Part shown: positions 1 through 34,820 of the stretch, one piece after another | Layout of the letters: each line of letters opens with the position of its first letter | Position numbering within the stretch: the stretch's first letter is position 1 | Virus record (IMG/VR): IMGVR_UViG_2698536657_000023 | Coordinates: 1 to 34,820 of that record | Origin: a virus | Lineage: Duplodnaviria; Heunggongvirae; Uroviricota; Caudoviricetes | Length of the DNA stretch: 34,820 bases | Reading direction: 5' to 3' (one strand) | Made by a program: the position numbers and the translations under genes | The notes under the pieces: model-generated | Database searches by the model: none | What the model was told of the DNA's origin: nothing | Seen by the model: only the letters and a program-made list of their open reading frames with translations

Positions 1-1167
1 TCAGGCCTTATGGTGGAAATAATCACTCAGGCGAGAAAACATGCTGCCTTCCCCAACAGATTCCAGGGTAACCAGCGGCCAGTGCGCCACCTGTTTATCA
101 CGGTCGTAAAGTTCAATTTCCCCTACCCGCTGATGGGCGCTAATTGGCGCGGTGAGTTCTTTACCATCAAGGGTATATTTGGCTTTGATATGTGGAATTT
201 CGGCTTTCGGTAGTACCATCCAGAACTCTTGTTCTGTTCCCAGGGCGATATTTTCTTTATCGCCATACCAGATGCGTTCCGTACCGACCTTTTTCCCACG
301 GTGCAAAATTTGCACCGTAGTAAAGTTTTGTTGCCCCCAACGCAGTAATTTTCTTGCCTCTTCCTCACGACCTTTTGCACTGTCAGCCCCCATTACCACT
401 GCAATGAGACGACGCTGCCCATCTACAGCCGAAGCAATGAGGTTAAAACCGGCACCAGAAGTATGACCCGTTTTCAGGCCGTCAACATTCATGGTTTTAT
501 CCCACAACAACCCGTTACGGTTTTGCTGGGTGATACCGTTCCAGGTGAGACTTTTCTCACTGTACATATGATAAAACTCGGGCTCGCCGTGGATGATAGC
601 GCGAGAAAGCACAGCTAAATCATAAGCCGAGCTATGCTGGCCAGGTGCATCCAGACCATGCACTGTTTCAAAATGCGTATCCTTGAGATGCAGCTTCTCG
701 GCATAGTTGTTCATCATTTCAACAAACTGCCGTTGCCCACCGGCAATATAGTCAGCCAGAGCAACACAAGCGTCATTTCCGGAATCCACAATTAAACCAC
801 GGCTTAAATCACGTACCGATACGCGATCGCCCTCTTTCAAAAACATCAGTGAAGAACCGACAAACACCGGATTATCTTTCGCCCACGCATCGCGCCCCAC
901 GGTGACAATATCGTCTGGCGTAATGCGATGACTATCGATAGCGCGATCCACGACATAACCCGTCATCAGCTTTGTCAGGCTGGCGGGATTGCGCTGTTGA
1001 TGCTCATTACCCGCGGTGAGGATCTGACCGGTGGTGTAATCCATCAGTACCCAGGACCCGGCATGAATCTCTGGAGGCTGAGGTGAAAAAGGAATGTTTT
1101 CCGCCGCAAAACCAGACGATAAGTTAAAAACGAACAAAGAAGCAGCAATAATAAGACGGCGTTTCAA
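1..1167 (-). CDS. dacD: D-alanyl-D-alanine carboxypeptidase DacD (PBP6b), host gene
   Basis: Full-length ORF with signal peptide and the SxxK (SLTK), SGN and KTG motifs of low-MW class A PBPs; product recognised as E. coli DacD. Track start 1173 is an upstream TTG; 1167 (TTG, MKRRLII...) gives the 388-aa protein. Confidence 0.9.
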   Translation of the reverse strand: MKRRLIIAASLFVFNLSSGFAAENIPFSPQPPEIHAGSWVLMDYTTGQILTAGNEHQQRNPASLTKLMTGYVVDRAIDSHRITPDDIVTVGRDAWAKDNPVFVGSSLMFLKEGDRVSVRDLSRGLIVDSGNDACVALADYIAGGQRQFVEMMNNYAEKLHLKDTHFETVHGLDAPGQHSSAYDLAVLSRAIIHGEPEFYHMYSEKSLTWNGITQQNRNGLLWDKTMNVDGLKTGHTSGAGFNLIASAVDGQRRLIAVVMGADSAKGREEEARKLLRWGQQNFTTVQILHRGKKVGTERIWYGDKENIALGTEQEFWMVLPKAEIPHIKAKYTLDGKELTAPISAHQRVGEIELYDRDKQVAHWPLVTLESVGEGSMFSRLSDYFHHKA

Positions 1168-1846
1168 CAGCAAACCCTCAGGAGTTTCAAATAGCTGTTC
1201 TTTTTACGGAAATACTTATGAACTGGCTGGAATAAAGTGCAAGAAAATGTGACTACCCTCTCATTTTTATCTGACATGATCTGTTGCCACTCGCTGCCAA
1301 ATTGTGGCGCTAAAGCTGATTAGCACGGTGATATTTGATACTCTGGCAGACAGCAGAAATAACGGATTTAACCTAATGATGAATGACGGTAAGCAACAAT
1401 CTACCTTTTTGTTTCACGATTACGCGCAACACCCCTGAGAACCGCCATGAACAAGGGTTTCATGATTTGTGATTTTAGTTTGGTACGCAATTTGGTACAC
1501 AACACAATTTTCACTTCAGCGGGTAGTCATCAAACTCACCATAACGAGCATCGTTAATGATGTATGTGATCACCACAAATATCACATCTGGACTAGTTCC
1601 GTCTTCATGCGCAGGTATCTGTTCACGCCTCCCTTTCTGCAAATCCTAAAGATGAGATTTTGGGGTTTTGGGATATCTTTTTATCCTCAGTTCTCTATCA
1701 ATTCTACAAAGCAGTAATGAACCATCACTATGTGATAGTGAGGCATCCGCTACATTAAGCGCAGAGAAATGATGCAGTGGTGGGCGGACTGGCTTGATGA
1801 AAAGGTGGAGTGATGGTTATTCTAAATAAAAATAATGCATTAATTT

Positions 1847-1871
1847 AGCCCTTACATTATCTGTAAGGGCT
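1847..1871 (-). terminator. Stem-loop 13 nt downstream of tailspike stop; putative end of late operon
   Basis: 10-bp perfect inverted repeat agcccttaca/tgtaagggct with 5-nt loop, followed on the minus strand by a T-rich tract; not a clean U-run. Confidence 0.4.
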
Positions 1872-1883
1872 TTGCCTTAAAAA

Positions 1884-3731
1884 TTAAAAAAACTCTTTTC
1901 CTGTTGTAAACATGCCTTCGGGAAGACGCGCACCGTTAACTGAAGAAAATATAGGACCATAATATTGCTTGTTATAGCTTTGTTGAAATGAAATATATCC
2001 ACCACCATATCCGTTATCTGACATATTTACTTGCGAAAAATAACAATTAATTGTTGACGCATCAATATCTCTAAACTGCTGCATGAATCCGCATTGGCCA
2101 ACAACAACATCACCATCATCTTCTTTTTTTGTTAAAATAGGAAGGTGAATCCAGTTAAAATTCCTTGCGCTCGTAGCCATATGTGTATACACGCGCTCGC
2201 AAATAATATCATCACCAGATGTTTTATTTATTGCATAATTTGTCACGTTTGCTCCATCGCCAAATATAGTTTCAGCAACATAGCTATATGTAGATGACGA
2301 AACTGTAAGCGTTGATGCTGTATGTAGTGTTACATGCCTTGATAAGAGCAATTTAGGAGCATAACCAGAATCAAGGTTAAAGGATGCATTTTCTGTCCTC
2401 AACCTTTGAAGAAAATCACTATGACCACCATGGTATGTACCGAAGAACTTTCCAGTTGATAATTCTTTTGCAGCAAACTCTGTTGCTCCATTCCCACCGA
2501 AGTAATATGAAGGCCCCCCATTCACAAAAGGAGTTATTGTTGCTATAAAATTGTCATAATCTAGTAATTCACAACATCCAAGGCTAAAAACGTTTAGCCC
2601 AACGAGATTTGCAGGTTGAAGCGTTGTCGTATCTGTATTTTCAACTTTAAGATACCAAGTTCCTCCAAGTCCATTTATTTCAATATCAATAGGAAGTGGT
2701 GGCTGACCACCTGGTAATATTTTTGTGTCAACGATCTTTTGCGTTGTCCAGTCAGTGTTGTTTCTGCTTATTGATATTGTTACTGACTTACTTGATGCAT
2801 TAGAGCATGCAAGTCTGACATGCGCTATGCTATTTGTTAACATATATGTTACATAAGCGTTTGTGGAAATTGAATAAACTTGAGGTGTGTTAAGGGTGAA
2901 ATCACCTTGTTCTGTTTCCGCGTGTATAGCGTCATCTGTTTTAGAAAAGCCATACAATGTACTTATTTGAGATTCAGTAAATGAAGATAGGGAGACGCCA
3001 GTGTCACTTTTTGTATGTGGTGATAATTTTGCGATAACTGCATCACTTACCATATATACACTTCCAGGCCTAAAAGGTGATGCCCCGCCATAGTTATTCG
3101 AGTCTGATGGTGAAACCTCATTTGTTACTCTATGAGAAATATATTTTCCTTTCCCATGACATCTTTTACTTATAATATAAAAGTCATTAGAATTTTCATC
3201 TTTGACTATTGCTTTTATGTGTGTTGTTATTGTAGGTGATGTTGGGGGGATGATTGATGTCACAAAGTTAACATCTATAGATTTTCGCACATTAATAAAT
3301 TCATCATCTATACTAGTAATTTTATCTTTTAACGTTCCATCTTCATATCCAATATTTTCAGTCCCATCAGGACCTGCGAGAGACTTTGATAGTTGATCCG
3401 GGTCATACTTCAGAACATTCGGAAAATAGAACTGCTGCGCACCATACGCATCATAAACAGCCATAGAGTGGCCTTGCACGGTTACAAACTTGGCAATCTG
3501 TCCGTTATATACCGGATATCCAGAAGCGTTAATGATGATTGGTTGCGAAACAGGAACGTGAGAACCGTCTTCATTTTCCACATAAACCTGAATCTGGTTT
3601 TCATGATTTACCGGGTCAGTGTCAATTTTACCGATATAAATTTTACCATTAGCTACGGCTTTAAAAGAACGAGCCATAGTGAAGAGTTGCGAAGGCATTC
3701 CTATAACCACATTTGGTGTTATATTAGTCAT
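1884..3731 (-). CDS. Tailspike protein; P22/Sf6-type head-binding N-domain with divergent receptor-binding body
   Basis: Residues MTNITPNVVIGMPSQLFTMARSFKAVANGKIYIGKIDTDPVN...VLKYDPDQ match the conserved N-terminal head-binding domain of P22 gp9/Sf6 tailspike. Start set at the internal ATG (3731) preceded by AGGA; the track ORF extends to 3833 in frame. Last gene of the late operon, as in P22. Confidence 0.85.
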   Translation of the reverse strand: MTNITPNVVIGMPSQLFTMARSFKAVANGKIYIGKIDTDPVNHENQIQVYVENEDGSHVPVSQPIIINASGYPVYNGQIAKFVTVQGHSMAVYDAYGAQQFYFPNVLKYDPDQLSKSLAGPDGTENIGYEDGTLKDKITSIDDEFINVRKSIDVNFVTSIIPPTSPTITTHIKAIVKDENSNDFYIISKRCHGKGKYISHRVTNEVSPSDSNNYGGASPFRPGSVYMVSDAVIAKLSPHTKSDTGVSLSSFTESQISTLYGFSKTDDAIHAETEQGDFTLNTPQVYSISTNAYVTYMLTNSIAHVRLACSNASSKSVTISISRNNTDWTTQKIVDTKILPGGQPPLPIDIEINGLGGTWYLKVENTDTTTLQPANLVGLNVFSLGCCELLDYDNFIATITPFVNGGPSYYFGGNGATEFAAKELSTGKFFGTYHGGHSDFLQRLRTENASFNLDSGYAPKLLLSRHVTLHTASTLTVSSSTYSYVAETIFGDGANVTNYAINKTSGDDIICERVYTHMATSARNFNWIHLPILTKKEDDGDVVVGQCGFMQQFRDIDASTINCYFSQVNMSDNGYGGGYISFQQSYNKQYYGPIFSSVNGARLPEGMFTTGKEFF

Positions 3732-3922
3732 GTGTGCAATCCTATTAGACTTGTTTGATAAAGAAGATAATGGAGTTAATGCTACAAATGACGCTATTGA
3801 TTTGAAAAATGATCTTCTATTCATATTAAACACACATTAATGCAGAAAATTTGCATTAATGTAAGCAAAAAGCGCAATCAACTCCATAGCAATTTAATTT
3901 TTAACTGTAATTTACATCTACA

Positions 3923-5920
3923 TTACCATGACAACGCATCAGACTTAGCCCCCTGCGTCATAGCGTTAATGGCCTTTTGCGCCTGCTGCATGGCTTTCTC
4001 GAACACTGTTGATCCGCGTGGGGTGTTTGCCATTCGGAGCATTGCATTTCTGAATGGCTCGCTCTCATAGGCGCGAGTAAGAAGTCCGTAGCTTACTGCT
4101 GCGCCAGTTGTTGCAGGGTTCATTGCCGTCCCATACCCGATAATGAACGGGATGGTTTGCTGGCCTGTTGGTGTTGTTACTGCCGCTTTTGCAGCCTGCT
4201 GCGTGGATTGCAGGTAGTTTTTTAATCCTTTCAGATAAGCAGCGTCCTGCCCCTTAAATGTGATGCCAGTCTGGTTTTGCAGGATGTTAAGCTGCCGAAG
4301 GAACTGGTCAGGGGATCCGCCAGATTTCTCCATCGCCTTTCCAATGATGCCATTGCGCATTTGCGCCCTGCCAACACGACCAACTGAGTTATACAGCGTC
4401 TTAATTTCCGATTTGTTCTTGCTGAATAGCATGTTGTTGACAACTTCCGGCGTCAGGTCTCCTTTCATGAGAACATTCTTCAGCCTGGTATTCTTTAGTT
4501 TCGCCGCTTCGTCAGCGTAGACGGCATTGGCCTGCTGATATTTACGGAGAGTATCGTTGCCAAGATTCTGACCAATGGCACCATTGATATCGTCGGTCAT
4601 CGCCTTGTAAACACGTTGAATGGCGGCATCGGAACGGTTTGGTAACACTGGTCGCTCCCCCTTCACGTCCATTCTGAACTGGCTGCGCAGATCGCTTAAT
4701 TGCTTCAAATCCAGATTAACCGGACCATCAGGGCCAGCATTGCGAACAAGCTCATCACGATATGACTGAAGTTTTGAAATTGTCTCGTTATCAGCTACCT
4801 TACCAAGCTTCTGCAGATTAGATATTTCTGTATCAATCTGCTGAATTGCTCGCGCAGGCTGAATGTTTACTCCAGCCATAGCATTCTGAACCTGCTCCAG
4901 TCGATTACCGGCGGCACGACGAATTCCTGATGTTTTCGCTTTAAGGCTGTCAATAACAACAGATGGATCATACTCACCGAATTTATCAGCAAATCTCTGC
5001 ACCAACTGACTTCTCGCTTCCTGTTGCGTTGCTCTCATTCCGCTTGTGCCAGCCAGGGGGATATTTTCTGCTGTAGTCTGCGCCATTTTCCCGACGCGGG
5101 AAGTAGGCTGTAACAGGTCTGTGGTGTGCAGAGGAACTCCTTCACGCTCTGCAAATCTGATAGCCTGCTGCGCTTCTGGCGCAATAGCACCACGAACGCC
5201 ACGATAAGCAGCACCTAATCCACGTCCGGCAGCGTTAATAGCACCGCCAGCCAACACACCAACGCCTAAATCGGTGGCGAGTGCTTCCGCATCATCTTTC
5301 GCACTATTTGCAGCAAGTGATCCAACTGCGTTTTCTGCGAGAAGTCGTGTTGCCCCATGAGCAATTCGACCAGCAAGTGTTGGTGCCTGTGTTGCCGCCC
5401 TCTCAACGCCAGCAGGAGTGAGGTAAGGCAATGCTTCAGCAAATACCCTTCCCTCTGTCGTTTGTGGCGTCAGCGCGCCTTGCTGAAGGCCAAAGTCCTG
5501 CTCTAATCCCTGCGTTGTTACTCGTGGTGCTGGTTGATATGTACCATCGCCAATGCCGAGTTTACCGCCAGCCCAAGCCGCCGCGCTTGTTACAGCATCG
5601 GCAACTGATGCAGGTATGTTTGCCACGTTCACGCCAGCCTGCACCAGTCCGCGACCAGTCTCTTTCACTGCTTCACCAAGATCAGGCATAAATCCACTTT
5701 GCTGTGGTTGTTGCTGTGCTACTGGTTGCTGTGTCTCCACTGGCTGCACAGATGGCAATGGATAGGCTGCATAGAAAGCTTGCTTAGCCTGCTCTGCATT
5801 TTCTCCGGCTTGCGGGGCCACGACTTCATTGAAGTATTGCTCCTGAGCCTGCGCTTTTTGTTCTGGTGCTAACGCCTGATACTGTGGAGAGGCGATAACA
5901 TCTTTCCATGCTTTAGCCAT
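3923..5920 (-). CDS. DNA ejection/injection protein, P22 gp16-like
   Basis: 665-aa Ala/Gly/Gln-rich protein in the third ejection-protein position after gp7 and gp20 homologues; start overlaps upstream stop (TAATG). Confidence 0.75.
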   Translation of the reverse strand: MAKAWKDVIASPQYQALAPEQKAQAQEQYFNEVVAPQAGENAEQAKQAFYAAYPLPSVQPVETQQPVAQQQPQQSGFMPDLGEAVKETGRGLVQAGVNVANIPASVADAVTSAAAWAGGKLGIGDGTYQPAPRVTTQGLEQDFGLQQGALTPQTTEGRVFAEALPYLTPAGVERAATQAPTLAGRIAHGATRLLAENAVGSLAANSAKDDAEALATDLGVGVLAGGAINAAGRGLGAAYRGVRGAIAPEAQQAIRFAEREGVPLHTTDLLQPTSRVGKMAQTTAENIPLAGTSGMRATQQEARSQLVQRFADKFGEYDPSVVIDSLKAKTSGIRRAAGNRLEQVQNAMAGVNIQPARAIQQIDTEISNLQKLGKVADNETISKLQSYRDELVRNAGPDGPVNLDLKQLSDLRSQFRMDVKGERPVLPNRSDAAIQRVYKAMTDDINGAIGQNLGNDTLRKYQQANAVYADEAAKLKNTRLKNVLMKGDLTPEVVNNMLFSKNKSEIKTLYNSVGRVGRAQMRNGIIGKAMEKSGGSPDQFLRQLNILQNQTGITFKGQDAAYLKGLKNYLQSTQQAAKAAVTTPTGQQTIPFIIGYGTAMNPATTGAAVSYGLLTRAYESEPFRNAMLRMANTPRGSTVFEKAMQQAQKAINAMTQGAKSDALSW

Positions 5921-7215
5921 TAATCACCCCATAGTGAAGAAAAATTACTGCCAGTAGTAGGTTGTTGCGCTGGCGTATTCTGTACTGGCTCCTGATAATC
6001 AAACTGTTTTTTAACAGTGCTCAACTTGCTTTCAAGCTGATTTCTAATCTTTCCGATAGAGTCACGAAAAGCCTTTTCACTCATTTTGGGGCTTAGGGCA
6101 CCAACCGCATCGGATAATTTTTTACCCTCAGCATCTGAAAGAGCACCCATACCCTTCAGGGACTGCACCATAGGAAGGAATGTTTGAGCTTTAAAGGTGT
6201 CGAGCCTTGCTTCAAAGTTAGCCGCATCAGAGCCAGGAACTGTCGGAAACGCTGAGCGAATTCCTACTGCTTTTGAAAGGCCGGGGCTTTGCTCTATCTC
6301 GTTGAGAGAATCAAGCGCGGTGCTGAACGTATCAACTGCACCCTGAGCGGCGGCCTGCCTGTCAGCGCGGGCTATGTCAGCCTTTTGCCGAACATCTGCC
6401 TGTTTCTGTTTTAGCTCTTCAAGCTTTAACTGATTGCTTTCTCTGGCTATCTGTCTGTCCAGAGCCTTTTCTTGTAATTCTGCTCTTTGTATTTCTCGGG
6501 AAAGAGCAGCATTCTGTGCGCTGATGTTCTGTCCACGTATCTGGATGTCCTGACCTCGAGCTGTTAGTGCTTCACCTGCCTGATTGCTGCGGATTGTCTC
6601 TGCCAGCCTGCCTCGGTCAATCTCACGACCAGCCATCTTGTCCTGAACATTGAAGTAATCAATCGGACCAAGCGCGGCCATTCCAAGGTGATCAACAAAC
6701 TCACCAAATCCTGAAGGATTCTGCTGATACATCTGAGCAACGTTATTAGGGTCAACACCGACGCGCGCCAGCTCATTGGCGTTGTTTTGCAGCCATGATT
6801 GCATTGCTTCTGGAGACGATGACGCAAGGCGTGCGCCAGCCGCTAAGGTGCCGATAGAATTACGCTGATCTTCATCAATGAATCCCATGCCTTTACGAAC
6901 GGATTCAATCTGTTCTGGATATTGAGTAGCCAACTGACGCAAAGCTCCGCGATCACCAGACGCATAAGCATTAGCGTACGCCTGCTGAAATTCTTTCTGC
7001 CGCTGAGCCTGCTTTTCCTGCTGAAACACCCCTGCAATACCTGAAAGACCTTGCAAAGCAGTCAGCCCAACATTGTTAGCGCCTGAACGCTCAATATCAT
7101 TGTTCTGCCTGATAAGCTGAAGCGTATTGCCGATGTCATTTACGCTCGGAGCGTTTGAGTTGACGCCGCCGATACCAGCTAACAATCCGCCATTTGATCC
7201 TTGCCAAGTAGCCAT
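5920..7215 (-). CDS. DNA ejection protein, P22 gp20-like
   Basis: 431-aa protein, coiled-coil and Gln/Ala-rich, in the conserved position between gp7-like and gp16-like genes. Confidence 0.7.
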   Translation of the reverse strand: MATWQGSNGGLLAGIGGVNSNAPSVNDIGNTLQLIRQNNDIERSGANNVGLTALQGLSGIAGVFQQEKQAQRQKEFQQAYANAYASGDRGALRQLATQYPEQIESVRKGMGFIDEDQRNSIGTLAAGARLASSSPEAMQSWLQNNANELARVGVDPNNVAQMYQQNPSGFGEFVDHLGMAALGPIDYFNVQDKMAGREIDRGRLAETIRSNQAGEALTARGQDIQIRGQNISAQNAALSREIQRAELQEKALDRQIARESNQLKLEELKQKQADVRQKADIARADRQAAAQGAVDTFSTALDSLNEIEQSPGLSKAVGIRSAFPTVPGSDAANFEARLDTFKAQTFLPMVQSLKGMGALSDAEGKKLSDAVGALSPKMSEKAFRDSIGKIRNQLESKLSTVKKQFDYQEPVQNTPAQQPTTGSNFSSLWGD

Positions 7216-7224
7216 GATTACCCC

Positions 7225-7917
7225 TTAAAACAACGAGCCAAGCAATCCGATACCAGCACCAATGCCAGCGCCCCAAGGTGTTGATGTTCCCAAAAGGCTG
7301 GCAAGACCTGCACCGGCAATCGCACCAGACGTTCCGCCACTAATTGCTGTCTGAAGACTTGATGGTTTGTTGGCATTAGCAGCGGCAAGAGCTGCGCTTT
7401 GCTGTGCAATGCTGCTCATGTTGTTGGCGTATGTCTGCCCGGCGTTTGCCTGACCTTGCAGCGCACCAAGCCCAACGTTTGCCAGATTATTGTAATTGCT
7501 CATCTGATTTGATAACCAAGACTGACCGAGTGTCGGCGCGATCGTAGCCAGTTGATTGCTTGTGGCTGTCGAACCAAGTCCACCCGTCGCCTCCGCAGCA
7601 GCAAGACTCTGGTAACGAGCCTGACCTGCAAGGTCTTTATACTGCTGAGAGTTGTAATACTGATTAAGTGCCTGCCCCTGACCTTCTAAACTGGAAAGGT
7701 TCTGAAGCTGGTTAACATACTGCTCCGCAAGAGGCGTGAACGGAGCAAGGTTTTTCATGATCGTCTGCCACTGCTGATTTTGCAGGTCTGCGGCATACTT
7801 CTGGGCTTCTGCTGCATACTTTGCGCTTTTATCAGAGCTACCACCTTTCCCGCCTTTTTCAGGGCAATAAGGTTCCTCGCCACGCAGTTTTCTGCCTAGC
7901 TTAAATGCATATAACAT
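7225..7917 (-). CDS. DNA ejection protein, P22 gp7-like
   Basis: 230 aa; N-terminus MLYAFKLGRKLRGEEPYCPEKGGKGGSS resembles P22 gp7; Gly/Ala-rich C-terminus; syntenic. Confidence 0.75.
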   Translation of the reverse strand: MLYAFKLGRKLRGEEPYCPEKGGKGGSSDKSAKYAAEAQKYAADLQNQQWQTIMKNLAPFTPLAEQYVNQLQNLSSLEGQGQALNQYYNSQQYKDLAGQARYQSLAAAEATGGLGSTATSNQLATIAPTLGQSWLSNQMSNYNNLANVGLGALQGQANAGQTYANNMSSIAQQSAALAAANANKPSSLQTAISGGTSGAIAGAGLASLLGTSTPWGAGIGAGIGLLGSLF

Positions 7918-7919
7918 GG

Positions 7920-8375
7920 CTATCTCCTGTGATTCAGGAAGTCGATTAGTTCTTCGCGTGTGGCGCTGTAAAAAGTCACGTCATCCACGCCTTTAAAGTA
8001 TTTCTTGATGGTTCCGACACGCTTAAGGCCAATCATTGCGCAGTAAATCTGCCCGTGGCGGAATTTGCGTGCGGCGAACGATGTGACGCACTGAACGGTG
8101 GTGTTAGTCAGAATGTATCGCCAGAACGCCAGCCCGATTTCCTTGCTGAACCCACGAACCTCTGGCAGGTACATGGCGTGGCAATCGAATGTCAGCGGCT
8201 GAATCTCCTGATAGTAAACAATGCCGCCGAACTGCCCGTGCACGTTCACCTCAAAGTAACGGCAATCAGGTTTGTAGTCGTATCCATCACCGTTATTGCT
8301 CCCGGCGATAATGTCAGGGTGATTTCCGACAGCTTCGATCAGGTCGATGTTTCGCGTTGGTTTGAATGTAATCAT
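7920..8375 (-). CDS. Head assembly protein, P22 gp14-like
   Basis: 151-aa ORF between tail needle and gp7 homologues; start coupled to gp26 stop (ATGA). Confidence 0.6.
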   Translation of the reverse strand: MITFKPTRNIDLIEAVGNHPDIIAGSNNGDGYDYKPDCRYFEVNVHGQFGGIVYYQEIQPLTFDCHAMYLPEVRGFSKEIGLAFWRYILTNTTVQCVTSFAARKFRHGQIYCAMIGLKRVGTIKKYFKGVDDVTFYSATREELIDFLNHRR

Positions 8376-9076
8376 CAGTCAATCAGCCCATGTAATCTAA
8401 GTGCCGTTTCAAGCGCCAGAATACGCTGCCGAGCCTGCTGCAAACCTGTAGCGAGAGCCGCGACTTCGGATTGTGTGTACGTAGTGCCGACCGTGTATGA
8501 CTGGTTAGCGTTGAATGAGCCAAGAAGAGGTGTACCTGTGGCTGCAGTCCATCCGGTCTGCCTTGCTCCAACGACCTGAATTCCATCAACTGAATATGAT
8601 GTTTTTACATCCAGCGGTGACGCAAGAGACTGCGATTCGGTTACGGTTTTCGATACGTAATCACTCTTAATGCCAGAGACATCGTTTTCTACGTTATCCA
8701 GTCTTTGGTCAACAGTGACCAGATGCGCCTGAATATCGATAACCTCATCCAGCAAGTAATCAACATCGCTACGCAGTACGACTATCTTCCCTTCGGCAGT
8801 TGTTAACCTGACCTCAAGTAGATTTATCGCTTTTGTGTTTGCGGTGATTCTTGCATCGTGATCTGCCAGTTCGACGTCCTGTTCATCGTTTTTTACCTGG
8901 GCATCGTAAGCGCCCTGACCAGCCTGATTTGCCTTCCCAGCAATTGCACCGACATCAGCTCCCTGATTTATGACATACAGCAGGTAAGACTGGCTGAATA
9001 TATTGCGTGGCAAAATTGAAGCATCAAGGCGCGTAGCCTGAACCACGACAGGATCATTCAGTGATGAATCAGCCAT
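8375..9076 (-). CDS. Tail needle protein, P22 gp26 family
   Basis: 233 aa, same length as P22 gp26; N-terminus [25 protein letters not shown] and C-terminal end ...LRLHGLID closely match P22 gp26; central coiled coil diverged. Confidence 0.9.
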
Positions 9077-10494
9077 TACTCAATCCTTATCTGGCAGCCA
9101 GACAGAGTGACAGGTGACTTCGTGATAACGCGCAATTTGAAGCCGACATTTTTCCTGATGCGCCCTACTCGCTTCCACAAAACACGTTTGTCGTAAACGA
9201 ACGGTTCATTCTGCTCAATCATCTGTTCACGCCCGTAATTTATGCCATCAGTGGTTGCAGATAGGAACAGGCGGTCGGCGTACTGCGCAACACCAGTCGA
9301 TGATTCCACCTCCAGATCGAAGCATCTGGCGTTATCCGCTTTGAACAACGGAGTAAACAGCAGGTGTTCCTGTTGAAGACCATACTGACTGCTGATATCG
9401 AACTGCAATTTGCCGGTAACCGATTCCAGCTTATCGCCGCACGTTATCTGATTGCCTTCGTAAATGAAGTCGATAGCGCGGTACACATCGTCATACAGGC
9501 CTGTTTTCAACACACACCATTGCGGACCATTGGCGCTTGAAGATGCGTCGTACACGAGAACATGGCGAGGAAGGTGGATAATCAGCAACTCATGAGCATC
9601 AAATCGCAGCGATTCCATCACACCATCAGCCAGTTCATCAGCAGTGTAGGAGCGGAGAATTTTCTCAATGCTCGCGCTGGCGATTGGTGACACCTGACCG
9701 GAGCCGATGATGTATACAGACGGCGCACCTGTTGCCGGATTGCTGATGAACGCATAAGAATCAGCAAACGGCGTTTTGCAGTAAGTCCCGGCAATGCCTT
9801 TCTGCACCATCAGCGATGGCTGTGCGACATACAAAGCAGCACCAACTGTGGTTGCGCCAGTCAGGGAGAAATATTCAATTGTCGATGAACCAAAGCAGAC
9901 GATGAAGTCTCGCCATGTTCCGATGCCGACAATACCGTCAGGCTGCGACTCGGCACGATATTGTGCGCTGTAGCGGTCAGGATGCGATTCGTCTTCAAGG
10001 TCAGTGATAAACCATGAATCAGTTCCGTCTTTTGACCACGCATAACGCCCACGTAAGCGTGTAATGTCGCGGACTGAGCCTAACTCATACTGCGTGAATC
10101 CGCTGTCTGTAGGCCAGTTTGAGACGGTTTTAACCGTGCCATCATAGCGATACTCGACCAGTTGACCATTAACGCCTACTGCCTGTGATGTCCTACCGTG
10201 TGCCATTGATACGCGACCACTTCCGGCAACATCACCGACCTCGCTTTCGCCCTTATACAGCTTGCCGCCACACACGCGATAAACAGCACTCTGCGCCATG
10301 TTGTACTCGACGCCGCGCGATACACCGTTCACATCAGAGCGTTTGGCAATGCCCGGGAATGAGCGAAGATATCCGCTGCTGTTCAGGATTTCTTTGGGTG
10401 TAGCCAACATATTCGCTGGCAGATAGTCGATATAGTCGGCGTTTCGAAAGTCTTTGCCGACACCTTTCATAAGCGGAAGTTGCTGAATCGGCAT
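9076..10494 (-). CDS. Tail accessory factor, P22 gp10 family
   Basis: 472 aa, near-identical in length and sequence to P22 gp10 ([16 protein letters not shown]...SGCQIRIE). Confidence 0.9.
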
Positions 10495-10503
10495 TTATTC
10501 ACC

Positions 10504-10965
10504 TCACGTACTCGGATCATCTTTCTCGATGTAAAACCGATTCCACGTAAACGCGCTTTTGTTACCACTACCGCGAGGCATGTCATTTCGTCGCTCAAGT
10601 GGTGGTATTTTTGTTAAAGCGATACAGATTGTCTGATATGCACTGTCAGCAGCGGTCAGGAGAGCATCCGACGGCTGAATGACGTTATCCATGCACACCT
10701 GCACAGCGAGCTTCAAAGCGACGCCATCATTTGCCCATGCAGGGATACCTGAATCATCGTCAGGTAACGGCATGATGCCGTTTTCTGTATCAGCAAACTG
10801 ATATCCAAGCTCGATACCTTTCGCCTGCCATGCTGCCATCATGTCTTCGAGGTCATTAATGGCATCTTCAATTGCCTGAGGGTCGGCATCTGTCAACGTG
10901 GCATTGGAATACAGCCCGGCTTTTCGTAAAGCCTTAAGAACGAGATCACCCTTCGTTTTCGCCAT
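10504..10965 (-). CDS. Tail accessory factor / head completion protein, P22 gp4 family
   Basis: 153-aa acidic protein in the conserved position between coat and gp10. Confidence 0.8.
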   Translation of the reverse strand: MAKTKGDLVLKALRKAGLYSNATLTDADPQAIEDAINDLEDMMAAWQAKGIELGYQFADTENGIMPLPDDDSGIPAWANDGVALKLAVQVCMDNVIQPSDALLTAADSAYQTICIALTKIPPLERRNDMPRGSGNKSAFTWNRFYIEKDDPST

Positions 10966-11134
10966 CTTCTTCCGCCTTAGCCACTTTTTGCTTCGTTGCG
11001 GTTTCTTCAGGAGTTTTTACCCAGCCTTTTTTCAGGTGAGATTTAACTTCTTCGTCATCAACAATGATGTAATCGACAGCAAACTGACCACAGGTGATCA
11101 TGTTGCCAGGCTTATAGAGCATTGTTCGTGCCAT
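10946..11134 (-). CDS. Small hypothetical protein between coat and gp4
   Basis: 62 aa from internal ATG preceded by GGGAG; the track's upstream start lies inside the terminator hairpin; Lys/Glu-rich C-terminus; overlaps gp4 start by 20 nt. Confidence 0.5.
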   Translation of the reverse strand: MARTMLYKPGNMITCGQFAVDYIIVDDEEVKSHLKKGWVKTPEETATKQKVAKAEEDGENEG

Positions 11135-11145
11135 TGTCTTCTCCC

Positions 11146-11168
11146 AATAAAAATGGGGCCGAAGCCCC
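11146..11168 (-). terminator. Intrinsic terminator/attenuator hairpin immediately after coat gene
   Basis: GGGGC-TTCG-GCCCC hairpin (GNRA-like loop) followed on the minus strand by ATTTTTATT, 8 nt after the coat stop. Confidence 0.6.
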
Positions 11169-11175
11169 ACCAAAA

Positions 11176-12429
11176 TTACTGCCCGGCAATAACGATGCCC
11201 GTATATTCAGGAACAAGTACAGAGCAACCATACAGAGTGGTGAAACGAGCAGTGGTTACGCCTTTGATGTGGTCGAAGGCGTAAGACATGATCAGCGTAG
11301 CGCCCTGCTCGGTGGTTGCTGTCATTACCTGTGGACCCTGACCAGTCGGGAACGCCAGTTTGCCGTACATCAGTTCAACAGAACCATCAGCCCAGAACAG
11401 GTTAGCCGGTGCGGCATTTTTGTTGAGAATGGTAATTGCTGCACCATTTGCCGCGTTAGCATCAACGTTTGCATATGGACGGCTGGCGACATCCGCGTTG
11501 TCAGGCGGCAGAATTTTCGGGGAGATAGTTACTGTCGTTCCGCTAACTGCAAGAACGCGGAATACCTGTGGCTGCCCGGTGGTGTCTTTGGTGATCTGGT
11601 GTACGGAATTCACGTCAGCAATGGTGAACGCATCGCCAACCTGCAAACCAGATGCAGATACCGTAATAGTCCCCTGTCGGTTATCCACTGGCATATCGTT
11701 GGCATCTTTCGCTTCAACCTTGTGCGCAGGTTCAGCCGCCAGCGTCAGGGAAGTTGCTGTACCCTTCGGAACACGACCAGAAATATCGGTCTTGTAGCTA
11801 TCGAAGGACGCAACCGGAGGGATCTGCGCTTTTTCGTATGCTGTCAGGGTTGCGCCCTGAGCATAGGCACGGTGACCAAGCTCGCCAGCAAGGTCTTTGT
11901 AGTTGAAGGGGTTCCAGAAAGAGCGACGGTTGATACCCTGAGGTACACCAATCGCCGTCATGGTGGCATCAATACCTGCCGCACAGTTCCACAAATCACG
12001 GCCCTGTGAACCAGTGGTTGAGTCAGCCATTGTGATCACGTTAGTAGCACGCTGCGTGACCATGGAAATCAGGTCAGAGTCAATCTGTGCAGCAAGGCGC
12101 ATACCTGCGGCGCGACCAGCTTCAGTTTTATGTTCCGGGTCACGCATTTCACGCGCATCCAGAGTGTACAGAATGTTTTTCGGCTCCTTGAACACAGAAG
12201 GAACAAGGCGCTGAACCAGTGCTGTTGGCGTTTTGCTGCTGAGGTCGAGGCCTTCCTCAATGTTCATGTGGTAATGCTGCGGACGATACAGAACATCACC
12301 TGCTCGCTGCATTGCTGTATCACCGGGACGGAATTTTTTAGCGTTACGGGAAACTACGCAGGCGGCCTCAAAGCCTTCAACGTAGTTTTCGAACATGATT
12401 TCAAGGTCTTTTGCTAATTGGTTAGCCAT
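11176..12429 (-). CDS. Major capsid (coat) protein
   Basis: 417-aa ORF directly downstream of scaffold gene in a P22-type head module; size and position fit P22 gp5-type coat protein. Confidence 0.85.
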   Translation of the reverse strand: MANQLAKDLEIMFENYVEGFEAACVVSRNAKKFRPGDTAMQRAGDVLYRPQHYHMNIEEGLDLSSKTPTALVQRLVPSVFKEPKNILYTLDAREMRDPEHKTEAGRAAGMRLAAQIDSDLISMVTQRATNVITMADSTTGSQGRDLWNCAAGIDATMTAIGVPQGINRRSFWNPFNYKDLAGELGHRAYAQGATLTAYEKAQIPPVASFDSYKTDISGRVPKGTATSLTLAAEPAHKVEAKDANDMPVDNRQGTITVSASGLQVGDAFTIADVNSVHQITKDTTGQPQVFRVLAVSGTTVTISPKILPPDNADVASRPYANVDANAANGAAITILNKNAAPANLFWADGSVELMYGKLAFPTGQGPQVMTATTEQGATLIMSYAFDHIKGVTTARFTTLYGCSVLVPEYTGIVIAGQ

Positions 12430-12447
12430 GCTTAATGCTCCGATAGG

Positions 12448-13341
12448 TTATTTTTTTGCCTTTTTAGCGGCGAAATACGGCGTCCAGTCACCAGTTTCCA
12501 GCGCCTTGGCTTTCAGTTTGTCGAGGTTATTGATTACTGCGCCGTTGCTCCCCTTAACTGTCGGGGTTGTGGCTGCCGTGGTTTTTGCTTTTGGCATGAT
12601 TCTGGCCTTCGATTCGATACGTTCCAGCAGACGACCAATTGCTACGGGGTTGGTAGCTTCTGCCAGTTGCTTGCGCAGTTCAGCGTTGCGACCGAGCGCC
12701 AGAACAACGATTTCCGGCTTCTCTGACTCAAACAGGATCGCGTTTTGTGTCTCGATGGGGATTTCCTCGAGTACGGCCTGTTCTGCTTCCTGATAGCCAG
12801 GAACCTTGAGAGCCTTAACACGTTGCTGATATTTGGATAATCGCTCTTGATAGGCAGCCTGAAGCTCCTGCTCCTTCTGCTTGCGAGCCATCTCCTGTTG
12901 CTGGTACTTGCCGTTATCCTCTGCCCACTTAGCCATGCGTTGCTGGTAGATTTCTTCATCGAAACCGATGTCCTCATCGTCCAGTTTTGGCATTCGCGGT
13001 GGTTGAGTGATTACCGGCTGCTGCTCGACGGGTTTCTGAGACTGACGCATCAGCTCTTTCAGCTCGCGGTCTTTCTCTTTAATCGTCTTGCGCAGGTGTT
13101 TTACCAGTCCATGCTCTGCGCCATCTTCGCTGGTTGGCGAATCCAGCTTTTCGTCACCAAAGTAGAATTCCTGTTCTGATTCGTCGTCATCAGTTTCAGT
13201 AGCTTCCTCTGCATCATTGCCGGAGGACTCACTGCCATCTTCTGTTTCTACTTCTTCAGCCAGTTCGACATCATCAGGAATCTGCTCTGACGCGTCGGTT
13301 TCGATTTCAACTTCTGGTGTGTTTTCTGCCATCTGGTCCAT
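12448..13341 (-). CDS. Scaffolding protein
   Basis: 297 aa, highly acidic N-terminus, charged coiled-coil body and basic C-terminal helix-turn-helix-like tail; between portal and coat. Confidence 0.8.
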   Translation of the reverse strand: MDQMAENTPEVEIETDASEQIPDDVELAEEVETEDGSESSGNDAEEATETDDDESEQEFYFGDEKLDSPTSEDGAEHGLVKHLRKTIKEKDRELKELMRQSQKPVEQQPVITQPPRMPKLDDEDIGFDEEIYQQRMAKWAEDNGKYQQQEMARKQKEQELQAAYQERLSKYQQRVKALKVPGYQEAEQAVLEEIPIETQNAILFESEKPEIVVLALGRNAELRKQLAEATNPVAIGRLLERIESKARIMPKAKTTAATTPTVKGSNGAVINNLDKLKAKALETGDWTPYFAAKKAKK

Positions 13342-13431
13342 TTGTTACCCCTGTTTACTCGATGTTCAGCCCATCGGAAGGCAATAGGGTGCCAGGCCTC
13401 ATAAAGACAGCCATTGCACGTTATGGGTTAA

Positions 13432-15636
13432 TTACTGCTGTGGTTGTTGCTGAGTTGATTTTTGCAGGATGCTGCTGATGTCCATGCGCTGCGCATGGCC
13501 CTGTGCCTGACTTTTCAGGACAAGCTCTGCATCAGCACGGGCATTATCTCCTTGCTGTTGCTGGAACTGTCCGAGCAGTTTCAGAGCCTCGCGGATATCA
13601 GATTTCTGCTGACTATCGGCAGATGCGAGTATTTTCACAACATTTGCCGCTGCAACCTGAGCATCCGTCTGTGCCTGGAATGCTTTAACCTGAATGGCTG
13701 CCTGCTCGTTCTGCGCTTTCTGCAATTCAGCCTGACCAGCAAGAAGCTGACCTTGCGCTGCAACCATAGCCGGATCTGGCTGACTGGCCTGTTGTTGTTT
13801 CGCCTGTTCAACCATCTGCTGTTCTTCAGGCGTTCTCGGCTTGATAACGCCAGACAGAAGCAACTGATTGCGGTTGTATTCTTTCAGGTCGTTCATCCCT
13901 TCGCCGTCCATATTGTCGAGAATCATAGACGATACAAGGTCGTGCTTCGGCGTTCCTGGTGGGATAAGTGCCAGCATGGAAAGTAACGACTTAACCGTTG
14001 CATCACGGCGAGTAGCGAACGACTGACCAACATCGACAGTCACTTCATAGTTACCCTGCGAAAGGTCGTTAAGCGCGATAACCTTCCCTGTCTGACGGTC
14101 AACCACTTCACCTGTCATCAGCGCCACGTCATCGCTGCCGTCCTCATTAACGATACGCATCGGCGTATCACTGCCATAGACCTCACGCGCCATAGAAAGC
14201 CACACGACGCCAGCGCGGCGCATGGATTTAGCCATGTTGTCCATGTAGATATAGGACTGCGTATCCATCCGGTTAAAAATGCTATCAACGGTATCGGTGG
14301 CGATGTTGCTCGGCATGTTCTCAAGCTGCGACGCACCTGTAATTTGCTGAATAGCCGTTCCGGTGTACTGCAATAGCCCGGCAAGAGCAGGAGGCATTTG
14401 TGTCGGAGGTGTCCAGCCAGCAACCTGAGCCTCTGAAATGACCGTTCCGTTTTTGTCCTTCTTGCTGGTCATGGGAAGAACTGCAGGTCTTTTCTTATTC
14501 CTCTCTGCCCAGTGATTCATTAATGGACCGGGAATGAAATCAACATCCACGATAGGAATGCCATCACCGCCAGCCTGAGTAGCGTTATCTGCAATCATGG
14601 AAACCATCAGGTTCTCAAGACGCTGTGCATCCATCGCTTTTGCTGCGTGGCCTTCGATTCGCTCCTGATTATCAACAAATGAACGACGCCCATATACCGG
14701 GATGAGAGGAATATGTTCGCCCGGAATACGCTTAGGTTCTTCCAGCCATTCAGCGCCAGACAGAAGACCGCAATAAACTCTGCGTTTCTTCACCGTCCGC
14801 TCACCGATCAGTTCGAATGCACCATCGGTTAGCTCATCGACAATATCTTTGATTTGATCTTCATCATAGATTGCCGTTTCTCCGCTAACAGGGTTGCGCC
14901 ATGCCGTGAGCTTCACCTTCTCTATGCGAACTTCGTAGTAGCGCCCAACATAGATGGCATCTGGCGTTGACCAGTCATATTGAGTGCCAGTGTCATCACG
15001 AGAAAGGCTTGCCGCGATGGAATCAGGGTATTCAGCCTCGAACGCTTTGGGCGTCATGGAGAACATTTCCATAGCCCACATAGCATCAGAGCGGTCATAT
15101 TGCTTGCTGTCCTGATCGAAGAAGACGCATGTCGCTGGGTCGTAAACAGGAAGAAGGCTGATGCGTCGCTGCTCGTTACTCGGGTCCATTTCATCTTCGT
15201 AATCGGCACACATGCGGAAACAACCGAATCCGCCCGTTACGGCATCATCAAATGCGTTATCACACGCTTCACCACCGGATGTTTCCTGATAGTCAGCGCG
15301 GAATTTGCCGTTCATCTTTTCGGCTAACGCTTCCGATGCCTTATCGTCCTTCGGCCTGAATTTAACGCTGATGCGATTCTGTCGATACTCGCCAATGATG
15401 CGATCACATTCACGGGCAATCTTATTCAGTTCAAAGCGCGGATAATGCTCAAACCTGCCTTCATCAAATGAGTAACCAGCGCTTGTGCTGCCTTCCCACT
15501 GTGCGCCGGATACCCGGACGAAACGTTGAGCCTCAATAATCTGCTCACGCATATCCTGCGTTGCTGACCAGGCATTATCAAAGTTGCACAGCACCTTGCG
15601 ATGCCAGTCAGTCATCTTTCTATCATCAGCCATCAT
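13432..15636 (-). CDS. Portal protein, P22 gp1 family
   Basis: About 734 aa; conserved P22-portal blocks (GEHIPLIPVYG, PRTPEEQQ, DPAMVAAQGQLLAGQAELQKAQN, EDARA-type C-terminal barrel helix). Start set at the ATG overlapping the terL stop (ATGA); the track start is an upstream TTG. Confidence 0.9.
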   Translation of the reverse strand: MMADDRKMTDWHRKVLCNFDNAWSATQDMREQIIEAQRFVRVSGAQWEGSTSAGYSFDEGRFEHYPRFELNKIARECDRIIGEYRQNRISVKFRPKDDKASEALAEKMNGKFRADYQETSGGEACDNAFDDAVTGGFGCFRMCADYEDEMDPSNEQRRISLLPVYDPATCVFFDQDSKQYDRSDAMWAMEMFSMTPKAFEAEYPDSIAASLSRDDTGTQYDWSTPDAIYVGRYYEVRIEKVKLTAWRNPVSGETAIYDEDQIKDIVDELTDGAFELIGERTVKKRRVYCGLLSGAEWLEEPKRIPGEHIPLIPVYGRRSFVDNQERIEGHAAKAMDAQRLENLMVSMIADNATQAGGDGIPIVDVDFIPGPLMNHWAERNKKRPAVLPMTSKKDKNGTVISEAQVAGWTPPTQMPPALAGLLQYTGTAIQQITGASQLENMPSNIATDTVDSIFNRMDTQSYIYMDNMAKSMRRAGVVWLSMAREVYGSDTPMRIVNEDGSDDVALMTGEVVDRQTGKVIALNDLSQGNYEVTVDVGQSFATRRDATVKSLLSMLALIPPGTPKHDLVSSMILDNMDGEGMNDLKEYNRNQLLLSGVIKPRTPEEQQMVEQAKQQQASQPDPAMVAAQGQLLAGQAELQKAQNEQAAIQVKAFQAQTDAQVAAANVVKILASADSQQKSDIREALKLLGQFQQQQGDNARADAELVLKSQAQGHAQRMDISSILQKSTQQQPQQ

Positions 15637-17129
15637 CCAACTCCGCAAGGTATGTTGTAGCTTGAGTAATCAATCTCTTTAGGATCTTTGATGTCTCGCA
15701 TCTGTATTGCAAAACGCCTCATCATGTAGCCATAGCGAACAGCAGAAAGGATGTCGTCATTTAGCTTGACGATCTTCCCGTTCTCATCGCGGTGATACAG
15801 GCGAAACTCTTCAAAGAATGGCTCGCAGGTGTTAAATACCTTGAAACGACCGTCGAGCATCATGTCGCGTATCTCTGCTATCCCGGGTTCGACCGCATTA
15901 CCTCCATCAGGCCATGTTGCATGATCTGGCAACATGTCGAACCCAGCGTCGGCGTATTGTTCCTTGAGCTGAGCGCCGCCTCCCTTTTCGTGCTGATGCC
16001 CGTCATGAGGCCAAGCCGTAGGGGTGTTTTTGCTCCATGCTTTAACAGCACTCCATGCCTCTGTCGCCTTCTTCTGTTTGGCCTTCCAGACGCGAGAAAG
16101 ATAAATCACGTCCTCGTCTTTATCCCACCAAAGCTGGATGTGTGCCTGTGGGTGATCCCATCCGAAGTCCATTGCATTGATGACGTAGAAGTGATCAGGA
16201 CACTCGAACGGCTGACACTTAATCGTCTCTTCCGGTATCTGGAAGATTCGACCGCTACCCATCGTAGGAATACCGCGAGCACGCGCCTCTCTCTCATGCT
16301 CAGGATAGGATGCGATGATTTGCTCTTTCTGCTCGTCGGTGTAGTGCTCAGCGTCATAGATGGTCATGTTGACCACTTTCTGCGACTTGCTGGGATTCTT
16401 CAGGAACTTGGTAACAACGTCAGACATCCCCATCAGCGGGGTAAACGTCAGAATTGAGAATTGCCCGTATTTGTTGGTACGGGTAAGGCCTTCGCCATAA
16501 ATGCTGTATGGTGGCTCTTCGTCAAACCACACGCCGTGGATTGTGTCACCCTGCCAGCGAGCACGGCCTTGCGAGTATGGTTTGAAGTAGCAGATTGAAA
16601 TGCCATCTTCAACGCCATCAGCTGTATGATGCTTAACCAGAAGATGATCAACAAGGTTCGGAAAGAAAGGAGACTTCTTCCAGCTAATGATGTCTTCTTT
16701 CGGTATGGAACCGTAGCCAGGCTCATCATTCTCTTCGATACGACCGCACAGGATGCGTTGAGTCGTTTTGGTTACAGTCTCGTTTGTCTCGCCACCAATC
16801 CAGAAGACAACAGGCTCATAGAAACGCTTACCTTTCCACTCACCGCCATATTTACCATCAGCTGGATAGCCTTTTGTGCCCGGATAACGCCCGGTAAGGT
16901 GAAACGCGACTTCAGCAGCACCAGTAAATGACTTACCAAGCTGGTTACCAGCCATAAAACATCGCTCTGGATAGTCATGCCCGGCGTCGATGAACTCACG
17001 CTGTTTGCTGTATGGCGTAAATTCATATAGCAGGTGTGTGTTCCGGTAGTTCTCTTCTTCTTCGAGTAGCTCGAGCAATTCGATTTGCTCTTCGTCGCTC
17101 AGGTTATCAAGAATCGCGTCCAGTTCCAC
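15633..17129 (-). CDS. Terminase large subunit, P22 gp2 family
   Basis: 498 aa; N-terminus [37 protein letters not shown] matches P22 gp2; apparent GTG start overlapping terS. Confidence 0.95.
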
Positions 17130-17595
17130 GGTTGAATAGCTCCTTGATACGAGAGCGTCGCTTATCGCGATCTCCCTTATCAGGTGTCACGTCTTCAACT
17201 TGCGACTGCTCTTTGAGGCCCAAATCACGGGCGATGATGTTAGCGTTGAGAAGGTCAGCGGCTGCGCCAGAGAATTTCTGGTCGTAGATGATGTCTTCCG
17301 CTCGTGATGTGACGTCAGAAAAACCTTCCATTGACCGGAAGGTTCCCCATGTTTGCCTGGTGATATCAAGGAAGGTACACAATCCTGAAATAGTCATGGC
17401 TCGCATCTTAGGGACATTAGCCTTAATTATTTCTCCCTGATATGAAAATACCTTACCCTCCCATAGTGGGTTATCATCAGCCCACTCGAAGTATTCACAA
17501 CAAGCAGCCCACAGCGCCTCAGGCGATTCGAATTTAGGATTTCGCCCATGACTACTGCGGGCCTCCCAAAATCGGTTGCCCTTTGGTGCTGCCAT
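17107..17595 (-). CDS. Terminase small subunit, P22 gp3 family
   Basis: 162 aa; [50 protein letters not shown] matches P22 gp3 (also 162 aa). Confidence 0.9.
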
Positions 17596-17674
17596 ATTGA
17601 TTATTTCCCTTCTGCTTGCTTATCCCATTCATCGCGGAATTTGGATGGGTTGTCGAAACCTTGAGTTGCCATGT

Positions 17675-17854
17675 TTATGCTCCGGTGGTGAACAGGTCTA
17701 ACGCTTCCTTCGATTTACGCACCGCTTCGATAGTGCGGGTCGTGATATCTGAATTAGCGCCGCCTGACTGGAAGTGAATTTTGAATAGCTCAAGCTTCAG
17801 TTCGTCAGTGCCAATGAACTGAAATGCTTCTTCTGCGGCTGCGTTCTGGTTCAT
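17675..17854 (-). CDS. Small hypothetical protein (59 aa) between rha and terS
   Basis: ATG-initiated ORF MNQNAAAEEAFQFIGTDELKLELF... read on the minus strand; below the 60-aa track cutoff; no clear SD. Confidence 0.3.
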   Translation of the reverse strand: MNQNAAAEEAFQFIGTDELKLELFKIHFQSGGANSDITTRTIEAVRKSKEALDLFTTGA

Positions 17855-18083
17855 GACCAGTTTGCCGTTTATCCGTTAAAAGGGATATCAGTTAAGTTAT
17901 CCCGTGTAGGGTATAAGCCATTATCGAGACCACTCATTGAATGGCCTCTGCAATAACCGATGTCTTTCCATCAGTCCGCCACCACAAAGAATCTTTTTTG
18001 CCATCAGGCAGGAGGTTCATCTTTCAGTGGCTGCCAGTGTTATTTCCCCACTTACTGGCTTGGGTTGTTTCGTGGTACTGCTG

Positions 18084-18626
18084 TTAATTAGTGAGTCCGG
18101 GGATTACGGTTTGCCCGTGCTGTTCAAGGCGTTCAATTCTCGCCAGTAGCTGAGGCTTCTTAATTTTTCCCCAGCGATTGAGCAGGCGACCTGACATGCT
18201 GGCAACATCCTTCTCTTTCATGTACTCCAGCATTACGGCATTTCTCTCTTCTTCAAATTGACGATGACCAACCTGAAGCATGGCGTACATCCAGTTAAAT
18301 GCGTTGATGTAAGCAATTTTGATACGCATTGCTTCTTTTTTGGTGTAGGACATAACCAAAAGCATCAACCCATCCTTGCGGAGACGGTAGAATTTTTGCG
18401 GCTTACCATTCTGTAACTCATTGTTTTTATAGCAAAGCTCAAAGTTGAGCTTTGTATCAAACTCAGGAGGGCAAGCTTCTATGGTTCGCTCAATGTCACG
18501 GACTACGTTCTTCGGCAGCTTTCCAAATGCTTTTGCCACCATAAAAGAATCTGTAACCGGATCGTTGTTTGCTACAAAAATTAGGTCTCTGAAATCTATA
18601 TCGTTAACAACGGTTGGGTAGTTCAT
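18084..18626 (-). CDS. rha: Rha-family phage regulatory protein
   Basis: 180 aa; N-terminal block VVNDIDFRDLIFVANNDPVTDSFMVAKAFGKLPKNVVRDIERTI is the Rha signature; located between lysis genes and terS as P22 rha. Confidence 0.75.
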   Translation of the reverse strand: MNYPTVVNDIDFRDLIFVANNDPVTDSFMVAKAFGKLPKNVVRDIERTIEACPPEFDTKLNFELCYKNNELQNGKPQKFYRLRKDGLMLLVMSYTKKEAMRIKIAYINAFNWMYAMLQVGHRQFEEERNAVMLEYMKEKDVASMSGRLLNRWGKIKKPQLLARIERLEQHGQTVIPGLTN

Positions 18627-18774
18627 TGCGTCTTTACCTTTTAGAAAGATGAGCCTGTTCGCACAGAAAAGCCGTCCCCGAGATGGTCGCCACCATATAC
18701 GGCAATTCTCAGGCTCAGCTTTCTGAAAGACTCGGGATTGTTACGCGCTGCGATGCGCGGTTTACTGCAGATGT

Positions 18775-18800
18775 AAAAAAGCCCCGCAAATGCGAGGCTA
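18775..18800 (-). terminator. Intrinsic terminator downstream of lysis cassette
   Basis: Minus-strand RNA GCCUCGC-AUUU-GCGGGGC (one G-U pair) followed by UUUUUU. Confidence 0.45.
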
Positions 18801-18972
18801 AATCCTGGTATTTGTAATGACTGGCTCTTATCTCAACGCAGACCCTTACCGCGCGCCAGATGCTCAATATCAAGCATCAGCAATGAGATGTTTAATCTGG
18901 ATTCACTCCAGAAGTGATCACCACCCTGTCTACAGAGCCAGATGTGAAGGATGATGAGTAAAATTATCGCTA

Positions 18973-19410
18973 TCATCGAAGGCATTGCGTCCTGATGTAC
19001 TCCTGCAGGTAGTTAACCTGCGCGGTTATCCTGTCTATTCCACTTCGGAGACGGTAATAATTGAGTTCAGCATCTGCTGTAAGTCTTGGGCTTTCTCCAT
19101 CGCCCATGCTGCTGGCTCCGGTCGTTGACTTTGCACAGGTGGCGGCGACTTGCAGGCGCTTACGACCAGCAGAAACATCAGCACGGAGACTTTCGATAGT
19201 CGCGTTAGCATCAGCAAGCTCCTTTGTGTATCTGGCATCGAGTTCAGCTACATCACGTTGACGCTTCTGCATATCAGCGATGATGGATGTGGCTTTATCG
19301 CGCTGCTCTTTGTAGGTCATGGCGTTATCACGGTAATGATTAACAGCCCATGACAGGCAGACGATGATGCAGATAACCAGAGCGGAGATAATCGCGGTTA
19401 CTCTGCTCAT
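18973..19410 (-). CDS. Rz: Spanin inner-membrane subunit Rz (P22 gp15-type)
   Basis: 145 aa; N-terminal TM segment [30 protein letters not shown] and coiled-coil body; matches P22 Rz rather than lambda Rz after the first 35 residues; start coupled to R stop (ATGA). Confidence 0.85.
19035..19211 (-). CDS. Rz1: Spanin outer-membrane lipoprotein subunit Rz1, embedded in Rz +1 frame
   Basis: Embedded ORF with signal peptide, lipobox VSAC and Pro-rich mature region ([16 protein letters not shown]); start taken at internal Met (MLTRLSK...). Confidence 0.7.
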
Positions 19411-19883
19411 ACCTCAATCTCTCTGACCGTTCCGCCTGCTTCTTTGAATTTTGCAATCAGGTTGTCAGCCTTATGCTCGAACTGACCATAACCAGCGCCC
19501 GGCAGTGAAGCCCAGATATTGCTGCAACGGTCGATAGCCTGACGGATATCACCGCGATCAATCATCGGTAAAGCGCCACGCTCTTTAATCTGTTGCAGTG
19601 CCACAGCGTCCTGGCTTTTCGGAGAGAAATCTTTCAGGCCAAGCTGCTTACGATAGGCATCCCACCAACGGGAAAGAAGCTGGTAACGGCCTGCAGCTGT
19701 TGATTTGAGTTTGGGGTTTAGCGTGACAAGTTTGCGAGGGTGATCTGAGTAATCAGTGAATAGCTCTCCGCCTACAATGACGTCATAACCATGATTTCTG
19801 GTTTTCTGACGTCCGTTATCAGTCCCCTCTGACCACGCCAGCATATCGAGGAACGCCTTACGTTGATTATTGATTTCCACCAT
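19407..19883 (-). CDS. R: Endolysin, lambda R lytic transglycosylase
   Basis: 158 aa, essentially identical to lambda R ([39 protein letters not shown]...). Confidence 0.95.
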
Positions 19884-20190
19884 CTTCTACTCCGGCTTTT
19901 TTAGCAGCGAAGCGTTTGATAAGCGAACCAATCGAGTCAGTACCGATGTAGCCGATGAACACGCTCGTTATATAAGCGAGATTGCTACTTAGTCCGGCGA
20001 AGTCGAGAAGGTCACGAATGAACCAGGCGATAATGGCGCACATCGTTGCGTCGATTACTGTTTTTGTAAACGCACCGCCATTATATCTGCCGCGAAGGTA
20101 CGCCATTGCAAACGCAAGGATTGCCCCGATGCCTTGTTCCTTTGCCGCGAGAATGGCGGCTAACAGGTCATGTTTTTCTGGCATCTTCAT
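19867..20190 (-). CDS. S: Holin/antiholin, lambda S (S107/S105 dual start)
   Basis: 107 aa, [22 protein letters not shown]...; dual-start Met1/Met3 motif and three TM segments; near-identical to lambda S. Confidence 0.95.
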
Positions 20191-20587
20191 GTCTTACCCC
20201 CAATAAGGGGATTTGCTCTATTTAATTAGGAATAAGGTCGGTTACTGATAGAACAAATCCAGGCTACTGTGTTTAGTAATCAGATTTGTTCGTGACCGAT
20301 ATGCACGGGCAAAACGGCATGAGGTTGTTAGCGCAACCTCCTGCCACCCGCTTTCACGAAGGTCATGTGTAGAAGGCCGCAGCGTAACTATCACTGATGA
20401 ATTCAGGATAGCCAGTGGCTACGGCTCAGTTTAGGTTGTGCTGTTGCTGGGCGGCGATGACGCCTGTACGCATTTGGTGATCCGGTTCTGCTTCCGGCAT
20501 TCGCTTAATTCAGCACAACGATAAGAGCACTCGGTGCATTTAAGCCAAGCCCCATAAGGGAGAATGCTCTTACCTGTTGCACAGATA

Positions 20588-20647
20588 TAAAAAATCCCGA
20601 AACCGTTATGCAGGCTCTAACTATTACCTGCGAACTGTTTCGGGATT
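20588..20647 (-). terminator. tR' terminator ending the PR' leader (6S) transcript
   Basis: Minus-strand compound hairpin AUCCCGAAAC...GUUUCGGGAU followed by UUUUUUAU about 193 nt from the predicted PR' start; sequence matches the lambda tR' region. Confidence 0.75.
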
Positions 20648-20779
20648 GCATTTTGCAGACCTCTCAGCCTGCGATGGTTGGAGTTCCAGACGATACGTCG
20701 AAGTGACCAACTAGGCGGAATCGGTAGTAAGCGCCGCCTCTTTTTATCTCACTACCACAACGAGCGAATTAACCCATCG

Positions 20780-20816
20780 TTGGGTCAAATTTACCCAACT
20801 TTATTCAAAAAGTCAA
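20780..20816 (-). promoter_or_regulatory. Late promoter PR' with qut region
   Basis: Minus strand TTGACT-17 nt-TAAATT with predicted +1 A seven nt downstream, 43-78 nt after the Q stop; matches lambda PR'. Confidence 0.75.
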
Positions 20817-20858
20817 TATCATGCCGTTAATATGTTGCCATCCGTGGCAATCATGCTG

Positions 20859-21482
20859 CTAACGTGTGACCGCATTCAAGATATTGTCTGCGATTGACTC
20901 TTCCTTGTGGCATTGCACCACCAGAGCGTCATACAGCGGCTTAACAGTGCGCGACCAGGTGGGTTGAGTAAGGTTTGGGATTAGCATCGTTACAGCGCGA
21001 TATGCGGCGCTTGCTGGCATCCTTGAATAGCCGACACCTTTGCATCTTCCGCACTCTTTCTCAACAACTCTCCCCCACTGCTCTGTTTTTGCTATATCAA
21101 CCGCGCGGCCTGTACCGTGGCAATCTCTGCATCTTGCCCCCGGCGTCGCGGCACTACGGCAATAATCCGCATAAGCGAATGTTGCGAGCACTTGCAGTAC
21201 CTTTGCCCTAGTATTTCCTTCAAGCTTTGCCACACCACGGTATTTCCCCGATACCTTGTGTGCAAATTGCATCAGATAGTTGATAGCCTTTTGTTTGTCG
21301 TTCTGGCTGAGTTCATGCTTACCGCAGAATGCAGCCATTCCGAATCCGGCTTGTGATTGCGCCATCCCCATAGCAGCCATCACATCAGTACCGGAAAGAG
21401 AGTCAGAAGCCGTAGCCCGTGGTGAGTCGCTCATCATCGGGCTTTTTGGCGAATGAAATTTAGCTACGCTTTCGAGTCTCAT
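20859..21482 (-). CDS. Q: Late antiterminator Q (lambda type)
   Basis: 207 aa, near-identical to lambda Q ([31 protein letters not shown]...; zinc-binding CRDCHGTG...CGRCKG). Confidence 0.95.
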
Positions 21483-22144
21483 GCGCCTTCTCCCTGTACC
21501 TGAATCAATGTGAGGTTTCCGCAGAACACTGCGCCGGTATCGATATACATCTGGTTGGCAAACTTGAGTGGTTTCACTGCTGGCGTATGACCAAAGATGA
21601 ACGTGTCCGCGCCTTTGATTTCTTTCACGATCCCGTCTTGTGAGTTGCTGATTCGTTCGCGGTTCCAGATTACCTGCTGATGATCAACTGGCTTTCCAAA
21701 CTCGTATTCGTCACAAGGATAATCGGCGTGGCAGATGACATATTTTTTATCTTTGCTCACCAGTTCGATGATTAACGGAAGTTCTTCTGCTTTATGGGCA
21801 AGAGCTTTAGCCAGAGTTTCTTTGTCGTAATCGAGATTAAAGAACCAACTACCGCCATTAAGCAGCCAGTGATTGACGTTTCCGCGCTCTGATAAGCCAT
21901 CAATCATCATTTGCTCATGGTTTCCACGTACAGCTCTGAACCAGGGGAATGTGATTAATTCCAGGCATTCAACGTTCTCTGCACCACGATCAACCAAATC
22001 GCCCACCGAGATAAGCAGGTCTTTTTTGTTGTCGAATCCAATCGTATCCAGTTTGTTCATCAGGTTCGTGTAGCATCCGTGCAGATCGCCAACTACCCAA
22101 ATATTTCGGTATTTGCTGCCATCAATTTTTTCGTAATAGCGCAT
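21479..22144 (-). CDS. ninI: Ser/Thr protein phosphatase NinI (lambda orf221)
   Basis: Metallophosphatase motifs GDLHG, GDLVDRG, GNHE; near-identical to lambda orf221 from MRYYEKIDG; the track start is an in-frame upstream extension. Confidence 0.9.
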
Positions 22145-22328
22145 CTCTTTCACTCCATCCGCGATGAACCATGAGAACGTCGTTGACGATGGCGTGCATT
22201 TTCCCGTCTTTATCATCAACGTATTTTCTGACCGTACCGCGACTACATTTCAGTCTGCGAGCTACTTCTGTCTGGTTTCCGTATGCTTCAACGAGCATGT
22301 CTGGAATGGTTTTTACTGAGAACGTCAT
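22122..22328 (-). CDS. ninH: NinH
   Basis: 68 aa, matches lambda NinH ([36 protein letters not shown]); start coupled to ninG stop. Confidence 0.85.
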
Positions 22329-22936
22329 GCGGCCTCACTTCTGCTATTTCGCAGGTCTTTGAGTTTCTGTTGGTACTCTGCCTTGATCGCCTTGCACTCT
22401 TCGATAGTCCAGCGATGGCGGTTATGGTTTGATTCGATTTCGTCTACTGCTTCCTGCCCGATTCGGTTAATCAGTTCGACGCGATACGGAACAAGATTTC
22501 CGCTTTTGTGCTGGTTGCACACCACGCATTGCTTGTGAATATTGCGTTCATCAAATCGGAGTTGAGGTGCCGCAGCAGTTGTCCGGTAATGCCCGGCATC
22601 CCACTGAGCAGACGTGAGCGTTCCGCACGAGATACATGGTAAGTCGCGGTCTCTTTCTCTGATGAAGGCGTTTACGGCTTGCTGGGCTTGTTTAATCCAG
22701 TAACTGCGGGGCTTTAAGGCGAGTTTTCGAATCTTCAGTTTATCTTTCTGTTTCTGCTCCTCTCGTCGTCGTTTCTTCTCTGCTGCTTTTTCCGCTTTTT
22801 CGCGTTCTTTGCTTCGTCGTTCGAGTGCTATCTTTGTTCCACACTCTGGAGAGCACCACCACTGATTAGCGAATGCAGGGTGAAACCATTCCCGACATTC
22901 TTCGTTTTTACATCGTCTTCGCGCTGGTTTAGCCAT
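22325..22936 (-). CDS. ninG: NinG / Rap recombination protein
   Basis: 203 aa, Cys-rich N-terminus and CxxC motifs; matches lambda NinG. Confidence 0.9.
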
Positions 22937-23105
22937 CGTCTTCTTCCTCGTACATTGAGCTATTCGGATCGCTCATCAGTTCTGCGCAGCAGTGCTCACA
23001 CACGTGAACTTCCGGCAGATGCAGCTTCTGACCGCAGTTAGCGCACGTTAAAGCCCGCTCGACGCTTTCTTTCTGGTATTGAATGGATTGGGATGGGCTA
23101 AGCAT
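22929..23105 (-). CDS. ninF: NinF
   Basis: 58-aa ORF read by hand ([28 protein letters not shown]...EEEDDG), matches lambda NinF; stop overlaps ninG start; below track cutoff. Confidence 0.75.
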
Positions 23106-23470
23106 TATTGGATTCTCTGCATCATGAGAAAGACAATCATGGCGGCTCGGAGGGGATTTTCATGTATAGCTCGCTTAGATTTACAGTAGGCCACACCGCG
23201 TGCACCCCACTCATCTTCATCGAGATTGATAATGCTAATCCTGTATTTTTCAATAATCGGCCATGCGTCTGCTGGGTTTGCGCATGGGTTAAAGGATCCG
23301 CGCTCAACTTCTACTTCAACTGCGTCTCCGTTTACAATGTCTCCCTCAAATGAGACAAACACCATATCGCCATTCTCACCTTCTTTGTAATCCGGTGATC
23401 CGTTATGAATGGCTTCGAATACCGCCACGTTAATTTCAAAATCACTTAACTGTGAATAATCCATTGTCAT
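23105..23470 (-). CDS. Hypothetical acidic protein inserted between ninE and ninF
   Basis: 121 aa from the ATG overlapping the ninE stop (ATGA); its stop overlaps the ninF start (TAATG); no counterpart in lambda nin. Confidence 0.6.
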
Positions 23471-23643
23471 TTCCTCGCACGATGTCTTAGCCACCGGATA
23501 TCCCACAGGTGAGCCGTGTAGTTGAAGGTTTTTACGTCAGATTCTTTTGGGATTGGCTTGCGTTTATTTCTGGAGCGTTTCGTTGGAAGGTATTTGCAGT
23601 TTTCGCAGATGATGTCGGTGATGCTTCGTCGCTGTCGTCTCAT
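23467..23643 (-). CDS. ninE: NinE
   Basis: 58 aa from internal Met ([37 protein letters not shown]...), matches lambda NinE; start coupled to MTase stop. Confidence 0.75.
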
Positions 23644-24167
23644 TCTGCCCTCCTGACGCCCTGCCCGATCGCCATCAATGCCGCTTTGGATACGGTAGTA
23701 AACATCCGTCGAGGACTGATGAACGGTCGCCAAATCAGCAGCATGGAGCCTTTGCTGTTTCCCTTCTTCTCCAGCCCTGTCGATGGTTCGATAAAATTAA
23801 TCCGTCCATCAGTGATAATGCGAACTTCGTCGACACTCTCCAGAGCCTTGCTGAACCATCCGACTGACATATCCTCTGGCACAAGCATAACTACCGTCTG
23901 TCGCTGTTGTATGCACTGCTCAGCGGCTTTATCCACCCACGGCCTGATATTGCTGTACGGTGGGTTATTCCAGATTGCACCGTGGCTTACCCACTCAGAA
24001 TTGAGCGCGTCGTCGGCCTCAGTTAGCCAGTGAGCACACAGAGCATTTTTGTCGCTCGCTGCCGAATCCAGCCAGAATCCAAACTCAATATCCAGTGCAT
24101 CAAAAAGCCAAAGCGGCGTTTGCCAGCAGTCCTTGTCGTGTGCTGGCGTATTTGATTTGATAGTCAT
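23640..24167 (-). CDS. Orphan phage DNA N6-adenine methyltransferase (Dam family)
   Basis: About 175 aa with the NPPYS catalytic motif of N6-adenine MTases; occupies the lambda ninC/ninD slot; start taken at the Met coupled to the ninB stop. Confidence 0.8.
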
Positions 24168-24604
24168 GCAGCCCGATCTCCCCATCGCGCTTTCCACTCC
24201 AGAGCCAGTCGCGCTTCGTCTGACCACTTAACGCCACGCTCTGTACCGAATGCCTGTATAAGCTCTAATAGCTCCGCAAATTCGCTTACACGCATCCTGC
24301 TGGTTGACTGGCCTATTACCACAAAGCCATTCCCGGCAAGGTTAGGAACAACATCCTGCTGCTTTAATGCTGCGGTAAACACACACTTCCAGCTTTCTGC
24401 ATCCAGCCAGCGACCATGCCATTCAACCTGACGAGAGACGTCACCTAAGCAGGCCCATAGCTTCCTGTTTTGGTCTAAGCTGCGGTTGCGTTCCTGAATG
24501 GTTACTACGATTGGTTTGGTTGGGTCTGGAAGAATTTGCTGTACTGCGTGAATAGCGTTTTGCTGATGTGCTGGAGATCGAATTTCAAAGGTTAGTTTTT
24601 TCAT
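24164..24604 (-). CDS. ninB: NinB recombination mediator
   Basis: 146 aa from MKKLTFEIRSPAHQQNAIHAVQQILPD..., near-identical to lambda NinB; the track start is an upstream TTG. Confidence 0.9.
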   Translation of the reverse strand: MKKLTFEIRSPAHQQNAIHAVQQILPDPTKPIVVTIQERNRSLDQNRKLWACLGDVSRQVEWHGRWLDAESWKCVFTAALKQQDVVPNLAGNGFVVIGQSTSRMRVSEFAELLELIQAFGTERGVKWSDEARLALEWKARWGDRAA

Positions 24605-24620
24605 GACTTCCCTCTCCCCC

Positions 24621-24652
24621 AAATAAAAAGGCCTGCGATTACCAGCAGGCCT
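24621..24652 (-). terminator. tR2-like intrinsic terminator between replication genes and nin region
   Basis: Minus-strand hairpin AGGCCUGC-UGGUAAUC-GCAGGCCU followed by UUUUUAUUU, between the helicase stop and the ninB start. Confidence 0.7.
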
Positions 24653-24677
24653 GTTATTAGCTCAGTGATGTAGATGG

Positions 24678-26054
24678 TCATACGTCCGCCCCTTGTGCAT
24701 ATCGTCTGCCACGCGCAGCAGGTGCATTTGATGCTGTGCAAATCTGTCTGGCTTCATCCTGGTCACATGCAACAAAGTGTCCGTTGCAGAACCGCTGGTA
24801 AACCGTACCAAGTGAGCCAAAACGGTTTTTTGTCACAATGATTTCAGCAAATGGTGCGGCGCTACTGTTCTCGTCATATACCGCTTCCCGATAGAGCATG
24901 ATGATTGAGTCTGCGTCCTGTTCAATGCTTCCAGAATCACGCAAATCTGCGTTTGTCGGGCGTTTGTTTGGTCGCTTCTCAACATCGCGCGAAAGCTGAC
25001 TCAGGGAGATAACAGGCGTTTTCAGGTCTTTCGCCATCGCCTTCAGGCTTCCGGAGATGTGAGCAATTGCGAGGTCGTTGCGGTCTGCTTTCGGCTTCTC
25101 AATCAGGCCAAGATAATCCGCCATGATGAGTGACAGGTTTGGATTTTCCTGTTTATGCCGTTCTGCGATTGAGCGTATTTCTTCGACCGATAACCGCGAG
25201 GCATCGACTACCCATACATCCAAATCTGCAAGCTGACTCATGCCGTTAGCAACACGCGCCCAGCCTTCGTCATCCATCGATGCAGGATTTCGCAGTACGC
25301 TAACCGACATCCTCCCGGCGTTGGCAATGCTTCGCTCTGCAATCTGCAATGCGCTCATTTCCATCGAGAAAATCAACACTCCGCGCCTGACGTCAGAACC
25401 AGGAATAACGCGGCTTGCAACGCCTTCGGCAATCTTCAGCGCCAGTTCGGTTTTCCCCATACCAGGACGAGCAGCGATTATCACCAGGTCTTCCGCGTTC
25501 ATCCCTCCGGTGATGGCATCAAGTTCTTCGATTCCGGTCTTCAGGGTATCTGACTCTTCTCCGTTCCTCAGACGCCTGTCAAGCGTGTCAGTGTAGTCAG
25601 TGATGATTTCCCCTAACCGTACAGGTTTAACCTCGTCACGGGGCTTTCTGATGGCTGAAAGACGCTTTACAAGTTCATCCATCGCCTGACTCGATGCGTC
25701 GATGGTTCCGCTCTGAATTGGTTCACGCATTTCATCCATGATTTCCAGCACCAGACGGCGGTGATAGTTATCCGCGACCATTCCGGCATATCCCTTCAGG
25801 TTTGCGGCACTCGGGCAGTTTTTGCTGGTCATCAGGATTGACGTGAAATGCTCCTCTCCGCACGCCTCGGCAACCATCAGCGCATCGATTAGGTTTCTGT
25901 TTCTCGCCTGCTTGCGGATAACCTCGAAGGCTTTCCGGTAGAGCGGAATTGAAAACGCTTCCGGCTCCAGCGTTGCAAGAACGTCACTGGCGGTTGGAGT
26001 TAATCCACCAATCAGCAGGCCACCGATAACGCTCGCTTCGATATCCTGTCTCAT
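24678..26054 (-). CDS. Replicative DNA helicase, DnaB family (P22 gp12-type)
   Basis: 458 aa; Walker A ARPGMGKT, Walker B region and RecA-like C-domain; start coupled to the O-like stop. Confidence 0.9.
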
Positions 26055-26998
26055 GCAATCCCCCTGTCTGCAAACTTCCCTTCCCGAACTCCCGTTAACG
26101 AGTCTTCTCTCAGCAGGTAATCAAAATCAGCCGTCCAGCCCGTGTCGTTGTCTCCGAAGTAAAACGGCTTGGCCTGATGCACAAACGCCCTGACATACGC
26201 TCTGAAACCGTCCACGTTTGGCGTTTTCAGTTGCGGGATGATTTTCTTCAGGCGGCGTTTTCGTTTCTCGTTGACCGCAACAGCGTGTGGCAGTCTGTCA
26301 CCGACTTCGGTGTTGTAGGCGTTCAGGAAGGATTCGTAGTCGATTCGTTCTGCCTTGCGACGTTCAGGTTTAACCTGCCCATCGCCTCCCCCATTGGGGG
26401 GTAGGGGGGTATTATTTATATTCTTGTTAATACCTTCTTGTTCATGATGTGCGGTTGTTTGTGCGGCTTCATGTGCGCTTTCATGTGCGGCATGTACGCT
26501 GAAAGCCGCGATATTGCTGGCTTCATCATGTGCGGCATCATGTGCGGTTGTTTGTGCGGCTTCATGTGCGGGTAAATTGTCCATTTTTTGAGCATATTCA
26601 TGGTAATTTGTGATGGTTATCACACGGCCTTTTTGCTTCTCTCCATCAATGGAGATCATCCCCTCTTTCACAAAAACCTGAAGCATCCGCTCAACCTGAT
26701 CACGGCTTGCTGGCTTGCCATGTCTGTCGCATAACTGAAGACCTAAATCAGCTGCTGTCACAACCAGTTGACCGGGTTGCAGATGCCATTCATGACCTTT
26801 GAAATTCGCTTTGTATGGCTTTCTGGCGGCATTCAGGAGAAGGTTTTCCCACAGGGTGCGAAGATAAACATCTTTCGCCCATGACTGTTTCAGAATGCTC
26901 CGGTACAACGGAATGTAACCAGTTTTCTGGTTCTCCATCCTGTTGCTCCTGCGCTCGTGTGCGGCGCTGAAATCGTAGATTTTTGCTGTATTGCTCAT
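26051..26998 (-). CDS. Replication initiator (O-like, P22 gp18-type) containing ori iterons
   Basis: 315 aa; N-terminus [10 protein letters not shown] resembles lambda O MTNTAKI; His/Ala-rich linker encoded by the iteron array; sits directly upstream of the helicase. Confidence 0.8.
26442..26571. repeat. Iteron array (putative origin of replication) inside the initiator gene
   Basis: At least eight copies of a TGTGCGG-containing 10-12 bp unit in two clusters, including an approximately 30-bp duplicated block, flanked at 26400-26440 by a G-run and an AT-rich tract. Confidence 0.6.
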
Positions 26999-27000
26999 AA

Positions 27001-27273
27001 CTACCTGCCTTGACGAAAGACCTTAAGAACATCGTTAAACTGACTTACGGATATGTCTTCTTTGAGAAGCTTTTCCAGAAATGCGTTTGGAATGAACGTA
27101 TATCCCTCCTCTTTTGGTAGAGACGGGAGCAACGCCCTCGCCTCAGCCTTCAGAAGCTCAGTTCTGGCAACTTTCACAAAAGAGATTTGAGTTCTTTCAT
27201 CAATGGAACGAAGGAAGCGCAAACGCTTAGCTTCTTTGTGTGTATCAGGTGGATTAAAGCCTTTGTTTCGCAT
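27001..27273 (-). CDS. Hypothetical 90-aa basic protein between cII and initiator gene
   Basis: ATG with SD GAGGT 7 nt upstream; stop abuts the initiator start; the track ORF 27001..27546 is an upstream out-of-frame-to-cII extension. Confidence 0.55.
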   Translation of the reverse strand: MRNKGFNPPDTHKEAKRLRFLRSIDERTQISFVKVARTELLKAEARALLPSLPKEEGYTFIPNAFLEKLLKEDISVSQFNDVLKVFRQGR

Positions 27274-27295
27274 ATAATTACCTCGTTGGATGTTG

Positions 27296-27589
27296 TTAAA
27301 ATTCCATTTGTATTTGATCAGAACGCTCGGTTGCCGCCGGGCGTTTTTTATTGGTGAGAATCGAAGCAACTTGTCGTGCCAATCGAGCCATGTCGTCGTC
27401 GACAACACCCCATTCAAGAACAGCAAGCAGCATTGAGAACTTTGGAATCCAGTCCCTCTTCCACCTGCTGATCTGCGACTTATCAACGCCCACAGCTTCC
27501 GCTGTCTTCTCAGTTCCAAGCATTGCGATTTTGTTAAGCAACGCACTCTCGATTCTTAGAGCCTCGTTGCGTTTGTTTGCACGAACCAT
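27296..27589 (-). CDS. cII: Transcriptional activator CII (lambda type)
   Basis: 97 aa from MVRANKRNEALRIESALLNKIAMLGTEKTAEAVGVDKSQISRWKRDW..., near-identical to lambda CII; preceded by AAGGAAATACTTACAT as in lambda. Confidence 0.9.
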   Translation of the reverse strand: MVRANKRNEALRIESALLNKIAMLGTEKTAEAVGVDKSQISRWKRDWIPKFSMLLAVLEWGVVDDDMARLARQVASILTNKKRPAATERSDQIQMEF

Positions 27590-27647
27590 ATGTAAGTATT
27601 TCCTTAACAAATAAGAAGTTATGCGCATCAACTTATGCGCGTTGTAT

Positions 27648-27691
27648 TCCCGCATTTCGGCGGGAATGAGGACCATGACTGTTAAAGAGCG
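27648..27691 (-). promoter_or_regulatory. nutR (boxA + boxB)
   Basis: Minus strand CGCTCTTTAACA (boxA consensus) followed by hairpin UCCCGC-CGAAAU-GCGGGA, between cro and cII; boxB identical to the one at nutL. Confidence 0.6.
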
Positions 27692-27697
27692 GTGTTA

Positions 27698-27892
27698 CTA
27701 TTTGTTTTTCTTGTTGCTTGGGAAAGGACGAACTTCCTCTCCAATCACACTGCCATCAGGCTTTACCGTAACCATAATGTTACGGCCTGCCAGAATGGCC
27801 TTGCTGATAGCGCACTGGATTACACCAAAGTCACTGGCTGCTTTAGCCTGTCCATGGATTTTGGCGTAATCGGCAAGTGTCATTCGAATCAT
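27698..27892 (-). CDS. cro: Cro repressor (lambda-Cro fold, different specificity)
   Basis: Aligns with lambda Cro (TLxDYA...GQxKxAxDxGVxQxAIxKAIxAGR...DGSV..EEV.PFPSNKK); start set at ATG 27892 with GGAGAG SD; the track start is an upstream GTG. Confidence 0.85.
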
Positions 27893-27924
27893 ATGCACTC
27901 TCCGTTATTAACCATGAACAAAGA

Positions 27925-27987
27925 ATACTACAGGTATTCAAAGCAATCAATACTTAGGGTATTTTTAGTTTAAGTACCTTAGCTATT
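27925..27987. promoter_or_regulatory. OR operator triplet with divergent PR/PRM
   Basis: Three 13-bp sites ATACTACAGGTAT (27925-27937), ATACTTAGGGTAT (27950-27962), GTACCTTAGCTAT (27975-27987) at 25-bp spacing between cro and cI. Confidence 0.6.
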
Positions 27988-27998
27988 AGAATTAAGCT

Positions 27999-28715
27999 AT
28001 GGAAAATAAAAAATCACTGACGACAGAACAGCTGGAAGACGCTAAGCGGCTTAAGGCTTTGTATGAGTCAAAAAAGAAAGAATTGGGAATAACCCAATAC
28101 TCAATCGCTGATGAACTGGGTATCACCCAAGGAGCGGTAGGGCATTATCTTAATGGCAGAAATGCGCTAAACGTTGAGGTTGCATCTGGTTTTGCACGAT
28201 TGTTGCAAGTCTCAATTGCTGATTTTAGCCAGTCAATTGCTGCCAAGGTTGCAGAACAGGCAGAAAGCCTTAAGAGCGATGCCAACGTAAGGTATGCAGG
28301 GGAATACAGAGCAGGAAAGAGGTATCCGGTGTTAAGCAGTATCCAGGCTGGCTCGTGGTGTGAAGCATGCGAACCATACACCATTAAAGACATAGATGTT
28401 TGGCTTGAGTCTGACGCGCATATTCAAGGTAATGCGTTCTGGCTTAAAGTGGAAGGTGATTCAATGACGGCACCGGTTGGGTTAAGCATTCCAGAGGGAA
28501 CATTCGTTCTTTTCGATACCGGAAGGGAGGCGATCAACGGCAGCTTGGTCATAGCAAAACTTTCTGACTCTAACGAAGCAACATTCAAGAAGCTGATAAT
28601 CGACGGCGGAAATAAATACCTCAAGGGACTTAATCCTGCATGGCCTCTCGTGCCAATCAATGGAAACTGCAAGATTATAGGCGTTGCAATTGAGACAAAA
28701 CTCAGACTGGTTTGA
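27999..28715 (+). CDS. cI: CI prophage repressor (HTH N-domain, S24 LexA-like autopeptidase C-domain)
   Basis: 238 aa; N-terminus MENKKSLTTEQLEDAKRLKALYESKKKELG aligns with lambda CI but the recognition helix differs; C-domain has the GDSM serine and FKKL lysine; divergent from cro. Confidence 0.9.
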   Translation: MENKKSLTTEQLEDAKRLKALYESKKKELGITQYSIADELGITQGAVGHYLNGRNALNVEVASGFARLLQVSIADFSQSIAAKVAEQAESLKSDANVRYAGEYRAGKRYPVLSSIQAGSWCEACEPYTIKDIDVWLESDAHIQGNAFWLKVEGDSMTAPVGLSIPEGTFVLFDTGREAINGSLVIAKLSDSNEATFKKLIIDGGNKYLKGLNPAWPLVPINGNCKIIGVAIETKLRLV

Positions 28716-28733
28716 TCACGCAAGGGGGCGCTT

Positions 28734-29102
28734 ATGGTTGGAACCGCTATAGCAAGCTTTTTTGGGATGTTGGCAATCTCGACAATTTACGGCTTAGCGC
28801 ATGCTTTTATTGCGAAATCTCTATCAGAAAAAATAAGCCAGGCTTGGGCGCATAGATCAGCTCGTTTCATGATTCTGGTGATCATAGCAATACAAGGGAT
28901 ATCTGCATTTATCCTCTATGGATCAAGCTTATACCTATTGTATCAAGGCGCGACATTTACGCCTTACACCAGTGATTACGGAACTCTATACGATGGTAGT
29001 GAAGACATCACTGTGGCTTGGATCGTCTTTGGTTTATCTATGGCCGTGTCTGTTGTAGCAGACATCATTAAGGTAATTCTCGTCTTAACCTTCGCTGACT
29101 AA
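28734..29102 (+). CDS. Hypothetical 3-TM membrane protein co-transcribed with cI
   Basis: 122 aa with three predicted TM helices; ATG 18 nt after the cI stop with SD AGGGGG; occupies the lambda rexAB position. Confidence 0.7.
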   Translation: MVGTAIASFFGMLAISTIYGLAHAFIAKSLSEKISQAWAHRSARFMILVIIAIQGISAFILYGSSLYLLYQGATFTPYTSDYGTLYDGSEDITVAWIVFGLSMAVSVVADIIKVILVLTFAD

Positions 29103-29233
29103 CCTATAATCCCGGCAGCAATAGCTATCGGGATCCACTTCACATATCCCGCATAAAAAGCACTGAACAAGCAGACACCGAAAAAATAAATATCCTTTGT
29201 ATTCATTTGCTTATCATTATTTCATCAAAAATA

Positions 29234-29275
29234 AATACCTTGGGTATTTACACAATAAAATACCTACAGTATTCT
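29234..29275 (+). promoter_or_regulatory. OL operators and PL promoter
   Basis: Sites ATACCTTGGGTAT (29234-29246) and ATACCTACAGTAT (29260-29272) share the OR consensus; TTTACA-17 nt-TATTCT fits a sigma70 promoter pointing at N. Confidence 0.55.
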
Positions 29276-29321
29276 TTAGCCATCAGCAGGAAGCTGGAAG
29301 CCAAACGGAAAAGATTGGCAG

Positions 29322-29362
29322 GCTCTTTAACATTGATGGGATTGTCCCGCCGAAATGCGGGA
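29322..29362 (+). promoter_or_regulatory. nutL (boxA + boxB)
   Basis: GCTCTTTAACA (boxA, rrn-like) then hairpin TCCCGC-CGAAAT-GCGGGA, about 50 nt downstream of PL and 100 nt upstream of N. Confidence 0.6.
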
Positions 29363-29469
29363 ACCAAAGAGTAATTGGCTTTGGGGTGACGTGAAGTGCA
29401 GCTGCACGACGGCAACCGGAAGATAAGCACCCGGCGCGTCACCGCCAAAGTCAATCATCGGAGGTCAAC

Positions 29470-29769
29470 ATGACAGTAGTCATTACATATCTGGCTGACG
29501 ATAACGCCAGAAATCGCCGCAGAGCACGCAGACAGGCTCAACGTGAACAGGCGATGCAAGAACAGCGACTGGCGCGAAAAATTGCGCTAAAGCTCTCTGG
29601 TTGCGTCAGAGCGGATAAAGCAGCATCACTCGGAATCCTTCGCTGCAAGAAGGCAGATGAAGTCGAGAGTAAACAGAATCGTATTTACTACCGCAAGCCA
29701 CGCAGTGAAATGGGTGTGACTTGTGTTGGTCGCCAGAAAATGAAATTAGGCAGCAAACCACTTATTTGA
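29470..29769 (+). CDS. N-like transcription antiterminator
   Basis: 99-aa basic protein with arginine-rich motif NARNRRRARRQAQREQ near the N-terminus; strong SD GGAGG; first gene after PL/nutL. Confidence 0.65.
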   Translation: MTVVITYLADDNARNRRRARRQAQREQAMQEQRLARKIALKLSGCVRADKAASLGILRCKKADEVESKQNRIYYRKPRSEMGVTCVGRQKMKLGSKPLI

Positions 29770-29777
29770 GGTGATAT

Positions 29778-30248
29778 ATGACAAAATCATGGAGCGTACC
29801 TTTTCCTGAATCAGAAACTGAACATGATGGAATGCCTGTTTTCTGGAGATTCCAAGCGACAGTTGAAGAAGATGGAATCAAAATATTCGCACTTCAATAT
29901 ATAGCTTTTCATCAGACAGAGCATTATGCATGGTTGGTTCCTGCGCATTGGATTGTTAATTTTAAACCAGCACCAAATCAGTGGTTACAGGAATGGAAAC
30001 AAAGGAGAAATAGATATGCAATTAAGAAAGTAGCAAAAAATGCAGAAAGATCTTTTGCATTCCCGACGAAGAAACTTGCCATTGAAAGTTTATTGCGCCG
30101 GAAGAAATACCATTTGATGAGAATCAAACAAGATTTGGCTGTTGTATCAACTCTTGTTGATGGGATGAAGAATATTGATACATCAACACCAGGTATTGAA
30201 TATAACTTTGGACACAACCAAGAAACAGAAAACTGGGTGTTTTATTAG
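29778..30248 (+). CDS. Hypothetical Trp-rich protein, AT-rich gene downstream of N
   Basis: 156 aa; SD GAGGTGA; visibly lower GC than neighbours; soluble, basic; no recognised motif. Confidence 0.7.
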   Translation: MTKSWSVPFPESETEHDGMPVFWRFQATVEEDGIKIFALQYIAFHQTEHYAWLVPAHWIVNFKPAPNQWLQEWKQRRNRYAIKKVAKNAERSFAFPTKKLAIESLLRRKKYHLMRIKQDLAVVSTLVDGMKNIDTSTPGIEYNFGHNQETENWVFY

Positions 30249-30352
30249 TACGAATAAGCACTGTGTATTCATTCCAACGAGTGAATACACGGAGCAATGT
30301 CGCTCGTAACTAAACAGGAGCCGACTTGTTCTGATTATTGGAAATCTTCTTT

Positions 30353-30376
30353 GCCCTCCAGTGTGAGGGCTTTTTT
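30353..30376 (+). terminator. Strong intrinsic terminator (tL1-like)
   Basis: GCCCTC-CAGTGT-GAGGGC followed by TTTTTT. Confidence 0.75.
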
Positions 30377-30442
30377 ATATGCATACCAATAACGCTTCAC
30401 TCGAGGCGTTTTCGTTATGCAATCAAACAGAAGGAGCATCCT

Positions 30443-30613
30443 ATGCAACAGTTCGCTATTGCAGGGGCGGCATCGGTTCGCCCTTTCAACCCGATTTTAT
30501 CGGTACAGCATTCACGAAAAAACATTTTAACCGGAGCAGACTTTAAACAACCAAGAATGAAAAGCTTGCTCGAAAAGCTTTGGGATATTTTGAAACAACA
30601 AGGCCGTCCATGA
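30443..30613 (+). CDS. cIII: CIII-like protein (FtsH/HflB inhibitor)
   Basis: 56 aa from MQQFAIAG...KSLLEKLWDILKQQGRP, resembles lambda CIII (MQYAIAG...LIDILNQPG); SD AAGGAG; the track ORF starts upstream inside the terminator. Confidence 0.65.
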   Translation: MQQFAIAGAASVRPFNPILSVQHSRKNILTGADFKQPRMKSLLEKLWDILKQQGRP

Positions 30614-30780
30614 GTTTTACGGATAACTGGTCAGACGAAGAATTCATTCGTCAGATGAAAGATTTAATCGGTAACGAAGGAGATATTCATGTCACTTGCA
30701 ACCACAGTGAAGGAGAGCAAGTTACAGAGACGCATGTACACGCAGCAGGCGTTAATGTATCGCCAGAAGGGAGATCGTGA
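30610..30780 (+). CDS. Small hypothetical protein (kil/arf position)
   Basis: 56 aa, start coupled to the cIII stop (ATGA); acidic. Confidence 0.4.
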   Translation: MSFTDNWSDEEFIRQMKDLIGNEGDIHVTCNHSEGEQVTETHVHAAGVNVSPEGRS

Positions 30781-30869
30781 AGGTGTTCGCGTATTTTTAA
30801 ATGCGGCAAAGACTGAAGTATTAAATCAGCGTTATTTCCTTGGGCCGTGTCCATTCTGAGAACAATCAT

Positions 30870-31475
30870 ATGAGCAAAGAATTTTACGCAAGACTGGCAG
30901 CTATTCAGGAGAATCTGAACGCGCCAAAGAATCAGTACAACTCATTCGGTAAATATAAATACAGAAGCTGCGAAGACATTCTTGAAGGCGTTAAGCCGTT
31001 ACTGAATGGCCTGTTTTTATCAATCAGTGATGAAGTTGTGTTGATTGGTGATCGGTATTACGTGAAAGCCACGGCAACTATTACTGATGGCGAAAACAGT
31101 CATACGGCAACCGCTCTTGCACGAGAGGAAGAAAGCAAGAAAGGAATGGATTCTGCACAAGTTACGGGAGCTACAAGCTCTTATGCACGCAAGTATTGCC
31201 TCAATGGTTTGTTCGGCATTGATGATGCGAAAGATGCAGATACCGACGAGCATAAACATCAGCAGAACGCAGCAGCAAAGCAATCAAAACCATCACCTAC
31301 ACCTGAACAGGTTCTAAAAGCATTCACTGACGCAGCAATGCAGAAAAACACTGTAGAAGAGCTTAAACAGGCGTTCGCCAAAGCGTGGAAGATGCTCGAA
31401 GGCACACCGGAGCAGCACAAAGCGCAGGACGTTTACAACATCAGACGAGACGAATTAGAAGGAGCTGCTGCTTAA
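30870..31475 (+). CDS. erf: Erf single-strand annealing recombinase (P22 type)
   Basis: 201 aa from MSKEFYARLAAIQENLNAPKNQYNSFGKYKYRSCEDILEGVKPLL..., closely matches P22 Erf. Confidence 0.9.
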   Translation: MSKEFYARLAAIQENLNAPKNQYNSFGKYKYRSCEDILEGVKPLLNGLFLSISDEVVLIGDRYYVKATATITDGENSHTATALAREEESKKGMDSAQVTGATSSYARKYCLNGLFGIDDAKDADTDEHKHQQNAAAKQSKPSPTPEQVLKAFTDAAMQKNTVEELKQAFAKAWKMLEGTPEQHKAQDVYNIRRDELEGAAA

Positions 31476-31858
31476 TGGCACATTCGATTACTGTAAGACT
31501 AAACAAGCCCGCAAGAGAGTTTCAGGCCGGGGAAAATATCGGATTCAACATCCGTGCTGGCGTTCAGTATTACGATCGCCAGACAAAAAAGAAAGAATGG
31601 ACAAACTACAGCGCCGTTGTATTTGCCAAGCCGGGAGCGCAAGCGGATTACTACCGTAGTGTTCTTGTTGAAGGTGGCATTGTTGAAATTACCGGAGAAA
31701 ACATCAGGGTTGATGTTTATCAGGGGCAAAATGGTCAATCAATCACTCTTGAATTACTGAATGCAAAGATTGGATTTGCAGCTTCAGGAAATGGCCCGCA
31801 GCAGCAAAGTAGTAACCAGCAGAACACTCCTGTATACGACGATTCCATCCCATTCTGA
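31475..31858 (+). CDS. ssb: Single-stranded DNA-binding protein
   Basis: 127 aa from internal Met coupled to the erf stop (TAATG); OB-fold-like N-domain, Gly/Gln-rich linker and acidic C-terminal tail DDSIPF typical of SSB. Confidence 0.75.
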   Translation: MAHSITVRLNKPAREFQAGENIGFNIRAGVQYYDRQTKKKEWTNYSAVVFAKPGAQADYYRSVLVEGGIVEITGENIRVDVYQGQNGQSITLELLNAKIGFAASGNGPQQQSSNQQNTPVYDDSIPF

Positions 31859-31881
31859 TTTAGAAAAATAAGGATTTAATT

Positions 31882-32178
31882 ATGCCAGCGCCTCTGTATG
31901 GTGCGGATGACCCACGCCGCTGTTCCGGCAATTCCGTATCGGAGGTGCTGGATAAATTCAGGAAAAACTACGACCGGATAATGTCGCTACCGCAGGAAAC
32001 GAAAGAGGAAAAGGAATTTCGCCATTGTATATGGCTTGCAGAGAAAGAAGAACGCGAGCGAATTTACCAGACATCAATCCGACCATTCCGCAAAGCCACA
32101 TATACCCACTTCCCTGAATATATCGACCCGCGCCTGCGTAATTACCGATCACGTTATGGCGCTATCAGTAATGACTGA
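31882..32178 (+). CDS. Hypothetical protein (possibly Abc2-like anti-RecBCD, unverified)
   Basis: 98 aa, SD AAGGAT; position after erf/ssb is where P22 carries abc genes; assignment is positional only. Confidence 0.55.
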
Positions 32179-32188
32179 GGAATTTACC

Positions 32189-32353
32189 ATGAGAGGACTT
32201 GCATACAATCCCGGCATTCTTCCGGCAGAAATGATTATTCGCCAACGCGTAAAGCCAATGCCATCGAGAGAGGAATTGCTTAAGAGAAATTCTTTTCCAT
32301 CAGTGAATCAAAACAAATATCTGAATGCGATGTGGCGGAGTGGGAAGAAATGA
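32189..32353 (+). CDS. Small hypothetical protein
   Basis: About 54 aa from ATG with GAGGA 8 nt upstream; stop coupled to the next start; alternative starts at 32156 or 32171 possible. Confidence 0.3.
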
Positions 32354-32766
32354 AACAAATGTCACTAATTGAGATGGATGGATTTCTGAAAGGTAAATGC
32401 ATCCCACGAGATTTAAAGGTTAACGAAACAAACGCTGAATATCTGGTGCGTAAATTTGCTGAAGCGGAGGCCAAGTGCGCGGCGCTGGCGGCGGAGAATG
32501 CGGCAATGCATGAAACTATTGAAGCCGTTCGGAGTGTTGCGGATAACTCCAGTGGAATTGCCGGATGGCATTTGAATGGCGATATCGCTACATGGGAAGA
32601 GATTCTTCCTGAAATTAACGATATCGAAACCCAAGCCACCGATGCTTTTCTGGATGAAGTACGGGCGCAGGGCGTGGAGATGTTTGCTGACCATCTGTTG
32701 TGCCCAGACCTTGATGACACTATCCGTGACTTTGCTGCCCAGCTTCGCAAAGGAGGCAACCAGTGA
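32350..32766 (+). CDS. Hypothetical protein (ea region)
   Basis: 138 aa from the ATG overlapping the upstream stop (ATGA); Ala/Glu-rich helical segment. Confidence 0.6.
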
Positions 32767-33515
32767 GCGAAATTAATTACCAGGCACTGCGTGAGGCGGC
32801 GGAACATGCAATTCCAGCAATGGAACGCCTGTTAATGTTGCCAGCTGATGATGATTTGTTAACTGAACAGGAACTTAAGGATTACGGTGTGGATATTGAT
32901 TCGCTCAACGCCTTCAAATTTCTGACCGGACCAGAAACCGTGCTGGCACTACTGGATGAACGGGAAAGAAACCAGCAATACATAAAATGCCGCGACCAGG
33001 AGAACGAGGATATTGCGCTAACGGTAGGGAAGCTGAGAGTTGAGCTTGAGGAAGTAAAACAACACGCTGAAGAATTATCCGAAACCAAGGCTGTTCGTAA
33101 CCAATGGCGGCCAGATATTTGCCCAATAACCGGACGTGCATTTTTCATGTGGATTGAGCATCCAACATTGGGAAATGTGCCGACATATGGTGGCCCATTA
33201 GATAGTTACACCATTCCAACAAAGGACGGTGACGGTGAGTTTTCATGTGAGCGTTACGATCATGATTTTGGCGGTTGGGTAGAAAGCGAATGTCTTGGGT
33301 TATATCTGATTGATGATAGAGAACAATGCAGGGTCTACGAACTGGAGGAACGCGTTAAGGAACTGGATGCTCGGGAAATATCGCTCCCGGAACGTAGCAG
33401 CATGCTTCATCGAACAGATTTTCACGATGATTACCAAACGGTAATGGCATACAAAGTTTCTGAAGTCATCGATGCAATCCGCGCCGCAGGCATTCGCATC
33501 AAAGGAGGTGAGTAA
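32763..33515 (+). CDS. Ead/Ea22-like family protein
   Basis: 250 aa; N-terminal [16 protein letters not shown] and coiled-coil segment typical of prophage Ea22-like proteins; GTG start with SD AGGAGG, overlapping previous stop. Confidence 0.6.
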   Translation: MSEINYQALREAAEHAIPAMERLLMLPADDDLLTEQELKDYGVDIDSLNAFKFLTGPETVLALLDERERNQQYIKCRDQENEDIALTVGKLRVELEEVKQHAEELSETKAVRNQWRPDICPITGRAFFMWIEHPTLGNVPTYGGPLDSYTIPTKDGDGEFSCERYDHDFGGWVESECLGLYLIDDREQCRVYELEERVKELDAREISLPERSSMLHRTDFHDDYQTVMAYKVSEVIDAIRAAGIRIKGGE

Positions 33516-33701
33516 TGCGTGTGGCATGTATCGGCTTGTTACCGTACCCGACTCGTTTTTGGGCTTCTGCGCTAATTGCAAAGCCGTATGTCCTGATGGC
33601 TGACAACATCATCCCGGCACCAAAGCGCCGCCATACCGGTATTGCAGCGGCACGACGAGCAGCAAAGAGACGCAGGAGAGCAAAGCGATGAAAAACCGTA
33701 A
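33516..33701 (+). CDS. Small hypothetical protein
   Basis: 61-aa ORF read by hand (MRVACIGLLPYPTRFWASAL...) with strong SD AGGAGG; not in the supplied ORF track, so low confidence. Confidence 0.3.
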
Positions 33702-33864
33702 GGCAAAACGACTTTTTTTACAGCGACCTGTGCGTGTGGTGGAGCTGGTTATTAGCAACCATAAGATAGCGGTACTCCATCCATTTGGTCAGGTGGCTTT
33801 TGCCGCAAAGCGTAAGCCTACTGCGTCACAGAACAGGCGGAAGAAAGGGTACGCTGTAAGATGA
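33688..33864 (+). CDS. Small basic protein, MKNRKAK paralog 1
   Basis: 58-aa ORF (MKNRKAKRLFLQRPVRVVELV...) with SD GGAGAG; stop coupled to the next start (ATGA); same N-terminus as the following gene. Confidence 0.35.
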   Translation: MKNRKAKRLFLQRPVRVVELVISNHKIAVLHPFGQVAFAAKRKPTASQNRRKKGYAVR

Positions 33865-34049
33865 AAAACCGTAAAGCAAAGATTCTGTTAGTTCGTAGAA
33901 ACGCTCCTGGCGTCTGGCAGTGGGTGAGACTCAGCAACCGACGGATGGGGTTGATGAAATATTACGGGATGATGGATTGTGGTTTTTGCAAAAAGCCCAG
34001 CGCGGCGCAAAACCGCTGGAAAAACCACTTGCGCACTAAAGGAGAGTGA
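33861..34049 (+). CDS. Small basic protein, MKNRKAK paralog 2
   Basis: 62 aa (MKNRKAKILLVRRNAPGVWQWVRLS...CGFCKK...). Confidence 0.45.
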   Translation: MKNRKAKILLVRRNAPGVWQWVRLSNRRMGLMKYYGMMDCGFCKKPSAAQNRWKNHLRTKGE

Positions 34050-34050
34050 T

Positions 34051-34260
34051 ATGGCTATCGCTGCAAGTTACACCATGCATCTCTATTGTGATTGCCTCCA
34101 GTGTACAGATGGCAAATATAAGTCGCCAGACTTCGGTGAGTATATAGGTACGTCATGGGCTGGCTGTGCAAAAGAGGCGCGCAAGGATGGCTGGCGAATA
34201 AGCAAAGACAAAACGCGTGCTTTTGCGCCCGGGCATAAAGTTTTGAGGATTAACAAATGA
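34051..34260 (+). CDS. Small Cys-rich hypothetical protein
   Basis: 69 aa from internal ATG with SD AAGGAGAG; Cys cluster YCDCLQC...GC suggests a zinc ribbon; stop coupled to the next start. Confidence 0.5.
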   Translation: MAIAASYTMHLYCDCLQCTDGKYKSPDFGEYIGTSWAGCAKEARKDGWRISKDKTRAFAPGHKVLRINK

Positions 34261-34820
34261 CCACTATAACCAAAGAGCGACTGCTGACAATCAAGCAGTG
34301 GCGCGAAACATACGGACCGGGTAGCAACGTTGTACTGCCAGCAGAAGAAGCGGAAGAACTGGCACGGATTGCTCTGGCATCGCTGGAAGCAAAACCAATA
34401 GGTGCATTCCACATTGCAGAACAGCAAGTTGACGGCACAAGTGACTACCTCAAGGATGGAGAATGGCCTATTGATAATGGAATTATTGAGGTCTACGCCG
34501 CTCCCCCCGTTCCAGTAGTACCGGAAGAAAAACCAATGCCTAATCCTCTTAGCATGTACGCGGTTGATGCTGTTGCCGCTATTGCAGAGGTGAGAGGCTG
34601 GAACGCCTGCCGCGCCGCCATGCTTCAGTCCGGAAACTTTCGGGAAAATAAGAATTCGTCAACCAATAATTTTCTGGAAATCGCGGAAACGTCAACCAAC
34701 TATCCGGTAATTCCTAGTGAAGTGTTGTCCGCAATCCTGAAGGTTGCCAAGATTCGTGCCGATTTCGATGATTTTGACGGTGACAGGCGAGGTATCGGTG
34801 ATTGTCTGGATGAGGCGTAA
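34257..34820 (+). CDS. Hypothetical prophage protein (ea region)
   Basis: 187-aa complete ORF ending at the window edge; Pro-rich linker (PPVPVVPEEKPMPNP) between two domains. Confidence 0.6.
   Translation: MTTITKERLLTIKQWRETYGPGSNVVLPAEEAEELARIALASLEAKPIGAFHIAEQQVDGTSDYLKDGEWPIDNGIIEVYAAPPVPVVPEEKPMPNPLSMYAVDAVAAIAEVRGWNACRAAMLQSGNFRENKNSSTNNFLEIAETSTNYPVIPSEVLSAILKVAKIRADFDDFDGDRRGIGDCLDEA

Follow-up and report, generated by a model that had tools for sequence, protein, structure and literature searches.

The window, i.e. the whole stretch of 34,820 nucleotides that was analysed, opens inside dacD, a penicillin-binding-protein gene of E. coli, and dacD is abutted by a P22-like prophage. 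The last gene of this prophage is an intact tailspike reading frame on the minus strand (1884-3731), which encodes 615 amino acids from a canonical ATG at 3731, with an AGGA located 8 nt 5' of the ATG (Table 1). Homologues of P22 gp16, gp20, gp7 and gp14 are found on the 5' side of the gene, and homologues of gp10, gp4, coat, scaffold and portal are encoded further 5' in the prophage. Within this P22-like morphogenetic cluster, the tailspike gene comes after gp7, gp20 and gp16, the genes of the ejection proteins. Pfam and PHROG scans of the neighbouring genes returned PF25688, PF16928, PF26808 and phrog_770, the Pfam scan gave no match for a 233-aa reading frame upstream of the tailspike, and neither an Rfam family nor a tRNA was detected between positions 1100 and 4100 by the RNA-gene scan. 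The prophage end was located by genome matching: positions 1200-1756 were matched by 5421 of 5426 E. coli genomes and, from 1756 on, by prophage copies only. A protein identical to the tailspike is present in two draft E. coli assemblies in the same dacD context, GCA_000352585.1 and GCA_001608155.1, where the prophage is intact, and 7 of the 5426 complete E. coli genomes carry a copy of the gene with 99.4-99.9% identity. The two of these copies that were inspected, in 504239 and LR-45, lie within a decayed prophage at the argW/intS site. PGAP names the gene product just 'phage head-binding domain-containing protein'.

Table 1. Features at the tailspike locus, with positions in the window.
Feature	Position	Strand	Basis
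DNA of phage origin, from the tailspike stop codon to the bacterial flank on the dacD side	1756..1883	.	Genome matching; prophage end near 1756
Tailspike stop codon	1884..1886	-	ORF reading
Galactose-mutarotase-like beta supersandwich, codons 401-615; probable carbohydrate-processing or -binding site	1887..2531	-	
Beta-rich domain (~160-285) and CBM35/CBM36/CBM6-like jelly roll (~286-400), codons 160-400	2532..3254	-	
Linker and neck, codons 114-159; L-x-x-x-LAG-x-x-G-x-x-x-IG motif, then long helix (residues 134-155); start of the swapped module	3255..3392	-	AF2 secondary structure, motif in relatives, GC 0.319
P22/Sf6-type head-binding (virion attachment) domain, codons 1-113, ending in KYDPDQ	3393..3731	-	PF09008, 7sg7, DNA identity of 87-93% to other coliphage tailspike genes
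In-frame 31-codon upstream extension MNRRSFFKSIASFVALTPLSSLSNKSNRIAH, Tat-signal-like; contains the AGGA of the canonical start	3732..3825	-	Sequence, conservation, shuffles
AT-rich hairpin/palindrome with 12-bp stem, ACATTAATGCA-N7-TGCATTAATGT, then TGTTTAAT; 8 nt upstream of the leader ATG	3833..3863	-	Terminator-like or operator

The first-pass annotation had assigned the first ~110 residues to a P22/Sf6-type head-binding domain, and this assignment was confirmed. Residues 1-113 cover positions 1-113 of the 113-position Pfam profile Head_binding (PF09008, E 8e-65), residues 1-119 align with the head-binding domain of Sf6 gp14 (7sg7, E 6e-64) and the P22 tailspike chains in the PDB align over residues 1-115 only. 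On the DNA level, identities of 83-93% to the tailspike genes of Sf6, CUS-3, IME10, N7, epsilon34, HK620-type and other phages were restricted to positions 3731-3394. The similarity ends at codon 113 (KYDPDQ), the sequence that is annotated as 'boundary sequence' in the CUS-3 record. In phmmer searches of the PDB and tblastn searches of phage records, the alignable part of the protein was limited to residues 1-119 to 1-155, and no similarity of the body to P22, Sf6 or HK620 was detected beyond the linker. The remaining ~500 residues had been described as unlike the P22 body, which agrees with the lack of matches past about residue 119 in the PDB, Pfam and PHROG. By domain and gene position, the predicted protein is a member of the head-binding-domain tailspike class.

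A compositional break between the domain and an AT-rich body had been implied as well, and the base composition supports this, with a reservation. The AT-richness of the body is real (GC 0.363, compared to 0.486 for the rest of the prophage and 0.51 for the preceding gene), yet the transition is less sharp than implied, as the head-binding domain reaches a GC content of 0.41 and the upstream spacer of 0.283. Examination of the junction likewise revealed a drop in GC3 just after codon 120 (from 0.45 in codons 61-120 to 0.15-0.25), but the values for codons 1-60 are also low (0.28-0.30). Low GC as a trait of the body family was considered and rejected, as relatives have a GC content of 42-47% and the gene of Aeromonas phage PhAER-4 is GC-richer than its own phage.

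The same annotation had proposed that receptor specificity was swapped by recombination at the linker, and the mapped end of DNA similarity at codon 113 supports this proposal. When the 80 IMG/VR tailspike loci whose head-binding domains are closest to this one (92-100% identity) were compared at a threshold of 70% identity, ~63 distinct bodies were counted, which supports module exchange at the linker. Conversely, the body module was found at 35-60% identity on other adaptors, namely PF18668 (prophages of Enterobacter, Citrobacter and Siccibacter), PF12571, PF27114 and unassigned N-termini (Providencia and Aeromonas genomes, Aeromonas and Vibrio phages), and its combination with PF09008 recurs in a second complete P22-like phage. 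The module is therefore carried by at least five kinds of N-terminus, PF09008 and at least four other types of virion adaptor. The opposite outcome, a body near-identical to that of a Sf6- or HK620-like tailspike and no compositional break, was not observed, since the body is unrelated to those of P22, Sf6 and HK620. Vertical divergence from a P22-type tailspike, with the AT-richness produced by drift and no mosaic at all, is accordingly refuted, and its probability is close to nil: DNA identity falls from ~90% to no detectable similarity at a single codon, the fold class of the body differs, the same body occurs on unrelated adaptors and 63 bodies occur on near-identical head-binding domains. 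These comparisons identify the gene as a mosaic joined at the head-binding-domain linker. Swapping at the linker is the norm and is already well known (PMC10408124); the chimera itself is ordinary, because the exchange of tailspike bodies as modules is textbook. The features that go beyond an ordinary chimera and merit follow-up are the fold family of the body and an export-signal-like leader upstream of the gene.

The body is predicted to be all-beta with a pLDDT of mostly >90 in monomer AF2 models. A check of the body for a beta-helix fold had been suggested, and none is present in the models. As the right-handed parallel beta-helix was specifically looked for in the predicted models and not found, the protein is placed outside the class of beta-helix endoglycosidases. 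Within the linker and neck, the 22-residue helix obtained in the monomer prediction is compatible with a trimeric coiled coil. The neck motif is also located 3' of other adaptor types in family members, and the start of the conserved module lies near residue 160, past the LAG-x-x-G-x-x-x-IG neck. The beta-rich domain that follows (~160-285) holds the invariant residues N213, G215 and G216 as well as R221.

A family search with the body, which had been recommended, yielded no match in Pfam, PHROG or the sequences of the PDB, including a comparison of the family profile to the PDB at E up to 10, so that a similarity to solved tailspikes of the Sf6 or HK620 kind was not found. A Pfam scan of ten distant family members retrieved only N-terminal adaptor domains and marginal matches, and all matches in the viral structure library BFVD were weak, with a Pseudoalteromonas phage tail fibre (TM 0.32) at the top. 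The best fold matches of the predicted model are the catalytic chains of GH174, whose catalytic-domain fold is shared at 7-11% identity; the likeness is at the fold level only, and as no GH174 sequence came up when the PDB was searched by HMM at E up to 10, the protein is not a member of GH174 by sequence. Further fold matches include the rhamnogalacturonan lyases PL26 and PL4, OpgG and OpgD, and many are mutarotase-like domains of glycosidases. The body defines a small family of phage receptor modules, so far without structural characterisation, that combine a CBM-like jelly roll with a mutarotase-like supersandwich, and the nearest solved fold is that of an endo-glycanase family described only recently.

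Searching 5.8 billion proteins gave 34 clusters, and a profile search of 1.84 billion representatives gave 33 clusters at E <1e-30. The module is thus rare and the family, with ~80 members in all, is small by these counts; its size is approximate because the profile search was partly swamped by matches to PF18668-type N-termini. In a set of 82 sequences reaching down to 18% identity, H434 was retained in 82, K588 in 80, Y590 in 79 and Q552 in 77 sequences, which makes these four supersandwich residues near-invariant across the family. They are followed by N380 (76), R221 (74), D393 (71) and D492 (66). Residues E418, H437, H517 and D539 are invariant in close relatives and fall below the 75% cut-off in the 82-sequence set. 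Such a set of conserved polar residues is typical of an active or ligand site, and its His, Lys, Tyr, Arg and Gln residues would suit a lyase or a hydrolase alike.

The protein resembles P22 gp9, Sf6 gp14 and HK620 gp9 in its N-terminal head-binding domain (~94% identity with Sf6 across residues 1-119), in the location of the gene after the ejection-protein genes and in the modular junction at KYDPDQ. Unlike those endoglycosidases, it is predicted to have a body without a right-handed parallel beta-helix, and this body has no sequence similarity to theirs. In CUS-3, the body joined to the head-binding domain at this annotated boundary sequence is a different one. Annotated as an endosialidase, in contrast to the CBM-like jelly roll and mutarotase-like supersandwich found here, it adopts a beta-propeller rather than a beta-helix fold. 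The adaptor therefore accepts other folds, and given this precedent a non-beta-helix fold on this adaptor is not wholly new in kind.

The likeness to the GH174 endo-1,3-fucanases (PDB 8jd7, 9k1g), marine bacterial enzymes that act on sulfated fucans, is without a sequence-level relationship; D119, E120 and E218 are the catalytic residues of the GH174 member Fun174A (PMC11943901). The mutarotase-like supersandwiches of aldose 1-epimerases, PL4 and PL26 lyases and OpgG/OpgD resemble the body in fold only, with no sequence similarity. Aeromonas phages PhAER-3 and PhAER-4 and Vibrio phage vB_VpM-PP270 encode true homologues of the body, with identities of 35% and 26% that span 70-82% of the protein. 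These tail proteins belong to different phage types, carry different N-terminal adaptors and are annotated as hypothetical protein or tail spike protein.

Taken together, the gene likely encodes the virion tailspike of a P22-like prophage, a two-part mosaic in which the beta-helix is replaced by a swapped module that would most likely recognise, and probably cleave, a surface polysaccharide of the host, with the O-antigen as the favoured target. In this model, the head-binding domain (residues 1-113) would plug the spike into the tail hub of a P22-like (Lederbergvirus-type) phage. From residue 114 on, the horizontally exchanged module of neck helix, beta domain, CBM-like jelly roll and mutarotase-like supersandwich would take over. 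The neck helix may mediate trimerisation, the jelly roll and the supersandwich would bind the surface polysaccharide and the polysaccharide would probably be cleaved, giving the phage access to the outer membrane. If the body is a depolymerase, it would represent a new enzyme fold for phages and a new specificity for typing or stripping the surface glycans of E. coli.

Short-tailed P22-like phages generally have to cut through the O-antigen, and this argues against a body that is purely adhesive, i.e. a lectin-like CBM and a mutarotase-like sugar-binding domain without depolymerase activity in a phage that relies on binding. The CBM35/36/6-like character of the jelly roll would fit such a body. 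The mutarotase-like fold often represents a non-catalytic accessory domain, as in the many glycosidase domains among the fold matches, and the loss of E418, H437, H517 and D539 below the cut-off points in the same direction. On the other side, H434, K588, Y590, Q552 and R221 are kept nearly always, even at 18% identity, the best fold matches are catalytic chains and PL4, in which the active site is located in the supersandwich domain, was matched as well. A purely adhesive body is considered rather unlikely. Doubtful to a similar extent is the view that, instead of the O-antigen, the phage recognises a capsule, colanic acid or some other exopolysaccharide. Other tailspikes with this head-binding domain do target capsules, for example the CUS-3 endosialidase and the phiHS3 tailspike (bioRxiv 10.64898/2026.05.19.726188), and the conserved His, Lys, Tyr, Arg and Gln residues would suit a lyase acting on uronic-acid polymers. 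The carriers also differ in their O-antigen clusters, which says little about capsule versus O-antigen because the prophages concerned are decayed. Against a capsule stands the gene that follows the tailspike of an Enterobacter prophage relative (57% identical), an Acyl_transf_3 gene such as phages employ in modifying the O-antigen. The O-antigen is moreover the usual specificity of Lederbergvirus prophage tailspikes (PMC10408124). For these two reasons, a surface polysaccharide that is probably the O-antigen is preferred as the receptor. Comparison with the O-antigen type of the host, another recommended step, failed to assign a receptor. The carriers with complete genomes have decayed prophages and at least two different O-antigen clusters, so that no receptor can be read from the host serogroup: 504239 and S1-NGR-02-A carry an O128-family cluster, and TW11681 carries a different one, with the backbone, the flanking proteins and the IS2 insertion unchanged. 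The three strains have only a decayed argW prophage, inspected in the case of 504239.

Upstream of the canonical ATG, the tailspike frame stays open for 31 codons to a further ATG at 3825, and the extended product starts with MNRRSFFK. A motif of the (S/T)-R-R-x-F-L-K type is therefore present near the N-terminus (NRRSFFK, residues 2-8 of the long frame). FdnG (SRRQFFK), NapA (SRRSFMK) and HyaA (TRRSFLK) are E. coli Tat substrates with near-identical motifs. The motif of this leader, termed type A, is followed by an uncharged, weakly hydrophobic h-region and a polar, basic c-region with small residues at -3/-1 (SIASFVALTPLSSLS, then NKSNR). Two further leader types were identified. Type B is diverged and lies in frame in phage JEP4 and several IMG/VR prophages (M/V-NRRLFFKTIASLSAVIPFSSISKSSNRMTN), with the motif NRRLFFK and the continuation TIASLSAVIPFSSIS, then KSSNR. 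Type C is barely alignable and was detected in APC_JM3.2, Louie, Huey, Dewey and Bas106 (MKRRTLLKSLLGLTSLLPVKFAASQNLQGKSI), with the motif KRRTLLK followed by SLLGLTSLLPV and KFAAS. All three divergent leaders retain RR-x-[FL]-[FL]-K, a stretch of 11-15 uncharged residues, a basic tail and small residues at -3/-1.

Differences between types A and B are distributed 7/4/18 over codon positions 1/2/3, which departs from an even spread (chi-square p ~0.004) and shows a coding-type substitution pattern. A six-frame translation of the window (69,636 residues) contains the motif a single time, none of 400,000 shuffles that preserve composition produced it, and an accident of AT-rich sequence appears unlikely as its origin. 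Of the 80 closest IMG/VR loci, 9 have an in-frame leader, together with at least 7 different bodies, and leader-like DNA was found in 43 (types A and B) and 4 (type C) of the 5426 complete E. coli genomes. The remaining 71 IMG/VR loci lack the leader and have only stops or random sequence upstream, and among 27 head-binding-domain loci of other genera it was found in none, the upstream frame being closed or random. The idea that such a leader is a general property of open upstream frames was rejected on these counts. In the decayed argW prophages, both the leader and the reading frame are intact. The AT-rich hairpin 5' of the type A leader (Table 1) is not conserved at type B or type C leaders.

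A precedent for this arrangement is WceF of Pantoea stewartii, a trimeric tailspike-like glycanase with a Tat signal and a P22-type head-binding-like domain (PMC7949094). The head-binding-like domain of WceF (6tgf) gave a weak match to the protein described here (E 1.2e-8), and WceF and its relatives in the exopolysaccharide clusters of Pantoea and Erwinia share the layout of the long reading frame. In contrast to the phage gene, in which a predicted, signal-like leader precedes the canonical start of the virion protein, WceF is encoded by a chromosomal non-phage gene, has a beta-helix body and has a single annotated start. Apart from the WceF study, no literature linking twin-arginine signals with phage tailspikes was found, and the searchable literature holds no report of spike export by a signal leader for any phage tailspike.

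These observations raise the question of a cellular role of the tailspike, instead of or in addition to its role in the virion. Translation from 3825 would give a Tat pre-protein that is exported in folded form to the periplasm, where it could, similar to WceF, trim or bind nascent surface polysaccharide, remove the receptor from inside the cell and thereby block superinfection or spare the progeny. Such a role is a real possibility that is given slightly less than an even chance. It is favoured by the signal features shared by three very divergent leaders, by the codon-position pattern of the A/B differences, by the invariably in-frame location next to at least 7 different bodies and the absence from the remaining loci, by the shuffles, by the intact state of leader and reading frame in the decayed prophages and by the WceF precedent. 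It is disfavoured by the start itself, as no Shine-Dalgarno sequence precedes the upstream ATG but the canonical ATG has its AGGA. A sigma-70 scan detected no promoter upstream of the leader, with overall counts no higher than in shuffles, and PGAP leaves the type A leader out of its annotation. Pfam and NCBIfam scans at E up to 10 did not retrieve a twin-arginine signal model such as the curated PF10518 or TIGR01409; these models are very short and often dropped by HMMER filters.

As judged from the leader sequences, a functional exported isoform made from the upstream start is plausible, if somewhat doubtful. It may tentatively be proposed that a subset of E. coli P22-like phages make two tailspike products, a virion spike and a Tat-exported periplasmic spike that acts on the O-antigen or capsule of its own host and serves superinfection exclusion or the protection of progeny. 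The prediction from the leader is that some temperate phages would export a copy of the spike they encode. If this is true, leader-bearing phage spikes could be the evolutionary source of WceF-type bacterial enzymes, and the receptor module of the exported product at this locus would belong to a fold class for which no phage spike has been characterised.

The copy of the tailspike gene in 504239 differs from that of the window by 13 nt; 11 of these differences are nonsynonymous, and 10 of the 11 are located in the body, a distribution that fits either an adaptive change of specificity or relaxed constraint. The strains that carry the gene include enterotoxigenic ones, for example TW11681.

The tailspike head-binding domain, which ends in KYDPDQ, occurs joined to many different bodies. 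Across the 80 IMG/VR tailspike loci (L013-L092), approximately 63 distinct bodies, counted at 70% identity, were found on near-identical head-binding domains (92-100% identity). Many of these bodies open straight after KYDPDQ with the motif L-R-Q-x-L-x-x-x-x-G, which is likely a second recombination anchor. A relative of the window body (57% identical) was detected on a different N-terminal adaptor, PF18668, in an Enterobacter hormaechei prophage, where it terminates a siphovirus-like tail gene cluster. An Acyl_transf_3 gene follows directly on the opposite strand and is a candidate O-antigen-modifying conversion gene.

Upstream of the canonical tailspike start, an in-frame leader resembling a twin-arginine signal was identified. 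Three divergent versions of this leader are conserved, and most P22-like phages and prophages of E. coli carry none of them. Comparison of the versions indicated that substitutions are biased to the third codon position, and at least seven different tailspike bodies were found with the leader. It was not found at head-binding-domain loci of 27 other species. A perfect inverted repeat is located 8 nt 5' of the leader ATG in the window and is missing 5' of the other leader types. This element could act as a weak terminator downstream of the ejection-protein genes, or it could be a palindrome to which a protein binds.

Coordinates of the leader, the inverted repeat and related tailspike features
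Feature	Location	Strand
Twin-arginine-signal-like leader, in frame, 5' of canonical tailspike start	window 3732-3825	minus
Leader, other loci	L009 2509-2601; L010 and L011 601-696	
Leader, IMG/VR loci L013-L016, L022, L034, L062, L076	directly 5' of position 1501	
Perfect inverted repeat, 11-12 bp, ACATTAATGCA N7 TGCATTAATGT, then T-rich run	window 3833-3863	minus
Decayed-prophage regions that carry the tailspike	L001 (E. coli 504239) 1329-10445; L002 (E. coli LR-45) 2665-7718	
Region with body relative, E. hormaechei prophage	L093 8001-11053	

The tailspike gene is also present, at 99.4-99.9% identity, inside decayed prophages at another integration site (argW/intS). In strain 504239 it is flanked by IS3 elements and the ejection genes are truncated. 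The LR-45 prophage has lost nearly everything save intS and an intact tailspike with its leader. Alignment of the window gene (1884-3731) with the copy of the ETEC strain 504239 (L001 4129-5976) revealed 13 nucleotide differences, 11 of them nonsynonymous, and 10 of these 11 fall in the receptor module (residues 297-555). Such an excess of amino acid changes is compatible with a change of specificity and equally with a relaxation of constraint.

The regions from dacD to wca of ETEC strains 504239 and TW11681 (L007 and L008) encode identical flanking proteins and share the same IS2 insertion at yefM-yoeB. Their O-antigen clusters differ, one being of the O128 family and the other of another type, with IS1 adjoining gnd. 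This arrangement has the appearance of a switch of O-antigen in a single lineage.

No tRNA or Rfam RNA was detected in the spacer after dacD (window 1174-1756, approximately 40% GC). Of 5426 E. coli genomes, 5421 show the spacer conserved up to approximately position 1756. Prophage DNA starts at this position, which marks the attachment-site boundary.

Follow-up and report, generated by a model that had tools for sequence, protein, structure and literature searches.

The nin region of a P22-like prophage, with a Dam-family methyltransferase gene after ninB and ninX between ninE and ninF

Gene content and layout of the nin region

The DNA analysed here (the window, 34,820 nucleotides, IMG/VR record IMGVR_UViG_2698536657_000023) carries a P22-like prophage inserted in sbcB. 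It resembles CUS-3, IME10 and Sf6, and its tailspike has a P22 head-binding domain. All nin genes are on the minus strand and occupy the stretch from the replication genes to Q; a tR2-type terminator precedes them, and ATGA-type stop/start overlaps join them, as is the case in a lambdoid nin region. In the direction of transcription, the features of this segment are the following.

26054-24678, minus strand: DnaB-like helicase gene, upstream of the terminator and the nin genes
24629..24652, minus strand: tR2-type intrinsic terminator, an 8-bp stem (6 G-C pairs) followed by TTTTATTTGG, directly 5' of ninB
24164..24604, minus strand: ninB, Orf-family recombination mediator, 146 aa (Pfam NinB, E=1.1e-54; 99.3% identical to lambda NinB)
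23640..24167, minus strand: phage dam, orphan N6-adenine DNA methyltransferase, 175 aa (PF05869, TIGR01712)
23952..23966, minus strand: NPPYS codons of the methyltransferase, residues 68-72, motif IV (AAC CCA CCG TAC AGC)
23467..23643, minus strand: ninE, 58 aa (Pfam NinE, E=7e-44; 98.3% identical to P22, 94.6% to lambda)
23105..23470, minus strand: ninX (DUF2591), 121 aa if read from its first ATG (Pfam Phage_P22_NinX; PHROG 444)
22929..23105, minus strand: ninF, 58 aa (Pfam NinF, E=1.9e-10; 91.4% identical to P22, 84.9% to lambda)
22325..22936, minus strand: ninG, Rap-type junction endonuclease, 203 aa (Pfam NinG, E=8.5e-92; 98.5% identical to lambda)
22122..22328, minus strand: ninH, 68 aa (Pfam Phage_NinH, E=2.4e-44; 100% identical to lambda)
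21479..22144, minus strand: ninI, Ser/Thr phosphatase, 221 aa (97.7% identical to lambda NinI)
21482-20859, minus strand: Q, which follows the nin genes

All that a first-pass annotation of this DNA had placed between 23105 and 24167 was found there, on the minus strand. A 174-aa open reading frame also runs antisense inside dam (23509-24033, plus strand), and we take it as a by-product of the dam coding strand.

The genes at the centre of the region are packed without gaps. ATGA forms the junction between ninB and the methyltransferase gene (24167-24164), between the latter and ninE (23643-23640), and between ninE and the 121-aa frame (23470-23467), while TAATG (23107-23103) forms the junction between that frame and ninF. 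Direct reading of the letters thus agrees with the earlier description of both ends of the 121-aa gene as translationally coupled. Coupling of this kind is not a signature of insertion, because lambdoid nin regions in general have overlapping stop/start codons of the ATGA type (PMC8022706). The nin genes of P22 likewise overlap tightly, with ATGA-type junctions.

Relationship to lambda, P22 and other phages

The flanks of the window segment (tR2, ninB, ninE, ninG, ninH, ninI and Q) are 97.0-98.6% identical to lambda at the DNA level. Positions 24681-24164, terminator included, are 98.6% identical to lambda 40567-41084. Homology to lambda ends at 24164, the stop codon of ninB, returns over ninE (23636-23470), and is found again from 23071, 28 nt into ninF. 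The flanks had been called lambda-identical, which is true of the NinH protein and an overstatement for the others: they are near-identical, with protein identities to lambda that go from 99.3% (NinB) through 98.5% (NinG), 97.7% (NinI) and 94.6% (NinE) to 84.9% (NinF), the last being closer to its P22 counterpart (91.4%). The gene order of lambda is ninB-C-D-E-F-G-H-I. That is, lambda has ninC (PAPS-reductase-like) and ninD where the window has dam, and it lacks ninX, unlike the window. Both the coordinates and the lambda comparison therefore bear out the placement of the methyltransferase gene in the ninC/ninD slot, between ninB and ninE.

Comparison with P22 (X78401) accounts for the other half of the segment. 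The nin order of P22 is ninA-B-D-E-X-F-G-Y-H-Z, which has the order ninE-X-F-G in common with the window, with ninE at 2328-2504, ninX at 2501-2839 and ninF at 2832-3008. By blastn, window positions 23654-22325 are colinear with P22 2318-3612 (84% identity over 1348 bp). P22 NinX, a protein of 112 aa, is 49% identical to that of the window and is encoded at the same position between ninE and ninF. The two phages differ on either side of this stretch: P22 carries ninD where the window has dam, and ninY and ninZ where the window has the lambda-type ninH and ninI.

The methyltransferase gene occupies the same nin slot in phages 434, HK97, SfI, HK140 and mEp043, and the entire order ninB-dam-ninE-ninX-ninF is found in phages IME10, N7, HF4s, Sf101 and HK544, which cover 81-97% of our 1.8-kb query at 97-98% identity. 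The products are annotated in these matching phages as methylase, NinB, NinX, NinE and NinF. Sf101 is also integrated in sbcB, and its 13-bp att core is that of the window prophage. Among 5426 complete E. coli genomes, at least 160 (e.g. E2348/69 and UMNK88) contain the block too, with gene names given by PGAP. The five-gene arrangement is thus already known, from sequenced and annotated phages as well as from E. coli genomes.

The distribution of the two accessory genes among these phages further indicates that dam and ninX behave as independent modules, each of which is found without the other. Phages 434, SfI, HK140 and mEp043 match the query in two pieces (75-77% coverage), and in 434 and SfI the matched span of the record is about 365 bp shorter than that of the query, which is the length of ninX. 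P22, in turn, has ninX together with ninD rather than dam. The breaks in lambda homology fall at gene ends, a pattern that corresponds to classical lambdoid mosaicism. Against this background the wording of the first-pass annotation, which had described the region as remodelled and the 121-aa gene as inserted, does not hold. The modules are a standard set: VT2-Sakai has the dam-ninE block at 98.4% DNA identity, ninX is in its P22 slot, and the order of the genes is that of known phages.

The phage Dam methyltransferase and its likely role

The 175-aa product of dam matches the Pfam Dam family PF05869 with 217.9 bits (cut-off 28.1) over profile positions 1-167 of 169, and this is its sole Pfam match. 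It also scores 265 bits (cut-off 97.05) against the NCBIfam equivalog TIGR01712, 'phage N-6-adenine-methyltransferase'. Copies at least 95% identical were found by tblastn in 244 phage records. Motif IV, NPPY (residues 68-71; 23966-23955), is intact. DxWxTP and LDxAAS are also present, and all three motifs align with both T1 Dam and VT2-Sakai orf32. The first-pass annotation had presented the gene as an orphan N6-adenine methyltransferase of the Dam family with an NPPYS motif and no adjoining restriction gene, and the profile matches and coordinates agree. No restriction gene stands beside it, because the gene overlaps both of its neighbours by 4 nt, and these neighbours, ninB and ninE, are both specific Pfam matches; the methyltransferase is therefore an orphan. 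The same adjacency of ninB, methylase and ninE is seen in VT2-Sakai and HK544.

The closest characterised relative is orf32 of the Stx2 phage VT2-Sakai (M.EcoVT2Dam), with which the window protein shares 173 of 174 residues. The single difference (D79 here, E in VT2-Sakai) is conservative and outside NPPY. M.EcoVT2Dam likewise has 175 aa and NPPY, and its gene lies directly after ninB and before ninE, although its carrier is a Stx-converting phage and ours a P22-like prophage in sbcB. On sequence grounds the two are effectively the same protein. The target of M.EcoVT2Dam is given as 5'-GATC-3' in PMC6602927, which cites Radlinska & Bujnicki 2001, and a strain with two extra copies of the enzyme had no motif besides GATC that could be attributed to them (PMC6602927). 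It is also named among phage Dam enzymes in PMC7556043. From these two secondary citations and from the 99% identity, we infer that the window enzyme is specific for GATC; in sequence it is essentially identical to an enzyme cloned already in 2001. T1 Dam, itself a GATC methylase, is a more distant member of the same Pfam family (33% identity over 158 residues) that keeps DxWxTP, LDxAAS and NPPYS. Unlike the window protein, T1 Dam is extended N-terminally and internally to 237 aa, and it belongs to a virulent siphovirus with a different gene context. Membership of the non-specific adenine methylases Hia5/Hin1523 in the same family is not claimed here; VT2, T1 Dam and PF05869 are all absent from the paper concerned. 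A search of solved structures by sequence (with Dam, NinX and the profile of 137 NinX sequences) gave nothing meaningful.

The position of dam also bears on when it is expressed. A terminator scan located the terminator (24652-24629) immediately 5' of ninB, and no sigma-70-like promoter was found within 22000-25000. The dam gene and the nin block are probably made after N-type antitermination in lytic growth, because the tR2-type terminator precedes dam, whose translation is linked to that of its neighbours. In the Stx phage Phi24B, the product of the Dam gene was detected in lysogen cultures (PMC3342100), and that study did not separate repressed prophage from spontaneous induction as its source. 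Expression of Dam at the prophage stage is compatible with a detection in lysogen cultures.

Taking the comparisons together, we consider it very likely that this locus is the nin segment of a P22-like lambdoid prophage, built from three known interchangeable modules, in which the phage Dam would top up GATC methylation during lytic growth and NinX is independent of Dam. The first module is ninB with ninG, ninH and ninI of the lambda type. The second is the dam-ninE block, as in Stx phages, HK97 and 434, taking the place of lambda ninC-ninD, and the third a P22-type ninX at its canonical place after ninE and before ninF. As predicted from its sequence, the enzyme would move a methyl group from S-adenosylmethionine to the N6 position of adenine in GATC. 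Replication of phage DNA in lytic growth may outrun the limited host Dam, a gap that the phage enzyme would close, so that every GATC of the progeny DNA ends up methylated. Full methylation may shield this DNA from methylation-sensitive GATC endonucleases, and it may erase the hemimethylated or unmethylated GATC signals that are read by MutH or SeqA. In support of the replication step, virion DNA of P22 and lambda is undermethylated by host Dam, possibly as replication outpaces it (PMC8022706). In the window itself GATC is depleted about two-fold, with 77 sites observed against 146±11 expected from shuffles or 181 from a Markov model, a depletion that fits long-term selection on the site.

An E. 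coli host is normally Dam+. This weakens the case for a benefit from a second GATC methylase, and a supplement to the host enzyme is the role that we would assign to it. In PMC7556043, what phage Dam enzymes do is said to be 'still not well understood'.

A narrower proposal, which takes up the self-protection suggested in the first-pass annotation, is that the orphan methylase mainly guards incoming or progeny phage DNA against host restriction enzymes. Full GATC methylation does block enzymes of the MboI/DpnII type (established enzymology; assay in PMC7556043), the Dam sites of lambdoid virion DNA otherwise fall short of full methylation (PMC8022706), the depletion of GATC in the window is consistent with selection on the site, and the Dam family is widespread in virulent phages (T1-like, Klebsiella and Vibrio phages). 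The protection would, however, extend to a single 4-bp sequence, which is methylated by the host in any case. The common Type I and Type III systems of E. coli would be unaffected by it, and DNA methylated at GATC would become open to attack by methyl-dependent enzymes such as those of the DpnI type. Self-protection is thus possible only against GATC-specific, methylation-sensitive enzymes, and as the main purpose of the gene we regard it as somewhat doubtful. The same shared target counts against the other suggestion of the first pass, an epigenetic role, here taken as that of a prophage Dam which is expressed in the lysogen, supplements the host enzyme and stabilizes lysogeny or alters host expression. 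Host Dam is reported to be needed for stable lysogeny of the Stx phage 933W (cited in PMC3342100), and the Phi24B product was seen in lysogen cultures. Yet a methylase with the target of host Dam would add no new epigenetic mark, in line with the strain that carries two extra copies and shows no extra motif (PMC6602927). Moreover, the gene is downstream of a tR2-type terminator, with no promoter-like site nearby, and 4-nt overlaps tie it to the delayed-early genes of an N-dependent operon. We therefore consider a role in the lysogen quite unlikely.

That annotations of this kind can mislead is clear from a Stx-prophage 'GATC DNA adenine methylase' that turned out to prefer 16S rRNA (PMC10810198). 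This enzyme, M.EcoPA8orf6770P, modifies 16S rRNA in complex with PNB-2 (PMC10810198, 2023), and by analogy the window protein could in reality methylate RNA and depend on a partner subunit. M.EcoPA8orf6770P, however, belongs to the MT-A70 family, has DPPW, and is encoded by gp5 at the other prophage end, whereas the window protein has NPPY, matches PF05869 only, and shares 99% identity with an enzyme that is reported in PMC6602927 as a GATC DNA methylase. Assignment to the MT-A70-type rRNA methyltransferases (M.EcoPA8orf6770P or M.EcoGV) was rejected on the motif and the Pfam match, and we hold an RNA target to be extremely improbable. The reading of the enzyme as a GATC methylase that supplements host Dam in lytic growth is the one that we retain.

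Identity, predicted fold and possible role of NinX

The gene between ninE and ninF had been described as an extra acidic gene of 121 aa. It is indeed present, acidic and absent from lambda, and its length is the part of the description that changes. The product matches Pfam PF10765 (DUF2591, Phage_P22_NinX) with 69.5 bits (cut-off 22.6) over the full profile (positions 1-114 of 114) and PHROG 444 with E=8e-42. It has a pI of 4.4, with 21 D+E against 10 K+R, and a mass of roughly 13.5 kDa. In an alignment of 137 sequences, the second ATG, at 23464, is the start column in 102 of the 136 aligned homologues; it has GAGG 8 nt on its 5' side, and the NCBI NinX cluster (786 members) has a length of 119 aa. 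The start is probably this second ATG, which would give a protein of 119 aa and, as a consequence, a ninE/ninX junction of TGAcaATG and not ATGA.

A confident AlphaFold (AF2) model of NinX was obtained with a pLDDT of 89.8 and a pTM of 0.82, with the topology alpha-3beta-alpha-3beta-alpha. In the 137-sequence alignment, conservation falls on the three helices (e.g. NPxDAWPII), with strong variation in the beta segments. The strong structural neighbours of the model are exclusively uncharacterised phage or prophage proteins. Among the solved structures, PDB 4pup (Burkholderia cenocepacia) and 1r7l (a Bacillus cereus prophage protein) are likewise uncharacterised structural-genomics entries, with 15-18% identity to NinX, and a sequence-level match of the NinX profile to either was not found. 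Literature searches for NinX/DUF2591 and 1R7L returned only genome-description papers and unrelated chemistry. Going by the model and the alignment, NinX is probably not an enzyme, because there is no conserved polar catalytic cluster. Our best guess, of low confidence and drawn from the predicted fold, is that it may bind a protein or nucleic-acid partner in early lytic development.

The family is widespread (enteric, Vibrio and Klebsiella phages contribute 1619 protein clusters), and its alleles are exchanged between nin regions that are otherwise near-identical. For example, between HK544 and the window DNA homology is missing only across 23429-23163, which corresponds to a different ninX allele, and the NinX proteins of Sf101 and HK544 are 43% identical (PMC4159516). 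These allele swaps, the wide distribution, the contrast between conserved helices and variable beta segments, and the fact that NinX is small, acidic, non-essential and encoded in an accessory early region are all in favour of a counter-defence or host-takeover effector, in which a variable beta-sheet surface would track a variable host target. On the other hand, NinX has no experimental or contextual tie to any defence system, its structural neighbours are all uncharacterised, and the variability could just reflect weak constraint; on balance, we think an effector function unlikely. Less likely still would be a role of the phage Dam that goes beyond topping up GATC methylation, e.g. through relaxed specificity at lytic expression levels.

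For the methylase, the identity of its putative target with the host Dam site has a practical consequence. The comparison of methylomes between the lysogen and a cured strain, which had been proposed as a check, would be uninformative because of this shared target: no new motif would appear even with an active phage Dam. To assess the enzyme, a dam- background or methylation fractions of virion DNA would be required. As a discovery the region carries little weight, since its genes, their order and their tight coupling are all present in phages already sequenced and annotated. Being a common phage family with a good predicted structure, NinX would make a reasonable low-cost target for screens of phage accessory genes.

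Host-prophage junction

Only one of the two junctions lies inside the window, and the second prophage end falls beyond it. The features on this side are as follows.

Features at the host end of the window
1-1460, host-prophage junction
1-1173 (-), dacD-like penicillin-binding protein gene

The 5' end of sbcB begins at 1376 (+) with MMNDGKQQSTFLFHDY, after which the sequence diverges and a stop codon follows after 20 codons. There is a single copy (1412-1424) of CGTAATCGTGAAA, the 13 bp att core described in phages Sf101 and 2851. The broken sbcB 5' end and this single att core together place the prophage in sbcB; Sf101 is likewise inserted in sbcB.

Divergence in the nin region and tetranucleotide frequencies

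The central part of ninX (23163-23429), a gene lying between ninE and ninF, is the sole stretch of the nin region without DNA homology to phage HK544, whereas the flanks on either side are 97-98% identical to that phage. This mismatch agrees with the published divergence between Sf101 and HK544, whose nin regions were remarked to have ninX as their only divergent gene (PMC4159516). From sequence comparison, allele exchange appears to have taken place inside this one small gene. Antisense to the nearby dam methyltransferase gene runs an open reading frame of 174 aa (23509-24033, +), probably a by-product of coding-strand composition.

Across the whole window, GATC is approximately two-fold under-represented: 77 sites are observed, where dinucleotide shuffles give 146±11, a Markov model predicts 181 and base composition 135. 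The sites left are evenly spread (4-9 per 2.5 kb). The depletion of CTAG is far stronger (7 observed, 34 by Markov expectation).

Regulatory, replication and recombination genes

A gene for an antirepressor-like regulatory protein with a Rha/ORF11CD3 domain (18084-18626) separates the lysis region from the packaging genes. Sites beside the repressor and the N-like antiterminator are typical for superinfection-exclusion or defence morons. Here, two open reading frames adjoin these genes, each assigned only to a PHROG of unknown function and neither matching Pfam when searched.

Features of the regulatory, replication and recombination regions
27999-28715, repressor
28734-29102, 122-aa open reading frame, PHROG 6534
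29470-29769, N-like antiterminator
29778-30248, 156-aa open reading frame, PHROG 1636
26998-26051, O-like replication initiator gene
30840-31475, Erf-family annealing protein
31385-31858, single-strand DNA-binding protein
31882-32178, Abc2 anti-RecBCD protein

Within the O-like initiator gene, a run of direct repeats with a 12-nt period and the core CATGTGCGG (26441-26583) gives the encoded protein a His/Ala-rich repeat. The DNA repeats are probably the origin iterons, judging from the analogous situation in lambda and phage L (PMC8022706).

The Erf, single-strand DNA-binding protein and Abc2 genes form a P22-type recombination module (30840-32178), and the prophage therefore joins P22-type recombination functions to the lambda-type recombination genes ninB and ninG.

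What the first reader, a model, noticed from the sequence alone, without database searches (positions are those of the whole stretch)
28734..29102. Lysogen-expressed 3-TM membrane protein in the cI-downstream (rex/BstA-type) slot
A 122-aa protein with three predicted TM helices starts 18 nt after the cI stop with its own strong SD, so it should be made from PRM in the lysogen. Genes at this locus in other lambdoid phages (lambda rexAB, and defence genes placed downstream of the repressor in P22-like prophages) exclude or abort superinfecting phage. This one is a single small membrane protein, not a rexA/rexB pair, and I recognise no family. It is the best candidate here for an undescribed exclusion or abortive-infection function.
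Basis: partly seen in the sequence, partly recalled or inferred. Interest (0 to 1): 0.6.

Follow-up and report, generated by a model that had tools for sequence, protein, structure and literature searches.

The report
Small membrane protein co-transcribed with repressor
This is a real, conserved gene (hkaS of phage HK620) for a small three-helix inner-membrane protein that sits in one operon with the prophage repressor, in a slot where related prophages carry anti-phage genes. Its function has never been tested, and no database gives a clue to it.

Summary
ORF 28734-29102 (+) starts 18 nt after the cI stop, has a Shine-Dalgarno (SD) sequence AAGGGGG five nt upstream, and encodes a 122-aa protein with three hydrophobic helices.

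It is not unrecorded. It is hkaS of coliphage HK620 (annotated "unknown", 2001) and PHROG 6534. It is present, always together with cI, in 146 of 5426 complete E. coli genomes.

It is a real gene: dN/dS is 0.13-0.2 and 80 of 80 viral copies are intact.

Every homologue lies 17-20 nt after a cI gene with the same C-terminal domain and is followed by a hairpin (a canonical terminator in one lineage). This fits a cI-hkaS operon.

In prophages with related cI genes the same slot holds RexA, BstA and several PADLOC candidate defence families.

An anti-phage role is therefore a reasonable guess by position, most plausibly a block of genome entry at the inner membrane. Nothing here tests it. This is a good experimental candidate, not a discovery.

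The parts
27923..27988 (.). OR operators: OR1 27923-27939, OR2 27948-27964, OR3 27972-27988
   Evidence: Transferred from the HK620 record annotation. OR1 and OR2 match the core AATAYN5GTATT perfectly. OR3 is degenerate.
27964..27992 (+). Probable PRM: -35 TTTAGT (27964-27969), 17-nt spacer, -10 TAGAAT (27987-27992). The predicted start is at about 27999, which would give a leaderless cI mRNA.
   Evidence: Read from the sequence by analogy with lambda PRM (my own knowledge). The consensus scan did not call it, and it is not shown experimentally.
27999..28715 (+). cI repressor, 238 aa (HTH_3 plus Peptidase_S24)
   Evidence: Pfam PF01381 E 8e-10 and PF00717 E 5e-24. It is 99.6% identical to HK620 cI.
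28722..28728 (+). Shine-Dalgarno AAGGGGG of hkaS
   Evidence: Sequence. The position is conserved as AAGGA/AAGGG in four lineages. The G-run length varies between copies (G4, G5, G5A).
28734..29102 (+). hkaS, a 122-aa inner-membrane protein. TM1 is aa 2-29 (28737-28820). The cytoplasmic basic loop with a short helix is aa 30-40. TM2 is aa 41-73 (28854-28952). The periplasmic acidic loop with a beta-hairpin is aa 74-88. TM3 is aa 89-121 (28998-29096).
29109..29134 (+). Stem-loop 7 nt after the hkaS stop, probably the end of the cI-hkaS transcript
   Evidence: Free energy is -13.7 kcal/mol, z = -3.4. Hairpins occur at the same position with unrelated sequence in L003, L007 and L009. L118 has a canonical stem plus T6 terminator there. 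There is no T-run in the window, and the terminator scan did not call it.
29188..29204 (.). Third CI operator-like site on the OL side (AAATATCCTTTGTATTC)
   Evidence: It matches the operator core perfectly and is conserved in L003, L007 and L009. The HK620 record labels this stretch tIMM.
29233..29275 (+). OL2 (29233-29249), OL1 (29258-29274) and PL (TTTACA-17-TATTCT, 29247-29275)
   Evidence: HK620 annotation, perfect operator cores and the promoter scan.
29470..29769 (+). N antiterminator, the far boundary of the slot
   Evidence: PHROG 271 E 3e-36

Best explanation
hkaS is a real gene for a polytopic inner-membrane protein with three TM helices. The N-terminus is predicted periplasmic, the basic loop 1 and the C-terminus cytoplasmic, and the acidic loop 2 periplasmic.

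It forms a two-gene operon with the CI repressor: PRM (and PRE during establishment), then cI, an 18-nt gap, hkaS and a hairpin or terminator just before OL. It should therefore be made in every lysogen at a level tied to that of the repressor.

It is cargo in the cI-to-N accessory slot of the HK620-type immunity module. That module travels between P22-like, lambda-like and Stx phages.

The most likely function is protection of the lysogen against superinfecting heteroimmune phages at the inner membrane. The most plausible mechanism is interference with genome entry (superinfection exclusion), acting alone or through a host membrane protein. This would be analogous in principle to P22 SieA or T4 Imm.

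- **Shown:** the gene is real, the family is an orphan, and the position and operon architecture are as described.
- **Strongly predicted:** membrane topology.
- **Inferred by analogy only:** expression in lysogens, any anti-phage effect, and the entry-block mechanism.

Rough likelihoods are above 0.9 for the gene, the membrane location and the operon, about 0.5 for any anti-phage role, and about 0.3-0.35 for entry block specifically.
For: - **Real gene:** dN/dS is 0.135-0.205, and pN is 0.27 where pS is saturated at 0.80. 80 of 80 viral copies are intact. The cI+hkaS block is complete in all 146 E. coli genomes that carry it.
- **Membrane protein:** hydropathy, AF2 model with pLDDT 92 and pTM 0.79, and loop charges in all homologues.
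- **Operon:** the gap is 17-20 nt with a conserved SD in every context examined. A hairpin follows the stop in four lineages, and L118 has a canonical terminator there. The scan found no promoter between the two genes. The analogous cI-bstA pair is one transcript from one start site (PMC7067206).
- **Defence slot:** the same position after related cI genes holds RexA, BstA, PDC-S42, PDC-M03A, PDC-M63A and PDC-S43. Owen et al. 2021 make the same point (PMC8585504).
- **No constant partner:** only cI, cro and the operators are always nearby, while the flanking replication and N modules differ. The protein must therefore act alone or with host factors.
[quoted passage not shown] HkaS has almost no soluble domain that could sense infection. 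This favours a passive block over a triggered suicide.
Against: - No expression or phenotype data were found.
- The tight linkage to cI needs no functional explanation. Anything between OR and OL is trapped in the immunity region, because both operator sets must match the repressor.
- The best-conserved surfaces are the cytoplasmic loop (KISQAWAHRxARF) and the C-terminal ILVLTFAD. A periplasmic face that meets an incoming phage would be expected to be the conserved one.
- The periplasmic loop is only about 20 residues.
- Many PADLOC 'PDC' families are untested candidates, so the base rate for the slot is soft.
Confidence: 0.35

Rival explanations
1. Abortive-infection effector. HkaS sits harmlessly in the membrane and, when triggered by a superinfecting phage, forms a pore or depolarises the cell. 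This would be a one-protein analogue of RexB, or a holin-like trigger, and would kill the infected cell before progeny form.
For: - It occupies the same slot as lambda rexAB and as RexA and BstA in related prophages.
- The three-helix N-out/C-in topology is that of class I holins (my own knowledge).
- Each helix has an invariant polar face: S8/S16/Y19, Q54/S65 and S106/D110/K113, including a buried Asp/Lys pair in TM3. This would suit an ion path or oligomerisation.
Against: - There is no sensor partner. No RexA-like gene lies in the slot, and nothing else is constantly linked.
- hhalign against RexB gives probability 0.7%.
- No holin family was hit in Pfam or PHROGs.
- It lacks the charged C-terminal tail typical of holins; the protein ends in LTFAD.
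- It has almost no soluble surface with which to detect infection.
Confidence: 0.13
2. Not a defence gene. HkaS serves the prophage or host in another way. It might modulate a host inner-membrane machine such as a transporter or the FtsH/HflKC protease. That could tune lysogenisation, induction, lysis timing or host physiology (lysogenic conversion).
For: - The most conserved parts face the cytoplasm: loop 1 and the invariant C-terminus. This fits binding to a conserved host partner rather than to variable phage proteins.
- Every source calls it hypothetical and no defence model hits it.
- It would also be made from PRE during establishment of lysogeny, as inferred from the architecture.
- Lambda RexB itself has reported non-defence effects on proteolysis (my own knowledge).
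Against: - There is no positive evidence for any specific partner.
- Cargo in this slot in related prophages is dominated by known or candidate defence families.
- The protein evolves about three times faster than cI (pN 0.27 against 0.08).
Confidence: 0.27
3. Hitchhiker. HkaS is a decaying or functionless ORF that persists only because it is trapped between cI and OL, perhaps serving merely as spacer DNA for OL-OR looping.
For: - It is strictly linked to the cI C-terminal segment in all contexts.
- Rare variants with a frameshifted N-terminus exist (P0006, P0007, P0009).
Against: - dN/dS is 0.13-0.2.
- The length is exactly 122 codons at 52% identity, with 43 invariant residues in the 7-sequence alignment A2 (35 in the 11-sequence alignment A1 that includes the frameshifted variants).
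- The SD is conserved.
- 80 of 80 and 146 of 146 copies are intact or complete.
- The AF2 model is confident even from a 7-sequence alignment.
Confidence: 0.04

Closest known systems
HkaS of coliphage HK620 (AAK28867.1) / PHROG 6534
   Same: It is the same gene. The protein is 99.2% identical and lies in the same position between cI and OL. The PHROG 6534 match is full length at E 2.4e-79.
   Different: Nothing differs. The family has carried the label 'unknown' or 'hypothetical protein' in every source since 2001.
Lambda RexB (with RexA)
   Same: It is a small polytopic inner-membrane protein encoded downstream of cI on the PRM transcript, just before OL.
   Different: There is no homology (hhalign probability 0.7%). 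HkaS has 3 predicted helices in 122 aa, whereas RexB has about 4 (my own knowledge) in 144 aa. No RexA partner is present. The RexB mechanism (RexA-activated channel) therefore cannot simply be transferred.
P22 SieA
   Same: It is a prophage-expressed, exclusively inner-membrane protein. It is by itself necessary and sufficient to block DNA entry (PMC10883804). This is the best functional analogy for a stand-alone membrane protein.
   Different: There is no sequence relationship, and the SieA motif FxRYPxEAxxFNK is absent from HkaS. sieA has its own promoter (PMC10883804) and lies elsewhere in the genome, not in the repressor operon (my own knowledge). Exclusion by HkaS is untested.
BstA of prophage BTP1
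   Same: It lies immediately downstream of cI and is co-transcribed with it from one start site (PMC7067206). It occupies this very slot after related cI genes in L097 and L132.
   Different: BstA is a soluble protein of about 300 aa with a DNA-binding domain that mediates abortive infection. HkaS does not hit the PADLOC BstA model.
T4 Imm and other small membrane superinfection-exclusion proteins
   Same: They are very small, almost entirely membrane-embedded proteins that act alone against DNA injection (my own knowledge).
   Different: No PHROG annotated as an exclusion protein matched at E <= 1. Helix number and genomic context differ.
Class I holins (lambda S type)
   Same: They are about 100-120 aa with three TM helices in N-out/C-in topology (my own knowledge).
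   Different: No holin family was hit. HkaS has no charged C-terminal tail. It is not in the lysis cassette, which in this window lies around 19400-20200.

Membership tests
HkaS / PHROG 6534 | Full-length match to the family profile | tested here: met
   E 2.4e-79 over residues 1-122 of 122. The protein is 99.2% identical to HK620 HkaS.
HkaS / PHROG 6534 | Position 17-20 nt downstream of a cI gene with the HK620-type C-terminal domain, upstream of OL and N | tested here: met
   True in the window, HK620, HK630, L003-L011 and L118.
Immunity-operon cargo (accessory gene in the cI-to-N hotspot) | Same strand as cI with no terminator between them, and a terminator after the cargo | tested here: met
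   The gap is 18 nt. A hairpin lies at 29109-29134 and in three other lineages. L118 has a canonical terminator. The window hairpin lacks a T-run.
Immunity-operon cargo (accessory gene in the cI-to-N hotspot) | Slot content varies among prophages with related repressors | tested here: met
   The slot holds RexA, BstA, PDC-S42, PDC-M03A, PDC-M63A, PDC-S43, NYN, DUF1275, lipoprotein-like ORFs and others.
Immunity-operon cargo (accessory gene in the cI-to-N hotspot) | Expressed in the lysogen | not testable with these tools
   No transcriptome or proteome data were found for a lysogen carrying this module.
Lambda RexB | Sequence or profile homology to RexB | tested here: not met
   hhalign probability 0.7%. 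There was no Pfam or PADLOC hit.
Lambda RexB | Adjacent RexA partner | tested here: not met
   hkaS starts 18 nt after cI, and the next + strand gene is N.
P22 SieA | Sequence similarity, including the cytoplasmic motif FxRYPxEAxxFNK (PMC10883804) | tested here: not met
   The motif is absent from the 122-aa sequence. No exclusion PHROG was hit.
P22 SieA | Blocks DNA delivery across the inner membrane | not testable with these tools
   This needs plating and K+ efflux or DNA-entry assays.
BstA | Match to the BstA profile | tested here: not met
   PADLOC gave no hit for HkaS. The same model scores E 1e-115 on L097.
Class I holin | Three TM helices, N-out/C-in | tested here: met
   Predicted only.
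Class I holin | Holin family match, charged C-terminal tail, location next to the endolysin | tested here: not met
   No holin hit. The protein ends in ...ILVLTFAD. The gene is in the immunity region.

The most novel reading that the evidence does not exclude
HkaS founds a new class of stand-alone prophage defence protein. It would be a 122-aa, sensor-less, three-helix inner-membrane protein with no detectable relatives. Made with the repressor, it would stop heteroimmune phages at the membrane. It could do so by jamming a host DNA-entry component or ejection-protein conduit, or by a membrane-level trigger using its conserved intramembrane Asp110/Lys113 face. Because it rides in an immunity module that moves between P22-like, lambda-like and Stx phages, it would be a portable resistance determinant already present in about 3% of E. 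coli genomes.
Probability: 0.4. Interest if true: 0.6.

Novelty: new member of a known kind. Interest (0 to 1): 0.4.

Why it matters
- **Prevalence.** The HK620-type immunity module is common. It is in 146 of 5426 complete E. coli genomes, the exact protein is on at least 1000 contigs, and it also occurs in Salmonella, Enterobacter, Hafnia and Buttiauxella. It is carried by P22-like, lambda-like and Stx-converting phages.
- **If HkaS excludes other phages.** It would then be a widespread, unannotated determinant of phage susceptibility, relevant to phage therapy and STEC prophage ecology. It would also be a minimal model for how a tiny membrane protein blocks infection.
- **If it does something else.** It would still be a protein made in every such lysogen, at a level tied to repressor expression, whose function is unknown.
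- **Cost of testing.** The experiment is cheap: one 369-bp gene and a phage panel.

Tried and rejected
- **Profile libraries.** Pfam gave only sub-threshold transmembrane noise (Cation_ATPase_C, 17.6 bits against a cut-off of 27.3). NCBIfam and PADLOC gave nothing.
- **Remote homology.** A family HMM searched against 1.84 billion representative proteins found only the family itself. The word-indexed search found 12 clusters, all at 52% identity or more. A profile search of PDB sequences found nothing.
- **Signal peptide.** I considered that TM1 might be a cleaved signal peptide, since the window sequence has AHA-F at residues 22-25. I rejected this because there is no basic N-region, the motif is not conserved in homologues, and cleavage would contradict the positive-inside pattern.
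- **Internal promoter.** No promoter for hkaS alone (the lambda PLIT analogue) was found.
- **Rfam.** Nothing was found in 27000-31000.
- **Literature.** 'HkaS' alone retrieves a fungal herbarium code. HK620+hkaS, the accession numbers, HK630/HK140 and mEpX2 gave nothing on function.
- **35-aa minus-strand ORF at 29099-29206.** I considered it as a type I toxin-like partner. I rejected it because it is absent in L003, L007 and L118 and has no SD.

Full report
**1. The observation**

The upstream gene, 27999..28715, is a CI-type repressor with HTH_3 (E 8e-10) and Peptidase_S24 (E 5e-24) domains. Its TGA ends at 28715, so 18 nt separate the two genes. AAGGGGG at 28722-28728 lies 5 nt before the ATG.

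Kyte-Doolittle hydropathy (19-residue window) gives three peaks above 1.6, at residues 1-27, 42-68 and 91-122.

**2. Identity**

Megablast of 27600-29800 against phage records shows that the block is the immunity region of coliphage HK620 (98.7% identity). The same block occurs in HK630, HK140, mEpX2, HF4s, HZ41 and two Stx2c phages.

In the HK620 record the ORF is 'hkaS, unknown' (AAK28867.1), between cI and OL/PL. In HK630 it is 'HkaS protein'. It matches PHROG 6534 ('unknown function') end to end at E 2.4e-79.

The gene has therefore been catalogued since 2001, but without a function. Every source name in a 525-member cluster is 'hypothetical protein', and the exact window sequence is on at least 1000 contigs.

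The window itself is a P22-like prophage, with CUS-3, E212 and Kapi1 as nearest relatives, carrying this immunity module.

**3. Is it a real gene?**

Yes.
- Homologues down to 52% identity all have exactly 122 codons. 35 columns are invariant in the 11-sequence alignment and 43 in the cleaned 7-sequence alignment.
- Nei-Gojobori dN/dS is 0.135 (window against Hafnia) and 0.205 (Salmonella against Hafnia). In the most distant pairs pS is saturated at about 0.8 while pN is 0.27-0.33.
- All 80 IMG/VR copies retrieved are intact. They comprise 24 protein alleles that differ only by conservative changes.
- In complete E. coli genomes the cI-hkaS-OL block occurs in 146 of 5426, always whole.
- Three rare clusters (P0006, P0007, P0009) have an N-terminus in another frame. 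These are pseudogenes or assembly errors.

**4. The protein**

AlphaFold2 on the 7-sequence alignment gives a confident model (mean pLDDT 92.1, pTM 0.79). It has helices at 2-29, 31-38, 41-73 and 89-121, and a small beta-hairpin in the loop between residues 74 and 88.

In every homologue loop 1 (28-44) has 3-5 K/R and at most one acidic residue. Loop 2 (72-93) has 2-4 D/E and at most one basic residue. By the positive-inside rule the N-terminus and loop 2 are periplasmic, and loop 1 and the C-terminus are cytoplasmic.

The best-conserved stretches are:
- the cytoplasmic loop KISQAWAHRxARF;
- the periplasmic end of TM2, S-x-YLLYQGATFxPY;
- the C-terminal D110-I-x-K113-x-ILVLTFAD.

Each helix has an invariant polar face: S8/S16/Y19, Q54/S65 and S106/D110/K113.

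TM1 is not a cleavable signal peptide. It has no basic N-region, and the AHA motif is not conserved.

**5. Relatives: none**

| Search | Result |
|---|---|
| Pfam | sub-threshold transmembrane noise only |
| NCBIfam | nothing |
| PADLOC | nothing |
| Family HMM against 1.84 billion representatives | only the family itself |
| Profile against PDB sequences | nothing |
| Foldseek, BFVD and PDB | nothing below E 0.3 |
| hhalign against lambda RexB | probability 0.7% |

The family is confined to Enterobacterales prophages: Escherichia, Salmonella, Enterobacter, Hafnia and Buttiauxella.

**6. Context and operon**

In every context retrieved, the gene lies 17-20 nt after a cI gene and before OL, PL and N, with an AAGGA/AAGGG SD at a fixed distance. 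These contexts are Salmonella L003-L006, an unknown host L007, and Hafnia-like L008-L011. The replication genes on one side and the N and early-left genes on the other side differ between them. The spacer varies only through a G-run.

A stable hairpin follows the stop codon in four lineages, with unrelated sequences (z -3.4 to -3.8 in three of them). In the Buttiauxella locus L118 it is a textbook terminator, AACCCGGA...TCCGGGTT followed by T6. The consensus scan found no promoter between cI and hkaS.

Reading the sequence, TTTAGT-17-TAGAAT at 27964-27992 would start transcription at about the cI ATG. That is a lambda-PRM-like leaderless arrangement, and it is my inference.

The architecture is therefore that of a cI-hkaS operon. 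This matches what was demonstrated for cI-bstA in BTP1 (PMC7067206). Expression in lysogens is inferred, not shown.

**7. Linkage**

| Locus | cI identity | HkaS identity |
|---|---|---|
| L009-L011 (Hafnia-like) | 95% | 83% |
| L003-L005 (Salmonella) | 86-87% | 61% |
| L007 (unknown host) | 88% | 52.5% |

The protein therefore evolves about three times faster than cI (pN 0.27 against 0.08) while remaining under purifying selection.

In L118 the cI N-terminal DNA-binding domain is unrelated (26% identity) and the operators differ. The C-terminal domain is 86% identical, and HkaS (56% identical) follows it.

HkaS is thus physically linked to the cI C-terminal segment and occurs with at least two immunity specificities. 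It is not tied to operator recognition.

The linkage needs no functional explanation. Genes between OR and OL are trapped, because both operator sets must match the repressor.

**8. The slot**

I fetched 80 loci encoding cI relatives (40-76% identity) from other species and looked at the first ORF downstream.

One was HkaS (L118). Of 20 others tested, 8 gave strong PADLOC hits:
- RexA (L094, E 2e-110);
- BstA (L097 and L132, E 1e-115 and 1e-112);
- PDC-S42 (L101);
- PDC-M03A, HipA-like (L139);
- PDC-M63A (L106, L134);
- PDC-S43 (L144).

An NYN nuclease gave a weaker hit. Others include a DUF1275 multi-pass membrane protein, a Tlde1-domain protein and lipoprotein-like ORFs.

This confirms with data the statement in PMC8585504 and PMC7067206 that the cI-to-N region is a mosaic hotspot holding rexAB and bstA. 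PDC families are untested candidates, so the base rate is indicative only.

**9. Mechanism**

What can be said firmly is limited. HkaS is a small inner-membrane protein that is almost certainly made with the repressor, has no constant partner other than cI and cro, and sits in a slot enriched for defence genes.

I put about 0.5 on an anti-phage role. Within that, I favour a block of genome entry (about 0.3-0.35 overall) over abortive infection (about 0.13). There are two reasons:
- HkaS has no sensor partner and almost no soluble surface.
- Single inner-membrane proteins are known to suffice for exclusion. P22 SieA is necessary and sufficient and acts on the ejection-protein conduit (PMC10883804). 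Inner-membrane entry factors such as ManYZ are known points of attack (PMC6832061, PMC13190303).

Against this, the most conserved surfaces are cytoplasmic. That fits binding to a conserved host machine, and leaves real room (about 0.27) for a non-defence role in lysogeny control or host physiology. A functionless hitchhiker is nearly excluded by the selection signature.

**10. Comparison with known systems**

HkaS is a member of the HkaS/PHROG 6534 family, whose function is unknown. It is a member of the class 'cargo of the repressor operon' by position.

It is not a member of RexB, SieA, BstA or any holin family. The defining sequence features of each were tested and not met. It may still work like SieA or Imm, or less likely like RexB.

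**11. Verdict**

Its hypothesis is reasonable but unsupported beyond position. The gene is already catalogued.

It is a worthwhile and inexpensive experimental target rather than a surprising finding. Interest is 0.4. Novelty is 'new member of a known kind': an uncharacterised cargo family in a known hotspot.

Noticed in passing
window 29188-29204 (and 29211-29227): A perfect match to the CI operator core (AATAYN5GTATT) lies 45 bp upstream of OL2 and is conserved in Salmonella, Hafnia-like and unknown-host lineages. The HK620 GenBank record labels this stretch 'tIMM terminator'. It places OL3 at the equivalent of 29211-29227, which does not fit the operator pattern. The third OL operator is probably mis-assigned in the record.
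   Followed up: partly
window 29099-29206 (- strand): A 35-aa very hydrophobic ORF (MNTKDIYFFGVCLFSAFYAGYVKWIPIAIAAGIIG) is convergent with hkaS and overlaps it. It is present in HK620, but not in the Salmonella (L003), L007 or Buttiauxella (L118) lineages. It has no SD. It is probably spurious and not a type I toxin.
   Followed up: yes
window 29778-30248 (+): A 156-aa ORF directly after N is strongly AT-rich (GC 36.7%, GC3 29%, against 47.9% for the prophage). It matches PHROG 1636, 'unknown function' (E 1e-111). HK620 has a different gene (hkaQ) at this position. It looks like a second accessory or moron slot in the PL operon.
   Followed up: no
L118 2495-3543 (Buttiauxella): This is a mosaic cI. 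The N-terminal DNA-binding domain is only 26% identical to the window cI and the operators differ, while the C-terminal domain is 86% identical and is followed by an HkaS homologue (56%). A recombination joint lies inside cI, between the two domains.
   Followed up: yes
window 28724-28728: The G-run in the hkaS Shine-Dalgarno is length-polymorphic among 80 viral copies: G4 in 63, G5 in 12 and G5+A in 4. This changes the cI-hkaS spacer from 17 to 19 nt.
   Followed up: partly
window 28889-28903: A one-mismatch operator-like site (GATATCCCTTGTATT on the - strand) lies inside hkaS. The codons there are not conserved in distant homologues, so it is probably chance. About 3 such sites are expected by chance in the window.
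   Followed up: partly
window 1-1173 (- strand): The left end encodes what looks like a host D-alanyl-D-alanine carboxypeptidase (PBP5/6-like, with an SLTK motif). One prophage end therefore lies between about 1200 and 1880, next to the tailspike gene (1884-3833).
   Followed up: no
L145, L146, L147, L155 (about 3109-3540): After more distant cI relatives, the slot holds a 135-aa protein with a signal or lipoprotein-type N-terminus (for example MRILFLIIIIALSGC...). It has no Pfam or PADLOC hit. It is another uncharacterised envelope cargo of the same slot.
   Followed up: partly
P0006, P0007, P0009: Rare hkaS variants have an N-terminus that reads in the +2 frame (starting at the TTG at 28712) and rejoins the hkaS frame near residue 28. 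These are either compensated frameshifts or assembly errors.
   Followed up: no

Follow-up and report, generated by a model that had tools for sequence, protein, structure and literature searches.

A conserved gene directly behind N in HK97 and Stx phages: identity, genomic slot and possible early role of the gp45/L0079 family

What is the small AT-rich gene that lies directly behind the antiterminator gene N in this phage, does the terminator that follows belong to it, and what might its product do? Morons, as described for lambdoid phages, are extra genes lying between elements that are adjacent in relatives, and their usual hallmarks include a promoter and a terminator of their own. A first-pass annotation of the window (the whole 34,820-nt stretch of DNA analysed here) had suggested that the gene is a horizontally acquired moron; it could not assign the product and regarded the gene as closed by a strong, private terminator. 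The early-left operon around the gene comprises the following features:

27999-28715, plus strand: gene for a cI-like repressor (HTH_3 plus Peptidase_S24)
28734-29102, plus strand: gene for a 122-aa multi-pass membrane protein (PHROG 6534, unknown function), between cI and pL
29247-29275, plus strand: pL-like sigma-70 promoter (TTTACA, 17 nt spacer, TATTCT), between cI and the nut-like site and N
29321-29362, plus strand: putative nutL-like site, from direct reading of the sequence
29470-29769, plus strand: N-like antiterminator gene, 99 aa (PHROG 271, E 2.9e-36; Arg-rich N-terminus; weak Pfam N_peptide match)
29766-29771, plus strand: Shine-Dalgarno GAGGTG, on the N stop codon
29778-30248, plus strand: N-downstream ORF, 156 aa, ATG start; HK97 gp45 / 933W L0079 / phi24B vb_24B_11c (PHROG 1636)
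30443-30613, plus strand: cIII, the next gene of the pL operon (PHROG 550, E 1e-22)
30689-30859, plus strand: small PHROG 1723 gene, after cIII

Identity, distribution and composition of the gene

The 156-aa ORF starts 8 nt behind the N stop codon, and its Shine-Dalgarno GAGGTG overlaps that stop codon within GAGGTGATATATG, in line with the earlier description of a gene that directly follows N with a good ribosome-binding signal. A consensus scan of positions 28600-31000 returned the pL-like site as the sole promoter-like site, with none between N and the ORF, and no plus-strand intrinsic terminator was detected between pL and position 30353. The nutL-like site combines a boxA-like GGCTCTTTAACA (29321-29332) with a boxB-like hairpin, TCCCGC-cgaaat-GCGGGA (29345-29362); in HK620, a putative nutL is annotated at the corresponding position, upstream of N and downstream of pL, the two being likened by position alone. 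Further along, the operon holds the genes for Erf and Abc2 (anti-RecBCD), with a gene of 127 aa between them. As a separate observation, the membrane protein gene at 28734-29102 occupies a rexB-like position, which makes it a candidate for a lysogen-expressed exclusion gene.

The protein matches the PHROG 1636 profile, which bears the label “unknown function”, with residues 1-156 of 156 positions (E 1.1e-111). Annotated genes of equal length and about 98-99% nucleotide identity are HK97 gp45 (NP_037731.1), 933W L0079 (AAD25424.1), and phi24B vb_24B_11c, the values for the HK97 and 933W genes being 97.7-98.1% at the nucleotide and 98.7-99.4% at the amino-acid level. Equivalents exist in H-19B, BP-4795, and Stx2-86, and further equivalent ORFs (98-99% identity) in Min27 and many Stx1a/Stx2a phages. 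In HK97 even the gene order is that of the window, namely N, gene, terminator, cIII. Judged from these matches, the gene is already known as a member of the HK97 gp45 / 933W L0079 family, whose members stand as hypothetical in public phage records, and the view of an unassignable gene has to be given up. A literature search on L0079, HK97 gp45, vb_24B_11c, their accessions, and phrog_1636 returned nothing relevant. Thus, HK97 and several Stx phages of medical importance (933W, phi24B, H-19B, and BP-4795) share a fully conserved, uncharacterised gene in the early-left operon.

The ORF is carried by 82 of 50,697 phage records, and 563 of 5426 complete E. coli genomes (about 10%) match the ORF query, counted at a threshold of at least 80% of a 599-nt query consisting of the ORF plus the 3' region. 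At 55-85% identity, there are homologues in Salmonella, Pectobacterium, Brenneria, Cronobacter, Rosenbergiella, and Serratia. When 1.84 billion representatives were searched with a profile, 87 relatives came up at E below 1e-3, most of them 130-155 aa long; all 73 aligned relatives (73/73) match the PHROG 1636 profile, and PHROGs 13631, 25384, and 28215 are related to this family. Only 11 plasmid records contain the gene, all typed as non-mobilisable, and the family is essentially absent from plasmids. It is phage-restricted and widespread in phages that infect Proteobacteria, phages of Bacteroidota hosts encode structural relatives, and the host span reaches from Vibrio to Cellulophaga.

Over 27 distinct alleles, 20 polymorphic sites lie in codons with synonymous changes only and 2 in codons with an amino-acid change, and none of the 27 alleles contains an internal stop codon. 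Between genera, pN is 0.21-0.27 and pS 0.70-0.89. By these substitution patterns, the 156-aa protein is real and under purifying selection. Within the gene, antisense ORFs of 79 and 57 aa are without a PHROG match, and the maximal antisense open frame in homologous genes of other genomes varies between 46 and 87 aa.

With a GC of 0.367 and a GC3 of 0.293, against a mean GC of 0.479 across the window, the ORF falls into the bottom 2.6% among all 471-nt windows of the stretch (z = -2.6); a computed composition profile thereby bears out the earlier impression that the gene is AT-richer than its neighbours. Comparable AT-richness is found only in the tailspike region (1616-4014). Furthermore, the family gene lies 4-11 GC points under its flanks in HK97, Salmonella NX263, Pectobacterium, Brenneria, Rosenbergiella, and a Vibrio phage. 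Since its GC is low with respect to the flanks in every genomic context examined, we regard this as a lasting family trait and not as a sign of recent arrival. As to the tailspike, the P22-type gene itself (1887-3824, minus strand) encodes a Head_binding domain (E 9e-65), and its receptor-binding part, with a GC of 0.368 and a GC3 of 0.255, is as AT-rich as the 156-aa ORF.

The protein and its predicted fold

The first-pass annotation had described the product as Trp-rich, basic, and soluble, and this description is accurate: the protein (18.6 kDa) contains 7 Trp, has a pI of 9.27, is hydrophilic (GRAVY -0.57), lacks a transmembrane segment, and is predicted to be soluble. An AlphaFold model built on a deep alignment (pLDDT 96.3, pTM 0.84) predicts two long strands (residues 19-30 and 33-46), further strands (50-55 and 83-86), two short helices (56-61 and 66-74), a helix of 33 residues (98-130), and, at the C-terminus, an ordered tail. 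No credible match was returned for the single protein by Pfam, NCBIfam, or PDB sequence searches, the profile of 73 members also had no PDB match, and Foldseek against BFVD retrieved uncharacterised phage proteins only. The predicted arrangement of a beta-sheet plus a 33-residue helix would be without a known relative and possibly represents a new fold. It is this combination, a confidently predicted fold without a solved relative in a gene carried by about one in ten complete E. coli genomes, that makes the protein worth attention.

The distribution of charge raises the question of nucleic-acid binding. Eighteen of the 21 Lys and Arg residues lie within residues 61-131, a stretch that includes the 33-residue helix, and K87 together with Arg or Lys at 107-109 are among the few positions kept across the 73 distant family members. 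These features, along with the high pI, favour a small, phage-internal nucleic-acid-binding protein that would modulate early transcription, recombination, or integration/excision, a reading that is the main rival to the role favoured below and that we consider possible but rather doubtful. The conserved basic residues and the basic segment fit such binding at least as well as they fit inhibition of another protein. On the other hand, neither a helix-turn-helix, ribbon-helix-helix, AP2, or arm-type signal nor any Pfam or PDB match accompanies them.

Several specific kinships were considered and rejected. An AP2 or integrase arm-type domain, to which the motif 'SRFAF.TKeeA...RK' had pointed, received an hhalign probability of 0.09% against an Int with an arm-binding domain. 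A confident match to a regulator such as Ral, which would have told against the earlier reading of the gene, was looked for and is absent: the hhalign probability against Ral is 0.13%, the two proteins belong to different PHROGs, and the ORF co-occurs with ral in phi367. Kinship to lambda SieB or to the superinfection exclusion protein gp17 of PA28 reached 0.7% each, and the values for N, Ea10, and HkaQ were all below 1%. Apparent domain fusions among the HMM matches (P0056, P0080) turned out to be repeat artefacts. Among the PADLOC defence profiles, the sole match was Cas1_II (E 0.018, 12 bits), which was taken as noise.

The terminator block and the N-to-cIII slot

Downstream of the ORF, four features need to be distinguished:

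30253-30419, plus strand: conserved lambdoid non-coding block of ~165 nt, common to lambda, HK620, HK75, and HK97; right boundary of the cassette
30261-30292, plus strand: 14-bp hairpin in the conserved block (dG -21.9 kcal/mol)
30353-30376, plus strand: predicted intrinsic terminator, homologue of tL2A (GCCCTC-cagtgt-GAGGGC, then T6; dG -11.1 kcal/mol)
30391-30416, plus strand: terminator-like hairpin, homologue of tL2B by the annotation of HK620 and HK75

In alignments with phages that lack the ORF, homology begins 5-10 nt past the ORF stop, at GAATAA, and extends to cIII. The tL2A-like hairpin, 104 nt past the stop, lies inside this block, and tL2A and tL2B of HK620 align base for base with positions 30353-30376 and 30391-30416, respectively. 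HK75 is annotated with two terminators in the block, and the HK97 record lists a 'putative terminator' after gp45. Lambda contains the same sequence, including GCCCTCcagtgtGAGGGC, after ral and before ea10, and the second hairpin between ea10 and cIII. The insertion of ea10 separates the two terminators of lambda; in the window, HK620, HK75, and HK97 they stand side by side. The block terminators of lambda correspond to the classical tL2 terminator cluster. Compared with the ORF, the block is roughly four times as widespread, being found in 2238 versus 563 of the 5426 E. coli genomes and in 368 versus 82 phage records, and the ORF occurs in about a quarter of the elements carrying it.

By these alignments, the terminator is the shared lambdoid tL2A and not the 156-aa gene's own. 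The idea of a private terminator does not survive this comparison, as the hairpin sits in a block common to ORF-less phages and is tL2A in HK620. A GC hairpin followed by T6 is indeed present at 30353-30376, but the epithets “strong” and “textbook” overstate a 6-bp stem, which makes an ordinary terminator. The annotation should be corrected such that the terminator is part of the tL2 block, the right boundary of the variable N-to-cIII slot, instead of being ascribed to the gene. The hairpin sequence of the window recurs 104 nt after the stop in 48 of 85 ORF-containing loci examined, and most of the other downstream variants examined retain the GCCCTC/GAGGGC stem, with loops CAGTGT, CTAATG, CCGATG, or CAGTGCGT; an invariant stem with a varying loop is the pattern expected of a functional hairpin. 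A literature search on tL2a yielded unrelated papers only.

The part of the block upstream of tL2A (30253-30352) deserves a remark of its own. It is strongly structured, with hairpins at 30261-30292 and 30291-30332 (z = -5.2 for the whole 3' region), is 95-99% conserved in the 2238 of 5426 E. coli genomes, and lies between ral and ea10 in lambda. It has no Rfam match, and the prophage sRNA papers checked do not cover the region; it may serve as a processing site or give rise to an RNA derived from the 3' UTR.

The slot between N and this block varies in content among phages:

lambda: N, sieB (opposite strand), ral, block
HK620: N, hkaQ, hkaP (opposite strand), block
HK75: nun, then the block directly
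933W: N, L0079, ea10, cIII
PA28: N, hypothetical gene, ORF, gp17, cIII
611R6: N, ORF, hypothetical gene

This comparison of intervals agrees with the earlier placement of the gene among the accessory genes of a variable N-to-cIII region, which holds sieB and ral in lambda, hkaQ and hkaP in HK620, and nothing in HK75. Like the ORF, lambda ral and sieB, P22-type gp17, and HK620 hkaQ are small, dispensable, and situated in the variable slot of the pL operon, but none of them has a sequence relationship to it (hhalign all below 1%). Moreover, phi367 carries both the ORF and ral, and PA28 both the ORF and gp17; the ORF is therefore no allelic alternative to these two genes.

From the junctions, the mobile unit is recognisable as ~490 bp consisting of the Shine-Dalgarno sequence and the ORF only, without a promoter or terminator of its own. 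Its left end reads ATTATTTGAGGTGAkATATG, and at least five different left junctions are found. HK97, 933W, and PA28 possess other N genes, yet 55-80 nt of the 3' end of the window-type N are kept upstream of the ORF; in other loci, the left break is at GCAGCAAACC or ATTATTTGAGGTG. In the window an intact N precedes the gene, whereas upstream of the copies in HK97 and 933W only a 3' remnant of that N type is left, and by virtue of this remnant the N-ORF linkage of the window looks ancestral. In HK97 and 933W, ~55 nt of the window N 3' end (window 29716-29769) survive as a non-coding spacer before the ORF. A pattern search of IMG/VR for an empty slot, in which a window-type N is joined directly to the block, found none. 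In phi367 the cassette comes after ral, and a copy of the opening ~17 nt of the tL2 block, GAATAAACAC.GCACTG, borders it at either end. Such direct-repeat flanks, seen at the phi367 locus (2400-2960), are also present in several IMG/VR loci, and the repeat looks like a footprint of cassette insertion.

Is the gene, then, a moron? Two features of morons are found: extra DNA where related phages have neighbouring elements, as illustrated by HK75, where nun stands directly before the block, and a deviant composition, which is off from the flanks in every context. In addition, the same slot of lambda holds sieB. All this would suit an acquired gene that is expressed from the prophage and confers an exclusion, defence, or fitness trait on the lysogen. 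In contrast to morons, however, the ORF has neither promoter nor terminator of its own and is part of the repressible pL operon, in which it begins 8 nt after N, downstream of pL, with the shared tL2A behind it. Furthermore, its product has no transmembrane segment, no credible PADLOC match, and no similarity to SieB or gp17, and while lambda sieB and HK620 hkaP are on the opposite strand, the 156-aa gene is on the pL strand. What stands of the proposed horizontally acquired moron is thus a discrete cassette of extra DNA with deviant composition, and what falls is the autonomy of its expression; a moron in the classical sense appears very improbable to us.

Early expression and candidate roles

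Since the cassette brings no promoter or terminator and no intrinsic terminator was detected from pL to tL2A, the ORF would be co-transcribed with N. In the model that we favour, it is transcribed from pL together with N as an immediate-early message, possibly with translational coupling to N, so that the ORF product and N would be the only two proteins made from pL ahead of N-mediated antitermination, and both would be silent in the lysogen. Within the AT-rich ORF, transcription may be subject to Rho-dependent termination.

The family members always occupy accessory regions for early functions, recombination, or integration, where they share the strand of the recombination or integration genes. 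For instance, the family gene is the first of the early operon in Salmonella NX263, near the operon start in Vibrio PvVp04, and upstream of RecT, YqaJ, and SSB in Rosenbergiella. In metagenomic prophages it is found downstream of RecT and YqaJ or near int, and in prophages of Pectobacterium and Brenneria at the operon's far end, immediately before xis-int, which implies that not all members of the family have immediate-early timing. A comparison of divergent loci brought up no partner gene that recurs. With respect to the nucleic-acid-binding reading, the adjacency of relatives to RecT/YqaJ/Erf, ParB-like, Xis, and Int genes and the coverage of very different hosts speak in its favour, whereas the dispensability of the gene, which is missing from most lambdoid phages with the same block, and the want of a consistent companion gene speak against it.

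Our best guess, put forward tentatively, is that the 156-aa protein is a dispensable, early, host-directed protein, acting as a counter-defence or host-takeover factor. Its position, timing, dispensability, phage restriction, and neighbourhood favour such a role, and Ral, Gam, Abc2, Kil, and CIII, its neighbours by operon class, all work in that way. Support also comes from Abc2 in its own operon, from the methyltransferases near relatives described below, and from a 2026 preprint in which the lambdoid recombination locus is described as an anti-defence hotspot. Homology, fold matches, and publications were searched for a tie between the protein and any activity, and none was found. Arguing from neighbours carries little weight in this case, since regulators and genes of DNA metabolism are found in early accessory regions as well. 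In addition, the breadth of the family, whose hosts range from Vibrio to Cellulophaga, speaks against a target restricted to a single defence system.

A related possibility is a host-killing or growth-arresting early protein, comparable to Kil, without any counter-defence role. The ORF shares operon and timing class with kil, its product is small, basic, and non-essential, and its restriction to phages (with only the 11 non-mobilisable plasmid records as other carriers) would agree with such a role. Its stable carriage in about 10% of complete E. coli genomes points the other way, though such carriage would be expected anyway if pL is repressed. On balance, a Kil-like protein seems unlikely.

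Returning to the host-directed role, one may speculate further, if with considerable reserve, that the gp45/L0079 family and PHROGs 13631, 25384, and 28215 together form an unrecognised class of early effectors with a new fold, which in lambdoid and Stx phages would be made with N before antitermination and would neutralise a broadly conserved host function or defence. If the protein is indeed a counter-defence or takeover factor made alongside N, screening the gene by knockout or by expression would be attractive and cheap.

As for the methyltransferases, orphan DNA methyltransferases are encoded 1-3 genes away from the family gene in Pseudomonas Medea1, Pantoea Nafs113, and two P0093-encoding loci. 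This proximity may be due to chance or may be a weak sign of an anti-restriction neighbourhood. The enzymes beside these distant relatives are of the adenine or the cytosine type, and int or xis is often nearby.
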